A stretch of DNA of 24,000 nucleotides, from NCBI GenBank assembly GCA_009904015.1, contig WYEQ01000012.1, positions 131,188 through 155,187 of the forward strand, written 5' to 3'. The notes under the pieces are model-generated. The model did not search any database and was not told the DNA's origin. It saw only the letters and a list, made by a program, of their open reading frames with translations. The position numbers and the translations under genes are program-made. The stretch comes from Desulfurococcales archaeon. Lineage in GTDB: Archaea > Thermoproteota > Thermoprotei_A > Sulfolobales > Fervidicoccaceae. Of this stretch, positions 1 through 24,000 are shown one piece after another (positions within the stretch are counted from its first letter, which is position 1; each line of letters begins with the position of its first letter).

Positions 1-97
1 CAATCATTAACTTAGCGACTTTTTCTGCGCCAAGCCCCTTCACAGGGTTGGTATGTAGATGTGCATCGGCAAAGCTCAGATTAGTCTCTGTGCTCAT
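1..97 (-). CDS. 5' end of a CDS running off the window; metal-dependent hydrolase-like N-terminus (PHP/TatD-like)
   Basis: Minus-strand ATG at 97-95, 6 nt downstream of the nadE stop. It reads MSTETNLSFADAHLHTNPVKGLGAEKVAKLMI with no stop before the window edge. D-A-H-L-H resembles the first HxH metal motif of PHP/TatD/amidohydrolase folds. Only 32 codons are visible. Confidence 0.35.
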   Translation of the reverse strand, partial: MSTETNLSFADAHLHTNPVKGLGAEKVAKLMI

Positions 98-103
98 TGG
101 TTA

Positions 104-979
104 TCAGCCTACTTCTTTTTTCTCTATGCTTTTCAGCAGATTTTCTATGTTTTCCATTAACATAAAGCTGTATGCAGGAGGAGCAATAATTTTTGTCTTG
201 TGTTGATTCTTCATTACTCTTTCCCAAATCTTATTTACCATCTCTTTATCAACACCCAGCACGTCGGCTATTTCTTGCAGTGAGAGTTGCTTGTCTATCG
301 CTAAGTACAGTACCTTGTCTATTATCTCGAAGGGTGCACCAAGCTCTTCTTCGCTTTTATGGCCAGGCCAAAAGCCCGGGCTACTTGGCTTCGTTATTAT
401 CTTTTCAGGCAAACCAAGCTTTCTTGCAAGTATTCTCACTTGTGTTTTGTATAGATTCAGTAATGGATGTACGTCACCAGCTATGTCTCCCCACTTAGTA
501 AAGTATCCAAGCAGGTACTCTGTTCTGTCACTGGTGGCGGCGACCAGCAGATTCATGTAATTAGCGTAGTAGTATAAAATAGTCATTCTCACTCTAGCCT
601 TTATGTTTCCAAGCACGATTTTGTCTACGCTATCTCTACTTTGGCCTAGAACATGTAGGAAAGAATCAATGATAGGGGATATATCAATAACTAAGTACCT
701 TATATCGAAGCTCTCAGCGAGGCTCACCGCGTCTTTTATATCCTCCAACGGCGTGTCTTTATCAGGCAAAATCAAAGCTAGCACTCTGTCTTTACCGAGA
801 CTTTTCCTGAGCAGAACAGCTAGTGTGCTGGAATCCAATCCCCCGCTAAGACCAAAGGTGAAGCCATCCCTACCGGAATCTCTGAGCATTTTCTCTAAAA
901 ACAACTTGAGCTTCTCAATCATCACATCGCCTTTCTCATCAATTAGTCTCCAAGGTTCGTCAAGGGATGTTATGGACAA
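104..979 (-). CDS. nadE: NH3-dependent NAD+ synthetase (N-type ATP pyrophosphatase)
   Basis: 291-aa ORF with the PP-loop FGLSGGLDSS near the N-terminus. Length and downstream pattern (SDRTEYLLGYFTKWGD, KTQV..LA..LGLP) are typical of single-domain NadE. Confidence 0.88.
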   Translation of the reverse strand: MSITSLDEPWRLIDEKGDVMIEKLKLFLEKMLRDSGRDGFTFGLSGGLDSSTLAVLLRKSLGKDRVLALILPDKDTPLEDIKDAVSLAESFDIRYLVIDISPIIDSFLHVLGQSRDSVDKIVLGNIKARVRMTILYYYANYMNLLVAATSDRTEYLLGYFTKWGDIAGDVHPLLNLYKTQVRILARKLGLPEKIITKPSSPGFWPGHKSEEELGAPFEIIDKVLYLAIDKQLSLQEIADVLGVDKEMVNKIWERVMKNQHKTKIIAPPAYSFMLMENIENLLKSIEKKEVG

Positions 980-1042
980 AGATGTTTCCCCTTAAACTTG
1001 TTTAATCACAAGTATAAATATTAAAAATTTCTTAATGGGATA

Positions 1043-2302
1043 TCAGTGCTTGCCAAACAAACTGAATGGCAGGTTAGCGTATATCTCTGATGCTTTAACG
1101 ATATCGCTAAACAATATGTACTCATCAGGAGCGTGTGCAACCCCCGGCACCCCGGGGCCGTAGCTAACAGCTACTATTCCCTTAGCAGAGTAGTATCTTA
1201 GGTCTAGGCCCCCTACACAGACAACATCGACTGGCTCCTGAAGCCCAAGCGAGGTGGCCGTCTTTTTTATGCTACGCGAAACAACATTGTTGGGAGGAAC
1301 AAACGCGGGTTTAACTATCGAGACTATCTCGACGTCTACTTTTCCATCTAAGCCGTATAGGCGCGCAGCTTCATTTACCGCTTGTCTTAACTCATTCTCA
1401 ACGTCTTCTGGTTTTTCTTCAACTATAATTCTTCTGTCTATGGTGAAGTAGAACTCGCCTGGGACCTGATTGGATTTACCATTAGGGACTCCCGCCTCAC
1501 CACCTATCATGGCTGTCGGCGTATTCCCGTTCGGCTCATCATACATATACTTACTTTTCCTCGACGATAACGCTCTCACGTAGTTTTCTACTAGCCAATG
1601 CGCTATTTTTACTCCATAAACAAAGGCGTTTTCGCCTAGCCAAGGTGTGCTTGCATGAGCAGTTCTGCCACGTATCTTCACTTTAGCCCATAAGCCGCCC
1701 TTGTGGCCAATATAAATGTTCCTGAGGGTGCTGGGCTCAGTTATAATTGCGTAGGTGGGCAATTTATCACTTAGGCTATCAACAAAAAACCCTGTTCCAC
1801 ACGCGCCGCCAATCTCCTCGTCGGGGACGTAGACAGCATCTATAAATGCATCGATCTTTTCTTCATGCTTTGACAAAGACATTAATGCAAGGGTCATGCT
1901 TACTAGTCCCCCCTTCATATCTGTCGTTCCTCTTCCGTAGACCTTATCATCAATGACTACTGGCTTAAATGGCTCCGTTACTGTCCACCCAGGCCCGCCT
2001 GGAACAACATCGTAGTGTCCATTAAAATGTAGCCATTCACTTGATTTCTTATCTCCAACCAAGCCTCTGAATATATATCGTGGTGAATTACCTGCTTGGG
2101 GGCAATGTTTTTTCTTGTAGTCCTCAGGGACTGTTAAGACCTCGTAGCTGAGACCGGCATCAGAGTAGAACTCCTTCAGAATATCTATTATCTCCTTGTA
2201 CTTAGAGCCATCCGGAGACGTTGAATCAACAGATACCAAGTTTAACAATAGCTCCAAGCCCTTTTTCTCATCACTTTTACTTAAACGAATCATGGACATC
2301 AA
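1043..2302 (-). CDS. M20-family metallopeptidase/deacylase (ArgE/DapE/LysK-like)
   Basis: 419-aa ORF with M20 signatures HFNGHYDVVP, GRGTTDMKGG and PDEEIGG, plus a C-terminal ..HAPDEY.. motif. Substrate cannot be assigned from sequence alone. Confidence 0.85.
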   Translation of the reverse strand: MMSMIRLSKSDEKKGLELLLNLVSVDSTSPDGSKYKEIIDILKEFYSDAGLSYEVLTVPEDYKKKHCPQAGNSPRYIFRGLVGDKKSSEWLHFNGHYDVVPGGPGWTVTEPFKPVVIDDKVYGRGTTDMKGGLVSMTLALMSLSKHEEKIDAFIDAVYVPDEEIGGACGTGFFVDSLSDKLPTYAIITEPSTLRNIYIGHKGGLWAKVKIRGRTAHASTPWLGENAFVYGVKIAHWLVENYVRALSSRKSKYMYDEPNGNTPTAMIGGEAGVPNGKSNQVPGEFYFTIDRRIIVEEKPEDVENELRQAVNEAARLYGLDGKVDVEIVSIVKPAFVPPNNVVSRSIKKTATSLGLQEPVDVVCVGGLDLRYYSAKGIVAVSYGPGVPGVAHAPDEYILFSDIVKASEIYANLPFSLFGKH

Positions 2303-2576
2303 ACATCGCCCCAGTCACAACTAAGCATAGTTCCGAGGTTGCCGAAAGCCTATAAAAACTATTATGTCATACTGAGGATATTAAATCCACAAAATATATT
2401 TGTAGCATAGATTGATGTTATTTGACTTTCTCAAAAAGGAATGTTTACGGTAGTAGTGCTAACCTTCAATCCAGTTTAGTGTTCTGCTACGGATATATAT
2501 CTGAAAAAGCACGAAGAACGCGTAAAGCCCCTAAAGTAAGCTCTCACTTATTAGGGCGTTGAGGAGGTCAGCATCT

Positions 2577-3059
2577 TTAAGATGTGCTTTGTTTAGCAAA
2601 TAATTGCAAATATGCATCGATTTCGAGCTTGCTGGGCTTTTCTAGACCCGCGTGCTTATCTAGTAAGTGTTTTCTAAGCTCTTCCTCATTGCCCTCGAAT
2701 ATGTCCCCGCATTTACAATTAAAACTGAACAACCTCCTCGTGTTTCCATAGGCCCTTATCGCCAGCGGGACGTTCTTCAATATTAGTGGGCCTAGATAAA
2801 ATCTTAGATAGCCATCAGTGTCATCCAAGGAATAAGCCATATAGCCTCTGTAGACATCGTTGCTCTGAGCATTAATAAAGACGCCATGCAGAACCCCTAT
2901 ACCAACAGACTCATAGCTACTCGACGAAATCCACACCCAAATCCACAATCCATTGTTAAAAGAGCACTTGGAATAGGGATTACAATAGCTTTTATGAACA
3001 CTTATGAAAGGCCCACGCAACAATAGCTTAACAATGCTTTTCAAGCGAGAAGCCAACAC
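2577..3059 (-). CDS. hypothetical protein with a C-terminal CxC...HxxxxH Zn-finger-like motif
   Basis: 160-aa ORF standing alone between two long non-coding stretches. The C-terminal CKCGDIFEGNEEELRKHLLDKH approximates a C2H2 pattern. I recognise no family. The start is uncertain, and an internal Met (MAYSLDD...) is possible. Confidence 0.4.
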   Translation of the reverse strand: MLASRLKSIVKLLLRGPFISVHKSYCNPYSKCSFNNGLWIWVWISSSSYESVGIGVLHGVFINAQSNDVYRGYMAYSLDDTDGYLRFYLGPLILKNVPLAIRAYGNTRRLFSFNCKCGDIFEGNEEELRKHLLDKHAGLEKPSKLEIDAYLQLFAKQSTS

Positions 3060-3226
3060 GTAACACCTAAGTCACTAACCCAAAAATAAGTCCATAATCT
3101 CCTAAGTATAAAAACAAAAAGACAAGAAAAAAGCAATATAGCTTTGCTCATACCTACAAGCCAGAAAAAGCAAACAGCAACAAGGAGAAAACAGAAATAA
3201 GACTTTGATAACAAAAAACATAATTG

Positions 3227-3313
3227 GCGGGGGTGCCCGAGCTGGACAAAGGGGGCGGACTTAAGATCCGCTGGCGTAGGCCTGCGTGGGTTCAAATCCC
3301 ACCCCCCGCACCA
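3227..3313 (+). tRNA. tRNA-Leu (anticodon UAA), class II with long variable arm, CCA encoded
   Basis: Acceptor stem GCGGGGG (3227-3233) pairs with CCCCCGC (3303-3309). Anticodon stem GCGGA/TCCGC carries loop C-T-TAA-G-A, with the anticodon at 3262-3264. The variable arm is about 14 nt (GGC-GTAG-GCC). T arm is GTGGG-TTCAAAT-CCCAC. Discriminator A3310 is followed by CCA at 3311-3313. Confidence 0.9.
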
Positions 3314-3332
3314 AGTAGTGAAGCAACCATGA

Positions 3333-3337
3333 TTTTT
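3333..3337 (+). terminator. T5 tract downstream of tRNA-Leu (archaeal oligo-T terminator candidate)
   Basis: TTTTT lies 20 nt after the tRNA 3' end, inside the palindromic ATTTTTAAAAAT. Confidence 0.35.
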
Positions 3338-3450
3338 AAAAATAGGAGAGCTTCCAGCTAAGACATTTTAAAAACAAATCGTGTTTCAGTTGCTGAGTAG
3401 TAGAAATTAAAAATTCTGACAAATCGATTATTGTTTAAATAATAGATGGT

Positions 3451-4212
3451 TCAGCCAATTGCTCCTTTTACAAACTTCAATGTTAGTTCGTGTTTTGGAT
3501 TTGTGAATACTTCTACAGCGGGCCCATGCTCAATTAGTTCGCCTAAATAGAAAAATGCTACATAGTCGGCAAGCCTTATTGCTTGTTGTACATTGTGTGT
3601 GACTATTACGATTGTTCTATCTTCAGCTAATTTTTTTACTAAAGACTCTATGGTCATAGATGATATGGGATCGAGAGATGATGTTGGCTCATCCATAAGT
3701 ATTACTTCAGGGTTTACGGCTAGAGCTCTTGCTATGCATAATCTTTGTTGTTGACCTCCAGATAGCATTGTTCCAGGCCTGTGTAAGTCTCCTTTGACCT
3801 CGTCCCATAATCCAACGATTTCGAGGCTTCTCCTTACTATTTCGTCAAGAGTTTTCTTATCCTTTATGCCGTTCAGCTTGAGTCCTATGGCCACGTTATC
3901 GTATATCGACATCATTGGGAATGGATTTGGTTTTTGGAACACCATCCCGATTTTTTTCCTTATCAATGTAGGATTAACTTTTCTGTCGTAAATGTCAATT
4001 CCATCGAGTATTACCCTTCCTTTCACCCACGCTCCGGGAGTTAGTTCATGGAGTCTATTAAGAATTCTGAGAAACGTGCTTTTACCACTACCAGATGGCC
4101 CCATTATCGCTGTGATTTTTCTTTGAGGTATCTTTAAGTTAATGTTTCTAAGTACTATATTTGAGTTGTATCCGGCTGACACGTTCTCCACGATGATTTT
4201 GTAGTCACTCAT
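3451..4212 (-). CDS. pstB: phosphate ABC transporter ATP-binding protein
   Basis: 253 aa with Walker A GPSGSGKST, signature LSGGQQQRL and Walker B ILMDEPTSSLD. PstB-typical length and N-terminus. It overlaps pstA by 8 nt and is last in an S-C-A-B gene order. Confidence 0.95.
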   Translation of the reverse strand: MSDYKIIVENVSAGYNSNIVLRNINLKIPQRKITAIMGPSGSGKSTFLRILNRLHELTPGAWVKGRVILDGIDIYDRKVNPTLIRKKIGMVFQKPNPFPMMSIYDNVAIGLKLNGIKDKKTLDEIVRRSLEIVGLWDEVKGDLHRPGTMLSGGQQQRLCIARALAVNPEVILMDEPTSSLDPISSMTIESLVKKLAEDRTIVIVTHNVQQAIRLADYVAFFYLGELIEHGPAVEVFTNPKHELTLKFVKGAIG

Positions 4213-5056
4213 ATCTAACCTCCCTTCTTAACATCATTAGTCTAGGAATAATGTTAAGCAATAAAACAAGAACAAGTAGCACTAGAGCTGTTCCCCAAGC
4301 AAGCCTAACCCAGTTCTGGAACGGTGACATGGCAAATATGAATATATTGAGAGCCATATTTGATACAGGACGATCTAGCCCGCTAAACCACCATCTATAG
4401 AAACCCATAGTTACAAGTATCGGCGCTGATTCACCTATTATTCTACCTATGGATAATAATATACCTGTAACTATTCCTTGCCATGCACCCCTCAGTACAA
4501 TGAAAATCGTTGTTTTCCATTTAGGAATACCTAAGGAAAAAGCAGCTTCTCTTATAGTTGCTGGAACCATTTTTAATGATTCCTGGGTAACAATAGTCAC
4601 GATGGGAATCATGATTAAGGCCAGCGAAAAGGACGCTGCTAAAACGGAGAAGCCAATCCTTTTCGATATCAATACAAAGCTGAATAGACCAATAATTATT
4701 GATGGTATGCCATGGAACACTTCATTAATGAATCTTATAAAGCTCGTTATCTTTAGTTCTCTGTACTCGCTGAGGAAAATACCTGACAATATCCCGACTG
4801 GAATACCAATCAATGATGCAAGCGCGATCGAGATGACTGTACCTTGAATAGCATTAGCTATTCCTCCCCCTTCTTCACCTGCTGTGGGTATGGGTTTAGT
4901 GAAGAAATCAAGATTTAATGCTGGCAGACCTCTACTGACAGTCTCATAAATTATGCTGATTATTGGTACGAGGTAAATTATCATGGCGCATATTAGGATT
5001 ATGGTAAAAGCTTTATCAATCAATATCTTTTTCTTCAAGACCTTATTTAACTGCAT
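4205..5056 (-). CDS. pstA: phosphate ABC transporter permease PstA
   Basis: 283-aa polytopic membrane protein with an EAA-like loop (REAAFSLGIPKWKT). Position between pstC and pstB. Overlaps pstC by 1 nt. Confidence 0.9.
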   Translation of the reverse strand: MQLNKVLKKKILIDKAFTIILICAMIIYLVPIISIIYETVSRGLPALNLDFFTKPIPTAGEEGGGIANAIQGTVISIALASLIGIPVGILSGIFLSEYRELKITSFIRFINEVFHGIPSIIIGLFSFVLISKRIGFSVLAASFSLALIMIPIVTIVTQESLKMVPATIREAAFSLGIPKWKTTIFIVLRGAWQGIVTGILLSIGRIIGESAPILVTMGFYRWWFSGLDRPVSNMALNIFIFAMSPFQNWVRLAWGTALVLLVLVLLLNIIPRLMMLRREVRYE

Positions 5057-5964
5057 TAAATCTCACCACGAACCTTGGAAAATCTCCAGATGATTATCCT
5101 GGCAATAATAATCACTGCCAGAGTAACGGCTAGAAGCAACAGTCCTATATATACTAAGGAACTTATGTACAAATCATATGTGGCCTCCAAGAACTCGTTC
5201 GCTATTATAGCTGATAGCGTGTACCAAGTATCAAAAAGCGATGATGGGAAAAGCTTAAATTTGTTCCCAATAACCATGCTTATAGCCATGGTTTCTCCTA
5301 TAGCTCTGCCCAAGCCGAGAAGTGAGGCTGCAAATAAACCCGGTTTTATGTACTTAATCATTATTAACGCTAGTTCTTTCTTTTTTGGTCCAAGGGAAAC
5401 TGCAGCTTCTTTTATTGAGGTTGGGACAGCTAGCAACAGGTCTTTCGTTACTGCTGTTATTATTGGCGTAATCATCAGTGCTAATACCATGCTTCCTGTA
5501 AGAAACCCTATCCCATAGTTTGGTCCTGAAAATAAGGGTATAAATCCGAACATGGATTGCAGTACTGAATAAACATTTTCTCTTAAAAATGGGGCGAGCA
5601 CGTATAGTCCCCAGAGTCCATAAATAACGCTAGGCACTCCGGCCATTGTTTCTATTAAAACCGCTAGGCCTCTGCTGATTTTTCTCGGTAGATACAATAC
5701 TAGTACCAACGCAACCCCGATGCTAATAGGTAAAGAAAATAACAGTGAAAGCAGAGAAACAACTATTGTTCCAATAATTAAGGGTAAAGCTCCGAAAACA
5801 CCGTTTACCGGGTCCCATACAGTGTTTTTGATAAAAGATAACCCAAATTTGCTGATAGCCAGATAAGAGCCTTTATAAAGCTCATATATAAGCATAAGGA
5901 AAGATATAACTATGAAAAATGCGAAAAAAGCCGTTGTATACTTAAATATTTTATCGCCAAACAT
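5056..5964 (-). CDS. pstC: phosphate ABC transporter permease PstC
   Basis: 302-aa polytopic membrane protein with an EAA-like loop (KEAAVSLGPKKKE). It lies directly downstream of pstS. Confidence 0.9.
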   Translation of the reverse strand: MFGDKIFKYTTAFFAFFIVISFLMLIYELYKGSYLAISKFGLSFIKNTVWDPVNGVFGALPLIIGTIVVSLLSLLFSLPISIGVALVLVLYLPRKISRGLAVLIETMAGVPSVIYGLWGLYVLAPFLRENVYSVLQSMFGFIPLFSGPNYGIGFLTGSMVLALMITPIITAVTKDLLLAVPTSIKEAAVSLGPKKKELALIMIKYIKPGLFAASLLGLGRAIGETMAISMVIGNKFKLFPSSLFDTWYTLSAIIANEFLEATYDLYISSLVYIGLLLLAVTLAVIIIARIIIWRFSKVRGEI

Positions 5965-5991
5965 TACCCTTAAATCACCGTTTTTGGCGTG

Positions 5992-7200
5992 TCATTTCTT
6001 TATGAGCGGTTCGCCACCATAAGTTACCATGAGCAGTGTTTCCTCGTTAAGTTTAACAACGCTTTCAGGCAGAGGCACGTAGAATAATGGCTCAGCGTAC
6101 TTCTGCCCATCATGTGTAGCCCACCACAGGAAATTCACCAAGGCTTGTGCTGTCGCCTTATCCATGCCTGGCACAACGCTTAGGTCTTTATATATGAATA
6201 TGTATGAGAAACTAGTTATTGGATAGGCTCCTTTGGCATCCTTGTTAGTAGCTACCATATCAACGATGGATACATTCGCCCAGCTTTCATTTCCTTTGGG
6301 TAATTTAAGTGCGGCGTACTCAACTGCTTTCTGGAAGCTCTGAGTGCTTGGCTCAACAACTTCACCTGCAGCATTCACGATATATGCATATTTAATGTTG
6401 TTCTTCTTCGCGTATGTGTACTCGACATACCCAATAGAGTATGGAGTCTGCATTACCATGGCGCTTACTCCCTCATTCCCCTTAGCACCAACTCCGGCAG
6501 GCCAATTAACGCTTGTGCCCATACCCACCGTAGAGCGCCATTTATCGCTTACTCTAGATAAATAGTTCGTGAACACATAGGTTGTTCCGCTACCGTCAGA
6601 CCTATGCACCACAACTATGTCTTTATCGGGGAGCGCTATGCCTGGGTTAAGTGAGGCTATCAATGGGTCGTTCCACTTGTTTATCTCACCTAGATATATC
6701 TTAGATATCACTTCTCCTGATAATATCAATGATTGGTTCAGGCCTGGTAGATTATAGATTATTACTACTCCACCTATAGTCATGGGCAGCGTCAGTGTTC
6801 CCTGTGCCTTTGCCCATTGTTCATCGTTAAGGGGAGCATCGCTAGCAGCGAAATGAACGGTTTTATCCAGGTGAGCCCTTATTCCCCCACCGCTACCGAT
6901 GGATTGGTAGTTTATAAATATATTTGGATACAGTTTGTTGTACTCTGCACACCACTTGTCATAGAGAGGGAAAGGAAAAGTTGCCCCAGCCCCATTAAGT
7001 GTGATTTTACTCATGGTTGGTGTTGTAGTGATCGTTGTAGTTGTGGGAGTGGTTGCCGTTGTTGTGGTTGTGGTTGCAGTGGTCGTCGTTAATGTTGTAT
7101 AGGTTGTTGTTTCTTTTTTCTGTGGGGGGTTCACAAAGACAAATGCTATGCCTGCAATTACGATTAATAGGATTGCAACAATGTAGACGAACTTATTCAT
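5992..7200 (-). CDS. pstS: phosphate-binding protein PstS, membrane-anchored with a Thr-rich linker
   Basis: 402 aa. After an N-terminal hydrophobic anchor and linker, the mature domain begins ITLNGAGATFPFPLY..W, followed by YQSIGSGGG and SDGSGTT, all PstS-type phosphate-site motifs. Confidence 0.9.
   Translation of the reverse strand: MNKFVYIVAILLIVIAGIAFVFVNPPQKKETTTYTTLTTTTATTTTTTATTPTTTTITTTPTMSKITLNGAGATFPFPLYDKWCAEYNKLYPNIFINYQSIGSGGGIRAHLDKTVHFAASDAPLNDEQWAKAQGTLTLPMTIGGVVIIYNLPGLNQSLILSGEVISKIYLGEINKWNDPLIASLNPGIALPDKDIVVVHRSDGSGTTYVFTNYLSRVSDKWRSTVGMGTSVNWPAGVGAKGNEGVSAMVMQTPYSIGYVEYTYAKKNNIKYAYIVNAAGEVVEPSTQSFQKAVEYAALKLPKGNESWANVSIVDMVATNKDAKGAYPITSFSYIFIYKDLSVVPGMDKATAQALVNFLWWATHDGQKYAEPLFYVPLPESVVKLNEETLLMVTYGGEPLIKK
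7015..7110 (-). repeat. low-complexity ACN-codon run encoding the PstS Thr-rich linker (residues 31-62)
   Basis: It translates to TTTYTTLTTTTATTTTTTATTPTTTTITTTPT. On the plus strand it appears as a GGT/TGT/AGT-rich tract. Confidence 0.9.
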
Positions 7201-7231
7201 TTTTCACCACTATCCCCATATAGTTCAGTAA

Positions 7232-7264
7232 AAATTTATAAATCTCGCCAACGAAATTTATATA
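7232..7264. promoter_or_regulatory. divergent pstS / phoU-like promoter region with two TATA-like boxes
   Basis: The palindromic ATTTATAAAT (7234-7243) sits 34-43 nt upstream of the pstS ATG (7200, minus strand). TTTATATA (7257-7264) sits 30-37 nt upstream of the ATG at 7294. Both boxes lie within a repeated 9-mer AAATTTATA, 22 bp apart. Confidence 0.4.
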
Positions 7265-7293
7265 GGAATAAAAAATCTACATAGGTAATTTTT

Positions 7294-8322
7294 ATGAGAG
7301 AAAAGAATATAAGAAATGTACTGATTGTTGGCGGATCTACACTCGTTGTCTCGTTGCCGAAGAAATGGGCTGAAGAAATAGGCATCAGGCCGGGCAGCCA
7401 AGTAGTCCTAGAAAGAGAGAAAGATAAAATAGCGGTTATTCCTCTGGAGAAATATAAAAAGCCAATGAAAGAGAAAAAGGCCATTATAAGAATAAACGGA
7501 AAGAACACAAACAGTGTAAGCAGGCTCATCATATCCTCGTATATTAATGGTTACAAGGAAATATCCTTAGTCGATAACAACGGGATAACCATAGAGCTAA
7601 GAAACTCAATAAAGGAACTATTAAAAAGAAAAATTGTTGGAAGCGAAATCATACTGGATTCCCCCACAGAAGTTAAAATCAAAGTACTTGTTAATCAAGA
7701 GGAACTACCGCTCATAAATGCCTTTAGGAGAATGTACTTTTTAACAAAAAACATGATTGAGGATGCCGGCCATGCTTTGCTCAACTGGGATATAGAAAAA
7801 GCCATGAATGTTTTACAACTAGATGATGAGGTCGATAGGTTCGGCTTCTATATAGTACGCTTATTAAACACGTATGTAGAAAACCCCAATGCCTCAAGCG
7901 AAATTGGTATCATTGACTTGAAGGAAGCATTGGGTTATAGAGTCGTAGTTAAGTTTCTAGAGAGAATAGCTGACCATGCATCCAACATTTCAAAATTCAT
8001 ACTGGAATCAGAAAAGAGAATAGACGAACTAACATTAAATAGACTACACGAAATGTATAAAGTTGCTAGTGAAATGTTTGAATACGCCTTAACGTCCTTC
8101 ATGAAGAAGGACTACGAACTAGCGGAAAAAACAATATCGAAAGCCAAGACCTTATTAGTTAATGAAAAAGAACTAGAGCAAGCTATGGTAAAAGCACCGG
8201 TAGGCTCACACCCCTATGTAAGGATTATCTATGAAAGCATAAAACGCATTATAGATTACTCGAGCGATATTGCCGAGATAACAATTGACCTGAACATAGA
8301 AAAAGTACTAGATAAACTCTAA
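7294..8322 (+). CDS. phosphate-uptake regulator: N-terminal AbrB/SpoVT DNA-binding domain fused to PhoU repeats
   Basis: 342 aa. The N-terminus VGGSTLVVSLPKKWAEEIGIRPGSQV is a SpoVT/AbrB swapped-hairpin motif. The remainder is helical with PhoU-like elements (DDEVDRF, ERIADHASNI, ERIIDYSSDIAE). It is divergent from pstSCAB. Confidence 0.85.
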   Translation: MREKNIRNVLIVGGSTLVVSLPKKWAEEIGIRPGSQVVLEREKDKIAVIPLEKYKKPMKEKKAIIRINGKNTNSVSRLIISSYINGYKEISLVDNNGITIELRNSIKELLKRKIVGSEIILDSPTEVKIKVLVNQEELPLINAFRRMYFLTKNMIEDAGHALLNWDIEKAMNVLQLDDEVDRFGFYIVRLLNTYVENPNASSEIGIIDLKEALGYRVVVKFLERIADHASNISKFILESEKRIDELTLNRLHEMYKVASEMFEYALTSFMKKDYELAEKTISKAKTLLVNEKELEQAMVKAPVGSHPYVRIIYESIKRIIDYSSDIAEITIDLNIEKVLDKL

Positions 8323-8336
8323 AACCACTGTGTTCT

Positions 8337-9050
8337 TCACAGAGTTTCAAGCAGCGTCTCTACTGGGATTTTTAGGTCTAAGTTTCTCTCTATAATTTCT
8401 CTAAGTTTCTCTCTATTTCCCTTAAAGACAAATAAGCCGTTTACATTAGCGTGTAGCCTGCTAGCTAGGTTTATTAATGATAAGCATTCCTCAGCCTCGC
8501 ATTCATATAGCGAGATAAGCACTTTGTCTTTTCTCTGTATGCATTTTCGTGAGAGCGCGTACGCCTTTATTTCCTTGGTCGAGGAAGCGTAAACCTCGTA
8601 TATGTAATTTTTGCTGAATATTCTCGGTGACGCTACACATAGCTTTGCTCTGAAGTTTAGTGCCAACACGGTGCTTATAGCTACCGAGAATGGGTCGTCT
8701 TTAGTTATTATTACCATGGCGTCATTAGCCCATTTTTCATTAGCAAGCTTAAGATACGCGAGTAGAAGTACCCCTGGATTGGTAACATCTATTTCTAGCT
8801 CCTCGGATTCTTTTAGCTTATCTAAGATTTTCTGTACGAGCTTTTTTTCTTTGACCTTCTCTATTATTTTAAGGGCCGTTTCCTTCTCCGGCACGGCTCG
8901 GAAGGAGAGGTATCTCCATAGAACTTGTGATGATATCTCAAGTAGCGACTCTAGCTCCTTGAAGGAATAAAAGTACTTGAGAGCCTTTAGTATATTCAGC
9001 ATGAGAAGTCTTATGTTTTCTTCCTCAGAGAAATCTAGTGTTTCTCCCAA
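8337..9050 (-). CDS. putative regulator: N-terminal winged-HTH-like region plus a degenerate type-I phosphoribosyltransferase-like domain
   Basis: 237-aa ORF with a TTG start at 9050. The N-terminus (FKELESLLEISSQVLWRYLS) is HTH-like. The C-terminal half follows the PRTase strand pattern (DAMVIITKDDPFSVAISTVLA..., then KDKVLISLYECEAEECLSL...V.GLFVF). The PRPP loop VLIVDDxxxTGxT is replaced by VLISLYECEAEEC. Confidence 0.55.
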   Translation of the reverse strand: MGETLDFSEEENIRLLMLNILKALKYFYSFKELESLLEISSQVLWRYLSFRAVPEKETALKIIEKVKEKKLVQKILDKLKESEELEIDVTNPGVLLLAYLKLANEKWANDAMVIITKDDPFSVAISTVLALNFRAKLCVASPRIFSKNYIYEVYASSTKEIKAYALSRKCIQRKDKVLISLYECEAEECLSLINLASRLHANVNGLFVFKGNREKLREIIERNLDLKIPVETLLETL

Positions 9051-9081
9051 CTCTAAACCCTTGCCTAGAACATCACTAGTG

Positions 9082-9098
9082 GTAAATTAGTAATTTAC
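9082..9098. promoter_or_regulatory. perfect 8-bp inverted repeat GTAAATTA-g-TAATTTAC upstream of the wHTH/PRTase-like gene
   Basis: It lies 32-48 nt upstream of the TTG start at 9050, in the expected TATA/BRE zone. It could be the TATA element, an operator, or both. Confidence 0.3.
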
Positions 9099-9172
9099 GC
9101 TTAAAATTTTTAATCTTATTTTAAATCTTCATTTCTAGGTCACGTGCATTCGTAAGTGATAAATTAATTTTC

Positions 9173-9709
9173 TCATGGAACTCGAGAAACGAAGAACCTC
9201 AATATCATGCTGGTAATCGACAATGCCAGCGCGATTAATATAGCTACTTCAACCCACGAGTATCTTCTTATCTTTTTTACCTTTATTGGGACTGGCTTGA
9301 TGATATCGGCCTCAGCTTCTCTAGCTTCTTCGTATTCTTTTCTCCATAATGCCGGAGGGGATATGCATTCATAAGTCTTCTCGCTATGTATGTCGCCCTT
9401 CTCATTAATTATGTTCTTGATAACATCGTAGTATTTTCTTATTAGCTTAAACCTAGGCGTTTCCATCACTAGGTATTCGAAGCTGTTCCAGCAATTCTTG
9501 ATGCCTCCCAGAATTAAATCGCTTTCCTTTCTTGCTAGGTAATATTTTAATTCGTAGTTAACATCGTAGTTCATTTTTGTCGAGTCTTCTTCCAAGACAT
9601 ATATGAATGACTCCAAGCTTATTAATAGCCCATCTATTGTTCTCGCGAGAGTCGCGGAAGTCAATAGATACTTGTAATCATCGTCGTGGTGGCCTTTAGC
9701 TGGATGCAT
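9173..9709 (-). CDS. hypothetical tail-anchored membrane protein
   Basis: 178-aa ORF. It has a soluble helical N-terminal part and a single C-terminal hydrophobic helix (WVEVAILIALALSITSMILRFFV). No family recognised. Confidence 0.5.
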   Translation of the reverse strand: MHPAKGHHDDDYKYLLTSATLARTIDGLLISLESFIYVLEEDSTKMNYDVNYELKYYLARKESDLILGGIKNCWNSFEYLVMETPRFKLIRKYYDVIKNIINEKGDIHSEKTYECISPPALWRKEYEEAREAEADIIKPVPIKVKKIRRYSWVEVAILIALALSITSMILRFFVSRVP

Positions 9710-9905
9710 TAATCATCACGCTTAACGGATTTTGAGAAGCTTGTTTTCTCCATGTCTTATAATTTCTTGTTGATGTAGGTTAATTTATATCTGCTTATGC
9801 TCATAGTTTTCTTATTGCTTTAATTTTAATAACTTCTTTGATAAATTATAAAGATAGTTGTTTTTTTCTGCATAAAAAAGAAAGAAATTGAACCGTTGAT
9901 GAATA

Positions 9906-11570
9906 ATGATTGATTTATTGCTTGTTCACCCGCCAAGCTACTATTACTTTAGGGAGGAGAAAAGAGTATATGGCCCTATAGCTGATGTTGTGCCCAGTTC
10001 CCCTGTTTACGATATGTACCCTTACGGGTTCTTCTCAATAACCTATTACTTATTGAAAAAAGGCTATAAGGCTCGTATACACAACGCTGCGGCGTTAATG
10101 GTACTCGATGAAAGCTACAGGTTCGAGGATTATCTGAGAGGTATAGATGCTAAGCTATATGGAGTTGACCTGCACTGGCTTCCTCACGCTCACGGTGCGC
10201 TTGAAGTAGCGAAGATATTAAAGAAAATTAAAGGAGAAGTCCCCGTCGTGCTCGGAGGCTTATCAGCGAGCATATTCTGGGCAGAGATACTCACTAAATA
10301 CGATTTCGTGGACTACGTGCTTGTGGGCGATACAACGGAGAAATCAATAGAGAAGCTAATCATGTATATAGAGGGGAAAGGCAGGCTAGAGGATATAGAG
10401 GGCCTTGCGTACCGCGAGGAAGGGAGAGTCAAGCTTAACCCACCTAGAAAACCCGAGCCATTGCTTAATGAGTACAAGATTGATTTTAATTATCTATTTA
10501 AATACGCTCTCACGGATGACCCCTTATCATTCACACCATTCTCATCATTCATGAATAATCCCATCGGGGCTGTCCTCGTTTTCAAGGGATGCTTGTACAG
10601 CTGCGCCACGTGCGGAGGAGGAAGAAACACATACATGGAGTACCTGGGCAGAGACAGGGTTTCATTTAAAACTCCAGATGTAGTGGCTGATGAGATACTA
10701 AGCATAAATTCATGGTCGAGGATCCCCGTGTTCGTGATTGGAGATCTACAGCTAGTAGGTGGGGAGAAGTACGCGGAAGCTCTCGTGAAGGAGCTCAGGG
10801 AAAACGGCTTTGACGCGCCAATATACTTCGAGTTCTTCTATCCTCCGCCTCATGGGTTGCTTGAAAAAATCATTAAGGCAAGCCACACCGTTTATCTCCA
10901 GTTATCTCCTGAAACACAGGATGAGTTCTTAAGAATAAAGTTTGGTAGACAGTATAATAATACGATGCTCGAGAAATTCATAGAGAGAGCTCACAAGCTC
11001 GGCTTCTCGAGAATAGATCTTTACTTCATGCATGGCATACCGTTCCAAACAATGGATGTAGCCCTCAAGCTGCCCAGATACGTCGAGAATCTCTACGGCC
11101 AGTACAAGAACTCGAGAATCGATGTCTTCGTTTCTCCCCTAGCACCGTTCATCGATCCTGGGAGCCCAGCTTTCAAGTACCCATTTTTATATGGCTATAA
11201 ACTCAAAGCAAAAACATTGTCTGAGCACGTGGATTTGATAAGCAGGTCTCGAACCTGGGTGGAGATGCTGAACTACGAGAGCTACTACATGAGTAACACC
11301 GAGTTAGCGATTGCTACGGCTAAAACGGGGCTCGAGCTACTGAAAATAAAGGCAAGATATGGCATAATAGATGAAGACATCGCGAGAAAGCAAATCGAGG
11401 TAATAGAAAACTACCTCGAGAGTCACGGAGAAACAATCGGTATAGACAAAAAAATCGTTGTGCCCTTCGAGGAGCTATACGAAACTCTCGATCTAGGCAA
11501 GCTTTTGAGAAACCCCGATGAGATCTCGAAGATACTTATAAATATAACTAGGTTTGGCGAAAATAACTAG
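9906..11570 (+). CDS. radical SAM enzyme with an N-terminal B12-binding-like (Rossmann) domain (class B-like)
   Basis: 554 aa. The CxxxCxxC cluster is C229-LYS-C233-AT-C236 (nt 10590-10613). The preceding ~200 aa show the B12-binding-domain pattern (LLVHPP..., PYGFFSITYYLLKKGY, VVLGGLSASIFW, VLVGDTTEKSI). Confidence 0.88.
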   Translation: MIDLLLVHPPSYYYFREEKRVYGPIADVVPSSPVYDMYPYGFFSITYYLLKKGYKARIHNAAALMVLDESYRFEDYLRGIDAKLYGVDLHWLPHAHGALEVAKILKKIKGEVPVVLGGLSASIFWAEILTKYDFVDYVLVGDTTEKSIEKLIMYIEGKGRLEDIEGLAYREEGRVKLNPPRKPEPLLNEYKIDFNYLFKYALTDDPLSFTPFSSFMNNPIGAVLVFKGCLYSCATCGGGRNTYMEYLGRDRVSFKTPDVVADEILSINSWSRIPVFVIGDLQLVGGEKYAEALVKELRENGFDAPIYFEFFYPPPHGLLEKIIKASHTVYLQLSPETQDEFLRIKFGRQYNNTMLEKFIERAHKLGFSRIDLYFMHGIPFQTMDVALKLPRYVENLYGQYKNSRIDVFVSPLAPFIDPGSPAFKYPFLYGYKLKAKTLSEHVDLISRSRTWVEMLNYESYYMSNTELAIATAKTGLELLKIKARYGIIDEDIARKQIEVIENYLESHGETIGIDKKIVVPFEELYETLDLGKLLRNPDEISKILINITRFGENN

Positions 11571-11579
11571 ACAGGCAAT

Positions 11580-11816
11580 ATGCTGGAGAGGACTCATCCC
11601 ATGGATACGGAGGAGCTACGCATCGATAACTGCTCAGGCAACCCGGATAACATTGCTAGAATAGTTAATGATGTCAGAGGAAAAGTAGCTATGGGAGCTA
11701 AGAAAATAATTGTGAGAATACCTGAAGAAAGCTTCGTGGAATGCCTGGATATATTGAGGACTATTTCCACCGAGTTTATTTACCTCTCTATAGAGGTTTA
11801 TGAGGATGGCAGTTAA
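11580..11816 (+). CDS. small (78 aa) two-Cys protein, possibly with a TusA/SirA-like fold
   Basis: The ORF starts 9 nt after the upstream radical SAM stop. It has a balanced alpha/beta-type composition with Cys18 and Cys55. It is followed by an AATTTTTATTA T-tract. See findings. Confidence 0.55.
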   Translation: MLERTHPMDTEELRIDNCSGNPDNIARIVNDVRGKVAMGAKKIIVRIPEESFVECLDILRTISTEFIYLSIEVYEDGS

Positions 11817-11908
11817 AAAGTAACTGTTAATTTTTATTACGCTTTACGGGACATATTATATTATTCGAATATGAATAAACATAACAAACAATACTAAGGC
11901 GCGTTGAT

Positions 11909-13513
11909 TTGCTAGCTACATACGACATTATCATAACGACGGATCGTTCCATGATGAGTAATCATAGGGGAAAAGAGTTTCTCGGCTTCATGAGCACAGC
12001 CCCACCGGTTGGCCTGCCCGACGCGGTGTGGAGATGGATCGCCACGCCTAAGCTAAGGGTAGATGACTATGGTAGACCTGAGCAGGCTCCCTATGGACTA
12101 AGAAAAATAGAGGCAGCGCTGCAGGATGCTGGTTACTCAGCAGCGATAATTGACCCGGACCACGTGAAAAGATATGTCTATAAAGCTAAGGCTATATTCA
12201 TTGGTCACCACGATTATTTCGCATTTAATCCTCCAAGCTCAGAGTACTGGCTTGTAACTGGTGAGGAGCCCCTCAACAGAAGACTCTTCCTCCAGTTCAT
12301 CGAGAAAATAGCGGATTACAAAGAAAGGCTTAACCCCGACTTGAAAATAATAGTGGGAGGACCAGCAGCCTGGCAGTGGTTGCATGTTCCAGGCTACGTT
12401 GAGAAGTACAAGATCGATACCATCGTCGAGGGGGAGGGAGAAAGAGTTGTTATTGAGCTCGCTCGCAGAATAATCAATGGAGAAAAACTCCCAAGATACA
12501 TAGTTGCGGGACCACTCGAGTCGCCAAGCATAGAGGAAATACCAGTAATAAAAGGACCGAGTATAAACGGCTTAGTGGAAATCATGAGGGGATGCCCGAG
12601 AGGATGCGCGTTCTGCAGTGTTACCCTGAGGAAGCTCAGGTTCATACCACTAGAAGTCATCGAAAAAGAAGTCAAGATTAACAGACAGCACGGAATAAAG
12701 GGAGGGATCCTCCACAGCGAGGACGTCCCGCTATATGGTGGGAGTGGGATAACCCCGAATATAGATTCATTGCTCAAGCTTCACCGCGTTGTCTCCCAGT
12801 ACTACGAGGATTATGACTGGAGCCACGCAGCCTTAGCAACGCTTCTGCATGGAGAGAAGACATCCAAGCTAGTATCTAGGTTATCAGAAACCCTGTTATC
12901 TGATGGCTGGAAATACCTTGGTTTCCAAACCGGGATAGAAACAGGGAGCTCAAGGCTCGCGGCAAAGATAATGCCCGGGAAAGCAGCTCCCTTCAAGCCA
13001 GACAAATGGCCAGATGTAGTAAGAGAGGTCATGCCTATTCTCCACGACAACTTCTTTATACCCGCAGCAACAGTTATTCTGGGCTTTCCAGGCGAGGCCC
13101 CTGATGATGTAGTGAAGACAATAGAGCTTATAGACGACCTAAAGCCATACAGAGTCCTTATTGTACCCATGTTCTTCGTCCCCATGGGCGCTCTAAGAAG
13201 AGAAGACTGGTTCACTAGCGTCAACATTACTTACGAGCACGCTGAGCTGTTACAAGCTATTCTCAAGCATAGCCTGTACTGGAGCAAAGATATATTGAGG
13301 AACTTCTACATGAATAAGCTAAGATACCTGCCATTCAAGTATGCTTTACTCTCCTTTATAAGAAGAGCTGAGAAATTCTCTGAGGAGCTAACGCCGGAGA
13401 AGATACTGTACTACATTGAGAACTCGAAGAAAAAGCTAGCTTCAAGAACACGCGAGAAGGAGGTCATCTCAAGTAAGCATTTACTAAGAAAACTGGTAAG
13501 CATTCATAATTGA
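11909..13513 (+). CDS. second, non-identical radical SAM enzyme with an N-terminal B12-binding-like domain
   Basis: 534 aa with a TTG start. The CxxxCxxC cluster is C229-PRG-C233-AF-C236 (nt 12593-12616), the same residue numbers as the upstream paralogue. The N-terminal domain contains IIVGGPAAWQW and IVEGEGERVV. Confidence 0.88.
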   Translation: MLATYDIIITTDRSMMSNHRGKEFLGFMSTAPPVGLPDAVWRWIATPKLRVDDYGRPEQAPYGLRKIEAALQDAGYSAAIIDPDHVKRYVYKAKAIFIGHHDYFAFNPPSSEYWLVTGEEPLNRRLFLQFIEKIADYKERLNPDLKIIVGGPAAWQWLHVPGYVEKYKIDTIVEGEGERVVIELARRIINGEKLPRYIVAGPLESPSIEEIPVIKGPSINGLVEIMRGCPRGCAFCSVTLRKLRFIPLEVIEKEVKINRQHGIKGGILHSEDVPLYGGSGITPNIDSLLKLHRVVSQYYEDYDWSHAALATLLHGEKTSKLVSRLSETLLSDGWKYLGFQTGIETGSSRLAAKIMPGKAAPFKPDKWPDVVREVMPILHDNFFIPAATVILGFPGEAPDDVVKTIELIDDLKPYRVLIVPMFFVPMGALRREDWFTSVNITYEHAELLQAILKHSLYWSKDILRNFYMNKLRYLPFKYALLSFIRRAEKFSEELTPEKILYYIENSKKKLASRTREKEVISSKHLLRKLVSIHN

Positions 13514-13539
13514 AAGACCTTTATACTATGTGAGGGCCC

Positions 13540-13544
13540 TTTTT
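13540..13544 (+). terminator. T5 tract after a GGGCCC palindrome, downstream of the second radical SAM gene
   Basis: GAGGGCCCTTTTTGG begins about 20 nt after the stop at 13513. Confidence 0.3.
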
Positions 13545-13661
13545 GGATAAATCGCTAAACAGGGCCTATGGGGACATTTAGTCTCAGTGAGCGAGGCGAA
13601 GCTCCTAGAAGTAACAAATAAACACGAAGTGATGAGTATGAGCATATAGGGACAAATGGAT

Positions 13662-14261
13662 TCAGTGGGATAAATCGTTTCTTTCTCCACTACCAAAGAA
13701 CTGTTTGTAAAGCAATCCATAAGCTTTTTCAGCGTTTTTCATTCTTTTGTTAAGGAAATCGATGATTTCGTTCCCAACATTCTTTAGGGCGTCGTTACCT
13801 AGGAAGCATTTAAACCCGAGGTTAGCAAGCTCCTCCAGCAACCCATAGATATTCTCGACTCTCACCAGGTGGCTTTCACAGTTGCAGTCGTACACCTCAA
13901 ATCCCTTGACGGCTACTCCGTACCATCTCATCCTGCCAGCTACGTTATGAATCGTTAAGTTATCATCCGCGGGTCTGCAGCACCTACCAGTTATTCTTAT
14001 GAAGGGGTTAGACAAGAAATACTCAATGTGGCTTTTTCTCCATCGCCAAAGACTTTTTCTTCTCTTTTCCACGTTTTCATCGAAGGTAGCTCCGACATAG
14101 GCGTACATTGTTTGATGAAATACGTAGTCTCCAAGGCTACCGAGATAAACAATGAGACCTTCGATAGGGACCTCCATTAGCAATACGACAAGGGATTTGT
14201 CATACTCCATACAGAAGGGAGCAAGAAACTCCGCGTAGCTTCTGTACTTCTTGTTGCTCAT
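13662..14261 (-). CDS. DUF123-type GIY-YIG (Uri) superfamily protein
   Basis: 199 aa. The layout matches my recollection of DUF123: LVVLLMEVP....YLGSLGDYVFHQTMYAYVGA (GIY-YIG-like hairpin), then a basic helix (RRKSLWRWRKSHIEYFL), then DCNCESHL (cf. the DCxCxSHL motif). Confidence 0.6.
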   Translation of the reverse strand: MSNKKYRSYAEFLAPFCMEYDKSLVVLLMEVPIEGLIVYLGSLGDYVFHQTMYAYVGATFDENVEKRRKSLWRWRKSHIEYFLSNPFIRITGRCCRPADDNLTIHNVAGRMRWYGVAVKGFEVYDCNCESHLVRVENIYGLLEELANLGFKCFLGNDALKNVGNEIIDFLNKRMKNAEKAYGLLYKQFFGSGERNDLSH

Positions 14262-14414
14262 CTTTATTGACGCTCCGCATCCATGCCTTCACTTATTTTA
14301 TATATTCTTTTTGTCTAATAAAATATTGTAGATTAAAAATTATATGTAAAAATAACATTAAATTATTATAAAACTATTTAATATAACTATGTGCAGGGAT
14401 GATTATTAAGTTCG

Positions 14415-15290
14415 TTGCAACAAAACACTATAGATGTGGTGAGCGGTATATTTCGTGGAAAGAGGAGCTATGCTTATAGAAAAGCCGTATCCCTATTCAA
14501 GAGATTCTTTGATGAGCTAGATGACATGAACAAGAAGTACATGCTACATGCGCTGGAAATAGCCATCGAAAAGTGGGATCCCTCCCCGCTATATCATTTC
14601 CTCTCCTTCAAGGAGAGAGAATCTGTTTTGCAGGGCATAGAATATAAGCTTGTCGATGTGCCGTTTAAAACCTACCCAGGCTCATCACTGATAGTTCTGC
14701 CTAGGCCCAGTAAAAATGTAGATGTATTCAAGGATTTTTTGGGGAGGCAGGATTACGAGGTTAATACGAGAAAAGTTCATCCTCCCTCTATTCAAGATGT
14801 CTCGGACCTTCTGTATTACTCTTTGTCCTCCCCGGGCGCCTTTACGTCGGGTGTGCTCAGAAGACCTTTCACGAGTTTTCTGGGGCAACCCGTTATAGAG
14901 ACGTACATGTATACAGCTCTGGATGGAGAGCTATACGGGAAACTGAGCCACTACTTGCCTCATGCCCATTCGCTCGAGGTGATAAAGGAGGACGATCTTT
15001 TAAAAGAGTTTTATCTAGCTACGCTTGATGGCTTTTTCGAGGAATCATACGTCATATTCATATTCACGGTTAGGTATAACGAGATATTTACTAATCATTA
15101 TCACAGAGCGTATAGAATAGCTCTTCTCGAAGCAGGCTCTGCCTTATCAACTTTCTTAAGGGTGGCAGCCGCTCTCGGCTTGAAAGCTAGGGTTTCCCTT
15201 GACTTTATTGATAGGCATATATGCAGGCATCTAGAGCTGGATTGCTATTCCGAGTTCCCATACGCGTTGGTGTCTATTTTCCGCGCCTAA
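14415..15290 (+). CDS. SagB-type dehydrogenase-domain (nitroreductase-fold) protein, divergent
   Basis: 291 aa, with a TTG start (GTG at 14436 is an alternative). It follows the SagB-domain pattern: FKTYPGSSLIVLPRP, then LLYYSLS, RRPFTSFLG (cf. R..PSAGGL), YGKLSHYLPHAHSLEVI (cf. GlYhY.p..h.L), then YHRAYRIALLEAGSALSTFLRVAAALGLKA (cf. YRy.llEaGh..QNl.L.A.alGLg). Confidence 0.68.
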   Translation: MQQNTIDVVSGIFRGKRSYAYRKAVSLFKRFFDELDDMNKKYMLHALEIAIEKWDPSPLYHFLSFKERESVLQGIEYKLVDVPFKTYPGSSLIVLPRPSKNVDVFKDFLGRQDYEVNTRKVHPPSIQDVSDLLYYSLSSPGAFTSGVLRRPFTSFLGQPVIETYMYTALDGELYGKLSHYLPHAHSLEVIKEDDLLKEFYLATLDGFFEESYVIFIFTVRYNEIFTNHYHRAYRIALLEAGSALSTFLRVAAALGLKARVSLDFIDRHICRHLELDCYSEFPYALVSIFRA

Positions 15291-15700
15291 ACAGGAGTAA
15301 GGGATACTAAGACTTGCTTCGCTTTCACCATGGAGTATAGCTTCTCTATGAACTGCCTGATTCTGCTTGAATCACCCTTTATCCCTATCACTAATAAGCA
15401 GTCCTCACGCGTGACGTGAATATGCATTGAGGCCGGAATTATATCCATGAAGTCATGTTGTATATCTGTAAGCAACTCCTCAACAGTATGTTGTTGATGA
15501 TCGTAGTGAACAACCACTGCTCCCGCTAATTTTCCTTCTTTTTTTAGCTGATAGAGAGTAGTCGCTATGTAATGCCTTATAGCCATCTGTATAGCCATCG
15601 ACCTGCTCTTAATGCCCATCTCCCCAGCGAGGCTTTCCAGCTCCATGAGAAGGTCCTCGGGAATCGTCACGCCCGTCTTCATTAACCTAGGTTTCCTCAT
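15287..15700 (-). CDS. nikR: nickel-responsive regulator NikR (RHH + ACT-like Ni-binding domain)
   Basis: 137 aa. The N-terminal ribbon-helix-helix is GVTIPEDLLMELESLAGEMGIKSRSMAIQMAIRHYI. In the C-terminal domain, H82, H93, H95 and C101 have the same 11/2/6 spacing as E. coli NikR H76/H87/H89/C95 (from memory). Confidence 0.85.
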   Translation of the reverse strand: MRKPRLMKTGVTIPEDLLMELESLAGEMGIKSRSMAIQMAIRHYIATTLYQLKKEGKLAGAVVVHYDHQQHTVEELLTDIQHDFMDIIPASMHIHVTREDCLLVIGIKGDSSRIRQFIEKLYSMVKAKQVLVSLTPV

Positions 15701-15728
15701 GGCAGATAACCTTGATTCATAGAAAACG

Positions 15729-15738
15729 TATATATAAT
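15729..15738. promoter_or_regulatory. TATATATAAT box about 30 nt upstream of the nikR start
   Basis: The position relative to the ATG at 15700 (minus strand) fits an archaeal TATA box with a short or absent leader. Confidence 0.35.
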
Positions 15739-15930
15739 GATAGGAAAAATAATTTTGTTGATCGCAACATAGTTTTAGGTGAGTAGTATGCCTAGAAGAT
15801 GTGGCCAGAAGAAAGAGGAGAAGAAGAAAGAGGAACAGCAGTAGGCTCTCTTCTTCAATTTTATTTCAAAAAACTTTTAACACTTTTTGTCACAATTTAG
15901 ATAAAAGGTGGTTGGAGGTTCTGTTTTTAG

Positions 15931-17004
15931 TTGGGCATATTCAAATCGAAAATAGAAAAAGCAATTAAGGGTTATTCTTTTGATGACGTTCTGCTTGTTC
16001 CATCCTACAGTGATGTAAAGCTTGAGGAGATAGACGTTTCCACAAGAATAGCTAATGGTCTTACGCTGAAGATACCTATCATAAGCTCCCCAATGGATAC
16101 TGTGACTGGAAGAGACATGGTTTTATCCCTTGGAAAACTCGGCGGGCTCGGAGTAGTGCCAAGAAACATCGACGTTGAGGCAGTGATATCAATTGTTCGT
16201 GAGGCAGTGGAAAAAAACGTTCCTGTAGGCGTTGCTGTAGGCCCGTTTGATGATGAAAGAGTGGAAAAAGCGGTTAGCTCCGGTGCATCTATAATAGTAA
16301 TTGATACAGCTCATGGGCACTCTAAAAACGTTATTGATGCGACCAAAAGGTACTCGAGACACGGCGTGCCTGTGATGGCTGGCAACATAGTGACTTCAGA
16401 GGCAGCTGAGGCATTAATACATGCAGGAGCCTCCTCACTGAGGGTAGGTGTTGGGCCAGGACATGCGTGCGTAACGAGAGAGGTGACGGGAGTCGGGTAT
16501 CCACAGCTATCAGCTATTGCGGAGGTCTCAGATATAGCGTCTGAGCACGGCGTGAGCGTCATCGCTGATGGCGGGATAGAGAAGCCGGGAGACATCGTTA
16601 AGGCAATAGCTACAGGAGCGGATGCAGTTATGCTTGGCTATCTTTTAGCGGGCTCGGACGAGTCTCCTACACAGAAGATTATTGTGAACGGTGAATGCTA
16701 TAAGCCTTATAGAGGCATGGGTAGCAAGACATCCCTGAGCAGAGGCTCAACGAGGTACGGCTCATTCAAAAGTGTTCCCGAGGGAGCCGAGGGGCTCGTT
16801 AGGTGTACAGGCCCAGTTAAAAAGACCATAGAGTACCTAGTAGGAAGCTTGAAGCAGGGAATGGGCTATGTCGGGGCAAGAACAATAGAAGAACTGAAAA
16901 CCAAATCAAGGTTCATCATAGTGTCTGGAGGGACCTACCGCGAGGGAGGCCCAAGAGGACTAATCGAGGCAAAAGGCTCATGGGAACAATTGAGTTCGAT
17001 GTAG
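15931..17004 (+). CDS. guaB: IMP dehydrogenase catalytic core lacking the CBS (Bateman) subdomain
   Basis: 357 aa with a TTG start. It is collinear with IMPDH: FDDVLLVPS, SSPMDTVT, VIDTAHGHS, active-site loop GVGPGHACVT (Cys present), IADGGI, MLGYLLAG..ESP, YRGMGS, ..STRY..VPEGAEG (flap Arg-Tyr), GMGYVGA. The ~120-aa CBS pair normally found after GGLG(I/V)..(K/R)N is absent. Confidence 0.82.
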   Translation: MGIFKSKIEKAIKGYSFDDVLLVPSYSDVKLEEIDVSTRIANGLTLKIPIISSPMDTVTGRDMVLSLGKLGGLGVVPRNIDVEAVISIVREAVEKNVPVGVAVGPFDDERVEKAVSSGASIIVIDTAHGHSKNVIDATKRYSRHGVPVMAGNIVTSEAAEALIHAGASSLRVGVGPGHACVTREVTGVGYPQLSAIAEVSDIASEHGVSVIADGGIEKPGDIVKAIATGADAVMLGYLLAGSDESPTQKIIVNGECYKPYRGMGSKTSLSRGSTRYGSFKSVPEGAEGLVRCTGPVKKTIEYLVGSLKQGMGYVGARTIEELKTKSRFIIVSGGTYREGGPRGLIEAKGSWEQLSSM

Positions 17005-18089
17005 CCTTGATAAATGGAAAACTAATTTACGATGGAAAGGTCACTCTGCCCATAGAGTATGATGGCTTCGCTAAGACCCTGGTAACACCTGGCTTCGCGG
17101 ATGCTCATGCTCATCCACAAGTAATAGATGTTGGTAAGAAAAGAAGATATAAAAATAGCTATGATTGGATAAAGAGAAGGAAATTAAGGATTGATGAAAA
17201 AGCCATTAGGGAGGATCCCGACATATCGAGCAGGCTTGCGGCAGCTACTATGCTTTTATCCATTTTTGATGGGGTAACCCTTATAGCTTTGACTGGTAGT
17301 GTCCAGGGCAACGTGTTGGCTCTTCGGAGCATCTATGTTCATCCAAGGGTGGTTCTACAACCAACAATACTTGATAGAAAGGGTTGGCTATCCCCTCAGG
17401 AATTCCTTTATGTTATGCAGAGCTTCTTGGCGGAGAGCAGAAATGTTTATGTTGGATTATTTCTTCATTCGCTGGGCCTTGCATCCCTGGATACTGTTAG
17501 AACAACTATTAGGATAGCCAAAGAGAAAGACTTGATTATGGCAATGCATTTAAGCGAGGGTGTTTATGAATCTCAAACTATGCGTGAATTAGCCGCGATG
17601 AATGATTTTGATGCTAAAAGCCAGTTAGTGGTGGTTCATTGCTTCACCGAGCCCAGCAACTGTAAAAAGCTGTTCAGGGGGGTTGTGAGCTGCCCCACAA
17701 GCAATATGTATTTGTATGGAAGAACTATTAGGTCCCCCAGCAACTATGATGCGCTTGGCAGTGATTGGCCGCTCGTTACAGGCACTCTCAGAACAGCTCT
17801 AAGCCAAGCACACACTGTCTCTGTACGAAGAACACTCGACGTGCTGATTAATGCAACCATTGGGGGATACAGAATATACGGTGTTGATTGGGTCGGCGAT
17901 GCTCTTATATTTGACTCCGACCTTGCCAAGGTGCTGGAAAGCCCTGCTGAGAAACCCAAGTACGTCTTTCTTGATGGAAGAGAAGTGATAAGGGAAGGAA
18001 CGATAAACGGTAGTTTTGATTATAGATACGTGGAGAAAATGAAAGAGAACGTAATAAAACAAGCATTCGAGAAATACCCAGTTCGGTGA
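16980..18089 (+). CDS. metal-dependent amidohydrolase of the deaminase/chlorohydrolase (ATZ/TRZ, guanine/cytosine deaminase-like) type
   Basis: 369 aa, overlapping the guaB end by 25 nt. The ligand set is FADAHAHP (HxH), MHLSEG (H..E), VVVHCF (His) and GSDWP (Asp). The substrate is not assignable by eye. Confidence 0.78.
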   Translation: MGTIEFDVALINGKLIYDGKVTLPIEYDGFAKTLVTPGFADAHAHPQVIDVGKKRRYKNSYDWIKRRKLRIDEKAIREDPDISSRLAAATMLLSIFDGVTLIALTGSVQGNVLALRSIYVHPRVVLQPTILDRKGWLSPQEFLYVMQSFLAESRNVYVGLFLHSLGLASLDTVRTTIRIAKEKDLIMAMHLSEGVYESQTMRELAAMNDFDAKSQLVVVHCFTEPSNCKKLFRGVVSCPTSNMYLYGRTIRSPSNYDALGSDWPLVTGTLRTALSQAHTVSVRRTLDVLINATIGGYRIYGVDWVGDALIFDSDLAKVLESPAEKPKYVFLDGREVIREGTINGSFDYRYVEKMKENVIKQAFEKYPVR

Positions 18090-18098
18090 AAAACAGTT

Positions 18099-19655
18099 AT
18101 GAGCGTGGGGATAATAGACTTCGGGGGCCAGTACACGCATCTCATCGCTAGAAGATGCAGGGGGCTGGGGTACAGAAGCGTCGTTGTACCATTCTTCTCT
18201 AATATTGATGATGAAATTGAAAAAGAAAATATAAGAGCCCTCATTATATCTGGCGGTCCCCGTAGCGTGGACGAAGAAGAGATGTTTGCCAGGGTAGCAA
18301 TAAAGGTAGTGGAGAAAGCTAAAAGGGGCATACCAGTTCTCGGCATATGTTTTGGTCATCAGCTTATTGCATATGTGATGGGTGGAAGAGTCGAGAAGCG
18401 CGTTAAAAGCGAGTTTGGCGAAACAAAAGTAAATGTAATGACAAACGATACGCTCTTCGATGGTGTTCCTAGCGTTTTTACTGCTTGGATGTCCCATAAC
18501 GACACAGTCACCTCTCTGCCGGAGGACCTGGTGGTGCTCGCGATCAGCGAAAATAATGCTATAGCGGCCTTCAGGCATAGAGAACTGCCTATTTATGGGG
18601 TTCAGTTCCACCCAGAGGTTGCACACACTGAGCATGGATTAAATATACTAAGTAATTTCCTATCAAAAGTTGCTGGCTTAACCCCTACCTGGAACCCTAC
18701 TTCGGCTATCGATGAAATAATCAATGAAATAAGGGCTAAATACCCAACAGGCAACGCCTTGGTTGCCGTGAGCGGCGGCGTTGATTCTATAACCACGGCC
18801 GTTGTGATGCTCAAGGCCCTAGGGCCTGATAGAGTACACGTTCTGTTTATTGACACGGGATTAATGAGAGAAGGCGAAGCTGATTTTGTAAGGAATGCCT
18901 TGGCAGAGATCGGCTTCAAAAACATCCACATTGTCGATGCTTCACAGCGCTTCATAAGAGCGTTGAAGGGGGTAAGCGATCCTGAGGAGAAAAGAAGAGT
19001 TATAGCTGAGAAGTTCAAGGAGGTGTTCGAAGAAGCAATTGAAAATCTCGAGAAGAATTACGGAAAATTCATTGTGTTTGGGCAGGGAACGATATATCCT
19101 GATAGAATAGAGTCGGGTAAAGCGGGTGCCGGCTCAACGAAGATTAAGAGTCATCATAACGTTGTTATGGAATCTCTACGAGGAGTAGCTATGGTTGAGC
19201 CGCTGGCTGAGTTCTATAAGGATGAGGTAAGGGTAATCGCCACTCATCTAGGAGTGCCCAGCCGCATAGTTAATAGGCATCCTTTCCCTGGCCCTGGATT
19301 AGCCGTGAGAATTCTGGGTGAAATCGATGAGGATAAACTGAGAATTATTAAAAAAGCTACCCAGATAGTCGAGGAAATACTGGTTGAGGAAGGGCTTTAT
19401 GATAAGCTGTGGCAGGCTTTCCCCGTTTTACTACCAGTTAAGAGCGTCGGGGTAAAGGGTGATTCAAGGGCGTACGGATACATTATTTCCTTAAGAGCTG
19501 TTGAGAGCGTTGATGCCATGACAGCGAGCTTCGCTAAGCTTCCGTGGGAGCTGCTATCTAAGATTGCGAGCAGAATAGTCAGCGAGATACCGGAGGTGGT
19601 GAGGGTGGTTTATGACGTAACTAACAAGCCTCCAGCAACAATTGAGTACGAGTAG
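18099..19655 (+). CDS. guaA: GMP synthase (glutamine-hydrolysing), fused GATase + ATP-PPase + dimerisation domains
   Basis: 518 aa. Class I GATase motifs: GICFGHQL with catalytic Cys, and HPE. PP-loop SGGVDS. C-terminal KPPATIEYE as in canonical GuaA. Confidence 0.95.
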   Translation: MSVGIIDFGGQYTHLIARRCRGLGYRSVVVPFFSNIDDEIEKENIRALIISGGPRSVDEEEMFARVAIKVVEKAKRGIPVLGICFGHQLIAYVMGGRVEKRVKSEFGETKVNVMTNDTLFDGVPSVFTAWMSHNDTVTSLPEDLVVLAISENNAIAAFRHRELPIYGVQFHPEVAHTEHGLNILSNFLSKVAGLTPTWNPTSAIDEIINEIRAKYPTGNALVAVSGGVDSITTAVVMLKALGPDRVHVLFIDTGLMREGEADFVRNALAEIGFKNIHIVDASQRFIRALKGVSDPEEKRRVIAEKFKEVFEEAIENLEKNYGKFIVFGQGTIYPDRIESGKAGAGSTKIKSHHNVVMESLRGVAMVEPLAEFYKDEVRVIATHLGVPSRIVNRHPFPGPGLAVRILGEIDEDKLRIIKKATQIVEEILVEEGLYDKLWQAFPVLLPVKSVGVKGDSRAYGYIISLRAVESVDAMTASFAKLPWELLSKIASRIVSEIPEVVRVVYDVTNKPPATIEYE

Positions 19656-19657
19656 CA

Positions 19658-20554
19658 ATGAACATATACCAAGGAAGATTACTCAGGCTTTTTGACCCAT
19701 GGCGCAGCCCTCTCTGCACATGTCCAGTCAAATACTCTTTGCATCCATACACTGGTTGCTCGCACAAATGCCTCTACTGCTATGCGACAGCATACATTGG
19801 TCTAAGAGAAAGTACTCCTAAAAAGAACTTCATTGAAAACCTAAGAAAAGAGCTTGACAAGGCAAACAGAAACATAATCGTTGAGATGAGCACGAGCAGC
19901 GATCCTTACCCGCCAATCGAGGATAAGCTTAGGCTTACCAGACAGACCCTTAAGGAGTTGTTTAGAAGAGGATTCAGGGTATTGATAACAACAAAGTCTA
20001 GCTTGGTTACAAGAGATCTTGATTTGTTATCGGCTAACAGGAGCGCTGTTATGATAACCATCACCACCTTGGACAAAAGGCTATCTGAAATAATAGAGCC
20101 CGGAGCTCCCCCGCCAAGCGAAAGATTATTAGCCTTGAAAGAGCTCGCCAAAAAGGGCGTTCCCGTGGGAGCTCGGGTGGACCCTGTTATACCTTTCGTT
20201 AACGATGACCCAGCGGAACTTTCACTGCTTGTCGAGAAACTCCAGGAAGTCGGAGTAAAACATGTGGTTACTTCTACCTACAAGGCTAAGCCTGATAGCT
20301 ATAGAAGAATAGTGTCAGCTTTACCCGAGCTTGAGGATAAGCTTAGGAACATTTATTTTAAAGAAAAAACCTATGTTTCGGGGTACTACTACTTGTCTCT
20401 CGATGTGAGGATGAAATTGCTCAGACCAGTGGTTAACTTGGCGCGGAAATTAGGGCTGTCCTACGCGACGTGCAGGGAAGGCTTAGTTACAAAAGAGTTT
20501 TTCTCGGCTAGAAGCTGTGATGGCTCGCATCTTCTGTCCTATTCATCGCCCTAA
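19658..20554 (+). CDS. radical SAM protein, COG1533 / SplB-like (DNA photolyase-like) family
   Basis: 298 aa, starting 2 nt after the guaA stop. The cluster is GC34-SHK-C38-LY-C41-YA. The N-terminal placement of the cluster and the overall size resemble the SPL/ELP3-like small radical SAM family. Confidence 0.78.
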   Translation: MNIYQGRLLRLFDPWRSPLCTCPVKYSLHPYTGCSHKCLYCYATAYIGLRESTPKKNFIENLRKELDKANRNIIVEMSTSSDPYPPIEDKLRLTRQTLKELFRRGFRVLITTKSSLVTRDLDLLSANRSAVMITITTLDKRLSEIIEPGAPPPSERLLALKELAKKGVPVGARVDPVIPFVNDDPAELSLLVEKLQEVGVKHVVTSTYKAKPDSYRRIVSALPELEDKLRNIYFKEKTYVSGYYYLSLDVRMKLLRPVVNLARKLGLSYATCREGLVTKEFFSARSCDGSHLLSYSSP

Positions 20555-20579
20555 AGGACCAGGACTCGCTAAGAGGAGG

Positions 20580-21035
20580 TTAGTCTAAGCAAATAGCTTT
20601 AATTCCTTCTTTGCCAACTATTTCACAGAGCTTTTTATCAGCAGTGTAGAACTCTGATGCATTTATGCTTCTTAATGATGCGATTTGTATCGCATCAGCT
20701 TCGTAAATATGATAATTCTCGATGAGTCTCCAACTCTCAACAACTATGCTTAGCTTTACCGGAACTATCTTAAGAATCTCCAGCTTCAACATCCTGATGG
20801 TTTCGCTCAAGAACATTTTTCTAGAGGCTTTATACTCATTATCTCCAAGCCATCCCTTCTGTCGATACTTATCCAGAACACCTAGAACTTCACCGATGTT
20901 CCATAGAGAAAAGGATATCTTAGCTTCTCCATTCCATGCACTTAGGTATAGAGCTTTAACTACCTCGGTTCCTCGCTCGAGAACGTATCGCTTGACTATA
21001 GCGCTGGTATCTAAATACACAATCTTGGCATTCAA
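20580..21035 (-). CDS. vapC: PIN-domain toxin (VapC-like)
   Basis: 151 aa. The acidic quartet pattern is VYLDTSA, GEVLGVL, YEADAIQ and YTADKKL. It overlaps the upstream small gene by 4 nt (ATGA). Confidence 0.85.
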   Translation of the reverse strand: MNAKIVYLDTSAIVKRYVLERGTEVVKALYLSAWNGEAKISFSLWNIGEVLGVLDKYRQKGWLGDNEYKASRKMFLSETIRMLKLEILKIVPVKLSIVVESWRLIENYHIYEADAIQIASLRSINASEFYTADKKLCEIVGKEGIKAICLD

Positions 21036-21295
21036 TACCTCGGCTCCCTCAACTCCTTAACAATCTTTTCAGCGGCTGTTTCCACCAATGGCTTAACAGG
21101 TTCAACATTCTGAATTAACTCATCGTTTACAAGTTCGCTCAATCCTTCCACAACCTTCTCAACCACAAGCTCTTCTCTAATCATCTCCTCAATAATACCG
21201 CTAACCTCATCTATACCTTCCTCTAGGAGCCTGGATTTAAACTTGTTCCATAAGTCCTTATCCACAACAATAGTTGTTTTAACCTTTCTATCCAT
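21032..21295 (-). CDS. vapB: VapB-type antitoxin (RHH/CopG-like N-terminus)
   Basis: 87 aa. KTTIVVDKDLWNKFKSRLLEEG resembles an RHH strand-helix. It has an acidic C-terminal tail and a 4-nt overlap with vapC. Confidence 0.7.
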   Translation of the reverse strand: MDRKVKTTIVVDKDLWNKFKSRLLEEGIDEVSGIIEEMIREELVVEKVVEGLSELVNDELIQNVEPVKPLVETAAEKIVKELREPRY

Positions 21296-21722
21296 ACATA
21301 ATACCTTCTATAAGTATATATTTCTAGACAGCCTTATAAATTTGATGAAGCGAAGGTCATGTATAAAAAAAGCTTATTTATATGTTCAATTTTAGATGTA
21401 CCAATATTTATGGTTGTTTCTTTTAGCTGTTTGTTCGAAGGAATAGAGTTCTTATTTCGAGAATGTTTAATCATTGCATCTTCTCTTCATGAGTTTTTTA
21501 ATGGGCAAGAGGGCGGTCTGGTTTCTCTAACCATGGAAGACGTGTTATCTGTTACACTATAAATCATAATCTATGGTTCTTGTTAATCAAAGCTCGTTGC
21601 AAAGAAGAATCAAGTGGCGAATATTTTGTTATTGTTTCGAGCTTCTATTAATCCTCATAATCGATAAGACCGCATTTAAGTTGTTAAAACCTAGTTGAAT
21701 GAAAAGATATTAAAAAAAGTGT

Positions 21723-23423
21723 TTATCCCGTGAAGTATGCCTTAAAGAAGTAGACTTGCTCGCCGTCAACATGTATTTGGTATCCTGCCAGCTTGCTCGT
21801 TGATGCGTAGAAGTTCTTCTGTGTGTACAGGAATATCCATGGTGCGTCCTTCCATATTATCTCAATGGCTTGCTTGTAAAGCTCTTTTCTCTTGTTATCA
21901 TCTGTCTCCCTAGCTGCTTGTAACAATAGGTTGTCAACAACGCTGTTGTTGTAGTGAGCGGCTGCCAGTCCTTTTGGTGGTGCGTTCGTTGATAGGAATT
22001 GGCCGTTCAATGTGAAGTAGGCATCAGCAACGAAGGCTCCCCAGCCAAGCAACACCGCGTCGAAGGTTTTCTGGTCAAGCGGCTTCAGCAACTCGCTCAC
22101 GAATGATGGCCAGTCCATTGTTTTGAGCTCAACTTGTACTCCTATTTGTGAGAGATATGCTTGTATTGCCTCAGCTACCTGCTTATCCATGAGGTATCTT
22201 CCAGTTGGGTGCAACAGAACCATCTTGAATCCGTTTGGGTAGCCCGCCTGTGCTAGGAGCTCCTTGGCTTTTTGTGGGTTGTAGTCATATTTCGGCATAG
22301 GCACGTATCCGAAGAAGTGTGATGGAAGCGGCGAGTCCGCCTCGACGGCTAGGCCAAACAGGATGTTCTGTATTATAGCATTTTTGTCGACAGCGTAGTT
22401 AAGCGCTTGTCTCACTAGCGGGTCTGCCAATGGTCCTTTCGGTAATAACGCTATAAATATAACCCTGTTGCTCGTTGGTGTAAGAACCGTTATTCCGGGA
22501 GAGGCCTTAAGTCTGTCAAGGTCGGTTGCGGGAAGGTTGTAGGCGAAGTCAACGTCTCCTGCGAGAAGGGCCGTCACTCTTGTTGATGCCTCAGGTATAA
22601 TGTACCACTCTATTCTCTGGATTAGTGGTTTTTCGCCCCAGAACTCATCGAAGCGTTCTAGAACGACTCTTTTACCCTTCTCCCATGCAACAAACCTGAA
22701 TGGGCCTGTGCCGGCCGGCTGCTCAATCGTGCTGTTGCCATACTTCTTTATTGCCTCCTTGCTGGCTATCAGTAGATAAGAGGCCAGTGACCTGAGGAAA
22801 GGCGCGAAGGGCTCCTTCAGGTAAACCTTAACCGTGTATTGGTCAACCACCTCAACGTGGTCTACTGGTCCTAGCTGAGACCTGAGAGGAACCTTAACCG
22901 TGGGGTCAAGCCATCTATCAAAGTTCATTTTAACCGTCTCGGCATCAAGCATTGAGCCGTCATGGAACTTCACCCCTTTTCTCAGGTAAAGTGTGTACAC
23001 TAACCCATCGCTTGAGACCTCCCACCTCTCCGCTAAGCACGGCACAACCTCCCCCTTTTCATTTAGAGCTACTAATGGCTCGTACACATGCCTCATAACG
23101 TTGAAGACCGTCGTGGTTGTTTGGCCGTGAGGGTCAACGGTGTCGAGATCGGTTCCAATAGCTACTTTCAGCAGGGTCTTAGCAGTGGTGGGAGTGGTCT
23201 GCGTCGCTATAGTCGTAGTGGTTGTTTGGGTTTGCGTTGGAGAAGGGGTTGTCGTTGGTGATGGTGTGGTTGCAGTCTGGGTAGGAGTCGCTGTTTCTCC
23301 TCCTTTCCTTGTTGCTAACACTCCTGCTACAGCCACCACCACTATCAAGGCCACTATTGCTATGATTAGGGTCGTGGAAAGGGCTTTCTCCGTTTTTACA
23401 TTTGAAGATTTAAATTGTGGCAT
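21723..23423 (-). CDS. ABC transporter substrate-binding protein, family 5 (peptide/nickel; OppA/DppA/NikA-like), membrane-anchored
   Basis: 566 aa. An N-terminal TM helix and Thr/Pro/Gln-rich linker are followed by family-5 motifs (LKVAIGTDLDTVDPH, EPLV, LAERWEVSSDG..YT..LRKGVKFHDG, GTGPF.F..W). Confidence 0.88.
   Translation of the reverse strand: MPQFKSSNVKTEKALSTTLIIAIVALIVVVAVAGVLATRKGGETATPTQTATTPSPTTTPSPTQTQTTTTTIATQTTPTTAKTLLKVAIGTDLDTVDPHGQTTTTVFNVMRHVYEPLVALNEKGEVVPCLAERWEVSSDGLVYTLYLRKGVKFHDGSMLDAETVKMNFDRWLDPTVKVPLRSQLGPVDHVEVVDQYTVKVYLKEPFAPFLRSLASYLLIASKEAIKKYGNSTIEQPAGTGPFRFVAWEKGKRVVLERFDEFWGEKPLIQRIEWYIIPEASTRVTALLAGDVDFAYNLPATDLDRLKASPGITVLTPTSNRVIFIALLPKGPLADPLVRQALNYAVDKNAIIQNILFGLAVEADSPLPSHFFGYVPMPKYDYNPQKAKELLAQAGYPNGFKMVLLHPTGRYLMDKQVAEAIQAYLSQIGVQVELKTMDWPSFVSELLKPLDQKTFDAVLLGWGAFVADAYFTLNGQFLSTNAPPKGLAAAHYNNSVVDNLLLQAARETDDNKRKELYKQAIEIIWKDAPWIFLYTQKNFYASTSKLAGYQIHVDGEQVYFFKAYFTG
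23175..23294 (-). repeat. low-complexity region encoding the Thr/Pro/Gln-rich linker (residues 44-83)
   Basis: It translates to TATPTQTATTPSPTTTPSPTQTQTTTTTIATQTTPTTAKT, the same design as the PstS linker. Confidence 0.85.
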
Positions 23424-23494
23424 GGTTTCCCCACGCTATTGTGATGGGAAAAATAAGTTTATAATGTTTTATAAAATTTTCGTTACTCCAGCAA

Positions 23495-24000
23495 CTATTC
23501 CTCCTCAAGGGCCCTGTGACAAGCAACCCATCTGTTCTTCGCGAGCTCGGACAGGGGAGGATCCTCCTCGAAGCATTTATCTCTCGCTATCGGGCACCTC
23601 GTGTTGAACCTGCACCCTTTGGGTGGATTAACTGGGCTCGGGGGCTCCCCTCTAGCTTTGTACTTATCGTTCCTGTAGTATCCTATGAGGCTTGCTGTGG
23701 GGCTGCTTGTCAATAGCATCCTTGTGTATGGGTGTAGAGGCCTCCTAAAAACAGACTCGGTATCACCGTACTCAACTATTCTTCCAAGATACATGACAGC
23801 TATTTTATCGCTAATGGACCACACAAGCCCCATGTCATGCGTTATAAACACTATCGTTAAATCGTACTTATCCTTTACATCAATCAATACGTTTAATACC
23901 TGTGCTCTAACGCTGACATCCAGAGCAGATACAATTTCATCAGCGATTAATACTTCGGGATTCATGGCGAGCGCCCTGGCAATAGCCACTCTTTGCTTTT
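23495..24000 (-). CDS. oligopeptide/dipeptide/nickel ABC transporter ATP-binding protein (OppF/DppF-like), 3' part; continues beyond the window
   Basis: The frame stays open to the window edge (..KQRVAIARALAMNPEVLIADE = end of the signature motif plus Walker B). H-loop is ITHDM. The C-terminal oligopeptide-transporter extension has Cys residues (GCRFNTRCP...C). The Met at 23989 in the ORF track is internal. Confidence 0.9.
   Translation of the reverse strand, partial: KQRVAIARALAMNPEVLIADEIVSALDVSVRAQVLNVLIDVKDKYDLTIVFITHDMGLVWSISDKIAVMYLGRIVEYGDTESVFRRPLHPYTRMLLTSSPTASLIGYYRNDKYKARGEPPSPVNPPKGCRFNTRCPIARDKCFEEDPPLSELAKNRWVACHRALEEE

Follow-up and report, generated by a model that had tools for sequence, protein, structure and literature searches.

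A GrsA orthologue, a conserved small companion and a class B radical SAM protein in a probable GDGT-tailoring gene cluster of uncultured Thermoproteota

Within the 24,000-nt stretch of DNA analysed here (the window), a region of three adjacent genes is probably a cluster that tailors the hydrocarbon tails of archaeal tetraether (GDGT) lipids of the membrane. Its host is an uncultured member of the Thermoproteota from a hot spring. It brings together a known lipid pathway, an undescribed conserved partner of GrsA and a class B enzyme, designated p1.

GDGT ring numbers are the basis of the TEX86 palaeothermometer and explain archaeal heat and acid tolerance. GrsA has been approached by genetics but, to our knowledge, never reconstituted in vitro, and its use of cobalamin is a proposal. 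A conserved, probably translationally coupled partner, found at roughly two thirds of GrsA loci, could be the component that such a reconstitution has been missing. It could also regulate ring number, and it would alter the counting of grs genes in metagenomes.

Organization of the locus

All three open reading frames of the preliminary description proved to be real and correctly positioned (Table 1), including the 9-nt distance from p1 to the 78-aa frame. The JGI call of the small gene differs in its start, at Met8 (11601), giving 71 aa instead of 78.

Table 1. Features of the putative lipid-tailoring region in window coordinates.
Feature	Coordinates	Strand	Size and start	Assignment
Intergenic region between p1 and a divergent 178-aa gene	9710-9905	.	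196 nt, 74% A+T	
p1	9906-11570	+	554 aa, ATG start	TIGR04190 (Ta0216-family) B12-binding-domain radical SAM protein
Small ORF	11580-11816	+	78 aa	Short form of the GrsA-associated βαβαβ partner family
Spacer between small ORF and p2	11817-11908	+	92 nt, A+T-rich	Possible internal promoter for grsA
p2	11909-13513	+	534 aa, TTG start	GrsA orthologue, by sequence

The CxxxCxxC motif lies, as had been observed, at Cys229/233/236 in both p1 and p2, and neither protein has other cysteines. That the numbering agrees is a chance result of the domain lengths and hinges on p2 starting at TTG, a start supported by the conservation of the family's N-terminal DFxITTDR segment. The strong divergence of the two enzymes was equally evident, BLASTP aligning no more than 17 residues, located around the cluster (E=0.023), and hhalign matching the p1-family and p2-family profiles over 320 columns at 18% identity (E=3.7e-6). 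A B12-binding-like N-terminal domain had been attributed to both proteins. This was borne out for p1, in which PF02310 scored 42.2 bits against a threshold of 32.1, but the Pfam match in p2, confined to residues 129-184, stayed below the same cut-off with 20.9 bits.

The arrangement of two radical SAM (rSAM) genes around the small gene is conserved in the window's own uncultured lineage, but not outside it. The order p1, small gene, grsA is kept in four relatives (L002-L004 and L007) and in the near-identical contig L001, with identities down to 59% for p1 and 69% for p2, and the small gene lies 1-35 nt downstream of p1. A pair of genes encoding 237 and 178 aa lies upstream of p1. Homologues of p1 elsewhere are flanked by ORFs of comparable size, but these are not homologous to the pair, which was therefore rejected as a conserved accessory pair.

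The spacer in front of p2 had been described as AT-rich and promoter-like, in agreement with its composition (73% A+T versus 57% in the window) and with the presence of TATA-like boxes. A T-tract/TATA-like box (AATTTTTATTAC) is present together with another TATA-like box (ATATTATATTATT), and similar boxes occur in the equivalent spacers of four relatives. The spacer may serve as an internal promoter for grsA. From its composition and sequence, the intergenic region upstream of p1 is presumed to be the promoter region for p1 and the small gene. A scan of sigma-70 promoters and intrinsic terminators, with models unsuited to archaea, gave results no better than shuffles, and an Rfam search of the region found no RNA elements.

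The GrsA-family enzyme

p2 aligned with GrsA from S. acidocaldarius over 477 aa, with 51% identical and 72% positive positions (E=0). The reference, S. acidocaldarius P0415 (AAY80898.1), corresponds to UniProt Q4J8I0, which is named GrsA in two reports (bioRxiv 10.64898/2026.04.11.717812 and PMC13023045). The same 90%-identity clusters include protein ADX85470.1 from S. islandicus REY15A, which has one grsA and one grsB gene. GrsA is the GDGT ring synthase A encoded by Saci_1585 in S. acidocaldarius (Zeng et al. 2019, as cited in PMC13459092), and the sequence comparison makes p2 a clear orthologue of this enzyme. The p2 family is tightly conserved in the Thermoproteota, with a mean column identity of 62% in alignment A1. 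The only cysteines of p2 are the three of its single CxxxCxxC motif, with none for auxiliary clusters; Grs enzymes in general are described in the literature as having no such clusters, in line with this finding. The identity of p1 or p2 with the tetraether synthase Tes, solved for M. jannaschii, was rejected, since neither gave a PDB match to 7TOL-type chains and each has only three cysteines.

By homology, the single [4Fe-4S] cluster of p2 would cleave SAM reductively to yield a 5'-deoxyadenosyl radical. This radical would take a hydrogen from the biphytanyl chain, after which formation of a C-C bond would close a C-7 cyclopentane ring, leading to GDGT-1 to GDGT-4. In the literature, the N-terminal Rossmann-like domain of Grs is proposed to hold cobalamin, which would stabilize the first substrate radical.

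The preliminary description had considered that the region might come down to a known lipid pathway, both enzymes being orthologous to characterised ones, and a chance ORF. The first part applies to p2, which is orthologous to a characterised enzyme; the second does not, the small ORF being conserved.

The small gene upstream of grsA

The small ORF proved to be a genuine gene; it encodes a conserved companion of GrsA, so far undescribed. It is conserved in five relatives (L002-L004, L007 and L008), with synonymous sites saturated, and the AF2 model of its product (pLDDT 87.5) has a β-α-β-α-β topology. An iterated HMM search for the partner family (E<1e-3, 5312 ORFs) returned 61 matches. Of these, 60 correspond to the ORF that immediately precedes grsA in the same orientation; the remaining match is likewise located upstream of grsA and was flagged for an over-extended ORF call. 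At 51 (plus 5 marginal) of the 78 species-representative loci, the partner stands directly upstream of grsA with a median gap of ~1 nt. It occupies this position without p1 in L005 and L008. At two loci from Sulfolobaceae MAGs, its place is taken by an unrelated 80-aa ORF, which indicates that the partner is not universally required.

The partner family is fast-evolving and includes long forms of 115-145 aa, and the shorter the C-terminal tail of GrsA, the longer the partner tends to be (rho -0.66). The product of the window's gene is not a Cys-rich substrate: it has two cysteines only (18 and 55), conserved in the window's clade and absent from most proteins of the family. When the partner-family profile was compared with those of GrsA and TIGR04190, no match resulted, so that the partner is not detectable by sequence as a split-off rSAM domain. 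A Foldseek search of the model against the PDB retrieved generic Rossmann-like βαβ segments only (best E=0.03). Weak matches to Pfam DUF5751 (PF19025) were obtained for 4 of 54 partner proteins (best E=0.0016), all below the gathering threshold (18 versus 27 bits), and the window's copy gave none; by the Pfam criterion, it is thus not a member.

Because the partner gene abuts or overlaps grsA in most lineages, both are probably co-translated and may act as a complex. From this arrangement we infer that the partner could serve as a structural, regulatory or cofactor-handling subunit of GrsA. A wider joint reading is possible, and we put it forward tentatively: the βαβαβ protein would be a subunit or activator of GrsA in most Thermoproteota, its length co-variation would come from contact with the GrsA tail, it would also be common to p1 in the window's lineage, and p1 would be a TIGR04190 enzyme responsible for a GDGT modification that lacks an assigned gene. 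If this is true, the partner would have been overlooked because GrsA was characterised in the Sulfolobaceae, which, judging from the two MAG loci, appear to be without it.

The TIGR04190 enzyme and the function of the cluster

p1 matches the NCBIfam model TIGR04190 with 598.3 bits (cut-off 500) over model positions 1-522 of 554, and its Pfam domains are PF02310, scored above, and PF04055 (33.6 bits). Its AF2 model (pLDDT 90) found its best PDB folds by Foldseek in TsrM, CysS, TokK, MgmA and OxsB, with E values from 6e-18 to 2e-13 and TM scores of about 0.55-0.6. By its domains and predicted fold, p1 is a class B (cobalamin-type) radical SAM protein. NCBIfam lists TIGR04190 without a function, a literature search on TIGR04190/Ta0216 found nothing, and no member of the family could be tied to experimental work. 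The earlier reading of both enzymes as members of largely uncharacterised archaeal B12-rSAM families holds for p1 but not for p2, which belongs to the GrsA family.

p1 and its homologues from Fervidicoccaceae group together weakly, at only 54% NJ bootstrap. A 520-aa rSAM protein near a Fervidicoccaceae homologue was considered as a GrsA and rejected (22% identity, E=2e-7). The rSAM protein beside the Infirmifilum homologue was considered as a possible Gms; it is a TIGR04084 rSAM/SPASM protein of 355 aa and is missing the helical domain that Gms is described to have at its N-terminus. In 80 metagenomic TIGR04190 loci, no GrsA-like gene lay within 5 kb, and no AttH-like (Hgs) gene was among the flanking genes inspected at five of them. 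Likewise, no Ted-type locus, with an overlapping AttH-like hydratase gene and grs, was found among the TIGR04190 loci examined out of the 80. Many of these metagenomic loci appear bacterial from their neighbours (SelA, RluD and Nuo); since this is the case for most of them, the search is neutral on a link to Ted.

The most likely role of p1, by analogy, would be a second modification of GDGT tails, as a methylase or desaturase comparable to Gmm, Cgm or Ted. Belonging to a different family from p2, p1 would have been recruited beside the partner-grsA pair only in the window's lineage, and would modify the tails of the same lipids, for example by methylation or desaturation. No function is assigned to TIGR04190, although the family is large. 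That it stays linked to grsA in a single lineage provides a concrete hypothesis on p1.

It is unlikely that p1 is instead a non-lipid class B rSAM enzyme, acting on a cofactor or small metabolite and lying beside grsA by chance in one lineage. The adjacency to grsA is indeed confined to the window's lineage, but there the gene order has persisted in L001-L004 and L007 although identity falls to 59% in p1 and 69% in p2. Moreover, cases in which Grs is encoded beside a further B12-rSAM enzyme are a documented theme. The family is unnamed in NCBIfam, which would accommodate a non-lipid role, as would the genes that adjoin TIGR04190 elsewhere (PrpD-like, Get3/ArsA, MenA-like or rSAM/SPASM); among these neighbours, the MenA-like prenyltransferase nevertheless points to isoprenoid chemistry. 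A GrsA/GrsB pair, in which p1 would add C-3 rings after the C-7 rings made by p2, is very unlikely. Published work handles GrsA and GrsB as BLAST-level homologues captured by one HMM and placed in one tree with Saci_1785 as outgroup, whereas a BLAST comparison of p1 with GrsA gave a 17-residue match only (E=0.03), and between the profiles of the p1 and GrsA families the match is no better than E=3.7e-6 (18% identity). The '31% similarity' reported for GrsA versus GrsB (PMC8473941) could mean that a weak relationship is to be expected, and p1 and p2 are both class-B-like with a single cluster. Thermoproteia MAGs have been published as often holding two grs types, and the taxa with TIGR04190 matches resemble the reported range of grs homologues. 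The TIGR04190 taxa nonetheless include a Methanoperedenaceae genome, and in published work a Methanoperedens genome searched with both GrsA and GrsB had no match and the organism makes no rings. The lipid-cyclisation reading suggested earlier is therefore supported for p2 as a GrsA-family protein, but the pair is not supported for p1, which has no BLAST-level similarity to GrsA and falls in TIGR04190.

We consider it highly improbable that the region is a peptide- or protein-modification cassette with the 78-aa protein as substrate or carrier for one or both rSAM enzymes. This idea, also raised in the preliminary description, came from the location of the small ORF, which has an rSAM gene on either side and is separated from p1 by 9 nt; it could draw further on the two cysteines conserved in the window's clade and on MgmA, a protein-modifying class B rSAM enzyme that is the closest solved relative of p2 by sequence (E=1e-10). 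p2 is nonetheless the GrsA orthologue, and the small protein is predicted to be a compact βαβαβ domain (pLDDT 87.5) rather than a leader/core peptide. Its cysteines are not family-wide, forms of 115-145 aa exist, and over phyla-level distances it follows grsA, not p1. RiPP-type models gave no match above threshold.

Under the favoured reading of the region as a GDGT-tailoring cluster, both enzymes can be set beside known systems. p2 resembles GrsA in its full-length alignment and in its single CxxxCxxC without further cysteines, and may share with it an N-terminal Rossmann-like domain, for which the PF02310 score of p2 stays below the cut-off, together with a partial TIM barrel. It differs from Sulfolobaceae GrsA in an extra C-terminal tail of ~50 residues, and from the two Sulfolobaceae MAG loci in the partner gene that precedes it. 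The p1 model shares with TsrM (6WTE), CysS (9N1B), TokK (7KDX), MgmA (9CCB) and OxsB (5UL4) the succession of a Rossmann domain, a TIM barrel and a C-terminal domain, but identity to these enzymes is 12-17% and their substrates are unrelated (tryptophan, polyketide, carbapenem, protein).

A further possible parallel for p1 is offered by Gmm, Cgm, Pgm and Ted, the B12-binding radical SAM methylases of GDGT/GMGT and the tetraether desaturase (PMC11214058; bioRxiv 10.1101/2025.10.20.683597), whose characterised members are WP_062369928.1 (Gmm), Saci_1785 (Cgm), NF865_RS03100 (Pgm) and GBSed_1000338310 (Ted). Grs genes repeatedly adjoin Gmm-family B12-rSAM genes, as in T. guaymasensis, at pgm in T. 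aggregans and at ted in Bathyarchaeota. The TIGR04190 loci examined differ from these systems in having no adjacent Gms-like gene and no AttH/Hgs partner. By description, taxa and neighbourhood, p1 nevertheless resembles these enzymes as a candidate member: it exceeds 495 aa, combines B12 and rSAM domains and has a grs gene next to it, and the taxa of its homologues overlap the range of Cgm in Fervidicoccaceae, Desulfurococcales and Thermoplasmata, and that of Ted in Bathyarchaeota, ANME and Asgard.

Gene layout and the GrsA orthologue

The three open reading frames of the preliminary description, encoding two radical SAM enzymes (p1 and p2) and a small protein between them, are present exactly where it had placed them. 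The CxxxCxxC motif (Cys229/233/236) contains the sole cysteines of p1, and likewise of p2, while the small protein carries Cys18 and Cys55. This shared numbering has no special meaning and depends on the TTG start of p2, which is supported by the conservation of the N-terminal DFxITTDR segment across its family. The strong divergence reported between the two enzymes was borne out by BLASTP, whose alignment was limited to a 17-residue stretch around the cluster (E=0.023). So was the AT-rich, promoter-like spacer preceding p2 (92 nt, 73% A+T versus 57% for the window), whose TATA-like boxes have similar counterparts in the small-ORF/p2 spacers of relatives.

Features of the window and of related loci
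Feature	Sequence	Positions	Strand	Remark
tRNA-Leu(TAA)	window	3227-3313	+	
PstS-type phosphate-binding protein	window	5992-7200	-	
PhoU fusion	window	7294-8322	+	
Divergent gene	window	8337-9050	-	237 aa
Divergent gene	window	9173-9709	-	178 aa
p1	window	9906-11570	+	554 aa
Small ORF	window	11580-11816	+	78 aa
p2	window	11909-13513	+	534 aa, TTG start
Third radical SAM gene	L012	4726-6180		484 aa
MmgE/PrpD-family gene	L091	6676-8001		at TIGR04190 gene start
MmgE/PrpD-family gene	L094	5628-6971		at TIGR04190 gene start
MmgE/PrpD-family gene	L104	3646-5004		at TIGR04190 gene start
TIGR04084 gene	L093	6205-7272		355 aa
Get3/ArsA-family ATPase gene	L098	4012-4995		
Get3/ArsA-family ATPase gene	L095	2457-3350		
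MenA-like gene	L107, L109, L113, L126, L128, L136, L139, L142, L146, L151, L168			

The tRNA is the sole Rfam or ARAGORN match in the window. In the PstS-type protein a long linker rich in Thr follows the signal/anchor segment, and the adjoining gene fuses PhoU to an AbrB/MazE-like N-terminal domain, with a pstCAB operon alongside. The two divergent genes upstream of p1, the shorter of which encodes a C-terminal hydrophobic helix, have no family match; one related contig (L004) retains the pair at the same position, another (L003) retains the 178-aa gene, and neither was found beside p1 homologues elsewhere.

Pfam revealed a Radical_SAM domain in p2 and a partial, sub-threshold B12-binding match. 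A search of 5.8 billion proteins showed a tightly conserved family (50-64% identity across groups) in Desulfurococcales, Sulfolobales, Ignisphaera, Thermofilaceae, Conexivisphaera, Caldarchaeales and non-ammonia-oxidising Nitrososphaerota. Look-up of the clusters from a second search, seeded with a Sulfolobaceae member, identified the S. acidocaldarius protein as AAY80898.1 (UniRef Q4J8I0_SULAC). Two independent papers designate Q4J8I0 as GrsA, GDGT ring synthase A, and Q4JC22 as GrsB (bioRxiv 10.64898/2026.04.11.717812; PMC13023045). With 51% identity and 72% positives to S. acidocaldarius GrsA over 477 residues, p2 is clearly assigned by sequence as a GrsA orthologue, and its ring-forming activity is predicted from this homology. 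Its three cysteines fit the published view that Grs enzymes carry the radical SAM cluster only. Among proteins of solved structure, MgmA is nearest to p2 in sequence (9CCB, E=1e-10). Tetraether synthase was rejected as an identity for p2, which does not match the solved enzyme and has no auxiliary-cluster cysteines. Species-representative genomes contain no GrsA closer to p2 than 64% identity, so the window lineage is not represented among them.

GrsA would cleave SAM at its [4Fe-4S] cluster and take two hydrogens, one after the other, from the biphytanyl chain, closing the cyclopentane rings; a review proposes that cobalamin stabilises the first radical.

S. acidocaldarius GrsA as deposited (AAY80898.1/Q4J8I0, P0415; 489 aa) begins at an internal Met. 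The conserved DFxITTDR segment lies upstream of this Met in the 505-aa form (P0417) and in nearly all homologues, so the reference annotation is probably truncated. In one Desulfurococcales MAG (L012), grsA is followed 1.2 kb downstream by a third B12-domain radical SAM gene of generic type, whose product shares 22% identity with p1 and with p2.

A small, probable partner gene upstream of grsA

The small ORF is a real gene. Its protein is conserved in five related contigs, with synonymous sites saturated in nearly all pairwise comparisons and dN/dS values of 0.13 and 0.22 in the two window-clade pairs still measurable. Both cysteines and a C-terminal SEFIYLSxEVYE motif are retained in these copies. 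A phmmer search returned only four relatives among 1.84 billion representatives, one of them directly upstream of the GrsA gene in a Desulfurococcales MAG without p1, and a divergent 116-aa copy overlaps the grsA start in another genome.

Eighty GrsA loci were taken from species-representative genomes, and an iterated HMM was run over all 5312 ORFs in the collected loci. At E<1e-3 there were 61 matches. In 60 of them the matching ORF directly precedes grsA in the same orientation; the last, also upstream of grsA, was flagged solely for an over-extended ORF call. Upstream sequence was sufficient in 78 of the representative loci (Thermoproteota), 51 of which have a strong match and 5 a marginal one. 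The partner (median 120 aa, range 70-145 aa) usually abuts or overlaps grsA, with a median gap of about 1 nt. In about 10 loci grsA is not directly preceded by an ORF on its own strand, and two Sulfolobaceae MAG loci show an unrelated 80-aa ORF at the partner position.

AlphaFold2 predicts that the window protein folds as a compact, minimal Rossmann-like β-α-β-α-β domain (pLDDT 87.5). The model has no significant PDB neighbour, and long forms of the family carry an additional β-α-β. The family has no Pfam or NCBIfam match over threshold; 4 of 54 members match DUF5751, all sub-threshold. The longer the C-terminal tail of GrsA, the shorter the partner tends to be (Spearman rho -0.66, p=5e-8, n=54, without phylogenetic correction). 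Taken together, conservation, synteny, fold and length covariation speak for a functional, and probably physical, link between the partner and GrsA. It would probably bind GrsA and may assist in loading the cofactor, in reduction, in docking to the membrane or in regulation. The folded domain, the restriction of the cysteines to the window's clade and the grsA linkage argue against the earlier idea of a substrate or carrier. No mention of a grsA-linked small gene was found in the literature searched, which is weak evidence of novelty; this widely conserved GrsA partner is apparently previously undescribed.

The complete triad was found in the window, in one nearly identical JGI contig and in four more contigs; among the distinct relatives identity goes down to 59% for p1 and 69% for p2. 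In the window lineage the partner gene begins 1-35 nt after p1, and 66-125 nt separate it from grsA, which it abuts in other lineages. This arrangement is most simply explained by an insertion of p1 upstream of an ancestral partner-grsA pair. The candidate uncharacterised modification system initially suggested reduces largely to a known lipid pathway with one clearly assigned enzyme, GrsA; beyond it stand the apparently new partner and the functionally unassigned TIGR04190 enzyme p1.

The TIGR04190 enzyme and its possible relation to lipid-tail modification

Pfam B12-binding and Radical_SAM domains are both over threshold in p1, which scores 598 bits (cut-off 500) against NCBIfam TIGR04190, entitled 'Ta0216 family B12-binding domain/radical SAM domain protein' and listed by NCBI without function. 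Among PDB entries, the AlphaFold2 model of p1 (pLDDT 90, 38 homologues) is best matched by TsrM, CysS, TokK, MgmA and OxsB, all of them cobalamin-dependent radical SAM enzymes. In a neighbor-joining tree the window lineage forms a clade with 100% support, joins Fervidicoccaceae proteins weakly (54%) and stands apart from a Bathyarchaeia/ANME clade (93%).

Neighbors of TIGR04190 genes vary. Fervidicoccaceae-like genomes have an MmgE/PrpD-family gene that adjoins or overlaps the gene start. In Infirmifilum/Thermofilaceae-like loci (L093, L101, L106), the TIGR04190 gene is preceded by genes for a LysE-type exporter and a TIGR04084 (AF0577-family) radical SAM/SPASM protein. A Get3/ArsA-family ATPase gene adjoins it in Bathyarchaeia-like contigs, overlapping its start by 4 nt in L098. 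A MenA-like UbiA-family polyprenyltransferase gene is near it in 11 metagenomic loci, in several abutting it directly upstream on the same strand. In a separate group of some 20 loci the synteny is of bacterial type, the neighbors being an UshA-like gene, SelA, RluD and YfiH. A different TIGR04190 gene, 39% identical to p1 and with no grsA nearby, lies on a 148-kb contig (Ga0326760_1000011) of the metagenome that includes the near-identical contig (JGI 3300033490).

Three roles were weighed for p1. No BLAST-level similarity to GrsA was found, and family profiles align by hhalign at E=3.7e-6 with 18% identity; judged from these profiles, they are separate class-B families. A GrsB-type role is improbable. 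A metagenome scan, uninformative here, yielded 80 TIGR04190 loci, many bacterial-looking; none had a GrsA-like gene within 5 kb, and no AttH-like gene was among the flanking genes examined in five of them. A non-lipid role seems rather unlikely for p1, which on balance probably modifies the same lipid tails as GrsA.

Genes for B12-binding radical SAM enzymes that modify GDGT tails are repeatedly close to grs genes (PMC11214058; bioRxiv 10.1101/2025.10.20.683597). These enzymes include Gmm, the GMGT methylase of T. guaymasensis; Cgm (Saci_1785); Pgm, encoded four locus tags away from grs in T. aggregans; and the desaturase Ted, whose gene adjoins grs in a Bathyarchaeon. The taxa of p1 homologues overlap the reported ranges of Cgm (Fervidicoccaceae, Desulfurococcales, Thermoplasmata) and Ted (Bathyarchaeota, ANME, Thermoplasmatota, Asgard). 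By taxon range and grs neighborhood, rather than by sequence, TIGR04190 may thus correspond to the Gmm/Cgm/Pgm/Ted family.
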